From NCBI GenBank assembly GCA_024704765.1, contig JAKMXF010000255.1, forward strand, positions 1 through 64,000: a stretch of 64,000 bases of DNA, written 5' to 3'. This DNA comes from Oopsacas minuta. Taxonomy: Eukaryota > Animalia > Porifera. Positions 1-64,000 of this stretch are shown piece by piece; the stretch's first letter is position 1; each line of letters begins with the position of its first letter. The notes below the pieces were generated by a model. The model made no database searches. It had not been told where the DNA came from and saw only the letters and a list, made by a program, of their open reading frames with translations. The translations under genes were made by a program, and so were the position numbers.

Positions 1-341
1 TAATATTAATCTGATAGTATAATTCTTATTAATAATTATTCTACTCATAATAGTCTCAAGTATTAAGTTACTATCTATTTTAATCAAATCTATTTTTAGC
101 TACATGTAAGATTTTTTGAGTATAAACCTATGGACAGTTGAAATTCCTTTTTCCTTACAGAATTCGTTGTATTTTGACAGTTAACCGAAGGAAAAATTCG
201 AATTTGGCGGTAATGAGTCCGTATCGCTACGTATGTATGTAATTGTGTGCAAAATCTTATTTTGAAGTTGAACTTAACCCCTTATGAAAATAGGTATGTG
301 TTATATCTACACTTAATTATTCTCAAATATTGCAAGTGATT

Positions 342-3300
342 TCATTCATTAACTTTTCGTTTCTTTTTCGGATATCTCGTGTTCCCTTTAGCAGTTTCGT
401 TCCCCCGTTTAATTCCTGTATCTCCTTTCTGGGGGCTCTTCCTTCTAGAACTTTTCGTCTGTTGCAGAGAAGTAAACAAACTTTCAAATTGGTCCTTGAG
501 AGAATCGTTACTCTCAAAAAGATCCAAAAGACATTTGATTAAATCAGCGTCTCTGAGTACAGCCTGGAATTCTTCAGTCTTGCTCTGAACATTGCTAATA
601 TGCTTAACGGCTGATACAATTAACTCCAAGTCTGTGTCTTCATTAGCTACTATGTGTATCATAGAAGTGAGAGCTCTAGCAAGTGTGTCAGGTTCCTTGC
701 TAGTCCAGTGTAGCAGCAAGCTCTGTACACCTGAAGAATCTTGTAATGTTGTTAGCAGAGCTTTGAGAATTGGTCCCTCAGGGCTGTGCGGTTTGAGGTA
801 TAAAATTAGACTGGTTAGGGATTCGAATTGGTTCCCCGTTGGGCTGGAGAGATGAGACACGATCGGTAAGACATCTGTAACAGGAACACTCTCTGCTTCC
901 ATTAGCTTCCAAACACAAAATTGTTCAAAAGCTTCCCACTCCAAACTCGCTAATAATAGCTAAACGAAATTTATTACAGTAAATTCTCTATTTTTGTATT
1001 AAGAAATTGTAAAGGAACTTATTCGGATAAGACTTACAATAAGCTCTCGTTATAACCAAGTGCTCGAGACCCCAAGCGGAGTTACCAATTACTTTCGAGC
1101 TATAGAGGGTAAAGAATCACTTCGTTATAACAGGAGTTCACTGTTTCCCTATGGGTTACGTCTTATCCGAGAGTATTACTGTAGTTTTGAGATGTTACTT
1201 ACTTGTTCTGTATTAGTTTGACCGAATATACAAAATTCCTGCATTGTCAGCCCACATATTAGCTCGTAGAGGCTAGAAGGATCTAGATTAGCAACAACTA
1301 CTTTCAATACGTCACCGTTACCGACCATATGATCTGAACATTCTTTGTATAGCCTAGGCAACAACTTAAAGAATGTATCAATTGCCATTTCTGCACCTAA
1401 TGCGAGGTCTTTAACCAGCTGGTCTTTGCTGTCCTCCGTGCCAATGTAATCAAAGTATATCTTAAAATCTTCATTGTAAATTTCGGATAGAAATACTAGA
1501 AGAGTGAATCCAATAGCTGGGATGAATTTTGACATTTTCTGCGTTAGAGATAGGACGGTAGGATCCGCAATAGCTAGACGGAACAGGACAACCTGAGCGG
1601 AGGGAAGGAATGTATCAATCTCAGACAACTGACTGTCCTGTGAGAGAGGGAACATTGTCTCTTTCTCAAGTTGTGATGGATGAATTTCTGAAGAGAGTAG
1701 AGAAGACAGGAAAGTGGTTATTTGAGAAACAGACTCATCATCTAGTTTGCTGAACTCCACACTCTTTAGAAAAGTTTCCAATTCCTGAGGGAACTCTCCC
1801 AACCCCGAATAAGTTTTGAGAATATTTAGTTTGTCAGCGATATCTGGCTCCAGACATGAGAGTTCAAATACGGAACCGTCCTCAGAAAGAGGGGTCCCTA
1901 CAGGTTCATCTAACGCAGTATCGGGTACATCTTCTATCGTAGTAAGGTCTGATAGATCTGCTGGGGAGTCCAGAGGGGGCAAGGAGGGTGCTAATATGTC
2001 CAATTCATCTGGAGGTGTGAGAAGAGAGGGTTTAGGAGAGGAGATTTTCATCTCATCGTCTGAATCCGAAAACCTAAAAATCTATAAAAATCTTGTATTT
2101 ATAATAATTTGATTATCATAGCAACACATACGTAGCTTTGGTATCCTGATCAGAATCAATAATAATATCTTCTAGAATAGTAGGGAGAGAGTCTTCTATC
2201 TCTTGTTTGTAGTTTATGATAGTAGACGGTCCAGGAAGGGACATACGGACAATGTCCTCTGGTATCCCCTGTGGGGGTAGTTGGGAGGGAAGGATGCCCT
2301 CTCCCCCCGGGGGTCCTAAGAATTCAGGAAATTTCTGTCTAACCATAGCTCTTAAACTTGGATCAAGGAGAGGGTTCTCGAATAGATAAGATAGAGTCAT
2401 TACTACTTTCTTGTTAGTTATATCAGAGAATGCTGATTTGAAGCCTAAAGTGATTCCAGCAGCTATATAAACATGCCTAATTGTACAAATATGGTCCCAA
2501 ACCGCAAAGTAACATACTTTCACCGATTAAATCAAAGTAATTATGGCGGTGCCTTGAGCTTTGATATAACAGGAGTAGATTATACACTAAATATTCTTAA
2601 ACAAACCTTGTAACAACTTATCCTCAAGTCCTGGCATATACTCATCGATAATTTTACAAATAAACTCCAAGAGTGTACCAGCTATATTAGTATACGGCCT
2701 TACAGAATGATGCATTAGCAATATAGCAGGCTCTATATTCATTATCTTGTGTTGATCAGGGTCATATGCTAAATAGTCAAAGAATAGAGCTAGTCTAGCT
2801 TCTGCCATTGATGCGTTGGTAGCACATAGATTGTGTAGCCATCCTATTAATGCCCACCGTTGTACTACATCACTGCCTATTGAAACAAAGCATAATGATA
2901 ATTAACGGACCCCTGAGTGTTTCTTATTGCTTGTGAACTCAGGTAGATAATTGTACTAGTTATACACGCGGCGCTTCCAGCTGTTGTTCATATATGATTT
3001 TACAACCCCCTTGACATTGTACACTTACCAATGATCTCGTTTGGAGGATGAATAGCACAACAAATATACCGAATAATATCAGAAATAACGAATTGACTCT
3101 CTGGTGTTGATAAGTATTGTCTCTGGAACCATTCTTGATATCTACATAGTTTCAAAATATTTCGTAACTATGCACTCAATATAGAATTGAATATTTCAAA
3201 CCTTTTTTGCTGTCCAAACCTGACTTTATCAGCTAGGAACTTGAGCTTATTATCCATATCTGGGGTTATTCTGAGTGACACGTAGTGTTTATCGGTAGGG

Positions 3301-4537
3301 GAGCATAACAGCTGATATACACCAGTGAATGAGGGGTCGAGTGACGTAGGATCCTTAATTATATCCCCCCATAACTTATAGAACTCAGGAATAGCAGATA
3401 CGCTCTGTAGCAGTCGTAAGAGATCTCTCCCAATCATGAGGCAGTCATGGAACCTAGTAACAACAGTAATTTGTTTGTTTGTTTGTTTGTCTGTCTGTTT
3501 GTTGTCTGTCTGTCTGTCTGTCTGTCTAACCTGTGCCGAAGGAGACTAATACAAAAATCAACTTCATTTTGTCTAAGTCCATGTAAATGCACTGCATTAT
3601 GTTCAGCTATAAGTCTTAGATAAGTGTATAGAGCTGTTGACATTAAAATAGGTTGTGAAGATAGCCAAGTCTTGTTACCACAGAATAGCTGTAGCATACT
3701 ATCAGCTAACCAAATATTAGGATCAGAAATATCTCCAGATTGAATCTATGTAAACTATAATAATAAAGTCGAAACTCCCTCCGGAAGTGACTACCCTGAT
3801 CTCAGAAGATCGACTGTATTACAACCTAAAAAGGGAACTAGAGCTCACCTGTTTCAGAAGATTAACACATATCTTATCTACCCCAAGGACTTCTTTCCCT
3901 ACCATACGGTTAGTGACCCAGTACAGCTGTTCTCTGGGACTTGTGAGTAGTTTAGGAAACTTTTCTGTTATTATTAACTATAGAAAAGAGTATAAATATT
4001 ATTACAATTTATTGTAAAAAGTAACGAAAAGATTTCGCATTTTCAAGTTTTGCGACATTCCCAATTGTTCCCTACGCTATGCAATAAAAAATCCTTTCAA
4101 GTTATCCATGGTTAAAGTAACGCTACTACATACAGTCAGTTGTCTAATGAAGAAACTCATATTGTCTCTGTTCAGAACCAGGAGAGCATCACACCTCTTC
4201 GAAGCTGTTTGTTTATCCGTGAGAAGAGAGTATAACATAGCACAGCACACATTCTTGTAATCATCCATTGATTTGTGTACTACCTACATGATACAATGAT
4301 AATTACTCGTGTATGAATAAACATTTGTATTTGCTGTGTCACCTGGTATAGCATAGCATATTGTTCTCCTTCCTGTCCAGCTCCTTCATCAACCATGTGA
4401 CTAAATCGTTTAAAACATTCTTCCAGTTTCTTATCAATAGCATCCTTCTCATCTAGGATATCGTACTGGAACAGCTGACTATGAGGTACAGGTTGATCTG
4501 TTTGTGTTATACTACGCTCTGGGCCTTCTACTGACAT
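342..4537 (-). CDS. INTS3: Integrator complex subunit 3 (SOSS-A), multi-exon (about 10 exons)
   Basis: The ORF pieces carry INTS3 motifs in the expected order: ALYTYLRLIAEH..LRQNEVDFCISLLR, MIGRDLLRLLQSV..ITPDMDNKLKFLADKVRFGQQKR, ARLALFFDYL..IMNIEPAILLMHHS, FSDSDDE and LEWEAFEQFCVWKL. The junctions I checked (2133/2072 and 1202/960) are GT-AG and in phase. ATG at 4537, stop at 342. Confidence 0.93.
975..1183. mobile_element. Nested MITE: an outer TACAGTA...TACTGTA element containing an inner CGTTATAAC-family element at about 1035-1145
   Basis: The outer element has inverted termini (TACAGTAAATTCTC..TCGGATAAGAC / GTCTTATCCGAGAGTATTACTGTA). The inner segment is the reverse complement of the repeat at about 11295-11410. 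It lies in the last INTS3 intron. Confidence 0.65.
2478..2584 (-). mobile_element. MITE family A, partial copy in an INTS3 intron
   Basis: Matches the reverse complement of the family-A core (ctcctgttatatcaaagctcaagg..ataattact..ggtttgggaccatatttgtaca). Confidence 0.75.
3470..3527. repeat. (TGTT)n/(TGTC)n tetranucleotide microsatellite
   Basis: Read directly from the sequence; lies in an INTS3 intron. Confidence 0.9.
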
Positions 4538-5168
4538 TAGCTAATGCAAACATATATAAGAGAATTCATGACAATACTTACAATATTCTAATATATACAG
4601 AGAACTAGTACAAGTAGTAGAAGTGACTCAACTAAAGTGGGTAATATAACTGGGCTGAATAGAGTAGAGAGTTGATATTGCAATTTTGATAGAGGATAAA
4701 TACTTACTAACACACACTACTGTAAGATGTATACAATACGTGGGATCGGTAGTAGAAGTTATCGCAATGAGAGTGAGCTAGACATTCTACTGGGAATAAT
4801 TATTGAGATTATACCGTTTTACGAGTAGTGAGATGAACTATGCAATTTGAGTTGTTTTTGCGTGAAGAAATGAAATCTCCCAATTCTCCAAAGGCCTAGC
4901 AAGCCGAGGAGAGGGCAAGGGAAGTCTCAGTTAACAAATAAATAAACAATATAGGTAGCCAGAGAAATGAATAAACTAGTGTAACATTCATGAATAAAAT
5001 TCAGTGTATCAGTTCACCGTAGAAATACAAACCTTCTAATAGCCTGCAATGATTGGCTCCATATATACAAATACAATTTACAAACACACATACTAGTTAG
5101 GCAACCCTCCCCAATCCCTGTTTGAATAATATCTTCTATACTCTCTCAGGAGAAATTATGCTAAAGGA

Positions 5169-8100
5169 TTAGACCTGTTTGTCATATGTGTCAGGTGAAA
5201 TCTCTGCTGCTTCTGGATTTAGTGGTGAGTCTGTTTGGGGAATATTAACAGGAGAATCTGTAAACAAACAAGTAACAAACAATAAAACAGCAAAACCGTA
5301 GCGAACATTCATGTAGAGATTGGAATTGTTTTGGGGGACATTTTACCTCATGTGTACGTAGCCTATTATTTACCTTGTGTCAGTATTATATCAGGTACTT
5401 GTGTGTTATCCTCACTAGTTTCTAAATCCATATCTACATCTTCATAGGTAACAACATTCTCAACATTACCTCCTTGTACAATATCAGGTGTATATAACTC
5501 AATGACGTCGCTATCTCCAATAGCTAAGTTTAATCCTTCTATATCCTCCAGCTGATCAGTACTACTGTCTGGAAATATAATAGCGGGGGTATTGTCATCC
5601 ATTTCCATCTCTCCAGCGATTTCATCATCATCTCCCTGGATCTGTTCTCCTGTATCCTTAACCTATAGTATATATATAGTGTGTACCAGGAGTTCACAAG
5701 ACCTCAAAATTTACATTGCAGTCTATGGGGTGGGGGGTGAAAAAGATGGAAACTACTCTATCAATGTATTTTGATAATTTAACCAAACATATGAGTTCAG
5801 GGACGAATGAAGGTGTTAAGCAGAGTCTCTTGTATGCTAATTAACATTAAAATTTCTACACAAACTGTATTAGGTTGTATCTGCATAAGATTGAGACTGT
5901 CAGTGAGTGAAATGCTTGGAGACTCATCTTTAGCTAGACTCAGAGCACTGCTTATCATATCTAGCCCTGTCTGACACTTAGGTTTCACGAATCGTCTGAA
6001 ATACAATATATAAAGTGTTAATAATTAAATGATACGAATAGAAAACACCTACCTTTCTTCTCCAACACTTCCTCTCACATCTTGATCATTGTCCTCCTTC
6101 AATGATTCCATTGTACGAGATAATCCTGTTGTGTTCTCAATCTCTTTCACCCATTCTGTAATTTACAAATAAATACAACATTCATAACATTGCATGACTA
6201 TTTGCCAATAAAGCCTGTTATATCAAAGTACCCGCTTACGTCAAAGTCTGAAATAATACAAATATAGTCCCAAACCGTCAGAGGTAACAAATATTCCATC
6301 GGTCATATCGAAGTAATTATCACAGTCCCTTGAACTTTGATATAACAGGAGTTTGGCTGTAGATTATTATATGTATGTACCTTCTGAGTTATAAATCTTG
6401 TAGAGAAGATGTCCAATAGTCAATCGAATGTTAGGAACTTTATCTTTAGCTAATGTCAGCAGATCTCTCATTAATTTCTCTGAAAATATTTCAATACTAA
6501 TACAAGTATCTTCTTCTTCTAATATTAACTGGCAAATCTTAACAAACCTACAAGAGAATTAGAATTCCATAAGCACCCTAAAATAAGGAGTAATTCAATA
6601 GATAATTCAATGAATGTGAATTAATAAGCTAGCTGGAATAATGATGTGAATCTTAGTAGAACTAACCTAAGTTATGCAATTTAGAATTACCGAATTAATT
6701 AGCATAGAATGGAGATACAAGCTAGTCAAATTAATAATCGATTCGAAAAACAACTCAAGTATTCTTGGAGATAATTACGTATCATAAGAACATACTGTAG
6801 TCTGTATATCCATTTGCCATCATGAGCAAATTCTGTAATAATCAGTTCAATAAGTCTATCAAAATACTCTCCATTGTCAGTATTGAATACATAATTCAGC
6901 ATAAACACTAGCTATAGAATAAACAACAAATAAATAAGGAATTTTTGAGGAAATGGGAAGAGTTAGAAATTTAAATTTGGTATGTGTGTAGAATGTGATC
7001 AGTTTAGGAAGGTGTTTTAATATCTAAGCGATATCTCAAAACCCTCTGAGCTTGTAACAAATAAATATATAAGGATATACTTACAATCTTAGAAGCTGAG
7101 TCCCTCACTTCAGAGACTGGGTCATGTCCTAATTCTAGCATTAATGGTTGGAAGTATTCTATACTCCTTTCTAAAGGAAACTGTTTCACCAATGGTATGA
7201 GTTGTCTACAAATAAAGTGATAATATAATCAAATATATGGTTAGCATAATGAATTCTCAGTTAAATTTACAGTGCAACTTCCATAGACGCCGAAAATGCT
7301 ATTTCTACCAATTCCCCGGTTATGGAGGTTCATTTTTAAGGGACTAAGAATTCGCTTTGTATATTTTTCACTCCGTTTCCAAATGCCCGGTTTATAGAGA
7401 TTCACTATTATAATAGTACTGACTCAGCAAATGCTAATCTATATCTCCAGTTGTTCTTATTGTCGGGGTTCTTCAAGCTAGGAAGAGTAGGTCCATACTT
7501 AAGGCAGATATCTCTAGGAAGAATCTACAGTAATTGAATTGAGTAATAATATCAGATGGTTAGTAAGCTAATTGATTATACCTTTAAGAACTCTCCAATA
7601 TGCAAGATAATCCCTGACTTGACTTCATCAATGTCTTTAAGGAATGTATCAAACACAGACAACAGATCTGTAGAGGTTATATCAGCTCCGTATATCTGAG
7701 CAAGGCAATGTAGCGAACAAGCTAGACACCTTCTAATCTTCCACTAAACAAAAGAATATACCGTTATATTGAAGCTCAACTTACTTCCATATAACCGAAG
7801 AGAATATGATACTTTGACGGATTGGGACCATATTTGTACCATTTTAGACTTCTATATAAGCGGGTATTATTCGATATCACGGGAGTTTACCTGTAATTCA
7901 GAAGCTAAGTTGATATAAAGAGATTTGATACAAGGCCAATTCTCTTTGCCTAGAGTTATAGCTACTCCAGGTAGAGAGTATGCACACTTCATAGGAAGAT
8001 CTGTATCCACATGCTGTATTTTCTTTTGATCTATCATTAGCAGATATTCTACCAGCAATTTTGGGGGAACTCGTTTCTATTAACAAACCAGGATTGATAA

Positions 8101-11100
8101 ACTTAATGAAACGCGTGTAACTAACAGAAGAATGAATTACTTGATTGTATACTAGTGGTGGTATAGGATCGTCAATGCTAAGTTCAAGGGACATATCAAT
8201 ATTCTCTTCGTTCTGTTTTAGACATTTATGGAAGTCCCAAGATTGGTCAAAATCTGAGGATTCAAGTATTTCATCTTCTCTCTCTCCGAACGGATCTTCT
8301 AGTCCGAAATCGTGTCTTGGAAAAGGTTCGTTCTAACAAGAAAATGAAAGTACAAAAGATGCCGATTATAGCCATCGTCCCATGGAATTTCTGCACATTT
8401 ATGACAGTTATAAGAACATGTATCGTTACTCCTAAGGGTGTTCTTATAACCGACATCCATTGCATTAGAAATATAAAATAATATTTTCTAACCTTAATCA
8501 GAGTTTCAGCTAGTAGCTCCTCCAATTCAGATTCACCCAGGCTTGGTACTGGATGCCTCCAGTAGGTGAAGTATGTGAAATCACTCCCATCACTATCTAA
8601 TGTAATACACATACATAATAGATAGTGGATGCCCAATTACGTGGAGTTCGTCTATTAGCAATTCGTATTTTGCGATTTCCCTTGCTATTAGGTGAACACC
8701 ACTGTACAAATATTTACCATCTATACTATCATCTTTAGATATATCTTGTTCTGGCATAATAATAGTATCATTATTACTATCACTCTCTGTCTGTATTGTC
8801 TCATTTACATCCTCACTGGCCTCTGCAGTAGGTGTATCGAATGTCTCAGGGTCAAGAGTAATATCCTGTTCTGTATCTGAGGATTGAGTCTCTTTTATAT
8901 CATCATCAGGATTATAAAATGTTGTTAGAAATGGTCCGAGAGATTCAAACGCAGCTTTACGAACCTAAACACGACCCATGAAACACATTTATTGTAGTGG
9001 ATATATTAAACTTACCCATCTAGAGTTGTCAGCTAAAAGTTTAAGGAAATGTTCAGTAAGTTCATTCTCTCTTGTAGCTTCAGTACAGCTACCACTAACT
9101 TTATCAAATACTTCACAGCAAGCCTACAAGTTAAGTAATAGCGTATAATTACTGAATGACAGGATGTAGCGATTTCCCAAACTGAGATAATAGGCCCCTA
9201 CGGACGACAGTATGGGATCTCAAAATGTATTTAGCAGTCTATGGGAGGGGTTTCATGGGTGTAGTAACCTAACACAATATACTCACCTTACGGACACTCC
9301 AGAAATCATCCAGACAGAGGTGTAAGAACAAATATACCTACAAATAAATTCAATAAATATTCCTCTATTATTATTCTATGTATTTACTCACTATACTCTT
9401 TTCCGTGTTTGCAACTCCTAAAACTGGACACAAATCTTTACAAGCATAAGCGAATGCCTAGAATAGTATAACAAGTAGATATGGAACTCAAATAGAACAA
9501 CATGTACTATAATTTCTATTATTCCAATCTATTTCTATAAAGTACTGGTAGTAGCCATAAAGGAAACTTGAGATAAGACAGTCTAATTTACAAGCATAAG
9601 AGAATTGAATCTATTAGAAAATAGAAATCTACAAAGCTTGTCAGATAAAATATTTCCGATTTTCATGAGATATAAATTCAGTACAATTATACATTTGAAT
9701 AGAAATTACCCTTCTGACGTCATGCATAGTGTCATGTGTGAACTCTGTGAAGAGATCTGAGAACTCTTGCATTAGTATTTGAGACTCCATATATGGTACT
9801 AATCTGGATAATAACTACAAGAATGAAAGGTGTGAAATGATATTAATACAATAAATGACTATATGTATATTTGTATTACAAGGATAGCATCTGCTTTGAT
9901 TTGAAAAGGAGAGTCTTTAGAAGAGAGCTTCTTAATTGTATCACAACATAGCCTCATCATATCATCTAATATTGACAAAGTACAGGAATTATTGGATCAA
10001 AGGAGATCTTCAAGTTATGGAATTAGGAGATAGTGTTAACATAATTATGTAATAAGAAAGCTGTTGGACCTTATCAATTCTTTTCATGAGTAATGCAAAC
10101 ATTGCTATAATATCATCCACGTATAACTAACCTTTATATTTGCTTCCACTGATTAAACTAATAATGGCATTGTGGTTGTTGTGTCGCACCTAATTACATA
10201 ACATATTATATGAACAATACACAATTACCAAATAAGGCAACAGTAATATATTGGCATGAGCTATAGGTCATATGTTCTTATACAAAAGCATTCTCTAATG
10301 CCAAATTTAGTTGTAGAATACCTCGAAAAGTTTAGGCAAAAATATGCGAGGACTAGGAATTTATACCCCATGAGAAGTGATTCAGATATCATAATGGGGA
10401 ACAAACCTTTTGATCTGAATCGCTACAGAATTGTACTAATACGTCCAGTAACGTTAAATATTCATCTGAGTTCTCTGTATCTAGCTGCAGGCGTTCTAGG
10501 ATAACAGCTGTCTGCTCTGCTACTATCTGTCGTACGTAGATCTCTATACATAATATAGCAGGTAATATAGCAACTAATGTTCAATATAGGAATGTATAAA
10601 TATTTACCTGGGTCAGTAGCTAAAGTGTGTACAATATCAATAAAAGACTTTAGTTCTTCTGTCTGTTCTGACGTCACGAGAGCACATGCTTCTCCTAGCT
10701 CTTTAGCTGAATTCTCTCTATACATGAATACACCAGTCAAATTCAAATAGAATACTCTAGAACAGTACATACCTCTCTATCATATTATCAGAAGAATATG
10801 TCTTATTTACTCTTTCTAAAGCAGACATTAGCTCTTCTGGACTCTTGTAGTCTAGAGGAGATGTCTCTATGTCGTCGTCTTCTGTCCCGTCCAATTCGTC
10901 TAAGAAAATAAGACAATAACTACGCAAAAATAGGAGCACATTTGTATCAGGAAGATAGCTGGGGTACTTTTGTATAATAATCTAGACTTCAGGAAGAATT
11001 AACCAGCGTTGACTTACATTAGTGATAATTAAGATTATTAGATAGGAATACAATTGAAATAATATATCAATTATCTATTTCTATGTCTAATACTATTACT

Positions 11101-11222
11101 AAGCATAAATACATATGGCACAATAGTCTGCAAATATTGCCCAGATGTATAGGAAACAACCTACAATGACAGAATATCTATATAACATAATGACGTCATA
11201 ACATACCATCTTGATCGTCCAT
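5169..11222 (-). CDS. PPP4R1: Protein phosphatase 4 regulatory subunit 1 (HEAT repeats), multi-exon
   Basis: First exon is MDDQD|gtatgt (ATG at 11222). Later exons give LMSALERVNKTYSSDNMIER, KCAYSLPGVAITLGKENWPCIKSLYINLASELQ|WKIRRCLA, FLKDIDEVKSG and LLTLAKDKVPNIR, all typical of PP4R1. The last exon ends DTYDKQV* with the stop at 5169. Confidence 0.88.
6204..6361 (-). mobile_element. MITE family A in a PPP4R1 intron
   Basis: Near-full reverse copy that ends ...gatataacaggagtttggctgta. Confidence 0.8.
7268..7410. mobile_element. MITE family D in a PPP4R1 intron
   Basis: Starts TACAGTG. It shares ctaccaattccccg-ttatggaggttca..agggactaagaattcg..ccgttt with the copy at 27581-27705. Confidence 0.6.
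7758..7895. mobile_element. MITE family A filling a 147-nt PPP4R1 intron (7744-7890); its terminus overlaps the splice donor
   Basis: Contains the family-A core (ccgttatattgaagctcaa..gacggattgggaccatatttgtac..tcgatatcacgggagtttac). Confidence 0.75.
8640..8700. mobile_element. MITE family E remnant in a PPP4R1 intron
   Basis: gagttcgtctattagcaa..tttcccttgctattag matches the element at 26517-26643. Confidence 0.55.
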
Positions 11223-11262
11223 TGCATGCGAAATAGGGAGAGCTAAGAGAGATAATCATAAA

Positions 11263-11410
11263 TACAGTATACTTCTGTTCTAGCCAAGTCGGATATCCCG
11301 TTATAACAAAGTGATTCCTCACCCCCCTATAACTTGAAAGTAATTGATATTACTCCGTTCATAACGAAATGAAACCGGGGTCCCGACCACTTCGTTAGAA
11401 CGAGGCGCCT
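11263..11410. mobile_element. MITE family B, about 40 bp upstream of the PPP4R1 start codon
   Basis: Starts TACAGT and has the internal inverted pair cgttataacaaagtg / cacttcgttagaacg. Homologous to the inner element at 1035-1145. Confidence 0.65.
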
Positions 11411-11650
11411 TTTATCTCTCATATGTAACGATAACTTACTGAGTTTATTCGCTAATGACATAGCTGATAGCAATTGTGACATTCAATGAGTTTATACACC
11501 TAACTACCTAAGGAACATGCAACTAGACAGAAAAATAAACAAACAAACAACACAAAACAGTAAATAATAAGCTCTCAAACATATAAACATAGCTATAAAT
11601 GAGGTACAAAAGTCCAAAGGGTAGCAATTTTGATATCACAAAATACATAA

Positions 11651-12178
11651 CTATTGACGTAAGCTAATCGCTAGGGTGAGGAACTGTTCGTAATTAATTG
11701 TTATCCAACCATTACGATTGGTATCATAATGCTGGAAAGAATTAGTTAGAGTTTGTATTACCACACAGCATTGAATAAAATCATCAAAACGAATAGCAGC
11801 TTCTCCTGACCTATCAAATTTACGGATTAGCATACTGTAAAACCGATCACTCAATCTATACCCGAATGTGGTAAGCGCTTGCTTCAGCTCATCTCTGTCA
11901 ATCGCCCCGGAATTATCTTTATCAAAAGATCGGAAGGTCTCTTGCCAGTCACAAACGTATTTCCAGAGAGCCCCGAACTCGTTAAAGTTAATAGTCCCTT
12001 TCTTATTCCTATCAAACATCCCAATCATAAGTCTTATCGTCTCTGGATTGAAAGCAGTGAAGCTACCATTCCCTAGAGCTTGCTGTAACTCATCAGCTGA
12101 TATAGCATTACTCTTGTCTAAATCCACTTTCTGGAATATCCGAAATAAGAAATCTTGATTAGGAATACCTCCTGCCAT
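11651..12178 (-). CDS. PDCD6: Programmed cell death protein 6 / ALG-2 (penta-EF-hand), intronless
   Basis: 175-aa ORF with FLFRIFQKVDLDKSNAISADELQQAL, FNPETIRLMIGMFDR, WKYVCDWQETFRSFDKDNSG and IRFDDFIQCCVVIQTLT. Confidence 0.93.
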   Translation of the reverse strand: MAGGIPNQDFLFRIFQKVDLDKSNAISADELQQALGNGSFTAFNPETIRLMIGMFDRNKKGTINFNEFGALWKYVCDWQETFRSFDKDNSGAIDRDELKQALTTFGYRLSDRFYSMLIRKFDRSGEAAIRFDDFIQCCVVIQTLTNSFQHYDTNRNGWITINYEQFLTLAISLRQ

Positions 12179-12294
12179 GAATTAATATCTAATATATTAT
12201 TTAAGCCAATTAACGAAGCTCCTGCTGGCTAGATTATTTATATTATAATATTATAATATTATACCACTCATTATTAGCAACACACTATAATCCC

Positions 12295-14160
12295 TTACAA
12301 ATTTATTTTATTTGCTTTACACTTCGTTTCCCATTTCTCAATCTTCAAACCTATCAATTCTATATCAGAATCGCTCAATAATCCTTTATTCTTCTGAATA
12401 ACTAACCGCTTCGATTCTCCTCCCTCCACCATCACATTAGCCGTTACTTCTAAGATCCCATCAGCTGTTACAGTGAAACTAACACCTATTTTCACCTTCC
12501 CTCTCAATCTAGGAGGGAGTCCGGGCAGTATAAACGTCCCTAAATGTCTGTTATCCTTAATCAAATCATTTTCTCCTTCAAATACTTCTATCTTAGCCTC
12601 CAATTGATAATCTTCGTCATTCCTATACATCTTAGTATGTGAATAAGGAATAGTCGTATTTCTCTTCACAATAACACTCATTTTCCCTCCACTAACGGCT
12701 ATGCCTAGACTCTTACCAGTAATATCCATAAGAGTTAGTCCGTTGAGTTTATGGCCTCCTGTCTTTTCTTCAATATTAAGAGACAAGTTAGCTCCTTGAA
12801 TAGCAGCTCCCATAGATACTGCTTCATCAGGGTTAATACGTTTACTAATAGGCACTCCCTTCAGGTAATTTTCTAGCATTTTCTGCACTGCGACTATTCT
12901 AGTGGAGCCTCCGATCAAAAGGACTTCGTCTAGCGACTCAGCCTTCAGGCCAGCGTCACGTAGCGCAGATTCTACTGGAATAAGACACTTTTCAAGAAGA
13001 GGCTTACTGACTGTGTCAAATTCATCCCTGGTTAAAGTGATCTCAAAATCTTCCCCATTAACAAGCGATTCAATATCTCTACTCGCTGTCAGCGAATGTG
13101 ATAGCTGGTGCTTCAAGTCACGACATGCTTCTTTCAATTTCTTCATAGATTTAGCATTTCCACTTATATCAACACCGAATTCTGCCTGAACCTTCGGTAA
13201 GAAATATTTCACTAGATTCTCATCAACATCTTGTCCTCCTAGTTGGGTATCACCACATGTACTCTTAATATCAAACACTTTATCGTCAATTAATAAAGTG
13301 GTTACATCTAAAGTTCCTCCACCGAAGTCGAATACCAAAAGTGTCCGTTTTCCATTTTCCCCTACACCCTTCGTGAGTCCGTATGCTACAGCTGCTGCAG
13401 TCGGTTCGTTAATAATCCTCAACACCTCCAGCCCTGCCATTTTACACGCGTCTTTAGTAGCTTGTCTCTGTGCATCATTGAAATATGCCGGGATAGTAAC
13501 GACAGCTCTACTGACCGGACAGCCAAGATAATCTTCTGCAGTGTTCTTCATCTTGACTAGAATATAAGCAGAAATCTCTTCTGGTGTTAATATCTCATCG
13601 CTACCCTCTAGCTGTATAGAACACATTCCATCTAGCTCTTTTATGGAGAAAGGCCATGAAGCCAATTTTTCCTGGACTGTTGTATCAAAATATTTACGGC
13701 CAATTAGACGCTTCGAATCGTAAACTGTGTTTCTCATGAATTTGTTAGCTTTCGACTGGGCTGCTTCTCCGACAAGAACTTCCACTGAACTGGAAGAAGG
13801 GAAACAGACCCACGAGGGTGTAGTACGGTTACCAGAACTATTTTGTATTACCTGAGGGGCTGATCCCTCCCACACACTTACACATGAGTATGTAGTACCT
13901 AGGTCAATACCGATAACAGGAGTGTTTCTAGATTTTGATGCAGGGACCTGTGGTGGAGATGTTATCTCAGTTCTGGTATCGAAAAATAAATCAATATTCG
14001 TGTCAGGGACTACACTCTCGACATAACCTGAATCAAATATCTTATCTAGATTGGAGATAGGGGGAGGGGAAGATGATCTCGGATCGATGTTCCCCTTTTT
14101 CACGCCAGGAAATGCGAGATCCTCGTCAAAATAGTCTAGAAAATCTGGTCGCTCTGCCAT
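12295..14160 (-). CDS. Hsp70-family chaperone with an ~80-aa N-terminal extension and a truncated lid, intronless
   Basis: Nucleotide-binding motifs GIDLGTTYSCV, DSKRLIGR, IINEPTAAAVAYG, DFGGGTLDV and LIGGSTRI are present, followed by substrate-binding beta-domain motifs KRNTTIP and VFEGE. The protein ends about 25 aa after LSDSDIE and has no EEVD. Confidence 0.9.
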   Translation of the reverse strand: MAERPDFLDYFDEDLAFPGVKKGNIDPRSSSPPPISNLDKIFDSGYVESVVPDTNIDLFFDTRTEITSPPQVPASKSRNTPVIGIDLGTTYSCVSVWEGSAPQVIQNSSGNRTTPSWVCFPSSSSVEVLVGEAAQSKANKFMRNTVYDSKRLIGRKYFDTTVQEKLASWPFSIKELDGMCSIQLEGSDEILTPEEISAYILVKMKNTAEDYLGCPVSRAVVTIPAYFNDAQRQATKDACKMAGLEVLRIINEPTAAAVAYGLTKGVGENGKRTLLVFDFGGGTLDVTTLLIDDKVFDIKSTCGDTQLGGQDVDENLVKYFLPKVQAEFGVDISGNAKSMKKLKEACRDLKHQLSHSLTASRDIESLVNGEDFEITLTRDEFDTVSKPLLEKCLIPVESALRDAGLKAESLDEVLLIGGSTRIVAVQKMLENYLKGVPISKRINPDEAVSMGAAIQGANLSLNIEEKTGGHKLNGLTLMDITGKSLGIAVSGGKMSVIVKRNTTIPYSHTKMYRNDEDYQLEAKIEVFEGENDLIKDNRHLGTFILPGLPPRLRGKVKIGVSFTVTADGILEVTANVMVEGGESKRLVIQKNKGLLSDSDIELIGLKIEKWETKCKANKINL

Positions 14161-14957
14161 AAATTAATGAATTGTGTATAAGGCTAAGCACAGCCTATAA
14201 CTGGAATCAGTAGAGGAATAGAATTTCATTTGGACTCATTTCAATACAGCTCTGAACTGATTGCTTAGATGCAATATTCCTACTTTCTACTCTGAGGAAT
14301 GAGAACTATTTGTATTAGTAAAAACAATCATTTCATATTTCAACACAAATTATCTTTATTAATGTGGTAAGAGTATAGTATACAAGTGGATGGAATAGCT
14401 ATAGCGCACTTTAAGTTTATCCATCAAAATGCTAAGGCAGATGATAGTAATGAAAATATTCATTGCTGAAAACACTAAAGAAACAAATCAGAGACATATC
14501 GATCAATATTGACTCGTACAGCTATGTAATCGTATTGAAAATCCCACACAGTAAATTTTACGAATTGATGGTATATTCGGTCATTGAGAGAAAATACATT
14601 TTCTTTTGTTTCTAAATAAATGTTGACAAGGGCAGAGAAAGAAGACACTTGGTGACTAGCCAAGTAGCCATGGACTTAATCTCTAATAATGTGGCTACAA
14701 CATTAATCAACTTTGACAGTTTGCACTGCTTCATACAAGTGAGCATTACAAAATGGGGGAATACCACTTCTCCGCTCCAAAATATAATAATTGTACTTTT
14801 ATTAGCAAATATTTGACCAGATGTATTTGTAAAATAATATAAAACGTCAATAAGATTGAAAGTGAATAAAACAAATTAACAAAGCGAAAAGTATTGAAAT
14901 TAGTAAAACTTTCAATCAAACGCCAGCGCAAGATTGTTCGCTTTCTAATATAACTGT

Positions 14958-16531
14958 TTAGCTCTGTGTCCTCGCGAGTTGCATCTGTATCTGAAAATAC
15001 TTGTCTCTAGTTTCAGTAGACTTGTTGCACTTTGTTAATTGCAATACAAGTTGCGTAAGAATTATCTAAAAATGAAATATGTAAGGTTATGTCACAAAAA
15101 TGACAATTATTTAGTATTATTGTATTGCTGTATTATTACCATAGCGTGTGTAGAGGGCAAAGATTGACAAGCTTGATAAGTCAGGAGTGCTGTCTGTAAA
15201 GCTGTAGCATCAGAGAGGCCTGGTAGATTAAATAAATAATAATAATTGCACCAAATAAAGAAATATCAGTATAAAATGGATACAGTTATATAGAAGCTCA
15301 AGCGACCCGCGATAATTAATTCGATACAACCGATGAAGTGTATACTATTTGACGGTTTGGGACCATATTTGTATAATTTCAGACTTAGCTTACCTATATA
15401 TAAGGAAGCAAATGCCAGCAATTCTTGAGCAATTGTTAGTGTCTTTACTCCTGTTTGTAGAAGAGATGATAGCACAATCAAAGCTGAATCAACATTTCCA
15501 GTTAACATAGCAAAGTATAGTGTCCATACGAGGTTACCCTGATCGTTCTGTACAGTAGTACCTCCAATGCTAATCAGCTGCTGAGGATCTAATGTTTTAG
15601 AATTTCCATTGAGTATCACTGATTTGGGTTCTAATATTTGTTTATCAGCTGATTTAGCAGAGAGAGGAGGCGAGGAGATAGGAGGCTGTGTCAAGAATAT
15701 AGGAGTGTGTATTGAGGTTGCAGAGAGTGTTTGTGTTCCTCCATTAGTTGTAATAGGAATGTATTTAACAGGACACAGCTTCAGGAGATCTCCATTTATC
15801 TGCATTTCCTGCTTAAGTGGTTGTATATTCAGTTTCTGATTAACATTGTTGAGCTGAACTGGTTGAAAACTTGAAGATAAGAATCTCTTTGCATCTGGTA
15901 CTGTAGTTGAGCATTCTACTTTACTAGATCGCTTCCCTAAGTTCTTATTTTGCTGTTTCAAACCGTTTGAAGATGAATTGTGCTTTTGTTTAATATTTAG
16001 GGCATTTTTGATGTCCGTTAGAGTTGTACTGAGGGATGTAGGACTCTTTGGCATGTTGGCAACTGACGTCAGAAGAGAAGCGAGGACTATATTACCAACT
16101 TGATTGTTAGAATTTGGAGGTGAAATATCTGAATTAGGACTGTTAGCATAGTTTATTGAACTATCATTGAGAACTACCAGTCTATAGAGTTGCGACAGTG
16201 CATTTGATGTACTACCGTTACATGACGATACAATACTATCCAATATGTCATTAGTCACGTCCAAATTATCGCTAAAAAATGGAAAATATAATTGTATTTT
16301 GTAAGGAAATTATGATATATGAGATACTTACCATCCTTTTGAATCTAAAAAGTTTTTCAGGTATGTTTTGGCGTTTTCTAATATTTTAAATATGGATTTA
16401 TTCGTGAGTTTTTCCAAATTTATTTCAGCTTTCTGTGTCAAACTATTTGCAAGAGTGGAAATGTTTGATTCTAAGGCAGTAGCGATTAGAAATACGTTGT
16501 GGCCTCTGGTGAGAATTTCTGCTAACGTCTC
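14958..16531 (-). CDS. Uncharacterised spliced protein (at least 4 exons, 5' end not found)
   Basis: Exons 16531-16332, 16271-15394, 15219-15140 and 15065-14958 have GT-AG ends and consistent phases (2,1,0), giving about 420 open codons. The middle is S/N/P-rich and the ends look helical. Confidence 0.65.
15281..15390 (+). mobile_element. MITE family A, partial copy in an intron of the orphan gene
   Basis: tacagttatatagaagctcaagcgacccgcgataatt..gacggtttgggaccatatttgtataatttcagact. Confidence 0.75.
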
Positions 16532-19193
16532 CTATAAATGATATTAATTTGGTAAATGTATCCATTCATATCCGTCAATAGGTTTCATTCATTTAACATT
16601 TGAATTGAATTATTTCCATTTACAATACTTGCAAAAGTATTAATTATTTAGAACGCAAAGTCAAAAGAATTCTTGCTATCTTAAACCCCGATAATCCAAA
16701 AGAGAATATTTTCAAGAATTAATCAGACATAAACATATCTGAATTAAAATTTCCAACAAAGCTCTTTATTCTTGTTTGGTTTGCAGAAAAAATTGCAAAC
16801 TATTAATTCTATTTACTGTGATTACAATATCAAAGGTAGATAATTCATTAACGATACGTATACCGAACGCGGGTGTTAATTCACCGAAATATTGCTGTAA
16901 AGTACAATTTGATTAATCTCTAAATTAAAGGGAGTTTGCATGCATTTTTGGATAATTAATGAATCGAAAATTGCTGCCATTAGCTGAGATAATAAAAAAT
17001 GAAAGTACATATTCTGTGGTAATAAATACGTTTGCAAATTTTAAGAAATGCAAATTATACATAAACTTGTGTAACTATGTCCACCACGTAACCGTTCGGA
17101 TTATGCGTAACAAGCTTGCCTCTTTCCAAAATCATGTTTTTCGCTATTTATTCGGTGTTAGTGACACGAATTATTGCATAAACAAAATGAATGATGTATG
17201 GAAATCAATAAATTCAAATGCTACAGAGTACTGATATCTCAAATATGCATTTACTGGTCGTTCAAACAAATAGATAGCTAAGTTTTTCTCCTTACAATAT
17301 GAATATATTCTTCACACTATTGAGAGAATATCCTCATATCATAATTGGTCCATGTTAATTATGGAATTGAATTGAATAGGACTTATGGTAATAGTTTAAC
17401 ATCGATAAACCACCACGCTTGACCTTTGATAAGTAAAATGATAAAATTTCCTTGTATGGTAGAATCTGTATGACTACATTAATAACTAAGAAGACGGTCT
17501 GTCCCTAATGAGTCATCAGGTTAGGGTTGAACAGCCAATTTAATGAATCTTTATATAATTGGATTAATTATGGCTTAGCTCGTCTCATGATTAATATTAT
17601 AAATAGGTAGTGGGTGAATAGGTTGTATATTTAAGTCAGCGCCTTGTTGCCACTCACTTACAGACAGTTCAAGTATTTTCTCCATGCATTAGCATAATGT
17701 ATAGACACGAGTAATGTCATGTCAGTACACAAGGGTTATAGTTTGTTAGTGACTTATGATTAACGCTTAGGTAAAAGCTTATTGTATTGAGCCGAGATAT
17801 CTTATAAACATCTGGCAGTGGAGGGTATATGATTGTTTGATTATATTATACGTTTCCTAACTGAAGAGTATACAGATATCAGTATGGTATATCAACACGA
17901 GTTGAGCACCAAATTTCCAAAATTATCCGAATTGAGCAATACAACATAACCTCCATGATAGCTGTCCGTACAAGCGGTTTTCTGAGATAACAAGTTGATC
18001 GACAAAACATTAGTACTATATAGAAGCCAGTGGTTACAGACGAATATATAGATAGAATAGATCGTCAGATATTTATGGTATGAGATTTTAAGATAATTTA
18101 CATAAAAACTAGTTCGTGCTAGCCAAACAAGAAATTATCCTATGAATGAAATAAATATGCATTAATTTGCATTAACCACAATGCTCCAGGAGGATATCTA
18201 CCAAATCTCTTACAAGGAAAAATACAGATTTGCTATTTCCTATATCCGCACCCACTCGTTATAAGAAGGAAATTCCACATTAAAACTATCATATCCTACT
18301 TGAGATGTAAATGATCTCCCTCAGTTACAAATTCCTGCTTCGACCATCTTTCCTTTGCTAACGGACGTCCAGTCCATATACTAAGAATGTCTCCGATTAA
18401 GTTTTATTGAAAGTAGCATATATTTGTTTACCAAATTGGCGTAACAAGAATTTTGGATATCAATCGCTAATTACTCGGTATTATATGTTTGTAAGACCTA
18501 AGCATGCTTAATGTTATCGTCCTTAATCGGAGTAAAATTATATTCATTTGCTTTAGTTAATTAAGTAAATAGCTCAGGTATTCATTACAAAATCAGAAGA
18601 TCACTCATACAGTAACCTCAGTTATGAAATAAAGTCGAATAATATCAATAATTGCCCTGAGGTTCATAGTTACACGATACGTAGAATGGTATGCGTTCAA
18701 GGATGTATTATGTGTACACATTCATTAGCTGTAATTAGAACCTTATTAACAATCAATTAACAATTATAACGAATGGATAATGGTTGTATGACACAATATA
18801 TTTTGATGAGACCTAATTCAGAAATCGCACTTATGTTTGTATAATTATTAGTTAATTATATGCGATGAGAGAGACTTTTTTGTTAAGTTGGAAAGTCGTA
18901 AAAACCTTATTATGTGTAGTTTGATCGTGGATAATTGTAAGATAGATAAAAAGCTACTCCATCTGTTCTAATGTAAGTAACAAGAAACATACGACATGAT
19001 TTACAGAAAAGGCAAAATAAGTCCATTTACAAATAAAAATTCCTTGTATGAAACAATAAATATGACCTTTACACTATATTATAATGATAAGATAATATAT
19101 ATGGTTAAGTAATGCTTGTAATACTTCCTTATTGATAAATATGAATGAAAATGGCTGAGATAATATTAGATTTCCAGGACTGAGAAATAATTC

Positions 19194-20919
19194 TTAAAAC
19201 AAGACAAATCTATGATCTAACCTGTTTTTAGTTATTTTAGAGGTTGTTATATCAAAGAATTTAATGCTGGAGACCTGTATATTATTCATTGCTTCATATA
19301 CTACTGGTAATAGTGTAGGGAGGAGAGTTTGATTGTGAATTCCAATTCTATTTTCATTTTCAAGGATTATTATTATGTAATCCTGCATTAAAGTATGTCG
19401 AAAGGGAGTTTGTTGAAAAGGTGAATCATATATTTGTACATTTTGCAATATTGCAAATATTCTATTATCTAACTCTGAGTTCGTATAGGAAGTACTGAAG
19501 AAATAGTAATTGCAATTCTAAGAATATGTAATTTGCAACTTCATGCTTCTAGCTCTAGGTCTCAGCGGTAGAGAATAAATGGAATAATTAATAATTGCCT
19601 ATGAACTAAGGTAGATTTTTGGAATACGTGGATCAAGTTCAAAGTCAAAAGTATACCACAAATGAGTTATATTGCAAGATAAACATTCCTCTTATATTTC
19701 TAAGGATAAACTGCAATATTCAAATTCCAAATAAGATAATAAGAGGTGTACAGTGAGCACCCACACGAGTTGAAATCATGACAAACTCATTGACTTGATT
19801 CCAATAAATGAATGAATAATTATTGCACGCACATGTTTAATTGTGTTGTGTGGTAAGTGGGTATCAGATTAATTTTCAGAAATTTCCTTATAAGGTAATG
19901 AACTTAAGGAAATATTCTCTTAGAATAGTGAATAAATATTTATTAATTATACCACAAACCTCTTGTTCACTTTTAAGTAGGTGGATATTGTCTAATAATA
20001 GGAAGACAGGTTTTGAATTACTCGCTATCTTTCTTGTAATTTCTTTGCTATCTCCTGAACCTATTTCCACAAAATGTGCTTCTATCCTCGTCTCAATAAA
20101 TTGCTTTAGAATTCCAGCTAATGTACTCTAGAAATGAAAAATAAAGATAAATACATATTTGATAAGGAAAGGGCATAAACACACTCTTCCTGATCCCAGA
20201 GGTCCTGTTATAAATACATTGCAGAAATTTGCTTGATTGAACTCCATTAGAACCTGTTTCATCTTATTAACGGCTGATTCCTGCCCAATTATCCCATCTA
20301 TCGTAACAGGTTTAACTGCCTCACTCAACTGAATATCAAATGTTGTTGCAAGAGAACTTTTCTGTATTTGTTTAGGACTCCAATCAGATCCCTAACATAG
20401 AACAATTATCAAATGTTGTCTCAATAATCCACTGTAGTTAATTCAGTGAAAAAGCGTTGTCACAGGCTATTTTGCTTTGAAATATTTGAAAGCAAATCAA
20501 CTTACTTTAACACTGGAATTGCTTGATTTTGGACTACTGCCATTCTCAGATTTCAAAACGACACCATGACTGTTATCTTTCTCTGGAACATAGGTGTGAA
20601 ATTTTATTTTTGTTTCATTTTGATAATAAGCTTGTCCAACAATATTATTTACAGCTGAGTAGTTTTGTTCCGGAGAAGAAGGGAGATTCGTCGGAGTTGT
20701 TTTAACAGACATTCTCTTAATCTGTTCAGCGGATGCATTATGGCATTTTACAAGGTGTGAATTAAAACTAGAACTCGACACCATGTTATTACATAAAGTG
20801 CACTTAACCGTGTTTATGTTATGTGTACGTGTATTGTTACGTGGCTGTAATGACACACCATTCTGTCGTGGTGACAATATCTGACTATCCATTTGATTAA
20901 TTACAATTTTGTATTGCAT
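19194..20919 (-). CDS. WRNIP1/RarA-like protein: UBZ4-type zinc finger plus degenerate AAA+ module (3' exons uncertain)
   Basis: Exons 20919-20506, 20391-20185 and 20127-19960 are all phase 0 with GT-AG ends. They encode CTLCNNMVSSSSFNSHLVKC (UBZ4 pattern), LSEAVKPVTIDGIIGQESAV, GPLGSGR|ST and FLLLDNIHLLKSEQE. ORF 19194-19448 may be the last exon. Confidence 0.68.
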
Positions 20920-22298
20920 TTAACAATATTAAACTCTCTTATATAGTAATAATGAATGCCATGCAAAGTGCTGTTGCATTATTTTCTCTGTGGCCTATGG
21001 ATTCCATGCTCCTTGAGAGTCACGCATATGTGTGTCATCAAATTATACAGATTTGACGAGCACATGCAACAACACATGAATAGTTTGTTATATTTTAAAG
21101 CATCTTATCAAAATAGGTAAGAAACCTAAGGATCGGATCAATTCGTATGAGTCCATTTTAGTTCGTTAATGGAGTTAGGTTTAGGCTTCAGTATGTCGAG
21201 TAATTACTTGTAAAATTTAAATATGGTAAAGATCATACTCACAGTCATTATTTGGCGACTAAACTTAAAGATCTACACTGTATCTAGCGTTGTAAGGGTT
21301 TCTTGTTATGTGGCATAACTAATAGAGATTCTGCCTCGCCAACAGGACTTGGATTTGTAATTTCCGACGTGCTAAAGCCTGTAAATGCTCAGGATGATAT
21401 ATATCTGAGAAATGTCAGTAACATTTGTTGTACAATTCAATGGATTTGTGTTTGATTAGTAAGAACTGAGGTATCTCAATGATTTAAGGGGGTAGCCTCA
21501 ATTTCTTGAATTCAGTGATTTGAAATAGCCGTTCGAAATTTTGACGCCTCTCCCTTCCTGTGTCACGCGTTTTGTGTTACGAAAGAGATTGTAACACTTA
21601 AGGATTATCTACGGTTGTGTTTAATTATTTACACAATGCAACTTATCATATGTCTATCTTATTTGCAAGTTTGTACACTACGATATAACAACATTGCTAT
21701 AACAAATGTATTACTTTACCTAGAAGGAAAGAGTTCACGTTAATACAAATTTATTACAGAATAAGTCGACGTAAATGCAATCAAATTCACTGAATTGCTA
21801 ATACACAAATATGCAAATTAGTTCAAAATGTAACACCGATTCTATAATTTCTAATTCTAACACTATTTTACAAAATTGCATTAGCAATTCTGAAGACTCG
21901 AATTTGTAATTAAATTATACTTAATCGTTTCTCTGGAGTAGCACCGGATGGCTAGGCAATCAGGGATCAGCTGATTATGATTAAATTCTGAGTAACGAAT
22001 TTACCTTTTAAGGATATATTCTTAGAAATAAGATTGTTTATTCAGTTCTGTGAATTATAAATCAAATCAAGAATACAGAAATAATATTCAGATTTGTAAA
22101 TTATCCGAAACGAATAATTACATTTTTGTGGTGGACGCTCGTAAATACACTAGAACTAGAACCTCGATAATACTAATACCCCGATAAGACATACAAATTT
22201 TCATTTCCCTTCAATACTCTGGGGTTGTTTTCATTTCTATTCTAAGGATTATAATACTGGTAACACCCCCGTAATTAAATATTCCTAGCCAAAGTGAA

Positions 22299-23843
22299 AT
22301 GGATCCTGAATTTCAACCTTCCTCTCCGATTTCCGATGCAAACCGATCATCTTACCTCCCCCCGGTCTCCACCCCACTAACCAAGGTTTATCTGGATGGA
22401 CTTCTGACCGCCCTAAACGCCGGAGACAATCTCGCGAACCTCAAGGCTACCCATTTATGGTCTGACATAATAAACTGCATCGATAAGTTCCCTACAAGTT
22501 CAGTACGCTTCCACATGAGAACATATAAGCACATATTTACAGGTAGTGAGTGTGTAATGGGATTATTCACATACTTGCAGGCTAAAACTGACATATACCC
22601 CGCACTCAAACAGCCAACCAGAGAACAGGTCTTGTCTCTCTGTCAACAGCTGTTAGACCAAGGTCACTTGAAAGCAGCCAGTAAATCTTCCAGGTCTGTT
22701 TTCCAGTCCGACAACCATCCGTATCGATTCTCACGGACGCCATATACCCTTCTAGGCAGTCCGGTTGTTTCAGAATGCTCCAGCGAAGTGTCAAATCCCC
22801 CTACACGTAGGCGGAACCATAGATACCATCCATACCTGAAACTAGCTAAAAACTCTGTCAAGAAAATAGTCGGTAAACCTCGCGAAAAGAAACTTGTCCC
22901 AGAAGAGGACCACGAATGGGTGGACACAGTTATGTCACGGATATTATCACACGTCGATATGCCATACTTAGACAAAGTTATGACATCAAAAGAACTGACA
23001 GATGAGGTCGTAAAACAAAACCTAAATTGCATTATTGGTGGAGAAGAAGGGTACATTCCTCAGTGGATAATTCGAATATTTGATTGGCTAGCGTGCTATA
23101 ACAAAGGTGATAAGCTATCTGACATACACACGGAACACTTGAAGATTCCTTCCAGCGAGGAAGATTTTCCTTCTGGGCTCCTCAATCGTCTCAGTCGATA
23201 TTTTGATACCTCGATAGGGCCATTGATACATCACTCACTGTTTGAGTTATTCGAGACAATCGCTATGCAATTTACAGGCGAAACAATACAGAAAAAGGCG
23301 ATTGTATGTCTACAACTGTTTTTATTGTTACCAGCTCCGCATAAACGGCTACACATGGTGTTTCTGTTTAAAAACCTAGCTCGCATTTCCTGTAATGACA
23401 ATCTAATGGGTTCCAGCAGCGAGGAGAAACTGATCCACTTCTTGAAACTATTTATGCCTTGTATAGTGAGAGCTAAAGAGAAAATAACCAGGAATACGGA
23501 GGTTTACACGAATATTAATCCTATCCTATGCTATATGGCTAGGAATTCAAGTATTGCATTTGATGTACCAAAAGACATTAAAGCTATCTACCTAGAAGAA
23601 GTCAAGGATTTCTCTTTCCAAGACTTTCTCTCAGAAAAACCGATTAATTTCAGTCCGTTGTCAAAATGTACGAAAGTCATAATTGAACCGACCGAAACAA
23701 GGGAAGAGTTGAAAAAACTTTTAGATAATATTGTGAAAGATGTTTCCCTCACAAAAGAGAAGAGAGAAGATCTTCTTCACCAATTTTCAGTTGTCTACCC
23801 GGAGATTTACTCACAGAACTTATCTCCGATTGCTTTTGAGTAA
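22299..23843 (+). CDS. DEP-domain plus RhoGAP-like protein of the DEPDC1/DEPDC7 (LET-99) family, intronless
   Basis: DEP region ATHLWSDII..FTGSECV..TREQVLSLCQQLLD; GAP-like region AIVCLQLFLLLPAPHKRLHMVFLFKNLARIS; family-typical C-terminus LLDNIVKDVSLTKEKREDLLHQFSVVYPEIY. Confidence 0.8.
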   Translation: MDPEFQPSSPISDANRSSYLPPVSTPLTKVYLDGLLTALNAGDNLANLKATHLWSDIINCIDKFPTSSVRFHMRTYKHIFTGSECVMGLFTYLQAKTDIYPALKQPTREQVLSLCQQLLDQGHLKAASKSSRSVFQSDNHPYRFSRTPYTLLGSPVVSECSSEVSNPPTRRRNHRYHPYLKLAKNSVKKIVGKPREKKLVPEEDHEWVDTVMSRILSHVDMPYLDKVMTSKELTDEVVKQNLNCIIGGEEGYIPQWIIRIFDWLACYNKGDKLSDIHTEHLKIPSSEEDFPSGLLNRLSRYFDTSIGPLIHHSLFELFETIAMQFTGETIQKKAIVCLQLFLLLPAPHKRLHMVFLFKNLARISCNDNLMGSSSEEKLIHFLKLFMPCIVRAKEKITRNTEVYTNINPILCYMARNSSIAFDVPKDIKAIYLEEVKDFSFQDFLSEKPINFSPLSKCTKVIIEPTETREELKKLLDNIVKDVSLTKEKREDLLHQFSVVYPEIYSQNLSPIAFE

Positions 23844-24326
23844 ACTCGTTTGTAACAACAAGTTTTGTTGTTTACTTACTCTTTGAACTTTATTGTGTTT
23901 GTTTTCTTCAGCAGAAAAATTCCAAACTCATTATACACTAAAATTAACCGCCAATAGCTCTTATCAGTTTACTCGGGGAGCCAGTCAACTCGTATCTAAT
24001 TTACAATCGATATTGTCTTAAGAGTGTTTCTTATTGTTGTGGACCCAGCCTTTTCTTGTATTAGTTATACACCCGCCTCTAGCTGGTGATCAGAGGATTT
24101 TAAGCCCCTCGATTTTGAGTTGATATTAGGTAGTTGACTGGCAATCGTTTATACCAGACATCTGTATATGGGTAAAATCAGATATCTGGAAGGTTTTCTA
24201 TAATTAGAGAAATGTAACTCTATCTGATTACAATTGTCTGCCTAGTTAGATTATCATATAATAAACTCTTTATTTCGTTAATTGTATATTATTTCTAGTT
24301 AAAATTCGACGTTTGAGTTTAGAGTT

Positions 24327-25589
24327 ATGGCGACACGAGTAGCAGCTGTAGGAGAACTGATGTGTGTAGATGAGTTAGAGAGGAATCTAACAGATCTGAC
24401 TAACCACGTGCAGATAGAGAAAGAGAAAGTGAGTAATAACTTCCAGCAGTTACACAGTCTGTTAGTAGTGAGGGAGCACAGTCTGTTACAAGAGATGGAT
24501 GAGGTTGTTATGAGAGCGAGACAAGAGTTCAATGAGAAGAGAGGGCTCCTCCAGGAACTGTACACAGCCAGCGAAGACCTAGAGAGAGACCTGACAAGGA
24601 ACAAATTGAGGAAAGTACTCGAGAAGAATCTACGAACGATAGAAGATGAGATCAGAGAGGAGGTAGCAAGGAGTGTGAATGTGGGGTGGGTAGAGTTGGA
24701 CTGGAAGATGGAACAGCTGGAACAATCAGTGATTGATGTGTGTAAGGTTGTGGCACTGAAGGAGAGACCTATAATCCCAGTTGATTATTCTGTGAAAATG
24801 TGTCCTGTCTGGTCCCGAGAAGGAACAGGTTCTGGTGAGATTGCTTCTCCAATGCAAATAGCAATTGACAACAAAACACAGAATATATTTGTTGCTGATT
24901 CTAACGCTAACATAATACAAGTATTCGATGGAGAAGGTAACCATCTCTACAAAATACCAACACCTCAACGGCCTACTGGAATAGCTCTAATGAATGAATT
25001 CATTTTTGTATCTGCTGAAGACGAGCTAGTAAAGATAGAAAAGTCAAGCAATGATTCTATCAAATCGGTTAAAACAGAGAGAATAGTCTGGGGAATTGAT
25101 ATTGATAGAAACATGAATGTTTATGGATGTGAGGTTATGAACAAATCAGTAATTGTGTTTGATAAAAATCTCAAATTCCTGAAAAGAATCAAACTCAAAA
25201 CTACTCAAGTTAAATCCGATACAGAAACAAATAGCATAAAACTGTACGAGGATAACATGTATGTCATGTTTGGTAGCTATCCTCCTTTCCATCTACAAAT
25301 ATTCTCTCTAGAAGGAGAGCTAGTGAGGTGTTTGATAGAAGAAAGTGAGATAAGTTACAGTGATTTCTTCTCAATGGATCAACTGGGGAATATTATCGTA
25401 GCGGATTGGGATTGGGGAGGAAATCAAATCAAGATATTCTCCAATAAAGGAGAAGTCCTACACACTATCAGTAGTGATATGCTACCAGGAGATCAGAAGT
25501 TCTATTATCCCTATGGAGTAGCTATAGACAAGAAAAATAGAATTATTATAGCTCAATGTAACAAGAAATGTAATCTCCTAGCTTTCTGA
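24327..25589 (+). CDS. Coiled-coil plus NHL-repeat beta-propeller protein (TRIM-NHL-like, no RING or B-box), intronless
   Basis: An N-terminal heptad E/L/R-rich region is followed by NHL repeats (SPMQIAIDNKTQNIFVADSNANIIQVFD, PTGIAL, YYPYGVAIDKKNRIIIA). Confidence 0.85.
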   Translation: MATRVAAVGELMCVDELERNLTDLTNHVQIEKEKVSNNFQQLHSLLVVREHSLLQEMDEVVMRARQEFNEKRGLLQELYTASEDLERDLTRNKLRKVLEKNLRTIEDEIREEVARSVNVGWVELDWKMEQLEQSVIDVCKVVALKERPIIPVDYSVKMCPVWSREGTGSGEIASPMQIAIDNKTQNIFVADSNANIIQVFDGEGNHLYKIPTPQRPTGIALMNEFIFVSAEDELVKIEKSSNDSIKSVKTERIVWGIDIDRNMNVYGCEVMNKSVIVFDKNLKFLKRIKLKTTQVKSDTETNSIKLYEDNMYVMFGSYPPFHLQIFSLEGELVRCLIEESEISYSDFFSMDQLGNIIVADWDWGGNQIKIFSNKGEVLHTISSDMLPGDQKFYYPYGVAIDKKNRIIIAQCNKKCNLLAF

Positions 25590-25807
25590 ATATTCCAAGT
25601 ATTTCTATTGCGTCTTGTATTAGTGTCATAGCATACTTTACTGCAATTTGTTAATATTTATTAGTTATTTTGTCATTAGCTTTAACTAAATAAAATAATT
25701 AACGTAATTGAATGAGCCATAATTGTACTAATAATAACTTACAGCTAACAGCCTGAATCAGGTATAAGCTCTGTAACCTGATCACTTTGTTAGAACTCTA
25801 AATTATA

Positions 25808-28800
25808 ATGAATAAACCCAACAGTATCTGTCCTCGTATTTATCTCGCATATTTCTCGATATCTCTCTTCCTATTTCTATTTATAATAATCGACTTATCA
25901 GTCACAACAGGCCTATTCATTGTTCATTATATCCGTGAGGTAGATATCTACGGTAAGTCTCTATTCCAGAGGTATAGTATAGGATCTGCTTGTATAGATG
26001 TATGGCTAACTTCTCTATTGAAAATAGCTATCTTTGGGGCAATATTATTTTCGTTGTGTGCTAAAAAAGATGTTTCGTTTCATAGAGTTAAGAGTATTAA
26101 GGGAATTTTATACTGCTTCATTTTGATTCTGGATTTATGGCTTTTCGCTAAGTTATTGGCGAGTTTGGAATTCTATTCAGATGGTTCTATCATCACCAAC
26201 AACAGCCATGTTAATACTACAAATAATAACAACAACAAATCGACTATTCATCCTATATTATGGACATTATTGTGCTGGAATGTGATTACAGATATTGTGT
26301 ACTTCGGTCTGTTGTATTGTATAGTGCATCTTAAACCTAGTCAAATAGGCTTTCATAGGAGAAATAGGTTAAATAGGATAGTTAATATTAATGATAGTTC
26401 TTTGGGGGAAACTGAGGCTCTTCTGAGAGAGGAACCGGTTAGAGAAGAGCCGGAAACTGAAGATAAAAAGGATGAGAATGTTACTGGGAAGCTCAAGGGT
26501 TTGTTACGATAATATGTACAGTAGAGTTCGCCTATTAGCAAATAGTACTTGTAAGAATTTCCCTTGCTATTAGAGGAATTATTTCCAATACAAATGGATA
26601 CTAATTCCCTGAATAAACTTGCTAATAGACGGACACCACTGCAGTTACTCCTAGACTCCCTACTGTTATAGCTTCATATATTTAGGCACTATTCTATTGC
26701 TATCATTCTGCAGACCAGATATTCATTATTTACTGCTTGCATTCACTTTCTTATTAATTGGAGCGCTAAGCAACACATTCTCTCCATTCTATCTGGGACA
26801 GGTTATTAATCATATTGTAGTTACAGCTGACATAACTAGTTTCTACTATTCACTGATTATTCTTGTTATAATACAAGTTGTATCTAGCATATCTACAGGT
26901 TTGTTCCTAGTCTTTATGAATAATAAATACAGACGGTCAACTGTTATATCGAGGGACCGCGGTAATCACTTCGATATAACCGCTAAAATATATGTTACTT
27001 GAAGGTTTGGGACCATATTTGTACAGTTTCACACTTTGATATTAGCGGATTTAGTGGATAGTATTGCTTATAAGAAAACCCTTGAGAGTAGAAAATATGT
27101 TCTCATAACCAGTACAAAAGGACTGTTTTCCAGAGGATGATTCTTATAAGTGATACCCACTGTATTTAAATAAAATGTTCGTTATAAACATTTTTACTTC
27201 CAAATTTACAAATATAATTCCATTGTTATTTCACAGGTCTCCGTGGATTAACCTTCAGTTATGCGCTGGCTAGACTGAACATCAGAATACGTTCCAGATT
27301 ATTTCAGGCTATCGTGAAACAAGAAATAGGATATTTTGATGAGAACCTGACTGGCGATATTACGTCACGGCTAACATCTGATACACAGCAAATGTCAGAT
27401 CAAGTCACGCTTAACATTAATGTGTTTCTTAGGAATGTTATACAAATCATCGGGTCTATCGTATTTATGGGGATATTATCTTGGAAACTTACGATAGCAA
27501 CAATTGTAGCTATTCCTCTCACGGTATATGTTTACGAATCCTTCGGAGATCTTTTTAAAACGTAAGGATTATTAAGGATTTATAGTCTACCAAATTCCCC
27601 GTTTATGAAGGTTCATAAGGGGCTAGGAATTCGGTCTATTGATTTTTATTCCGTTCTCAGAAGTTCCCCGTTTCGAACGGGTCTTGTTTGTGGAGATTAC
27701 ACTGAATTTGAAAATACAAGTTTTAGATAATTCCGTGTGTCATATTCAAATATTCTTAATATCTATTGTAGAGTTGCAAAACAGATCCAAGACTCCCTCG
27801 CCTTAGCTAATAACGTAGCAGAAGAAGTTATTACAAGCATGCGGACAGTTCGGAGTTTCTCTAACGAAATTAACGAGAGTAATCATTATGATTTTAAGCT
27901 TAAGACAGTATTTAAATATCAAGTAAGGGAAGCAATCATATACGGGGCATTCAGTATAATTATAAACTGTATTGATAACTTTCTGGTGACGATAACGCTT
28001 CTCTACGGAGGATTCTTGGTTATTAACAAAGAACTCAGTGCTGGTAACTTGATCTCCTATATGTTCTACTGGATAGCATTAGGAGAGTGTCTGGATGCTA
28101 TTGGTGATGTTTACACTGGGATGATGCAGGCTGTAGGAGCTGCTGAGAAGGTTTTTAGGATTATTCACAGAGAGCCAAAGATTGATCATTATTCTGGGGA
28201 GTATGCTCCTGCTAAAATAGCAGGACATGTTGAATTCAGAGATGTAACCTTCTCTTATCCAACCAGGAAAGATATGAATGCATTAAATGATATTTCCTTT
28301 ACTATTCAGCCTGGTAAGACTGTAGCTCTTGTCGGACCGAGTGGAGGTTAGTTATGAACCAGGGGAGCTGGGTAACTAAGGTAGACCCCTGCAGTCGTTC
28401 GTGGGTCACAAAGTTGGGAACCCCTGGTCTAAAGGAATTTCTTTGACAATATTAACATTAATATCCTCTTGTAGGAGGGAAATCTACATGTATAAACTTG
28501 TTAGAAAGATTCTATGAGCCACAGAAAGGAGCTATCCTCTTGGACGGTAAACTTATTTCAGAATACACACACGATAATCTACACAGACAGCTGTCACTAG
28601 TCAGTCAAGAGCCTGTGCTATACGCCCGCTCTATTAGAGATAACATAGGTTATGGTGTAACTGGTGAAGTTAGTATAGAAGAGGTTAAGAGGGTATCTCA
28701 GTGGTCTAATGCTCACGAGTTTGTTGTTAAGCTCCCTCAGGGGTACAACACTGAGACAGGAGAGAAAGGTAAGTCAGCTCCTGTTATAAGGAAGCTCAAG

Positions 28801-29325
28801 GGACCGTGATAATTACTTAGATAAAACCGATGAAACATGTTACCATATTTGTAGAATTTCAGACTTCGATTTAAGCGGGTATTTCGATAGAACGGGAGTT
28901 GACTTTTATCTTAAACAGGTACTCAACTGTCAGGAGGCCAGAAACAACGAGTAGCTATAGCTAGAGCAATCCTTAGAGATCCCTCCATCCTACTACTGGA
29001 TGAAGCAACCTCTGCTCTAGACGCAGAGAGCGAATCCCTGGTCCAAGAGGCTCTTACAAAACAGATGGAGAACAGATCTGTACTAATAATAGCACATAGA
29101 TTGTCTACTGTAGAGAATGCTGACTCTATAATAGTCATAGATGAAGGTAGAGTTATAGAAGAGGGGTCACATACCGATCTCATGGAGCGTGGGGGCCTGT
29201 ACTCCAAACTAGTTTATAAACAGCTATTAGCAGGAGAGGATAAAAGGAAGAAGAAGGAAAATATAATTAGAGAAAGGAAAGATAGCGGGGAAGATGAATC
29301 AGCTGCTACTAATAGGAAGATGTAA
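25808..29325 (+). CDS. ABCB9: ABCB9/TAP-like half ABC transporter (TMD0, TMD, NBD), 6 exons
   Basis: Exons are about 25808-26491, 26688-26898, 27237-27561, 27772-28346, 28475-28768 and 28919-29325, and the junctions I checked are in phase. Motifs: [12 protein letters not shown], Walker A GPSGG|GKST, signature G|[16 protein letters not shown], Walker [20 protein letters not shown]. The ABCB9 versus TAP/ABCB10 assignment rests on the long hydrophobic N-terminus. Confidence 0.85.
26517..26643. mobile_element. MITE family E in ABCB9 intron 1
   Basis: Inverted termini TACAGTAGAGTTCGCCTATTAGCAA / TTGCTAATAGACGGACACCACTGCA. Confidence 0.75.
26928..27164. mobile_element. Adjacent MITEs of family A (about 26928-27050) and family C (about 27051-27164) in ABCB9 intron 2
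   Basis: Family-A core gagggaccgcggtaatcacttcgatataaccg. The family-C copy has termini agtggatagtattgcttataagaa / ttcttataagtgatacccactgta and a core shared with 61052-61133. Confidence 0.7.
27581..27705. mobile_element. MITE family D in ABCB9 intron 3
   Basis: Homologous to 7268-7410. Confidence 0.6.
28360..28426. mobile_element. Short hAT-like MITE in ABCB9 intron 4
   Basis: CAGGGG...GTTGGGAACCCCTG inverted termini, typical of hAT non-autonomous elements. Confidence 0.5.
28770..28908 (+). mobile_element. MITE family A filling ABCB9 intron 5 (28769-28918)
   Basis: taagtcagctcctgttataaggaagctcaagggaccgtgataattact...tttcgatagaacgggagttgact. Confidence 0.8.
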
Positions 29326-29547
29326 TAGTTTAGATTTTCGAGTTAGTTAATCTGTTGTAAATATTCAATTTGTAGTAATATGTATTAACAGATGGAAAGC
29401 GTAATTACAGCTCGTACAATTATGTAAGAGTATCAGGGCTACAAATCTGTATTTATATTTCATTTTTATTAACAAACAAATATTTATTTTAACTCAAATG
29501 AATTCATAAAATTACAATCTAATCGAATGTTTCGAGCAATTAGACAA

Positions 29548-30474
29548 TCAGTCTGTTTCTATTTTGTCCGGTTTGTCCGCTGGACAAGAAGTAGAGAGAG
29601 AATTCAAGAAATCCATTGCTTGACTATCTTTATTATTCGTGATATTCTCTATATCGTCAGTAGCTGAGCTAGGAGTAGGAATCATAGAGCGAGCATGGAA
29701 CAAGCCTGAAGGCTTACAATCTATATCTTCTTGTTGAACTAATTCTGAGCTATCCGTGACAGATTGAGGCTTAGGGAATTGAGAAGTGGACAGAAGAAGA
29801 GACCTGATAGATTTAATCTCAGATTTAAGTTCGTTTATGCTACTCTCCTGTTTAGTCCTCAATTCGTTAAGTTCCGTATTTATTATCTCAATTTCTCTTT
29901 GATCTGTATCTGCAACAGCTGCCAATTCTGTCATATTAATCAGCTGAATATCTTCCAGCCGTTGAACATCCTGCAAACTATCTAATGACAATCCTTCTGT
30001 CGGTTGCTCGCTACCAACTGTCTCATTTGGTTTTAATCCAAGTACTTCCTGTATCTTCACATATAATCTATAGAATATCTCCCGTAATCTGGGAAATAAT
30101 GTGATTATCAGCTCAATAACCCTATAGCCAATGTAGAGCAGTACTATTATAGATATAGCAGCACGAGTTAAAGTTAATATTACACGAATTGGCCCGTATA
30201 CCTTTGTCAAACTCTCTGGGATAAGAGAATATGATAATGCTATACATAGCTTATTATCCGATTTAGCTTTTGTGTTAGAAGCGATATTATTCACAGAACT
30301 TAGGGCAGAATTGATCTCTTGTTGAGTGAGTCCTTTCTTCTTCAGGAATTCTGTCTGGGATCTTATTGAAGTACCCTTAACCTCTGGGGTATTTAAAAAC
30401 CTGATAGCAGAGGAGAGGAGATGATTTCTAACCGGCGAGGTCATTTTATTGGGTAGAGATTTGTTGTCTGACAT
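29548..30474 (-). CDS. PEX14: Peroxisomal membrane protein PEX14, intronless
   Basis: Pex14_N motif RNHLLSSAIRFLNTPEVKGTSIRSQTEFLKKKGLTQQEINSAL, then a hydrophobic segment and a coiled coil (EIEIINTELNELR..INELKSEIKSIRSLLLS). First ATG (MSDNK) at 30474. Confidence 0.88.
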   Translation of the reverse strand: MSDNKSLPNKMTSPVRNHLLSSAIRFLNTPEVKGTSIRSQTEFLKKKGLTQQEINSALSSVNNIASNTKAKSDNKLCIALSYSLIPESLTKVYGPIRVILTLTRAAISIIVLLYIGYRVIELIITLFPRLREIFYRLYVKIQEVLGLKPNETVGSEQPTEGLSLDSLQDVQRLEDIQLINMTELAAVADTDQREIEIINTELNELRTKQESSINELKSEIKSIRSLLLSTSQFPKPQSVTDSSELVQQEDIDCKPSGLFHARSMIPTPSSATDDIENITNNKDSQAMDFLNSLSTSCPADKPDKIETD

Positions 30475-30651
30475 AATAGTCAATATTCTAACGAACAATA
30501 AACAAATAAAATACACAACAACACTCAAAAACTAATCCATTGCATTTTCTTTACATATCAAGTTAGAATTGAATCATTGAATATTCGAAAGTTCAATTTC
30601 TTTAAGAATGAACATTACAAACACGAATTTTTTTAAGGAAATCTGTAGTTA

Positions 30652-33627
30652 TTAAAAAGGGTTAGAATTCGGACAATTCTTCTTGTTGTGGCCAGCTTGT
30701 CGACATATAGAGCATAATCTGGGTCCTCCTCTACTAACCTTAGAGAAAGAATTGCCCCCTCGCCCCCTCTGCGGGGGACTAAAGCTATCTCTCCTCTCTT
30801 CATCTGCCCATTGGAAGAAGTTACACCCCTGTTCTCTAGGCTTTGGACAACTGTAGAACTGTTTACCGTGGTTGTTGCCCTGTTTCTGTACTGTTAGTAG
30901 CTTAGCTTGCTCACCACAGCGACAACACACAGACTGATTGTGTGAATTAGAATCTGGCCTATTCGGGTACAGACTCATAAACGGGTCTCCTGTAGGAGGT
31001 ACATAACTTGACATTTGTGTCGGGTCCTGTCTGGGAGGGCGAGTATCCATGGAAGGATCACTCCTAGGGTCCCATAAGAAATACTTACAGGAATTTGTCA
31101 TACAAGTGTAAAACTTTCTTCCAGTATTTGGACCCTCTTTTTTAACCGTTAGGAGGTTAGCTCGGGCCCCACAGTTACAAACAACAAAATTATCATCATC
31201 CCCACCTGAGGGAGGTTCTGTTACCCTAGGGTGCTTGGTATAGTGTGAAGTACCATCAGAGTAACGCTTTACAGGTGGTGGTGGGTTAGTTGGATCAAAT
31301 CCCAAATCTCTCCTGCCAGAGGCAATAGGATTATTATTATTACTATTATGGGGAGTGTCTTGTATTGTGAAGCTATTCTGTGGTACTACTGATTGATATG
31401 AATTATGAGAATGAGCTACTGTAGGTGGATGAGAAGACATATTACGTAGTTCGATACCAGCACGTTTGATGTCTTCGTTACAGAATAAGCAACCAATAAA
31501 TACATTAGGAATGTCTCCCTGTAGGAAGTAGGGTATCGTTCCTCTCTCAAATGTGAGTCTAGCTTTGTGGACAGGAGGGTGCGGACATCTGTTACAAAGC
31601 TGCTCAGACTCCGTCTTAGCATGAGTGACGCCAGAAGGAAAGAATACAATATATTTGCATTGAGGATACCCAACACAAGACAGAATCCATTTCTCTTCTC
31701 GCGTAGTTTTAAAGTACATGTCGAATTGTAAACAGCTACGACACTTAGCCAGGGGTAAGAGGTCGTCTCCACCTCCTCTCATGTCCCCTTGTTCAGGACC
31801 CATTGGCTCAGGGGTACCAAAATAGCTGGAAAGAGATTGGTCAATTTTGATAGCATTTGCAGTGGTTTCGATAAACACTTGCTTATATTTCTCTACCATT
31901 GATTTAATGACGTCATCCTTATTCTTCTGTCCCAAACAAATAGCCTTGAGGTCTGCCTCTAGTTCTGCGCGTAGATACGGCTTAGAGAGATTATAACCGA
32001 TCTCATCATACCCCTCTACTAGTCCCATACCCAGCATGCCAGGCAAGAAGGTACCATCTTGTTGCACACCTACATATCTACGCGACTTAATCGTTTCTAT
32101 GTGTTCAGCGTGTGTAGCGTCTGTCCCAATCCCATGTTTCTCCATCAGGGCTATAAGATCTGCTTCCTTTAAGAGGAGAGGAGGGGTTGTCTCACCCTCT
32201 ACTAGCTCAATTCGTTCCGTCGGGAGACTTTCCCCCTGTGTGAAGTTTGGAATATTCTTATCACTCCACTTATCGTATGGATAAACCTCAAGATAATTCC
32301 TCTGAGTTATTACTAGACCGGCTGCAGAAAACTCTTCCTGACTCACACATATGTCTACGCTAGTTTCCATGCCTTGAGCGTCCTTGGAGCAACAAGCGAG
32401 GAAATGCCGCACAATGAACTCATATACTTTTTTTTCGTCCCCTTGAAGGTTCGGTGCGTACTTTATCGGGTGGATAGGAGGATGAGCTTGGTCTGATTTA
32501 TTTCCCCGTCTCGGATTCGGCGTATCAGCTAGAATCTGTCTCGCCATGTCCCCCCATTGTCCGTCTTGTGTCTGCTCCTGAACCAACGGGACTAGATTCA
32601 TGCTGGCAGGGAATAAGTTAGTCTCTGTACGGGGGTAGCTAATAAGACCCTGAGTGTACAGTTTCTCTGCTATACTCATTGCTTGTTTAGCATTTATGTG
32701 AAGTTTCCTAGAAGCATGTTTCTCAAACTCTACCGTATCAAGTGGTAAGGGTCGCCATTTGCTCTTGGACTTAGAAGCAACTCGAGACACAACAGCTGTA
32801 GGATGTTCCTGACACATTTCTAGGAATATTTCCGTCACTGCTCGATTGAATAACCTTCCACGAGACCAACTAAAATCTACCGAAATATCGTTTTTCATCA
32901 CAACAGCTTTCAGCTTATAGAAGGTCTCGGGGACAAACTGTTGTACTTGTTTGTATCTATCTACTACAAAGCCTAGGGTGGGGAACTGACAGGGACCGTA
33001 GCTAACAAGCTGATCGGCTAGATCAGCTGGAAACACTTTTTGAAGTCTCAGAGTTAGGAATCTAGTGAATGCGGCTCCTATTCTCAAATCTAACTCTTGT
33101 CTGCAGTAAACCGCAGCAGCTAATTTCTCATCTAAACTTTCTAGTCTCTGAATAGCTGTTTTTATGGAACGAAATGTAATTTCAGAAAATCTAGCCCGAT
33201 ACACTCTGATTCTGTTATTAGCAGACAGACAAACATCTCTTATCTCAGCGCCGATGTTCTCTCCCTCTCTATCACAATCCGTCCAGAGCACCAGCACCTC
33301 GTTCTTTTTAGCTTCTCTCTCCAGCGTTTTCTTGATGGGCTGGTAGTTCTCTGGACAAAATGAAAGGATGGGAGCAGAAAATAATGCAACAGGGGGACAT
33401 TTTTCCCAGCCTTTGAAGGGTCCAGTGAAATCATATGTCATCAGGTGACCTGATACTGAGGTCATTGAAACACTAGCGTTATTGTTCAACATTTCACAGG
33501 AAAACTCATAAATTTTATTGAACTTAGAAAGTCCCTCTCTCCTACTGGATTGGTTGTTCGAGAGGAGGCGACTGATCTCTCGGGCTGCATCGTTCTTCTC
33601 TGCCACACACAACACCTTGAGAGTCAT
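30652..33627 (-). CDS. TOP3A: DNA topoisomerase 3-alpha, intronless
   Basis: TOPRIM motifs VLCVAEKNDAA and LWTDCDREGENIG, catalytic ISYPRTET, GIGTDATHAEHI, C4 zinc fingers, two GRF fingers (GPNTGRKFYTC; GNNHGKQFYSCPKPREQGCNFFQW) and a CCHC knuckle. Confidence 0.97.
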   Translation of the reverse strand: MTLKVLCVAEKNDAAREISRLLSNNQSSRREGLSKFNKIYEFSCEMLNNNASVSMTSVSGHLMTYDFTGPFKGWEKCPPVALFSAPILSFCPENYQPIKKTLEREAKKNEVLVLWTDCDREGENIGAEIRDVCLSANNRIRVYRARFSEITFRSIKTAIQRLESLDEKLAAAVYCRQELDLRIGAAFTRFLTLRLQKVFPADLADQLVSYGPCQFPTLGFVVDRYKQVQQFVPETFYKLKAVVMKNDISVDFSWSRGRLFNRAVTEIFLEMCQEHPTAVVSRVASKSKSKWRPLPLDTVEFEKHASRKLHINAKQAMSIAEKLYTQGLISYPRTETNLFPASMNLVPLVQEQTQDGQWGDMARQILADTPNPRRGNKSDQAHPPIHPIKYAPNLQGDEKKVYEFIVRHFLACCSKDAQGMETSVDICVSQEEFSAAGLVITQRNYLEVYPYDKWSDKNIPNFTQGESLPTERIELVEGETTPPLLLKEADLIALMEKHGIGTDATHAEHIETIKSRRYVGVQQDGTFLPGMLGMGLVEGYDEIGYNLSKPYLRAELEADLKAICLGQKNKDDVIKSMVEKYKQVFIETTANAIKIDQSLSSYFGTPEPMGPEQGDMRGGGDDLLPLAKCRSCLQFDMYFKTTREEKWILSCVGYPQCKYIVFFPSGVTHAKTESEQLCNRCPHPPVHKARLTFERGTIPYFLQGDIPNVFIGCLFCNEDIKRAGIELRNMSSHPPTVAHSHNSYQSVVPQNSFTIQDTPHNSNNNNPIASGRRDLGFDPTNPPPPVKRYSDGTSHYTKHPRVTEPPSGGDDDNFVVCNCGARANLLTVKKEGPNTGRKFYTCMTNSCKYFLWDPRSDPSMDTRPPRQDPTQMSSYVPPTGDPFMSLYPNRPDSNSHNQSVCCRCGEQAKLLTVQKQGNNHGKQFYSCPKPREQGCNFFQWADEERRDSFSPPQRGRGGNSFSKVSRGGPRLCSICRQAGHNKKNCPNSNPF

Positions 33628-34033
33628 TTAACTCCACAACAAATTAGCTATTCAATAACGTAGTATTTGCAGTTTTTGTTGCAAAGAACTTTGGATAAAA
33701 AATAGCACAGAAAGGTGATAAATCAGTAATAATAATTATAACAACTTGCCTAAGGATTAGATGGACAGTTGTTTGTAATATCCAAAATTCTTGAAACTGC
33801 TGGATATTTATATGAAATAGTAGTACAGTGGTGATGTAATCATTTACAAAACACCTGTCAAAGTAGAAACAGATTAAAATATAACTTATCTATCAGTAAT
33901 ACAGGAATTTAAGAGATGTTGCCCGACAAAGGAGAGGCCTAGTCTCTACTCACTCTAAGCTCTATTTTCTCCTCAGCTTTATGCCAAACTCATTATAATT
34001 AGACGTCATTAGAATCCCATAATAAGTACATCC

Positions 34034-34336
34034 TCAATGGAGTCTGCACCTGATTAAAGAAGTTCTAATGACGTCCGGATTGTATTTAAGCTTAGCGGTC
34101 ATCTCCTGTTTAAACTGCGGAGTACCGTAGAGCTTAATAGTGAAGTAGAGCCCGTGGTTTATCCTCTCCTTTATCTTAGTTGTCATTATGTAAGGTAGAG
34201 CAGTTCCAGACATCATCTTGAGGTCTGTGAGATGACAATCCAGTCGGTAAAAAGCTTTGCATAAATCTAGCAATACAGTTTTCGTCTTCTGTCTAGATTG
34301 TGCACGGAGAATCAAAACCAATTCATATAGAGGCAT
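34034..34336 (-). CDS. MRPS6: Mitochondrial ribosomal protein bS6m
   Basis: MPLYELVLILR...LPY...HGLYF...NPDVIRTSLIR fits the bS6 pattern. 100 aa from the ATG at 34336. Confidence 0.8.
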   Translation of the reverse strand: MPLYELVLILRAQSRQKTKTVLLDLCKAFYRLDCHLTDLKMMSGTALPYIMTTKIKERINHGLYFTIKLYGTPQFKQEMTAKLKYNPDVIRTSLIRCRLH

Positions 34337-34909
34337 CAGAGAAATACGTGACAAGTAATAATGACAAGAGCTAAATCGAAAGTGAAAATGGAATAAATAC
34401 ACATAAAAAAAAGGCTATTCGCGGTGGAGTGTTGTGCTACGAGGCGGTATTGTACAAGTTGATAACTTTGATTGCCTGAGACATAGAAAGCAGACACATC
34501 AGCCATTTTGCTGTTTTGAGTCGTTAGTGAAATATTTTAAAATGTGATTTAGAATATGAAACGTAAGGGCAAAGGTTAAACAGTTCATTGTAATTTGATG
34601 CTAAATCGTAACCTGAGTACCAAAATGGGGGAGGTTTATATCTGTTAGGCTGTTAGGGAGTATAAGAGTTCCTTAGTTTTAGAAAATACATTTATAATTT
34701 GTATTTATTTGACGTTTCCAGTGTGATTATTATCTTGACCGATATACAGGAAGTATTTTAGCTTACGTATATGTCTAGCAAGACTGAATATTAGACATTG
34801 AGTATAAAAATTTACAAGCAAGTCCCACGATACGCGGCGTAACATAGTTGTATCTTGCATTGACCAAGTTGGGTTTTAAAATGTATCTAGAATAATGGTA
34901 GTAAATAAA

Positions 34910-35087
34910 TACAGTCAACTCCCGCTATATCGAAGCTCAAGGGACCGCGATAATTACTTCAATAAAACCGATTAAATATGTGTGTTGTTTCGACGGTTTG
35001 GGACGATACGTGTTCGTACAATCCCAGACTTCGATACAAGCGGGTATTTCGGTATTTCCGTGTTCGATAAAACGGGAGATGACTGTA
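34910..35087 (+). mobile_element. Full-length MITE family A (TA target, Tc1/mariner-type termini)
   Basis: TA-CAGTCAACTCCCG...CGGGAGATGACTG-TA terminal inverted repeats flanked by TA, 178 bp, non-coding. At least 9 related copies occur in the window. Confidence 0.88.
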
Positions 35088-35129
35088 CACCAAATATTCT
35101 ATTACAATTATAAATTAGAGAAACATAAA

Positions 35130-36503
35130 ATGATGTCTCGATTTTCAATAATCCTAACAGTGTGTCTACTACCACATCTACTGAGTGCAGAGAACTTATT
35201 TATTAAACCAGATAGAGTCTCATGCAAGGGGGAGGAAATAAAAATGAGCTGCTATATAGAGCCTCCAACAGGGGAACAATTCTCCAATAAGGTACCATTG
35301 ATCTCTATTGACAATTCTGAACCATATACCAAAGATCAAATAAATTCTAACACTATCCCGCATCTAGACACCAGTGGATATCATATCGAGAAATTATCAA
35401 CAGTATCTCCACAAATTGCAGCCAGCATTACAATTACCAGTTTCGTCTCCAAGGATAGTGCAGTACTATTCGGTTGTCATGGTAGTTACATTAGCGGTAC
35501 AAATACTGAAGCACTAGCATCTGGGAACGCCCCTAGGCAAGCCAAGGTTCCAAATCAAATACTTTTCGACCTGTATGTTGACCTTATTTCTATCAGCGAT
35601 TGGTGCAGAGCTTTGGTCAGTATAAAATTCCTAGGCCCACCAGAAAGTGAACGTGCTATTGAATACTATCAGGTGTATGTTGATGGAGATCTTCAATCAG
35701 CAAATATAAGTAACGACACCGATTACTTCTATCCATCAGGTTTTTACTTAGATGTCAGTCCTGCCACTACCTATAGTATTGGCTTAGCAGCAGTTAGTTG
35801 TGCTGGCGCTGCTCCAAAGAGTCAGGATGATGTAGACATTTCTATCCCGAGTTATGAACTGGATTCGAATTTACGCTTCGAACTCGATTATTTTAATTCT
35901 CTGATTATTAATTGGGACTTCACAAAAGATCACGACATTCCTTTCGCCATAGGATATAGCTTAAAAGTAAACACTGCATTCAAAACTGATCTAGAGAGCA
36001 GTGTACTTACCCAGACGTTGAATTTCATACAAAGCTCTGCTGAAACTTCTTATTCATTCGATTTCGGGCTTAGCATAATCGGGGAGCAATCACTATACCT
36101 AGACATAACTGTTGACCTTGGGATAGTTTCTCAATGTCATGACGATAAATTCGCAGGGAATATAATAACAAACACCCAAACTAGTATTAGATCACATGTT
36201 GCACCTATTAATATCCCTTATAAGATTTCATGGATCGTAGTTGTAGTTGTCTCAGTAGCATTGGCAGTTTGTACCTGCAGTAATTATGTATCAATACTGA
36301 GCTTGCTGGTTATGTATTGTGAGAAGAAGAGAATAAATAGGAGAAATGCATACCATAATTTGATTCCAGAGGATAGGACTGAAACGAGCGCACCCCTTCT
36401 GAGCAGAATGGAAGTGCAAGAACCTACTTTACCAGCCCCTGGCTACTCAGTGAATACTGGTACTGCAGAGCAGCCGAGATATGGACCTGTTTATCACGAT
36501 TAA
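35130..36503 (+). CDS. Type I single-pass membrane protein (signal peptide, Ig-like and FN3-like ectodomain, Tyr-containing tail), intronless
   Basis: ATG at 35130 gives signal peptide MMSRFSIILTVCLLPHLLSA. Ig-like Cys pair (MSC..DSAVLFGC), FN3-like segment (IEYYQVYV..PATTYSIGLAAVSCAG), transmembrane segment WIVVVVVSVALAV..LLVMYC followed by KKRINRR. Confidence 0.75.
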   Translation: MMSRFSIILTVCLLPHLLSAENLFIKPDRVSCKGEEIKMSCYIEPPTGEQFSNKVPLISIDNSEPYTKDQINSNTIPHLDTSGYHIEKLSTVSPQIAASITITSFVSKDSAVLFGCHGSYISGTNTEALASGNAPRQAKVPNQILFDLYVDLISISDWCRALVSIKFLGPPESERAIEYYQVYVDGDLQSANISNDTDYFYPSGFYLDVSPATTYSIGLAAVSCAGAAPKSQDDVDISIPSYELDSNLRFELDYFNSLIINWDFTKDHDIPFAIGYSLKVNTAFKTDLESSVLTQTLNFIQSSAETSYSFDFGLSIIGEQSLYLDITVDLGIVSQCHDDKFAGNIITNTQTSIRSHVAPINIPYKISWIVVVVVSVALAVCTCSNYVSILSLLVMYCEKKRINRRNAYHNLIPEDRTETSAPLLSRMEVQEPTLPAPGYSVNTGTAEQPRYGPVYHD

Positions 36504-37140
36504 ATGTGAGATTTCCTTTTGAGGATTTGTTAAATATTTAAGTTCGCATTTATTTTGTTTATCGAACTATTATTCATTTGTATAGCGAGTATCTCTGGTA
36601 GCTAGTTATATGTAACTATCGTGAGGTATTTGTCTATTGAATTAAGATATGTATGTATTAGGTCATTAGTTCTAAGGGTATCTCTACTATTCAGCCTCTA
36701 TAGTTGCTAAAAATTAGTTATTTATACAAATCAAGCTAGAGTAAGCAAACACTTAATAAATAATTCCTAATCAAATATATTTGATTTACGTATGTTGTTT
36801 AGATATCATTTCATTTTCGGGGGAGGGCGAGTTCTCGCAATCTTCCAAGTAAATTTCAAAGATATTCCAACAAGGAAACTAACCTTAGGAAGTAATTAGC
36901 TTCTAATTAGTTCTGTAGGATCTGGTAGAGTTTAGATTAAAATAGTTTTGATTGCATTGTAAAAAGTAAAACATCCAATTTATTCGGAATAATACCGCCA
37001 TTCTGAGGATGTTTGTGGTACAGATGACTCTTGTAAAAATAGTTACTTTAGCTAGATTGTATCGTAAAGTATTTGCAGCACTTTTCCCAATATAAATAGA
37101 AAATTTTCATTGTTTATTATCTTAATATCTACAATTTAAC

Positions 37141-37177
<37 letters not shown>
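37141..37177. repeat. (AAC)n trinucleotide microsatellite upstream of receptor 2
   Basis: Read directly from the sequence. Confidence 0.92.
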
Positions 37178-37212
37178 ACTAGATCGTAATTTATAACAAT
37201 TATTGAATAAAT

Positions 37213-38631
37213 ATGGCCCCAATAACACCCAGCATATTTTATTTAATAACTCTCCTCTCCATCAATATCTTCTATTCTTATGCACCTTCAGCTCTAAACA
37301 CATTCACATTCAACCCACCTGAACCGCTATGCGTTGGGGAACAAGTAGTCATGAAATGCTCCATCGATTTATCGCCAAGCTCCCTCTACAGGGATATCTC
37401 ATCAGCTCTTATATCAATTAATGGGACTACTCCTATTTCAATCGAGCGATTCGGTGAACTAGCTACGATGGATGTAGATATATCAAGATATAGTGCTGAA
37501 TTTGTAACGAATAATCAAGGGCAAGATGATATCTCAGCTTTGATTACAATCGCAGGTTATCTTCCAATCGATTCTTCGATCGTATTCGGGTGTCATGGAT
37601 TATATATTAATTCTAGCTACACTCCAGCATTAGCCTTTGGATCTCCAACAACCGCATTAATACCCACTCCCCCTTCTCTTACCGACACGGGTCTGTCTAT
37701 TAACCCCAGTACATGTGAGACTGTTGTAACAACATACTTAATACCCCCGGATAGTTCTGACAGAGCTATAGAATCATACTCCCTATATCTTAACATGGTG
37801 TTAGTCCTCACTGTAGCTGTTGATAGTAACTTTAATGATGAACAAGAAATCAATACAAAGTTGAAGCTTAACAGAGAACATGTACTATCAGTTGTAGCCA
37901 TGAGCTGTGTAGGAAAATCTCCAACTTATACTCAGGTAATAGTAGAGCTTCCTTCCTACTTGTTCAAACCAGATAGTTTAGATTTTACGATAAATTCAGA
38001 AAATCAGCTGTTCATCAGCTGGGAGCTATCAGCTGATGATAAGTATGAGATTATCATGTCTTATGAAATGGAGTTAAAACTTAAAAATATCCCAGTAGGA
38101 CACCTTATAGCCCCGTCTCATGAAATTGCAATAAAAAGTGAATTCAGTCAAACCTCAAAACAAAATTCCTATACAGTAGATCTATCTCTACTCAACAGCA
38201 TTGATTTCCCTCTTAACATAAGCGTTACTCTACAAATAATATCCCGCTGTGAATACAATGCTACTGGAAAGAATAAAATCATTAAAGTGATACAATACAA
38301 TCTGCAATTGAATAATACAGACAGTGTATTGAGCGAGGAATCTCAGTCTATACCAGTCTACGGGACTGTTGTTATTGCTATTTTAGCGATTGCATTAGTA
38401 GGCTGTTTCATGGTAAATATACTCATTACCTTTCTGGTAATTAAGAGTTGTAAACCAAACTCAAAAGCAGAAAATCCTCAAATAATGAAGATGGATGAGG
38501 AAGTTTCGATTCGAAAAAATTCCAACAAACATACGATCGAAGAGGCGAATCAGCTATATACTTCCCCTAGAGATAACAATGATAGTAATAACAACCTGCT
38601 TTCTGATTCTAACTATTCCACAATTAATTAA
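37213..38631 (+). CDS. Tandem paralogue of the 35130-36503 receptor, intronless
   Basis: Signal peptide, VMKC..DSSIVFGCHGLY, SDRAIESY, VVAMSCVG, IISRC and transmembrane segment VVIAILAIALVGCFMVNILITFLVI. These motifs are collinear with the upstream gene. Confidence 0.75.
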   Translation: MAPITPSIFYLITLLSINIFYSYAPSALNTFTFNPPEPLCVGEQVVMKCSIDLSPSSLYRDISSALISINGTTPISIERFGELATMDVDISRYSAEFVTNNQGQDDISALITIAGYLPIDSSIVFGCHGLYINSSYTPALAFGSPTTALIPTPPSLTDTGLSINPSTCETVVTTYLIPPDSSDRAIESYSLYLNMVLVLTVAVDSNFNDEQEINTKLKLNREHVLSVVAMSCVGKSPTYTQVIVELPSYLFKPDSLDFTINSENQLFISWELSADDKYEIIMSYEMELKLKNIPVGHLIAPSHEIAIKSEFSQTSKQNSYTVDLSLLNSIDFPLNISVTLQIISRCEYNATGKNKIIKVIQYNLQLNNTDSVLSEESQSIPVYGTVVIAILAIALVGCFMVNILITFLVIKSCKPNSKAENPQIMKMDEEVSIRKNSNKHTIEEANQLYTSPRDNNDSNNNLLSDSNYSTIN

Positions 38632-38951
38632 CGATAATAGAACACAGACAGCAGTTGTAGTAATTTGTGTATACATTTATAATGATAAAGCAATCAAGTA
38701 TAACTTCATCCCAGGAGAGTCTTTTCAGGAAAATGCTGGCCAGAATTTCCTGGCTAACCCCCCTAATAATCAAATAAATATTTGTGAAAATAATTCATAA
38801 GTTTGAACAATAAAATAACAGTTTCATATTATGACAAATATTGTTATTTACAGATTTAAGAATTATGTAAGGTAATGTTTGGGTGTATATAAAAGCTGTG
38901 CTGTTAAAATGGTACAAGTGTTTTAGTCGTATGTCCTTATTAGGTATTTTA

Positions 38952-41900
38952 TCAGATTTTCATAGCTACTTTTTGGGTTATATTTTTCTCCAAAAGCATT
39001 CTTTCATCATCATGCAGGTCACGTTTGTCCAAGGGATCTGATCCTTTCACGACTTCTAGGTTCTTGGATGTTTCCCGTAGTGGCCATTTAGTTCGTGTGT
39101 TGGAAGCACTAGTCGGCCTTTCTGGCTTGGATGCTGTTTGTTTCTGAGTGACGTCACTCGTGGCTGCACTCCCAGGCCTTACATGCTTCGTCACAATAGA
39201 TTCATTCTGTAGCCACATCTGTCTTGTGTCAGCTGTTTTCTTAGATAAAGTCTTCTCAACTTCTCTGTCTCTGATGTCAAATGTTTCCTGTTCGTTTGGT
39301 TTGCGAGTGGGAGAGCAGAACGGAGAGTTGCTGGGGCTGTTACTCTGACTCCGTAGCTTTACCTCAGTCCACGAGGGAGGAGAGGAGTTAGGAGTAACTC
39401 GGGGAGAGGGAGACTCACTTCCTGAATTTGAGCATTGTTTGAGTTTAGGAAATACGAAATGAGATGGCATAACAGCAACTACATGTCCTGCTGCTGAAGA
39501 TGATATGCTCGTTCTCTTGTTTGGTGTTTGTTCATGCTGTTTCTTCTGTTTGAGATCTGCATTCTTCCAGATTTGTTTTGTGTTTGTCACCTGTTGTATC
39601 AGCTGTTGTTCTGCCTCTCTATTACCACGGATATCCAGAATAGGCTTAGAATTGTCCGGCAAGGAAATATCCATAAAGGAATCCGAGGGAATCACAGATC
39701 CCACTTTATCAGCTGTTAATTGTACCGAAATATCTGAATTATCAGGTAATGATAAGGATTGATCAACGGTAGATGTGATAGGGGTTTCTCTTACAGAAAC
39801 AAGTTTAGGTATAAGAGGAGTGCTAGTGGTAACACTGTTACTAGACGGATTAGGTATAGTATACACGGTAGTTGTAGTAGTTGTAGTGTGTGCGTAAGCT
39901 TCGGGTTGTTTGAGTGAAGTATTAGGAGTAATAAATACGTCATTCTTGGGACTAGAAGATTCTAGTGAGAGGAAATCCTGACTGCTTGAACATTGTGAGT
40001 CTGTAGAACGATAAGGGGAGGAGGTGAGCCTTGGGGGAGACCATGGAGACTTGGAAAGAGGGTGTACAGCTTGCTCTAGAGGTGAGGTTATTCCATTGTT
40101 GACTATCTGTAGAGGAGATGGCCGTATTTGCATCGGCAATGGCTTGAATATTGAGTTTGGAGATTCGTTAGACTTGACAGAATTGCTCGGAAGTTTGGCC
40201 CTGACAGCAGGAGGAGATTGTGTCCATATCGGTGGGAAAGAATTGAACTTAACAAAATCAGATTTAGTCTCAGTGAAAGAAGCATTAAGATCTTCTGGTA
40301 TATTCTTAAGACTAGGAATAGCATCGTATATCTCTTTCTCAAAGAATCGTATATCTTTATGGTTAAATTTCTTGCTTTTCCTTCCATCTCCTGTCATTGA
40401 TAGTGAAGCTAGTTTATGACATACAGTATCTAATTTCCTCTCCAAACACTGGAAAGGTTTACTCAAATCAAATCCAAGATTCAACACTAACAAATCTTCC
40501 ATTATAGTCCATTGACATTGCATCATGAATTGTCTACCAGTTTGGAATTGCCATACACGATGATAGAATGCCTGACTAATCAGAGGTATTCTATAGTACT
40601 TCTCGTCTACAGAGTGCGACTGACAGTTCCTGAATATGTATATGATAAGTTCTAGAGTGTAACGGGAGTCCTCTAGTCCTACCTCCTGTACCAACATTTC
40701 TAACAGCTGTTTCAGGGTGTCTGTCACCTGTCGACTGAAAATGAACCCTCCAGATAGTTTGCTACGAGCCAAGGAGGTCGGAGATAACTTCTTTTCAATA
40801 ACCATTGGGCTATCCGTTCTTAATAATGACAAGTTTTCGCATGATGAGTTTTCTTTTCGTGGTTCCACCATTAATGAGTCAAAAGCTATCGTGAATGATC
40901 TCTCCCGTGAAGGATCAATAGGATTATCAGGTTTCGTTTCTGGTGTGTCTCTCTGTGTATATTTTCTAGAGGGACGGGATAGGCTAGGAGAGGGAGAGAG
41001 GTCTGTTGTTGAATTATCAGAAGCGAAGTCATCTAACTTTTCAAGTATAGAGCTTGATTGTGTTATAGGGAGTATATCTGGTGAACTAACTGATACTTCT
41101 GGGAAGAGAGAACTGTCTGATTTCAAGGATTCTAGCTCCTCAGGAATTGAAGAAATGTTAATAACCTCAGCTTTCAAATCTTTCTTCCTAAAGTTGTATA
41201 AATAGTATAAAAATAATTTGAACAAAAGCATGTGTGATATTTAATTTTACGTTTTCTTCTGCATGAATGAATTCAAGAATTTCTTAGCAGGACTGCTGAA
41301 TTTTCCAATAGACATCTCCTTATTCAGAGCTGGTTCCGAATAAGTCCTCTTCAATCCAACCGCAGGTACATTATCTATACCAGCAACAGGAGAAGCTATT
41401 CTATGTTGCTTTTTGTTGGTTAACTTCCGTATATGAGCTCTTCTAGAATGTCGTCTCTGAAGGGGTGAGGCGGCTTTTACAGTGTTTAATCCCCATTTTT
41501 CAATTTCATCTGGATCATCAGTATCATATAAATGTCTTATATCTCCAGCTACTAGCACCTGTTGATAATAGAAAACAGCCTTCAAGATTATGCCTCAATG
41601 CTACCAGATAATGCTGAAATAATCTCGTCAGCAAACCTCTGATACGAAACGAATTTTGTAAACTTAATATTTATCTCAAAATCTATTAATGATGAAAATT
41701 AATACGATTTTGCAGATAATTAGCTGATTGCTAATTTGATTCAAACATCATCAAATGCAAATACCATTACAACAGTTACGTAACCACGTGATAATGTGAT
41801 AATGTGATAATGAATACAGTTGTTGATTTATGTGATGCCATTAATGTATCATTGTTAATCAAGCAATTATTACCTCGTGAGATAAATTATATCTGGTATG

Positions 41901-44192
41901 CGGGTCGATAGAGTATTTTGCATAATTCTTGAGAAGTCTCTGTGGTGTAGTCTGTGACAACAGCTGTAAGATAGCCTCTCTCTCCTCCAGTAGCATGAGA
42001 GGATCGTACCCTTTCACATACCCTCTTATCATCCAGGCTGCATCAAACGCGCCCAGGAATCCCCTGGCTAATCCAGAGCCAGTGGGCCAGAAAGGCTCAA
42101 TGAGTGTGTCACCTGCAACGAGAAGAAGGAGAGATTTGCCTTTGCGTTTGATAATTTTACTCGCATGTTGTGAGGCGAAAAGAGATGTGAAGTCGAAGAG
42201 AGCGACATCATTCTCTCCCTATAGCAACCAGATATGATAATAGAAATGTTGCATTAGATAATTAGACATATTATTACACCAATTGTGACCCTAATCGACA
42301 ATAAACCTTCGATCCAAAAGACAATAAAATCGCACTTGAATAGACTAATTCTAAGTTAATGACTTAATCACATAATTCACGAATATTTGCAACTACAGTA
42401 CTAACCACTAATGATAACACAATAATGTGGATAGCTGAATGGAAGAATGGTGTGTTTATGAATGAATTATGTAAGTTCGTGTTTTGTGTAGTAATCTATA
42501 CAAATGTACCTGATGGGTTTTGGAGAACTCAAAATGCGGCATTTTCCCTTCAGTAGCGTATTTAGCCGATTCAATCGCGAAATTCTCCAGTTTCTTCTGA
42601 TTGATATTATGCGGGTCTGTTAACCTGATTGCATCTGAATAATCCTTCCTAAGAACTCCCTTCTTTATCAAGCTTTGTCTCTTAGCTGTCATTACGTAGT
42701 AGTGTGTCTCATCCTAGCAAATATTAATGATAATGCTTAGATGCAATTTCATATCTTCTAAGTGATAATCAATACAAGCAAAATCTTATCAGTTCAGATT
42801 GAATGAACAAGATATGCTCGTAACAGCCACGAAAAATCCAAATTACAAGTCTATACATTTTAAAACAAACTCAACCACTAAAATTTGTTAATACTTTCTA
42901 ATAATTACTGATAGTTTCACTGAATTTGTAAGTATCGGAAACTAGGATGTAACATAATTGGTACAGTAATGCAGTATAATTGTAGGCAGCAATTATTCGA
43001 GAGTATTTGTTATCTACTTTAGCTCAATCAGGAAAATGGGGAAATAGATCTGCAACTATAGTTACGTATTAATATCAATTTATCAGCTGGGTTTAATTTA
43101 AGTGCTAGAAAGCGCATTTACTGTCATTTATATTACCTTATAGTATACTATGTTCTCAAGGTCTATCCCGTGTTCTTTAGAGAGTTTCTTGAACCAATCT
43201 TGATGGTATGTGTATGAAATTCCTGAAATCTCAGAGACTTCATTCTCTTTTGGTGTATTCATATTGACAAAATTAAAACTTATCCCGATGGCTAGTTTTG
43301 CTCGAAATTCTTTCTTCTTAAAATCTAGAGTGTATTTCTTCCCATCAGCTGTTAGAATTACGTCATAAGTTCTAAAGTTTGCATCAGATAGACGGGGTTC
43401 ACATTGTACACCCCAGCCGTCCTCTTTTGATCTAGGTTCTGTGTATCGAATGAATTTTGTGTTATGGTAGATGTTAACACCTGTAAATGGTAAATAATTA
43501 ATAGTTTCACTTAATACAGACAATTATGCTACAAACTATATTGATGGAGGGAATCAGATAGAATATATGTTTGTTAAGATAACACTGATATCTCTAATCA
43601 CTAACTCACCTAGTATGAGACATATCTTCATTAGAATAACTTGAGCTGCTCTGATACAAATATGGTCCAGCTGTCCTGAACAGAACTTCCCATAGAACAT
43701 CTTAGCTTCCAATCCTTTAAGATCCTCGACTAGAAACGGCCATAAATGTAGACAGTTATTCCTTGAGAAACTATTTCTCATTTCAATTAGGTCCACCTTA
43801 GCTCCCATAAATGCGGCTTCTATTGCAAACCTCAGTCCTACTGGCCCTGCCCCTACGACTAATATTCTCTTCCCTTCACAAATACGCTCTTCTGTGTCTC
43901 CGAAGTATTCCCTGTGTTCTGGGAGACTCGAACGACCTAGTAGTGTCCGTAAAAGACGCTCTCCTTTCCATATTTTTGAGTCGGAAAGTCTCTCAGTAAA
44001 GAGACGTGCGTTTTCCGTCCAATTCGAGTCCTCAGGGATATTGTACTCTTGTCGTAACTGTGAATACAATTCCTGAATGGTGTCGATACTCTGTTCCGTA
44101 GCTGGACTGTCAATAAACGCTAACAACGAATCATCGCTTATACTCGATTGACTGTGAAGAGATGCTGTACTACCAGAATTTCCAAAATCCAT
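38952..44192 (-). CDS. MICAL: MICAL-family F-actin monooxygenase with a PUB-like domain and long S/P/T-rich tail (6 exons, about 1339 aa)
   Basis: Exons 44192-43610, 43480-43137, 42713-42510, 42218-41874, 41558-41251 and 41187-38952 are all GT-AG with phases 1,0,0,0,2 and total 4020 nt open. MICAL motifs: ILVVGAGPVGLRFAIE, FSRNNCLHLWPF, KFCSGQLDHICIR, LENIVYYK|DETHYYVMTAKRQSL, DVALFDFTS, VAGDTLIEPFWPTGSGLARGFLGAFDAAWM, YSIDPHTRY. Confidence 0.88.
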
Positions 44193-45471
44193 TTATTCTC
44201 TTTTACTGTAGTTCAATGGAACTGTTTTTATTTAATACTCTTAATCTCTACACTATTTATATGGGAATCTTGTATGTATATTGAAAGTAAAAGGAGCAAG
44301 CTGAGTTTATACAGTGGCCTATCGTACAAACCTATGCTAGATGGAACGCGAACAATTGTGAAGCAATGATAGAGTAATAAAGAATTTCTTAGAATTTGGT
44401 TTGCAAAGATTTGGAGTTTCAAGAATAGATACAAAATGGACAATTTATCTCAAGGTTTCATTACGAAAACTAGATTCAAACGGCAGAACAGGCACATATG
44501 GGTAATTACCCTGTTTATCTCTCAAACGTAGAAGCATGCAATCGTTGTTAACCAATTCAAACTGTAAATTGCTAAAATTACATAAATTATTAGGCGGAAA
44601 ATCTGATGGAATAATCTACCTCAAAATGATCAGAGAAAGGTACGAGTAGTGTATGCTATAGTTATAGGGCATATCATATGCTAATTGTATTCTCAATCTG
44701 CATAATTTACATTCCAATCCTCCAATACGAGTGCTATAATTATACTAAGTAATGGCTACTCATATAATATGATACAATTATATGTGTTTGGAACTAAGAA
44801 GGAGATACAGTGGAACCTTCAGAAGCGGGGACCAAATATTGGAGACCAATTTCCACGCTTTAGGAGGTTCTACCGTAGACCATTCAATTACTGTTGAATC
44901 CTGTGTATGTATCCTATTACAAATAGTAGAGGTATGATTATGTCTAACAATGCGATTGGTCACCAAATAAGAACAATTATCTCTGAGTTCATCAAATTAA
45001 CTTATGGAATCATGTAACCCTCGTATTTGAAGTTCAGATCATATCTAAAATGAATGATCGAACTCTTAACAATTAAAGTTCACTACTGCCATAACGATAT
45101 AATAAACTTGTAGGAGTTAGAATGAATAGTTAATCTTTTGAAAAGTATTCAAGGAAATTGATAGAGTAAATTATTAATAGAAAGTCAGCGAATTTCCATC
45201 AATACAGAGAATCTTTTCAATAGTATGTCACATATATTATAGAAGTAATCATAATGTAGTGATAACCTAGGTTGTAATTGAGGTAATTTGTTTATTCTTA
45301 CGACACAATGATGCCTCCTACGGATATGATAACACAGGAACAACAACATCATTGGTAAGATATTGATAACTGCCCCAAATATTATATAATAACATATTAC
45401 AGTTTGATATAACACGATAATGTCAAGTAATGTCATACAATTGTGTGACAAGTGATAGGTTGTTATTGAGT

Positions 45472-45840
45472 TTAAGTTGTACACTTCCAAACACAAATCC
45501 CAAGACTTCCTCCGAAGAAAATATACGTTATATGTTTCATAGTGTAGCTAATATCAAAACTGAATCCTTCACCTACTACAACACACCATGGAGGTCCGAA
45601 TTTCTTATCCATACTCTCCTTTATCATTTTAGCTGCATTCTCATTATTAGAAGAAAACTTCTCACAAGCTGTTACCGATATCTCCATTGCTTCAGTTAAC
45701 ATATCTTCATTCATGTCTGAGTACTTAACAAGAGCGTAGTTGTGCTGTCGCCTGAAATCCCCCTCGTCTGTCTGTGGAGCTACAGGCTCAGTAGTAGTTC
45801 CTTCTGGAGGTTGTGCTGGAGCAGTCTCTGGTTCTGTCAT
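45472..45840 (-). CDS. DNAL4: Dynein axonemal light chain 4, intronless
   Basis: YALVKYSDMNEDMLTEAMEISVTACEKFSSNNENAAKMIKESMDKKFG..WCVVVGEGFSF..FFGGSLGICVWKC. Confidence 0.92.
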   Translation of the reverse strand: MTEPETAPAQPPEGTTTEPVAPQTDEGDFRRQHNYALVKYSDMNEDMLTEAMEISVTACEKFSSNNENAAKMIKESMDKKFGPPWCVVVGEGFSFDISYTMKHITYIFFGGSLGICVWKCTT

Positions 45841-46784
45841 TTGTAGATAAGTTCAGATGGCTTGGAAATACGTTATACAGTTATTATCGCCTGCAGACCC
45901 TATTAGTAAAATTAATTATCAATTATAAACCAAATAATTATGTGAGATCTGTGGATATATGCTCCAAATAGGAAACAGTTGTACCTCTCTTTCTTCTATT
46001 CAAATTAACAGTGAATAAGTTTGTATGAATTAGCAATTATTCCACCGGAATACAATAGAATAATTTACAAATAATTAGCTCATCGATTCCACAGCCAAAT
46101 TTCAAGTTTCATAAAGTCATATAATAAGAAGGAAATGGTTAGATTGGATGATATTTTTGTGATGTAGGATTCGCAGAAAAATTCTGCAAAACTGGAGATA
46201 GGATATGATCAATGTAATGTTCCACAAATCGGCATTTGATGTAGAGTTCAGGTATTATGTAAAAATAGTTCTCAGCAGAAAGACATCTGAGACCATTGAC
46301 AATGAACAATTATATAACCATAAACCAGATGAGAACATGATGTAGCTCAATTGAATTGCATTTCTAATTAAGTTTGTTACGTATTTGGGAGCGATGTTAC
46401 GAGTTCAGCTTTTATTAGAAAATCAAAATTGTGCAAATTACCCCATAGAATATTAACACTTAACCAGAGAACAATAGTTATAACAGGAAACATCAAAGTA
46501 GAAATTAACTTGTAATAAAAGTAATCAAAGGGTGTATTGTATAGATATTATGGCACATATTAGTGTATTAGATGTATGTAGCATACAACAAATTGTTAGT
46601 TATCTATTAGAATCAAAGTTCGAAGTTGCTAATAACCATTAACGTGTTACGTGAGGTATACGAAACAATTAATATATATATGTTAACTCTAACAGACTAA
46701 TAAATAGATACATAATAACAATTGCTTGCTAATCATAAAATATTCTCTAAATAAAACTCTAAATATAGTTATTTATAGCTTATC

Positions 46785-48416
46785 CTATACAACTAACTCT
46801 GATTTCTCCAGCTGTTTAATAGGAGGTATGATATGCAGAAATCCTAACACATTTTTGACGATACCTCTGCTGAATGGATTCTTAAGGTGCCCTTGAGAGT
46901 CCATCATGAATTTATACTGCTTGTAGTGTAAATGTTCGTGTGTAGTTAACCCAGCACCGATTAGTAGCAGATTATAGAACAGTAGGAATGTCATTGGAAC
47001 GCCGAATAAAGCTTCTAAAAATCCGCTTATGAATATCATTATGTCACTTCCATGTAAGGCCATCATTTTCAGATACATATAGCCAGATAGCCAACCATTA
47101 ATATTAAGCAGAAGTAGGAAAGTAATGAAGGAAACTCTATTACGAAGTCCAACACAGTTATTTACCCAAGGACAATGGTGATCAAAATGGTTAATACATC
47201 TTTTACACAATCTGCAATGTCTAGCCCTAGGTGGTCTCACTAGTTTACAGGTATGACATAATGATAGCATTGGATTATGATAGTCATCTGCTTCTATGTT
47301 CTCTCTCGTGTGTGGTTCTGTCCGTAACTTCTGCATTACCAGCTCGTACTCTTCAGTATTACATGGGAGATAGCCCGGCTTCGTGTAAGCTGCTACGAGA
47401 TAGAATATCCACATTATAGCATTGGATACTATGAACCATGTATGCATGTGATACCAATTTTGGAATGTTGGAATGAATAGCTTGTAATAATAAAATGGAT
47501 AGCCCCAGAATAGCATAGCACACAGGAAAAATATAACTTGCCATCTTCCGCGAGTATTCGGGCCGTATATCAGAGACTGTAAGGATAGAGTAGGTCCTGA
47601 ACTCTCCCCATATAGCGCCATAGCTATATTATTGTACTTACGTTTGATAGCTAACATAACTGCAGTGTTCCCATTGAGATCTTTAATCTGAGGATCCAAG
47701 CCTTTATCCATAAATAGTTCTACTGTAGTAATGCTATTACTCATGACTGCCAGGTGAAGACAATTCTGTCCGCATTTATCCAGTAGATGTGGGTTTATGC
47801 CTATATTCATCAGATATTGTGCCGTCTCCATATGCCCGTTGTAAGCAGCCCAATGTAAAGCGGTATCCCCATCAGGATCAGTCATCATAATCTCAGCCCC
47901 GTTGGTAACAAGATACACACATATACCAGTTTGTCCGTATTGAGCAGCTGTCATTAATGGGGTGTAGCCCTTCCCACAGACCTCCTCTATGGATATTCCC
48001 TTACTTATTAGGTAGTTTGTGATAGGGAGAGATCCGTAGATTATTGCCCAATGGATCGGCTTCATACCAAGACCGTCACGAGTACACGCGTTTATCGGAG
48101 CTCCTGAATCAGTGAAGAACTTAAGCAGCTCTAAGTGACAACCCTGACAAGCTTTATGGACAGGAGAGTGACCCTTGATATTAAATTTATGCAATATATG
48201 CCTCCCCTTACGCTTTACCAGTTCCTCACATCTAGCCTTATAGCCATTACGGGCTGCATTGATAATGTCCTGCTTACCGATCTGCTTCTGCTCATCAGGG
48301 GGTAGGTCGGGGTGTTCCTCTCCAGAATCTGTCTCCTCAGATTGTGAGTCTGACTCAGAGCTTGTCACATTCTCTTCTACATATGTAATAGCTGATGTCT
48401 GTATTTCTTCTGCCAT
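46785..48416 (-). CDS. Ankyrin-repeat DHHC palmitoyltransferase (ZDHHC13/17, Akr1-like), intronless
   Basis: About 6 ankyrin repeats (SPVHKAC, KPIHWAI, TPLMTAA, TALHWAA, NCLHLAV), transmembrane helices, and an intact CHTCKLVRPPRARHCRLCKRCINHFDHHCPWVNNCVG motif. Confidence 0.92.
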   Translation of the reverse strand: MAEEIQTSAITYVEENVTSSESDSQSEETDSGEEHPDLPPDEQKQIGKQDIINAARNGYKARCEELVKRKGRHILHKFNIKGHSPVHKACQGCHLELLKFFTDSGAPINACTRDGLGMKPIHWAIIYGSLPITNYLISKGISIEEVCGKGYTPLMTAAQYGQTGICVYLVTNGAEIMMTDPDGDTALHWAAYNGHMETAQYLMNIGINPHLLDKCGQNCLHLAVMSNSITTVELFMDKGLDPQIKDLNGNTAVMLAIKRKYNNIAMALYGESSGPTLSLQSLIYGPNTRGRWQVIFFLCAMLFWGYPFYYYKLFIPTFQNWYHMHTWFIVSNAIMWIFYLVAAYTKPGYLPCNTEEYELVMQKLRTEPHTRENIEADDYHNPMLSLCHTCKLVRPPRARHCRLCKRCINHFDHHCPWVNNCVGLRNRVSFITFLLLLNINGWLSGYMYLKMMALHGSDIMIFISGFLEALFGVPMTFLLFYNLLLIGAGLTTHEHLHYKQYKFMMDSQGHLKNPFSRGIVKNVLGFLHIIPPIKQLEKSELVV

Positions 48417-48599
48417 GGATCGTAGCTAGATATTGGGAATACTTGTACCAACGAATAAGAAACAAATGTATTCAATAACCAACAGTAATTCAATAGAAAT
48501 AATGATATTATGACTTTAGCGGTAACAAAACATGGAAACAGAAGAGCATTATTATATTTCAGTAATACACAACACGTAGTTCATAACCATAAGAATGTA

Positions 48600-49829
48600 T
48601 TAGAAGCATTGCAGGACATGATTTGGGTTATCCGACACTACATAGAGTAAGCCTGTATGAGATACTGCTATGCCATTAGGTTTCTTGAATTTCCCTTCCT
48701 TCTCTCCTTTGCCCCCTAGCCTATACAAGATGTTACCCCACTGGTTGTAAACCCTTACCACATGATTGCCATCAGATATCAAAATGTTTTCAGCTCTGTC
48801 TAGACAGAAGAAGAAGGCATTCTTTATTTGCATATCAAAATCGAATTCTTTCTTTATGATCGATTTAATCAAGCTATCACCGTCATCAGTGAATATATGG
48901 ACACAGTATGACCCCCAGTCTAGCACAAATATCAAGGTTGGCGTCAGCTTAACATCATGTGGATATCTCAGTTTCGTATTTCCAAACTGTTTCAAGAAAG
49001 ACAACTCGCTACTGTAAATACATACCCTATTATTTTCACTATCAGCTATGTATAGTTGTGAAAACGAATCTGCAGCTAGACCTTGAGGGGAGCAGAAATC
49101 CCTCTCTCCAGATCCTTTCTTCCCGACCTTGTCTATCAATCTCAGTGTTTCTTTATCAAACTTAAATATCGAATGATGTTCTATGTCAGTAACGAACATA
49201 TTATTTTCCGTTACACACACACCGAATGGACTACTCAAAATACATTTCCCAAACTTAGCTACAAATTGTCCTTTATCATCGAATATCTGAATTCTGCCAT
49301 TATTACGATCTGCAACTAATATTTGGTTATTCACTTCATCTATAGCTAAGCCACGGGCTCCGTCGAATTGACCAGGAGATGATCCTCTCTTCCCAACAGC
49401 AAAGCGTGGGTTTGTCCGCAGAGAATATTCTGGAACATCTGACTTGATCAGCTGACCAAAATTAAATAGTTCCTTCTCTAAAGCTTCCAAATCTGGAGAA
49501 ATGAAATGGAAGAAAGGTACAGGTTCTGGAGTTGATAATCGTACCATTTTAAGCTTGAAAGATTTTAAAGTTTCATCCTGAACATCGCTCGTAAAATTTT
49601 CTCGTACGCGAACGCCACTTAACGCTTGCTCTAGATCCTCAATCTCAGTCAAGGATTTCTGACGAGCATTCTCCTTTCTTTTATATTCACACCTCGTTCT
49701 GTTAATAATCGCGATTAATCTCGATCTTCTGTTATTCAATATATGTATTAACCCATTGAAGAGGTGGTCAATAGAGTCTATTACCTGCTGGAAAGCGTCA
49801 CATTTCTCTGTAGTAGTATTTTCTGCCAT
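48600..49829 (-). CDS. Coiled-coil plus NHL-repeat protein (TRIM-NHL-like, no RING or B-box), intronless
   Basis: NHL repeats GKRGSSPGQFDGARGLAID..ILVADRNNGRIQIFD, SPQGLAAD..IADSENNRVCIYS and GKFKKPNGIAVS. Confidence 0.88.
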   Translation of the reverse strand: MAENTTTEKCDAFQQVIDSIDHLFNGLIHILNNRRSRLIAIINRTRCEYKRKENARQKSLTEIEDLEQALSGVRVRENFTSDVQDETLKSFKLKMVRLSTPEPVPFFHFISPDLEALEKELFNFGQLIKSDVPEYSLRTNPRFAVGKRGSSPGQFDGARGLAIDEVNNQILVADRNNGRIQIFDDKGQFVAKFGKCILSSPFGVCVTENNMFVTDIEHHSIFKFDKETLRLIDKVGKKGSGERDFCSPQGLAADSFSQLYIADSENNRVCIYSSELSFLKQFGNTKLRYPHDVKLTPTLIFVLDWGSYCVHIFTDDGDSLIKSIIKKEFDFDMQIKNAFFFCLDRAENILISDGNHVVRVYNQWGNILYRLGGKGEKEGKFKKPNGIAVSHTGLLYVVSDNPNHVLQCF

Positions 49830-50104
49830 AGTAACAGTAGAAGACGAATGGAATTTATCACAAATTATTATTCTTACTTATTTATGTAATTCGGTTGCGC
49901 ATATAACAATTAAATTAACAAAAATGCAATCAAATTAATTATCTAAGAATATTGATTAAAATCGTCAGTAAGAAGTGGTCAATCACACGAACATGACTCG
50001 ATTTCTAAGGAAGGCAGTAAGAAGATTAGTCAGTTGTAATCACAAAGTCGGAAGGAATTGCTACCAGTAATAGGATAGAATGTTGGTTGCACTTTGAGAT
50101 GTAA

Positions 50105-50848
50105 TTATGAAGAAATTGGATATAAATCCAAGTATTTGAGCTTAGTACAAATATTCAATATTTGTTGTCGTATTCGTACCATTCGTTCATTTACACTCAT
50201 ATCCTCATTCTCAGGATTTTGCGGGGAAAATATAGTCGATCTATTTATCCTAAGATTAGTGAGTAAGTACGGAGTATTTATTAAATTCCTATCAGTTAGT
50301 GGGTTGAGTCCAATTGAAAACTTTTGCAAATCAGGTATCATTTCTAGCAATCTCTTAACTTGTAGGAGGGAGTGTAGTTTGTTGTCTAACAGGCCTAAGT
50401 GTAAGAGATTAGGAAAACTCTCAGGGAGAGTAGAGAAGTTAATCGTACTTATTCTATTATTAGAAAGTATAAGTTTTTGAAGAGAATCCAATCCAGATAT
50501 ATTTTCAACAACTTCAATTCGGTTCGAAGATAAACTGAGTATTTGTAAATGAGGAATTTTATCCAAGTTTATTAGCTCACAAATGTTATTGTTATTCAAA
50601 TTAAGTTCGATTAAGTTTGGAGAGAATTCGAGCTTAGGAATTTCGCTAAGGCTATTACAGATGAGAGATAGAACGGTTAATTTGGAGAAAATAAGCGATA
50701 TGGGAGTAATGGAGGATATGAAGTTGAAACAAGCATGTATCTCTGTAACCAGCAGATGATCAAAGGGTACACATCCAGAATGAACAATTAATTCATCAAT
50801 AGAAACCCCATTTTGTAATTTCTTCTTATTAGCCGTAATAATATTCAT
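50105..50848 (-). CDS. SDS22-type leucine-rich repeat protein with an LRR cap
   Basis: Repeated LxxLxLxxNxI units (LIELNLNNNNI, LQILSLSSNRI, LQKLILSNNRI) and a C-terminal cap ILNICTKLKYLDLYPI. Confidence 0.8.
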   Translation of the reverse strand: MNIITANKKKLQNGVSIDELIVHSGCVPFDHLLVTEIHACFNFISSITPISLIFSKLTVLSLICNSLSEIPKLEFSPNLIELNLNNNNICELINLDKIPHLQILSLSSNRIEVVENISGLDSLQKLILSNNRISTINFSTLPESFPNLLHLGLLDNKLHSLLQVKRLLEMIPDLQKFSIGLNPLTDRNLINTPYLLTNLRINRSTIFSPQNPENEDMSVNERMVRIRQQILNICTKLKYLDLYPISS

Positions 50849-51283
50849 TAAATGAATATAATAGAATATAGCTGATCACAAATATTAACAATAGAAACGT
50901 GGGTATAATTAAAACTTGATTAGGATATCGGAGGTAACGAGCATTTTGTTTAGGAAATACGAAATTAGTTCAAAGCATGATAAAAATAATCACACACATA
51001 CATTTACCTGTGTAATTACTATCGTGCGGAACTGTGTCCACATCAGATGTATTAGTTTCCGTTAGATAATGTATGTTACATAACAACCGCGAACATGCAA
51101 ATACAATGTGTGATAGTATATGAAATGCTATGAAATAGTCCTTTAATACAGATATTATAAATATAATTGTTGTGTAGATAAACATCAGTAAACATACCAA
51201 CATATCTTGTAAACAAAATGTGTTAGAGATTTAAATCTGATAAAATAATCAATATTTACAAAAACCAATCGAAGAGAAGAGAT

Positions 51284-54200
51284 TCAATCATCTAAAAAAC
51301 AAAACAAAGTAGTCATTGTACAGTCAACTCCTGTTATATCGAAGCTCAAGGGACCGCGATAATTACTTCCATATAACCGATAGGACCATATTTGTATAAT
51401 TTCAGACTTTGATATAAGGGGGTAGTTCGAAATAATGGGAGTTGACCGTACATATGCTATGCTTAACAAAATGTGAAACACTTACCAACACACTGGTATT
51501 TCAAGTCTCTCCATTCTACATTATCCTGAAGCATAGAGAACATTCCTACCCTCCCTCCTTTCAAAGTACAGTCATATATTAGCCCAGAATCTGCTACAAT
51601 GTAGTAATAATCAAATACCGTTATACGAGCTGTACAGCTTGATGGATCATGATATATAGTAAAAGTGTATTTGTAATCTCTCTGCCATGCGTAATCCCAC
51701 CTATGAACTGGTCTCAGTACAGTTGTTACATCAGTTGTACTCTCAGGGTCCCAGAGAGCATCAGAGACAATTCCACTGTCATCAACTTCTGTGTTTATCA
51801 GCTGATAGAATACAAATATAATAGAGTACGTATTTCTACAAATTCAATCATCCATGGTTCACATATAACAATGAATAATTTCCTTACAAGATTACCTTAA
51901 CATGAAACCCATGAGGAGCAGCAATTCGCCTTGAGTTATCATAACTATCCAAATAACTCAACCTATTCTTCCACATAGCTAAGTAATACTTCCGTACACT
52001 CTGGAAGCTATACACAAATCCTATATAGTTGTTATTTCCACCACGCACTCTCACACTACCTCCGAAATTAACACAGTTGAAACGATGAGGGCCTACACAC
52101 ACAAATATATTAATACAGTAGACTCCGCCTAATAATATTATTATTATTAGTAACTTACTCAGTAAGATAGTAGCGCGACTAGCAGCACTCTGCGTAGCTG
52201 ATCTTCCCTGTAAAATAACCATTGATAAATCAATAAACTTTAAAGAGTAGTTATAAGATATATCTCACCAAAGTGTCTATATCCCAGACTGGAGTAGGTA
52301 TACTAGGATCCTCTGTATCAATAGTAGCAATGATAGGATTAGCATAAGGCTTGAAATGTGTCTTTCCAATATCCATATTATACGGACATGCATCTTCCTT
52401 GTCTGGTACTCCATCTCCATCTTGATCACCATAGCAGTCAGAAGGATTACCGCTATATACTATTAATGAGAATACATATGTAAATATTTACTAAGTAACT
52501 ATACGTCAGTCAATTCCAGTTATGTAGAACACGACATAGAAATATCCGCTTATATCGGAGTCTACAATTATACAAATATGCTCCCAAACAGTTAAAGTAA
52601 CATTTATTCCATCCGTTATATCCAAATAATTATCACGGTCCCTTGAGCATTGATATAACAGGAGTTTACTATACATAGAGTGTCTCAGATTGCCTTATGA
52701 TCATAGCCTTCCCATAATCACCTACATAATACAGCTCTGTGATAAAATGACAGAGCTGTAAATCTTTCTATAGCAGCACACTAATTAGTATGATACATCT
52801 AGATAGACAGTAAGATCAGGACTGCTCATACCTTTTACTAATCATCATTAACACCAGTATAAACTACAGTCAACTCTAGTTATATTGAAGCTCAAGGAAC
52901 CGCGATAATTACTGCGATATAAACTGAGTTCGATAGAACCGATGGAATATTTGTTACTTTGACGGTTTGGGAGCTATTCGTACAATTTCAGACTTAGATA
53001 TAAGCGGGCATTTCAATATATCCGTGTTTGATATAACAGGAGTTTACTGCATCAGTAACTAACTGTATGGATATACAGCAATACTGTATAGACTAGGACA
53101 AGCATCTATATAATCAGCTATTCCATCTCCATCTCTATCAGTAACGCAAGCATCTCCTATCCCATCAAAATCAGCATCAGCCTGATCAGCATTAGGACGA
53201 GTAAAGCAATTATCTACATTATCTCTTATCCCATCTCTGTCTCTATCTCCTTGATAGAATTCTTCATTCTGACATTCATCTCCTATTCCATCCAGATCTA
53301 CGTCTACCTACAATATATATATATATAACTTCAGATATCCATAGTTGTAACGCACCCTGTAGTACAGTGGTTTCCAACCCGTGGACCCCTCCCATAGACT
53401 GCAATACAAGTTTGAGATCCTGTAGACACCCTGCTGTCGTCCGTGGATCACCAAGGCCATGAACCCAAGGTTGGGTACACCTGCTGTATATTAACTAACC
53501 TGTAATGAATTTATAGTGTAAATACAATTATCACAGAAGTCTCCTATAAAGTCTCCGTCAGCATCTGTTTGGAAATAATTACTGAAGAAAGGACAATTGT
53601 CCAGGTTTTCCTCGTGAGAATCTCCGTCAGGATCAATATCACACACATTTCCTACTCCGTCCCTGTCAAGGTCTAGTTGGTCGGGGTTACTGATATCTAG
53701 ACAATTATCGCATTCATCACCTAGACCATCACCATCTGCATCAAGTTGAGATGGATTGTAATCAGTCAAGCAATTGTCCTATAATCCATAGTCCATAACA
53801 CCGTAGTAATACCAATTGAATAAGCATTGTAAGAGCCTGATTTTGTATTGTTCGTCTTATGCGGAAATTCGTATTAACGAGATTCCACTGTAATATACAG
53901 GATATAATTACTCACTATATCATCCTCAGCTCCATCATTGTCTAGATCTCTATCACACGCATCACCAACTCCATCATTATCAGCATCATTCTGACTAGGA
54001 TTATACACATATGGACAGTTATCCTATAAATTATATCAATTTTAACTCGCTATATAAATACTAAATACACTATTACCTGTCTACATGTCCTGCTGGTATC
54101 ACTACAGTAGGTCAAGTTACTGTTAGGAATTCTATCTCCGTCACTATCTTCCTGACACTCCTTTCCATTCCCAATATATCCTCTAAAGCACTATAACAAA

Positions 54201-55409
54201 ACATATGATACCGTGGATGCCGATTATAAGAATGTTCATATAACCGGCATTCACTGTACAAGTGCAAACCAAATACGCAAATACAATATAAAGTAACGAG
54301 ATTTACCTGTAATATAATAATAATAATAACATACTTGGCATCTGAATGCTGTAGCTCCTAAACTAATACAACTTCCTCCTAGTGTATCACAGTCGTGTAG
54401 ACCAGCTAAACACATATTTAACAGTGTACAGTCATCTCCTGGTATTACCGGTCTGTAGCCAGGTAAGCAACCTCCACAAGCAAAACTTCCCTAAAATTAA
54501 AATCAGAATTTGTTATGTACAGAACATATTACAGTGCAACATCCACAAACAAGAACGCAGGGTAGCATTTATCAGCACCACATTTGTGGATGTTACACAG
54601 CACTAATAATATCAAGTTGCTTACAATAGTATTGGTGCATATTCTGTTCATACCACAAGGTTCATCCTCTTGAGTGCATTCATCTACTTCTTCACATACC
54701 TAATGTATTATTCAGTAACTATGCATTCACAAGCTAAGGTAAATACAAATAATATATACCTGTTTATTGACAGCCTCGTCCTCACCAGATCCAATAACAG
54801 CATCCCCTATGTAACCCACAGGACATGGATCACACATGTAAGAACCGTGGAAATTCGTACAGGTGGTTAGATCCTTGACACATGGCTCAAACATACACTA
54901 TAAATACAGTAATAACCACACTAACCATGTTTATATTAATTGTATTATTACCTCATCAAGATCTTTACATTCAATACCGTTAGATCCAGGACCCCGTAGA
55001 CCAGGCTCACAATCAAATATATCTACCAAATAGGATAAAGTAGAAATGGCTAGCAACGTAAGTTTGGAATGGAATGTGACATAGAAATCAGAGAACTCAG
55101 AATCCCATTAATTACTATACAAATGATCTCATAATCTACATCATGTCTTCAACATACAAATGGAGAATACTCCACCAATTGGAAACCCATCAAATCGACA
55201 TTCTAAACAAATGAAATCGATATAATTTCCATATATTTTGAGTCATAAAATATTCGAATTGATGATTCCAAATTATAAAAATTCCCTGACAATCCATATG
55301 TTAGCTAGTTAATAAACTTACCTTGAGAATTAATATTAACTATACACTGTATTATTAATACAAAGCAAATAATAACTTTGGAAGAAGTATCACTATTGAT
55401 TCTAGCCAT
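51284..55409 (-). CDS. Thrombospondin-family protein (signal peptide, EGF repeats, type-3 repeats, TSP C-terminal L-lectin domain), multi-exon
   Basis: Exon 1 (55409-55322) encodes [32 protein letters not shown] exons include [23 protein letters not shown] and VCEEVDEC. Type-3 repeats include [24 protein letters not shown] and [18 protein letters not shown] motifs are [16 protein letters not shown] and [27 protein letters not shown]|DD*. Confidence 0.9.
51319..51450 (+). mobile_element. MITE family A in the last thrombospondin intron
   Basis: TACAGTCAACTCCTG...GGGAGTTGACCGTA termini, with an internal deletion. Confidence 0.85.
52505..52673 (-). mobile_element. MITE family A in a thrombospondin intron
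   Basis: Reverse copy that ends ccttgagcattgatataacaggagtttactata. Confidence 0.78.
52865..53051 (+). mobile_element. MITE family A in a thrombospondin intron
   Basis: TACAGTCAACTCTAG...CAGGAGTTTACTGCA; near full length. Confidence 0.85.
53365..53483. mobile_element. hAT-like MITE in a thrombospondin intron
   Basis: CAGTGGTTTCCAACC...GGTTGGGTACACCTG termini. The flanking 8-mers ctgtagta/ctgtatat match at 5 of 8 positions, so they may be a decayed target-site duplication. Confidence 0.6.
54209..54258. mobile_element. Short palindromic family-C MITE remnant
   Basis: taccgtggatgccgattataagaa..tataaccggcattcactgta. Confidence 0.5.
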
Positions 55410-56257
55410 ATCTAACTAGCATTGCAATCTATTGCTTGTATATCCAGTTTGTATAGGCTGCTGCATAGGGCATATTTGAATATGTTATGTGGTACAGTCT
55501 CCCACTGCCATAGACTGAATGGAGAAATAGTAATAGTAATGATGCGGTTATGAAATTAATAAGAGAACGCTATATAGACATTAATAACGCTTGGATTAAC
55601 AAGTTAAACCCTGAAAGATTCTATTGTTAGATGTCTTAGCTAGTCACGCAAAATATATTAATTGAATTTATGCGTGCAAATACAATTTTATGGCATCTTA
55701 TTAATATCAAATAAATTCACTGGTAATAACCCTGTACATACCGGCAAAAATGTATAAAAATGGATACCGGTACTCATATCGGAAATTCTAATTCGTGAAA
55801 ATGCTGAACTTTCTACAAAATGGTCACAATTCTAAAACTTGCATTTTGCCACATGCCATGAAAATATTTCTAGAAATGTGAATCAGCAACTTATCAATTT
55901 CTATAGAAACAATAAATATTAAGCAAATCTTACAAATCATATTCTTTAGTAATCACATACTACATCAGTGTAATTGTGGACTCTTTATTAGAAATATTAT
56001 TTTACATGCTGTCAACTTCGGCACAAGCGCTCCATAACTAAAAATGGCGTGAATACTAATCAAAGAATCAGAAACAGATCCTTAATTGGATATTTAAAAC
56101 ATGAATTAGAATAGCAATAATTATTATACGTAGGAATGGAAAGTTGCCAAAGTATATGTTCATGTGCACAATTTCAAAATTTATGTATCAATCCATCCAC
56201 CTGCAAGTGGCAGACAACACAATTAACAATACATGAGTTGTACACAATATAAAATCA

Positions 56258-58603
56258 CTAAAATAGATTGACAGTCGGTTCGCTGACACTTGAGTCCCGT
56301 GAAGTACTGCTGTTTGAGTGACCAGACGTTAAATCCTCTGCTTCTACTGTTACAGCAGGGAATACACCTGTTATCCCGTTATAGCTTCCTGTCCACCAAT
56401 CTTCATCCTCTTTAGACACGATCTGGATGAATATCCCTTCTGGGAAAGATAACTCATCGTTCTCTCCAGCATCGTACGCACAGATAGATCGTACCTTAAG
56501 AGAGTGGGACTGGACACTAGTTGTGGAGCCTTGTGTGTGTAGGCTTGGAATGGAAGTTGAGGATGTTATAGAACCAGGAGTAGACGGTCTAGACACTACC
56601 TGTACATATGAAGAGGGAAAATACCCTCCATCTCCTCTAAGGTTAACTCCCCAGCACCAACCATTATCTTCCTCCTCCTTTATCTCAACCATTTCATTCT
56701 CAAATATGGAAATATCCTCCTCTGTAGTAGCCTGGAAGCTGTATAGCACTGTAGCCATCTTCTTGGTAGAACTGTTGTCTATCTCAGACATCTCATCATC
56801 AGAACTCGACGCCTCCATGAAGGAGGAAGAGTGGATAAATCTGGGAGAGAATGGATCTGTGTTGTTGCTATGGTCACCTATAGCTAGACCTGATGCTTTG
56901 GACACTAGCAGAGAAGGTGTAGGTTCTGCTACACTGTTTCTGTCCTGGTTAGCAGTGTTAGTGAGTCTAGCGAGATTATGAGTATTGACATTCTTAGAGT
57001 CTCTATTGGTTGTTAGGGCAGAACTGCACTGAGTACGAGACACGTCCTGAGCACTCGTACGATATTTTTCAATGTCTAAACCGAGAGCAGAAAGGAGAGA
57101 TAACTTACTTTCTGATCGGAGAATATTTATCTCAGAATGTCGCATTTCCCGTTTCAGTATTTCTATTTTCTGCTCCGCCTCCAGATAGGCTTCTTCTGTC
57201 CCGAATTCAGGTGTTTTGGTGTAAGCGTCGTATACAGAATTAAGTCCTTTCATAGCCTTACTCTTCTGCAGGATCCTATCTTGTTCCTGTACTACCTGCA
57301 ATGTTAGATTCTGTGCTGTCTTGGTGAGTACAGTATAAGACCCGTACTCTTTGGATAGAGTATGAATATGATCGTTATTGTAAGGCTCAAACTCACAACT
57401 AAGAGATGTAGTGAAGACAGGATTATCAGATAGAAATGTATCTACTTCATATTGAGATTTGGTCTTATACGTAGCGGTTAGGAAGTTCAGAAATTGTGAT
57501 TTTATATCATCAAATGTTTCGACACAGGCTCGACCTATTGTTATCATATGATCTCTCATTTCTCTGAAGTATGATCCGCTCAGATCTTTGCATAAGTCCT
57601 GCATGTAAGTAAATTGGTACTTGTTAGCATGACTATTGAATGCTTCAATCAGCATCAAATACTCGTTACGACAATCTGTAGTTTTACGTTCTGTTGTTAT
57701 AACCTTACGTTTTGTTTTAGAGAAGTTCTTCTCCAAATGAGAGTGAGTTTCAAACATGCTTGTTCTACCACCACGCTGTTTAGCCTCTATTTGACTGAAT
57801 TTCTGTCTGATATCACAAGCTTCTTTCTCAGACTCATTATAGTTTCTGTGACTCTTTGACAGCTCCTTAGCACTAGTTATAAGTTCTGCTGACAACTGTT
57901 GAGCTTGTTCTTGTCCCCTCTTGAAGGAGATCTCCCGTGCTCTCCTCTTGGAGCGAATAATATTACAAACATCATTTGATAGGACTTCTGATATCTTGCC
58001 CATACCCTCTGATAGTGAGCGACAGGCCTCAAGGATTATTTTCCAGATATCAAGAAGGGAGCGATCTTCAGTTTCGGGGATATCTTTGTCCGCGGGTAGT
58101 TTCTGGGTGAACTGCGATACCAGTCCGCTCAACTTTTGACTGTAATCTTTATCAAGAGCGGCTTTATGCTTTGTGAAAGATTTCAAATCATCCATCATTT
58201 CTAGATCGAAGCTGAATTTGTTTGCCAATTTTGTACATTGTTCATCCAAATTATTCCTTAGATTTCTTACAAACATAATCTTGTCTTTCTTGACATGAGA
58301 GGGAGAGGTGCTGGACGACGCACGAATTTGATTAGAACTACTACTTGGGATGTCTAGCAGATCGTTTGATCGAATATTTGTTGTTGAGTACATCGAGTCT
58401 GCAAGGTTGATTAGCTTCCCTTCTTTTGCTGTCTTTTCTGCTAGCAGAGTTGGGTGTTTGGCTTTTCTAAAACCGAAGTTGTTTATGAGTGTTCTCTTGG
58501 AAAATCGATTTTCTGGATTGAAACAAGAATTTATAGGATATTTGCCTTGTTTGTAACTAGTAGATGCAACCACATTATTAATATTTATACTTCTACCCGA
58601 CAT
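56258..58603 (-). CDS. FCHSD: F-BAR and double SH3 domain protein (FCHSD/Nervous wreck family), intronless
   Basis: F-BAR region (DDLKSFTKHKAALDKDYSQKL..CRNEYLMLIEAFNSH), a coiled coil, and two SH3 domains (ATVLYSFQ..GWCWG..GYFPSSYV; SICAYDA..ELSF..DWWTG..GVFPAVTV). First ATG at 58603. Confidence 0.88.
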   Translation of the reverse strand: MSGRSININNVVASTSYKQGKYPINSCFNPENRFSKRTLINNFGFRKAKHPTLLAEKTAKEGKLINLADSMYSTTNIRSNDLLDIPSSSSNQIRASSSTSPSHVKKDKIMFVRNLRNNLDEQCTKLANKFSFDLEMMDDLKSFTKHKAALDKDYSQKLSGLVSQFTQKLPADKDIPETEDRSLLDIWKIILEACRSLSEGMGKISEVLSNDVCNIIRSKRRAREISFKRGQEQAQQLSAELITSAKELSKSHRNYNESEKEACDIRQKFSQIEAKQRGGRTSMFETHSHLEKNFSKTKRKVITTERKTTDCRNEYLMLIEAFNSHANKYQFTYMQDLCKDLSGSYFREMRDHMITIGRACVETFDDIKSQFLNFLTATYKTKSQYEVDTFLSDNPVFTTSLSCEFEPYNNDHIHTLSKEYGSYTVLTKTAQNLTLQVVQEQDRILQKSKAMKGLNSVYDAYTKTPEFGTEEAYLEAEQKIEILKREMRHSEINILRSESKLSLLSALGLDIEKYRTSAQDVSRTQCSSALTTNRDSKNVNTHNLARLTNTANQDRNSVAEPTPSLLVSKASGLAIGDHSNNTDPFSPRFIHSSSFMEASSSDDEMSEIDNSSTKKMATVLYSFQATTEEDISIFENEMVEIKEEEDNGWCWGVNLRGDGGYFPSSYVQVVSRPSTPGSITSSTSIPSLHTQGSTTSVQSHSLKVRSICAYDAGENDELSFPEGIFIQIVSKEDEDWWTGSYNGITGVFPAVTVEAEDLTSGHSNSSTSRDSSVSEPTVNLF

Positions 58604-60108
58604 TATATACACACAGTACTGCTTGCACAAGCTCAAACTTTTCTTAGTATTAGAAGCAAACTTATAACTGCGTACTTTGATTGATGATTTATACTCATTG
58701 ACATGTCTATGTGGATGAATTTAGAGCGCCAGAATTCTTAATAATTAAGTAGACACCTATACTCTACAATTTCTAAGGCTTAATTATTCAACCAAGAATC
58801 TTTTGTTATAATTTATTAGCTGAGACTATCTAAAATGCCACTGTTTATGGATCGTATTAATCCCTATAATGTAAAAGGAAATTGCTTCCAGAGATGTGAG
58901 AATTTCCTTTCGATAACGCTAACTGCCACAGAGTGGATACTCAAGTGTTTCTAATCAATTCCTTAAAAAATAATCACACCTAAGCACAGTAAAAATAGCT
59001 ATTCGTAATCTTCATTTGACAGACAGTTTTACAATTATGAAAAAAATGTATATATTCCAAAATCCACCATTTAGGCTCACGTAATTTGGGGACGGGATCT
59101 GTGTGTCAGACTGACAGCACGTCAGAACAGGGGTAATACGCCTAAAACTGCATCATAGTTCTTTCATACGCGTACGCCTCATACGATATACAGAGGAGCC
59201 TTCGTAAAATTTCGTACATCTCGAGATTTAATAGCTGAATTATTGGAGCACCGCTTACGCCTGGATACCCTGCGTCAGAACTATAATTGCTCCGAGCTAC
59301 GACGCATTGACGATTTAATGATCACTATACATATGTATGATTATATATTAAGACTCCTTCGAATAATATTTTTCCTAGAGCTGTCGTAAACAGACATCAT
59401 GAATAAAATTATCGATAAAATCATAATTCACATCATTGAATGACGATAATTAATCTTGGGGTAGTGTGGATTCATTCAAGACTTATTTTACAAATTACAA
59501 ATGAATGCGTCATATCGACAATATCGAAATAAGTATTGTAGTAAGATGCAAATTATACAACTACGGGTTTATTACTTTATTTATTTAAAAGCACAAGCAA
59601 TGGATACACGTAAAGTATAGAAATCTTTAGATTATAAGAGGCCATGTCTAAGTATATAGTATCAGGTTTCTCACTCACTCATAGTTAGGTTGTAGAATTC
59701 AAAACTCTATGATTAAAAGTATATTATTAAATTTTGCAAAGATTGTGAGATTGGTTAAAGATGCAACTGTTGCTCAGTCAGATTGTAGAAGTCTTCCGGG
59801 TTATACAGGTGTCCGTCGGTTGATGCAGGTTCCACTGTAGCCCCAATTGATTTATGAAAAAAAGAGAATAATTCATTATTTATTGCTAGTTATTTGAAAT
59901 ATTAATTACACTTAGAAACAAACATTTATTCGAAATTACACATATCGAAAATATAGGAATGGTTGTGTGTCTTGTATAAACTACTCCAAATCTGAATTAA
60001 AGTCGAGAACGTCTGCTTTGAGAATGTATAAACGTAAAATCTGTCACTTGCAAAAGTTATCACCTGTCTAAACAGCTGTTCTTAAAATTCATAGAAATAG
60101 AAAAGTGA

Positions 60109-63100
60109 TCAAGTGTCCTGTAATGATGTAAACTTTGAGTTATTCAGTATATCAACAACATTATTATGTCCTGGATAACCCTTTAGACTCAAAACAAAGC
60201 TAATACAGCCAAATGCTATTTCACTACCATGTCTCAAACACCCTAATCCTTCCCATCCATCCTCTGGTGTAGTATACTGTATTCTGTTGTGAATACATTT
60301 ACATTTCACCTTTGAATCTAAAATAAAATGAGAATATTTGTGAATATTTCTAAGTCTAAGATATCATAACACATTCGTAATTAGATCAGTGGTCCCTAAC
60401 CTTTGGCCCTGTCGACCCCTCTATTGTCCTGTGATCACCAACGGGTCCATGTCCACAGCGCCCAGGTGATTTAGTTGGTATCAAAACTGATAAATTTAAC
60501 ATATTTTGGATATTTATGTAATCTATTTATTGCTGTTTATTAGGTGCTCAGGTCTAACTTACTATTTCTATCATCTACATCAGGAAGGAGATTATCATAC
60601 TTAAGATTTATTGATGATTTAGTTGTTTCCCGAGGTAGCAATAATTCATTATCAGTCGTCTCTACACTCTCTTCATTCTCAAAACTAATTTGATTTCCTG
60701 TGTAAAGATATTTCTTAGCCTTTAGAATATTCTCAGATATCCAATCTTTATCTCTAGCTAACTTGCTGGTGATGAACCCTCGCTCTCCTCTAGGACCACT
60801 CCTGATTGCATGGATATCTGATAGGAAGATAGGAATTTCGTTTAATGTGGTTGGGTTGGCTTTTGTGAGATCAGGTCCGTATAATGTCCTGTCTACAGCT
60901 GTTCCATGAGAACTGTAGTTGAGCAGGTTAAATAGACCAGTAACACGGTCATGGAATATGCTTGCATGACGACCAGACACAAACTCACATTCTCCGTAAT
61001 CTCTTAAGTTGATATCCATTTTAGAGTCTTGAAGAGACAAGAATTATATATTACAGTAAATGCCGGTTATAAGAACACCCTTGGGAGGAATGTATGAGAA
61101 CCGTTTTCCAGAGGATGACGTTTATCCACTATATTATTATTTATTTATATATGGCTATTTTTGACAAACAAACAAACAAACAAACAAACAACAAATCAAT
61201 ATACACTTACCTATTCCTATATAAATGCTCTTATATTCCAGTATAATAGCTGGTCCTTTACCAGATAGAGGAAGTAGAATACCTCTAGGTAGATGTACTG
61301 TACTAGCACGTAGCGTTTCAATATCCAAATTCTTAGAATTATACATAGCCTCTCGTTGTTGTTGTTGAGTCGGTGCAGCAGCATTGAACTGAGAGAGGAG
61401 AGCATTACTGTCAGGGAAAAGTTGTCTCAACCTTTCTATTGCTAAAAGCTCAACTAGTTTAGGATCTAACTTCGTGACGTCAGGAGCTAGAAATACAAAA
61501 TAACCATGGATATTAGAATGAATATTGCAGTACAAACTTACATATGGGTAGCGGTCTGACTTTAGGTAGTTTATCTGTATTATTCATTTTGGAGTTAGTA
61601 ACGAATTGATTGTATTGTATAGGTTCCTGTTCGTTAGATTCAGCTGTTTTCAACGGATTCGTTTCCTGGCGAGTTTGTGTATGAATTCTGTCCTGTAAAT
61701 GTGGTTTCTTCGCTTCTGTTTGTGTCTTATACCCGTTCTTCGATCGTTTGACATTTTTCCCTTTCTGAGAGGGTCCGAGTTTAGAGGGTGCGGGGGTGTC
61801 TGGTTTCTTGAGGATCTCAGAGAGAGGAGGAATGTCTGGGGTGGGAATATCACCGGGTTCAGTGGAGCTATCTTTAGCCGGAGGGAGTGGAGGGTAACTC
61901 TCTGGATTGACAAGAGACTGGAATGCGTATCTTACCTTTAAGAGATTATAAGCTGCAGTTAGCACTTGTTCATCTACACCTAAGGTAGGATCAGATAGAA
62001 TGGCAGACATAGCATCCTCCCTTCTATCGTTAGTCAGCTCAGCAGTCGTAGCCTCTGCTAGGGTAGAGGTAGGTCCTGTGGGTGTTGGAGGAGACTCGGG
62101 AGTCTCCATGGCTTGTAGATGTGAATTCACAAGATTTCTAGTAGCCTGTATGTGTATATGAATAATCATATGTATAATGTTATATAGCCTAACCTCCACA
62201 AACGGGAAACATCTGGAAATGGAGTGAACTTAAATAGAGTGAATTCATGTCTCATACAAATAGACCCTCATAAAAGAGAATTTGGCAGAAAAGGCGAAGC
62301 ATTTATCGGCGTCCCTGAGACCAGTTTGTGGAGGATACATTGAACATATATGATACTCACTTCATCATGTTCAGCTGTTCTAGGAACACCACAAGGTGTT
62401 GGCACTCTCATGTCACACTCAGCTGCGATATAAAGAACTTGCTCCTTAGGTGTGAAGAGACATTCCAAAAGGGAAGGTGTGTTGTCTTGTGTCAGTGGAT
62501 TCTCATACAGAGATTTTATACCAGCTGGTACGCTTATAGGCTCAGGTCGACAGTAGAAAGAATACACATTCTTTCTTGTGAGTATGTTGCTAGGGAGTAA
62601 CAAATTGATACAATAGGTATTTACAACTTATTTTATATAATGTATACCTCTGAATAGCATCGCAACAGAATTTCCGTTTGATAGCCTCTTCGTTCACAGG
62701 CTGTTTCATCATGTCCATTACTTCCATACGTTTTGTAACACGGGGATGTTGGAAGTTCTCGATATCATGGTGAGGATGACAGGGACACATCCACAGGCGG
62801 GTAGGAGCGTTGGTTAGTGGCGGGTCTAAACAGTCCAAGTGGAACATGAGGGGACAGAAATCACAGAGTACGGTTGGACCGGTTTGAGATGTTCTATAAG
62901 AATTTCACACAAAATAAGAAATTTTAAAATAATACATTTCAACTCACTTATTGCAGTAGAAACAGAATTCTCTCATTTCGAGATCTCGCTTGTCAAGAGG
63001 AGGCATGGTAGATAGCTGTCTGGAAGTATAACGGATATAAATACAATATGTATTAATTGTGAGTACACTAACTAACCCGTTAGCCATTTTAGCTGTTTCT

Positions 63101-63632
63101 CGCTTATCACCTGGAAATATAGTGTTCTTAGCGTAGGAAGGTGGTAGAGAGAATTGAGTGGAGTTAGATTTAGAGAGGGTGTGAGCCATGTCTTTCAGGA
63201 TACCTCTAAATTTGTTAGGTTCCTAGATAAGGGATAACTTCACATAGTATATTCCTAAAACAGTTTCCTTTAACTAACGTTAATGTTCCTGCATTTCCTA
63301 CACTTCCATTCTCCTTCAGGTAGCTCGTCAGGATCGACAGGAGGGTCACTGAGGAAATGAGAATAAATATTAGACAAAAATTTATAAGTACTGACAACTA
63401 ACTGGCAGTAGAAGTGGAATGCAGACGGACAGCTATCACAACAGAGTAGATCTCCACCTTCTTTACACGAGGAACAGAACTCATGATTAGACATCCTCCC
63501 TCCTTTCTTGCTGCTACTCATATGGGAGTGATAATGATGTCCTCCTCTGTGCTCCTCCTTGTTATCATGTGTTCCTCTCTTCCTGCTAGCAGCACGACTA
63601 GTGGCGGACTGGTGGGGAGCAACAAGTGCCAT
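60109..63632 (-). CDS. PHF12: PHD finger protein 12 (two PHD fingers plus a C-terminal FHA-like domain), multi-exon
   Basis: PHD1 NHEFCSSCKEGGDLLCCDSCPSAFH..GEWKCRKC; PHD2 LCDFCPLMFHLDCLDPPLT..LWMCPCH; DINLRDYGECEFVSGRHASIFHD..LLNYSSHGTAVD; GWEGLGCLRHGSEIAFGCISFV. Confidence 0.9.
60387..60470. mobile_element. hAT-like MITE remnant in a PHF12 intron
   Basis: The left end CAGTGGTCCCTAACCTTTGG resembles 53365; the right end is not clear. Confidence 0.4.
61052..61133. mobile_element. MITE family C in a PHF12 intron
   Basis: tacagtaaatgccggttataagaacaccctt..ttttccagaggatga..tccactata; core shared with 27051-27164. Confidence 0.6.
61163..61192. repeat. (AAAC)n microsatellite in a PHF12 intron
   Basis: Read directly from the sequence. 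Confidence 0.85.
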
Positions 63633-64000
63633 TATTTTCTACAAATATATTGAAGTTACACAGACAGTCAATTCTCCTTGTATAGTAGCCATGACCCACA
63701 ATTATTACCTCGGTACATGCAAGTGATTGTTCCCATTTTACCAAATTCGAACATTCGATAAAAACCGGTTCGATATAGTGTAGCCTCCACAAACGAGGTA
63801 ACGGGATATCATTTTTCAGCGGCCCTGGCGGTTATAGTACTTTACTGTACTCTTATTTCTAAGTATTAAACTTACGTCCAGAACATAAATCGGTGCATCT
63901 ATACTCATCTCTCCTCTGATCTTGCTGAGGCTATTTTAATGTGCTTAGGGAATATTTGATGAAAGAATGTAAATTAGAAAATAATACTACAATAATTAGA

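Follow-up and report, generated by a model that had tools for sequence, protein, structure and literature searches.

A MICAL-type monooxygenase that carries a divergent PUB domain instead of CH, LIM and bMERB domains in the glass sponge Oopsacas minuta

The window, a 64,000-nucleotide stretch of DNA from Oopsacas minuta, contains a single expressed, conserved gene that encodes a 1339-residue MICAL-type enzyme of this glass sponge. An N-terminal MICAL monooxygenase domain is followed by a C-terminal region that consists mostly of low-complexity sequence carrying one divergent PUB domain and short motifs, not CH, LIM or bMERB domains. What is the function of the PUB domain in this enzyme? It most likely serves for protein docking or regulation and binds a non-canonical ligand, similar to the SPATA2 PUB domain, instead of receiving the C-terminal tail of p97, and we assign a probability of roughly 0.6 to this reading as a whole.

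The gene consists of six exons on the minus strand (44192–38952), all of whose introns are bounded by GT and AG. Concatenation of the exons yields 4020 nt, that is, 1339 codons and one terminal stop, and bears out the single open frame that an earlier note on this DNA had proposed. Exon 1 (43610–44192; residues 1–194) begins with the start codon at 44192, encodes the FAD Rossmann fold and ends in phase 1; its best-matching PDB sequences are MICAL3 (6ICI, E 2e-33) and MICAL1 (E 5e-31). Exon 2 (43137–43480; residues 195–309) contributes the ADG motif as well as the initial portion of the MICAL Rossmann insert, and matches the Pfam family PF25413 (Rossman_Mical) with an E of 2e-20 over profile positions 1–53. 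The match picks up in exon 3 (42510–42713; residues 310–377; E 1.6e-23, profile positions 54–120) exactly where that in exon 2 stops, and the two exons, which together cover profile positions 1–120, score 73.6 and 83.6 bits where the cut-off is 27. Exon 4 (41874–42218; residues 378–492) is absent from the ORF list and had been postulated by the earlier note; it is real, as it matches the structures of MICAL3 (residues 398–507, E 8e-37) and MICAL1 (residues 357–466, E 3e-35). Exon 5 (41251–41558; residues 493–595), which terminates in phase 2, encodes the last part of the monooxygenase domain, followed by a basic linker. It is separated by a 63-nt, phase-2 GT-AG intron (41188–41250) from exon 6 (38952–41187; residues 596–1339 and the stop), which encodes a linker rich in Ser and Pro, then the PUB domain, and finally a long tail of low complexity in which short motifs are conserved. 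The stop codon of exon 6 is TGA, and a TAA follows directly after it.

Residues 1 to ~505 are, as judged from the sequence, a complete MICAL-type FAD/NADPH monooxygenase. The GxGxxG Rossmann motif is present as GAGPVG (residues 114–119, 43836–43853), which aligns to GAGPCG of MICAL3, and Pyr_redox_2 of Pfam matches with an E of 4.5e-6. The GD / EPFWPTGSGLARGF motif is located in exon 4 at 42072–42116 (GD...EPFWPTGSG, from residue 412), and both the GD motif and the EPFWPxGxGxxRGF block are intact in the alignment to MICAL3, so that the GAGPVG and C-terminal MICAL motifs described in the earlier note are both in place. The GxGxxG, ADG and GD/EPFWPxGxGxxRGF motifs and the Rossman_Mical insert are shared with MICAL1, MICAL2, MICAL3 and Drosophila Mical, and in type the monooxygenase domain is clearly orthologous to theirs. 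Among PDB sequences, it matches MICAL3 and MICAL1 best, with E values of 1e-30 to 8e-37 (6ICI, 2BRY and 8Y6K). By homology, the sponge monooxygenase most likely oxidizes methionines of F-actin, as MICALs do in an NADPH-dependent reaction at Met44 and Met47 of actin.

The monooxygenase and the PUB domain belong to one gene because spliced transcript contigs connect them and because the intron between exons 5 and 6 is conserved in phase in four other genomes. Read depth in run X4, which is not on record as RNA and was taken as RNA-seq-like from its exon/intron depth pattern, is in the thousands over the exons and 0–10 in intron bins, and its coverage is unbroken over exon 6. Contigs from X4 support all five junctions: they are joined at 41186/41250, where 63 nucleotides are skipped, and at 42217/42509, 42712/43136 and 43477/43607; at the exon 4/5 junction, loose ends are found at 41560 and 41872. 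DNA runs X1–X3 from the same sample display no joints. The 41251/41187 junction, on which the fusion claimed in the earlier note depends, is therefore spanned by a spliced contig. The position and phase 2 of the exon 5/6 intron are kept in four related genomes, in which its lengths are 269, 55, 65 and 59 nt, and the order of DHHC-ankyrin, dynein light chain, MICAL exons and tail ORF is syntenic in four loci.

An alternative would be that two adjacent genes only appear to be fused. The 63-nt intron contains a TAA (41247–41249), the would-be end of a stand-alone monooxygenase ORF, as well as the ATG (41231) of a mechanically defined 759-aa ORF, so that a MICAL consisting of the monooxygenase alone could terminate at the 41247 stop and be followed by a PUB-tail gene starting from that ATG; moreover, the contig across the junction has just 20 letters on its shorter side. 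However, the joint lies exactly at the GT-AG pair that restores the frame, with a depth of 3813 that is similar to those of the other four joints, and the equivalent phase-2 intron is present in the four other genomes. The ATG is not conserved, and the orthologous ORFs begin at different, non-homologous places. The two-gene arrangement was rejected on these grounds and is extremely improbable. Retention of the 63-nt intron in the single gene would yield a monooxygenase-only product of 595 residues, and the X4 contigs do not give the share of transcripts that retain it.

Bilaterian MICALs are targeted and autoinhibited via their CH, LIM and bMERB domains. MICAL1, MICAL2, MICAL3 and Drosophila Mical contain CH, LIM and bMERB/ERM-alpha-like domains, whereas the sponge protein is devoid of all of them, as the earlier note had stated. 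Pfam detects no CH domain in exon 5 or 6 at E≤1, and the introns are too short to conceal one; likewise, no LIM domain is matched at E≤1, and no bMERB or ERM-alpha-like domain is matched by Pfam in seven orthologous tails. A profile of the tail finds no match in the PDB, in which full-length MICAL1 is included. Neither bMERB nor any other domain is thus recognized by Pfam or the PDB profile in the C-terminal 248 residues. Autoinhibition that is relieved by Rab or plexin has been described for MICALs (PMC9982024), and it cannot operate in the same manner in a protein that contains no CH, LIM or bMERB domain.

Most of the sequence in the C-terminal 830 residues is of low complexity, and the region comprises one folded module, the divergent PUB domain, and several conserved short motifs. 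Immediately after the PUB domain, a conserved segment (40257–40382, minus strand; residues 864–905) presents a near-invariant F-E-K-E-I-Y-D-A-I-P-S-L-K sequence that contains a PIM-like acidic-hydrophobic-Tyr core. The C-terminal tail (38955–39698, minus strand; residues 1092–1339) also carries conserved short motifs, including two copies (1131 and 1249) of a helix-like motif that ends in T-[KR]-Q-[IM]-W, and its last ~30 residues are conserved.

Residues 743–863 (40383–40745, minus strand) form a genuine, if divergent, PUB domain, with pocket residues I779, N782, K791, Y792, P796 and S799. The earlier note had recognized a PUB-like stretch at about 40430–40720, and the folded domain is now set at the wider range. 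Its divergence is evident from the Pfam PUB profile (PF09409), which gives weak matches of 18–22 bits (18.4–21.7) in all eight orthologues, below the gathering threshold of 34.3, with no other family matched. The HMM search proposed in the earlier note thus falls short of the threshold, and the assignment is supported instead by the clade profile and hhalign. A profile built from the eight orthologues retrieved 27 proteins from 1.84 billion, all of them PUB proteins (best E 3e-13), and each of the 20 scanned proteins outside the clade's own cluster scores 45–88 bits on the Pfam PUB profile. Comparison by hhalign gives a probability of 99.4% (E 7e-22, 109 columns), and PUB clusters account for 34 of 40 Atlas neighbours. 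The PUB domain is also the best-conserved part of the tail, with a mean column identity of 87% versus 66%, and the conserved block around it (~170 aa) exceeds the PUB fold. In PDB searches, phmmer with the single PUB-region sequence found no match and the narrow eight-sequence profile produced only chance-level matches; PUB structures emerged only after bona fide PUB relatives had been added to the profile.

Structure prediction points to the same fold. The AlphaFold (AF2) model of the domain has a pLDDT of 93.9 and superimposes on the mouse PNGase PUB domain (2HPL) with a Z of 13.7 and an rmsd of 1.6 Å over 97 of 100 residues, in agreement with the earlier proposal; the AF2 alignment included bona fide PUB sequences, and the fold match is therefore not independent of sequence homology. 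PUB domains occupy the first 20 ranks of the structural matches (Z 8.8–13.7), and the match after them has a Z of 6.5. A first prediction, which used a 176-aa construct and eight close orthologues, had a pLDDT of 42 and was discarded. [quoted passage not shown] Its nearest sequence relatives (E 3e-13 to 1e-3) are PUB-ankyrin-death-domain proteins and small PUB proteins, which share with it the K-V-W-Q-Y and G-W motifs and, in most cases, an Ile at the first pocket position. Unlike the sponge protein, these relatives keep the K/R..N residues, score well over the Pfam threshold and contain no monooxygenase domain.

Does the sponge PUB domain bind p97? The K/RxxN motif of PUB domains binds the C-terminal carboxylate of p97, and its Asn is the 'cornerstone' Asn of HOIP. 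PNGase and UBXD1/UBXN6 bind the p97 tail with a pocket Tyr and a K/RxxN clamp, whereas the sponge PUB domain exhibits Ile and P..S/G at these positions. The YxxN(x)9Y sequence that forms the pocket core of PIM/p97-binding PUB domains (PMC6995525) is incomplete and reads I779-x-x-N782-(x)9-Y792, with Ile in place of the first Tyr in all eight orthologues. The K/RxxN motif is lost and reads P796-x-x-S799, in which the Pro is invariant and residue 799 is Ser or Gly among the eight orthologues. Since the closest PUB relatives keep K/R...N, this loss is specific to the sponge clade. The earlier note was correct that N, K and Y are retained, given that Asn782, Lys791 and Tyr792 are invariant in the eight orthologues, but three other pocket positions are substituted (Ile779, Pro796 and Ser/Gly799).

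The substituted residues align with positions of known importance, as I779, P796 and S799 correspond to Y181, K198 and N201 of UBXD1 and to Y38, R55 and N58 of PNGase. Mutation of R55 in PNGase abolishes p97-PIM binding, and p97 binding of UBXD1 is weakened 8-fold by Y181A, 5-fold by N201A and 3.5-fold by K198E, starting from an affinity that is already low (14 uM) (PMC6995525). In HOIP, N102D/Q abolishes PIM binding (PMC4017264), and the SPATA2 PUB domain, which is also without the first pocket tyrosine, binds no known PIM (PMC6995525). These precedents argue against the direct coupling envisaged in the earlier note, in which the PUB domain would bind the C-terminal PIM of p97/VCP (D-D-L-Y-G) and either link actin oxidation to the segregase or place the enzyme under p97 control. 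Although the fold is closest to that of a p97 binder, PNGase (Z 13.7), and N782, K791 and Y792 are invariant, such coupling is without support in the sequence, with the first Tyr and both K/RxxN residues gone, and we consider it quite improbable. Canonical p97 binding has probably been lost in the sponge PUB domain. With N782, Y792 and the hydrophobic floor still present in the pocket, a weak or altered PIM-type interaction may persist, and Tyr778, which directly precedes the position of the canonical tyrosine, might partly stand in.

Another way in which the PUB domain could act is in cis, as a replacement for bMERB autoinhibition. The domain would fold onto the monooxygenase domain or onto the E-I-Y-D motif located 17 residues past its last helix, and a partner or phosphorylation of a tyrosine would release it. 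Such a mechanism would satisfy the need of canonical MICALs for C-terminal autoinhibition, without which they are constitutively active and harmful (PMC9982024), and would be consistent with the invariant acidic-hydrophobic-Tyr motif immediately after the PUB domain and with the extension of the conserved block (~170 aa) past the PUB fold. However, the model of the longer construct, with its pLDDT of 42, is of too low confidence to reveal a cis contact, and the substitutions that count against p97 also count against an internal PIM, given that HOIP N102 is needed for both. Intramolecular control by the PUB domain is thus conceivable but unlikely. [quoted passage not shown] SPATA2 differs in that its PUB domain is extended by extra helices and resides in an adaptor, not an enzyme, and the sponge domain showed no closer sequence relationship to it than to other PUB domains.

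The MICAL + PUB architecture has been seen in only one clade, in eight genomes, and the profile search of 1.84 billion proteins returned nothing above 690 aa in length that has a PUB domain of this type. The literature on MICALs with PUB domains, in sponges or in hexactinellids, yielded nothing relevant, and a PUB domain appears in no MICAL description found; the accessible part of the supplements to the Oopsacas genome paper makes no mention of MICAL. The architecture, which was also unfamiliar to the earlier note, is therefore one for which no published description was found and which is known to date from a single sponge clade only.

To our knowledge, MICALs are the only enzymes that disassemble F-actin by direct stereospecific oxidation, and all MICAL control that we know of rests on the CH-LIM-bMERB tail. 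It is a distinctly doubtful idea that glass sponges rewired this control, with the PUB domain, not a Rab/plexin-released bMERB lock, connecting the actin-oxidizing enzyme either with the ubiquitin/p97 machinery or with a phosphorylation-switched, PIM-like tyrosine motif. If true, such rewiring would, in the syncytial tissue of glass sponges, couple oxidative actin disassembly to the extraction or turnover of proteins. The value of the finding is moderate because p97 coupling is disfavoured by the pocket residues and the architecture is limited to one sponge clade so far. In the sponge protein, the catalytic domain is kept and the entire regulatory part is swapped for a PUB domain and disordered sequence. 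The protein thus offers a compact test case for the ligand of a non-PIM PUB domain and indicates that a MICAL monooxygenase can come under a different control logic.

The MICAL gene is encoded on the minus strand by six exons at 44192-43610, 43480-43137, 42713-42510, 42218-41874, 41558-41251 and 41187-38952. When concatenated and translated, these segments sum to 4020 nt and constitute 1339 codons with one stop, located at the end (TGA at 38952-38954, directly followed by TAA). Each of the five introns (129, 423, 291, 315 and 63 nt) has GT at its 5' end and, following a pyrimidine-rich stretch, AG at its 3' end. Such a single frame generated by GT-AG splicing, with exon 4 as an unlisted exon, had been proposed in the earlier note, and all six segments indeed join in frame.

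Splicing was assessed using four sequencing runs of one sample (X1-X4). X1-X3 exhibit even depth over exons and introns and contain no splice joints across the gene. X4, which we treat as RNA-seq from its depth and joint behaviour given that none of the four runs is recorded as RNA, has exon depth in the thousands, and its three wholly intronic bins have depths of 6.5, 0 and 9.9. The X4 contig joints skip exactly 41187-41249 (+1), 42218-42508, 42713-43135 and 43478-43606 (+3), and all four display the plus-strand ends CT..AC, equivalent to GT..AG on the gene strand. On their shorter sides the joints have just 20-26 letters, which is weak if taken singly; four joints at predicted GT-AG pairs are beyond chance. 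The 41251/41187 junction, which the earlier note had singled out for confirmation, is found spliced in an X4 contig at a depth of 3813 (other joints, 1874-4297). The exon 4/5 junction has no listed joint and appears as loose ends at 41560 and 41872 that read into the end of exon 4 and the start of exon 5. Spliced forms of all five junctions are thus seen in X4, a run with RNA-seq-like behaviour. X4 also contains low-depth (6-10) contigs that cross introns 4 and 2 unspliced (41531-41901 and 42686-43165), each with one base different from the window; these may be pre-mRNA or residual DNA, possibly from a second allele.

The locus could also be read as two genes, given that a mechanically defined 759-aa ORF starts at ATG 41231. 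This ATG is intronic, and the starts of the orthologous ORFs are unrelated, so it is unconserved. A word search identified seven orthologous tail ORFs with 69-80% identity over the domain. The four fetched orthologous loci (L001-L004) share one gene order (DHHC-ankyrin gene, dynein light chain, Rossmann/MICAL exons and tail ORF), and every exon of the window model is matched in order by tblastn. At the exon 5/6 boundary, all four loci have, in the homologous place, a phase-2 intron that opens with GTAAGT or GTATGT and closes with TAG, and the frame stays open despite intron lengths of 269, 55, 65 and 59 nt. Therefore, on the strength of the conserved intron and the intronic, unconserved ATG, together with the spliced joint, we reject the two-gene reading. 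In L001, the most distant orthologue, one tblastn alignment (5978-6595; 618 nt for 184 residues) spans exons 3 and 4, so that the intervening intron there may be missing or very short.

The immediate upstream neighbour of the MICAL gene is a single-exon LC8-type dynein light chain gene (45472-45840, minus strand) with a Pro/Thr/Glu-rich N-terminal extension of ~35 residues; its synteny is kept in the four fetched loci, each with a Pfam Dynein_light match. Tandem single-exon ORFs of 440-510 aa (34980-36503 and 37213-38631, plus strand) run convergently towards the MICAL gene; their counterparts in L001 (10585-13848) and L002 (10693-16899) have no precomputed Pfam match. The 472-aa ORF has a hydrophobic leader-like start and a hydrophobic stretch near its C-terminus and is possibly a membrane protein; the ORFs look like a small lineage-specific surface-protein family.

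The enzyme half was correctly recognized in the earlier note as a MICAL monooxygenase with intact motifs. The FAD Rossmann motif GAGPVG lies in exon 1, and exon 4 retains the GD and EPFWPxGxGxxRGF block. Pfam Rossman_Mical matches exon 2 (E 2e-20; profile positions 1-53) and exon 3 (E 1.6e-23; positions 54-120), which abut exactly at the splice junction. The sole strong PDB sequence matches of exons 1 and 4 are MICAL3 and MICAL1 structures (E 2e-33 and 8e-37). Exon 4 aligns to MICAL1 357-466, which places the end of the monooxygenase domain near the start of exon 5. Family membership suggests actin as the substrate.

The PUB assignment of the earlier note holds by clade profile, profile-profile comparison and predicted fold, although its Pfam score is below the threshold of 34.3 bits (exon 6 reaches 18.4 bits and the excised domain at most 21.7). 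PUB is the sole family matched by Pfam, weakly in all eight orthologues. Conservation of the tail is highest in the surrounding block (exon-6 residues 134-309), where mean column identity is 87%, vs 66% overall. An eight-orthologue profile retrieved 27 of 1.84 billion representative proteins at E<=1e-3, one being the clade's own cluster; all 20 scanned among the other 26 contain a Pfam PUB domain (45-88 bits). The clade alignment matches these PUB domains with 99.4% probability (E 7e-22, 109 columns), and a language-model Atlas search places the domain among PUB clusters. The AlphaFold2 model (pLDDT 93.9, pTM 0.87) depends on the sequence result, since its 32-sequence alignment includes true PUB sequences. 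Its first 25 Foldseek matches are all PUB domains, and in structural comparison the best 20 matches are PUB domains (Z 8.8-13.7; mouse PNGase PUB, 2HPL, at Z 13.7 with rmsd 1.6 Å over 97 residues), after which the score falls to Z 6.5. Combined, the sequence and fold results leave little doubt that residues 743-863 form a PUB domain. The nearest PUB relatives (P0009, P0022, P0024, P0026; P0008) include PUB-ankyrin-death-domain proteins and one 519-aa protein with two PUB stretches.

CH, LIM and bMERB domains are absent, as the earlier note had observed. Exons 5 and 6 have no Pfam match to them at E<=1, the C-terminal 248 residues have no Pfam match in seven orthologues, and a profile of the C-terminal tail has no PDB match. 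None of the introns is long enough to conceal such a domain, the downstream neighbour lies on the opposite strand here and in the orthologous loci, and the orthologous proteins share the same conserved C-terminus.

Does the PUB domain bind p97? The PUB pocket for PUB-interacting motifs (PIMs), such as the p97 C-terminal tail, is defined as YxxN(x)9Y plus K/RxxN; its two tyrosines stack against Tyr805 of p97, whose hydroxyl is hydrogen-bonded by the first Asn, and K/R and the second Asn grip the free C-terminal carboxylate (PMC6995525). UBXD1 binding weakens from 14 uM (wild type) to 111 (Y181A), 64 (N201A), 280 (N201D) and 49 uM (K198E), and PNGase R55 mutation abolishes binding (PMC6995525). 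The equivalent HOIP Asn102 is a "cornerstone", and N102D or N102Q loses binding (PMC4017264). When UBXD1 and PNGase are aligned to the profile by HMM and read against the window's row, N782 (UBXD1 N184/PNGase N41) and Y792 (Y194/Y51) are retained and I779 (Y181/Y38), P796 (K198/R55) and S799 (N201/N58) are not. All eight orthologues share I779 and P796, and at position 799 they have Ser or Gly. The nearest PUB relatives retain K/R..N, and therefore the clamp was lost in this clade. The earlier statement that conserved N, K and Y are kept is true as worded but omits these three substituted positions, where mutations in PNGase, UBXD1 or HOIP weaken or abolish binding. Direct p97 coupling is thus disfavoured, and canonical binding of the p97 tail appears improbable from the pocket residues. 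Like the window domain, the SPATA2 PUB has no first tyrosine; it has no known PIM ligand and instead docks onto the CYLD USP domain (PMC6995525).

A literature search turned up no publication that connects MICAL with PUB, and the accessible part of the Oopsacas genome paper's supplements does not mention MICAL. In the word search for orthologous tail ORFs and the profile search of 1.84 billion representative proteins, this PUB type is joined to MICAL exons only in the eight related genomes.

Just past the PUB domain, a near-invariant F-E-K-E-I-Y-D-A-I-P-S-L-K stretch (40257-40382, minus strand) has an E-I-Y core resembling a PIM. This PIM-like acidic-hydrophobic-Tyr core (residues 879-881) sits 17 residues past the last PUB helix, and a cis interaction in place of bMERB autoinhibition is therefore conceivable; a longer PUB construct gave a poor predicted fold. 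The disordered tail holds two copies of a helix-like motif, R-[ED]-x-E ... T-[KR]-Q-[IM]-W (39552-39674 and 39192-39269, minus strand; residues ~1110-1135 and ~1228-1253). The orthologues conserve both, and neither matches a known domain in Pfam or in the PDB profile search of the tail. We propose that, most likely, a non-canonical PUB docking module and the short conserved motifs of the disordered tail would set the location or activity of the monooxygenase.
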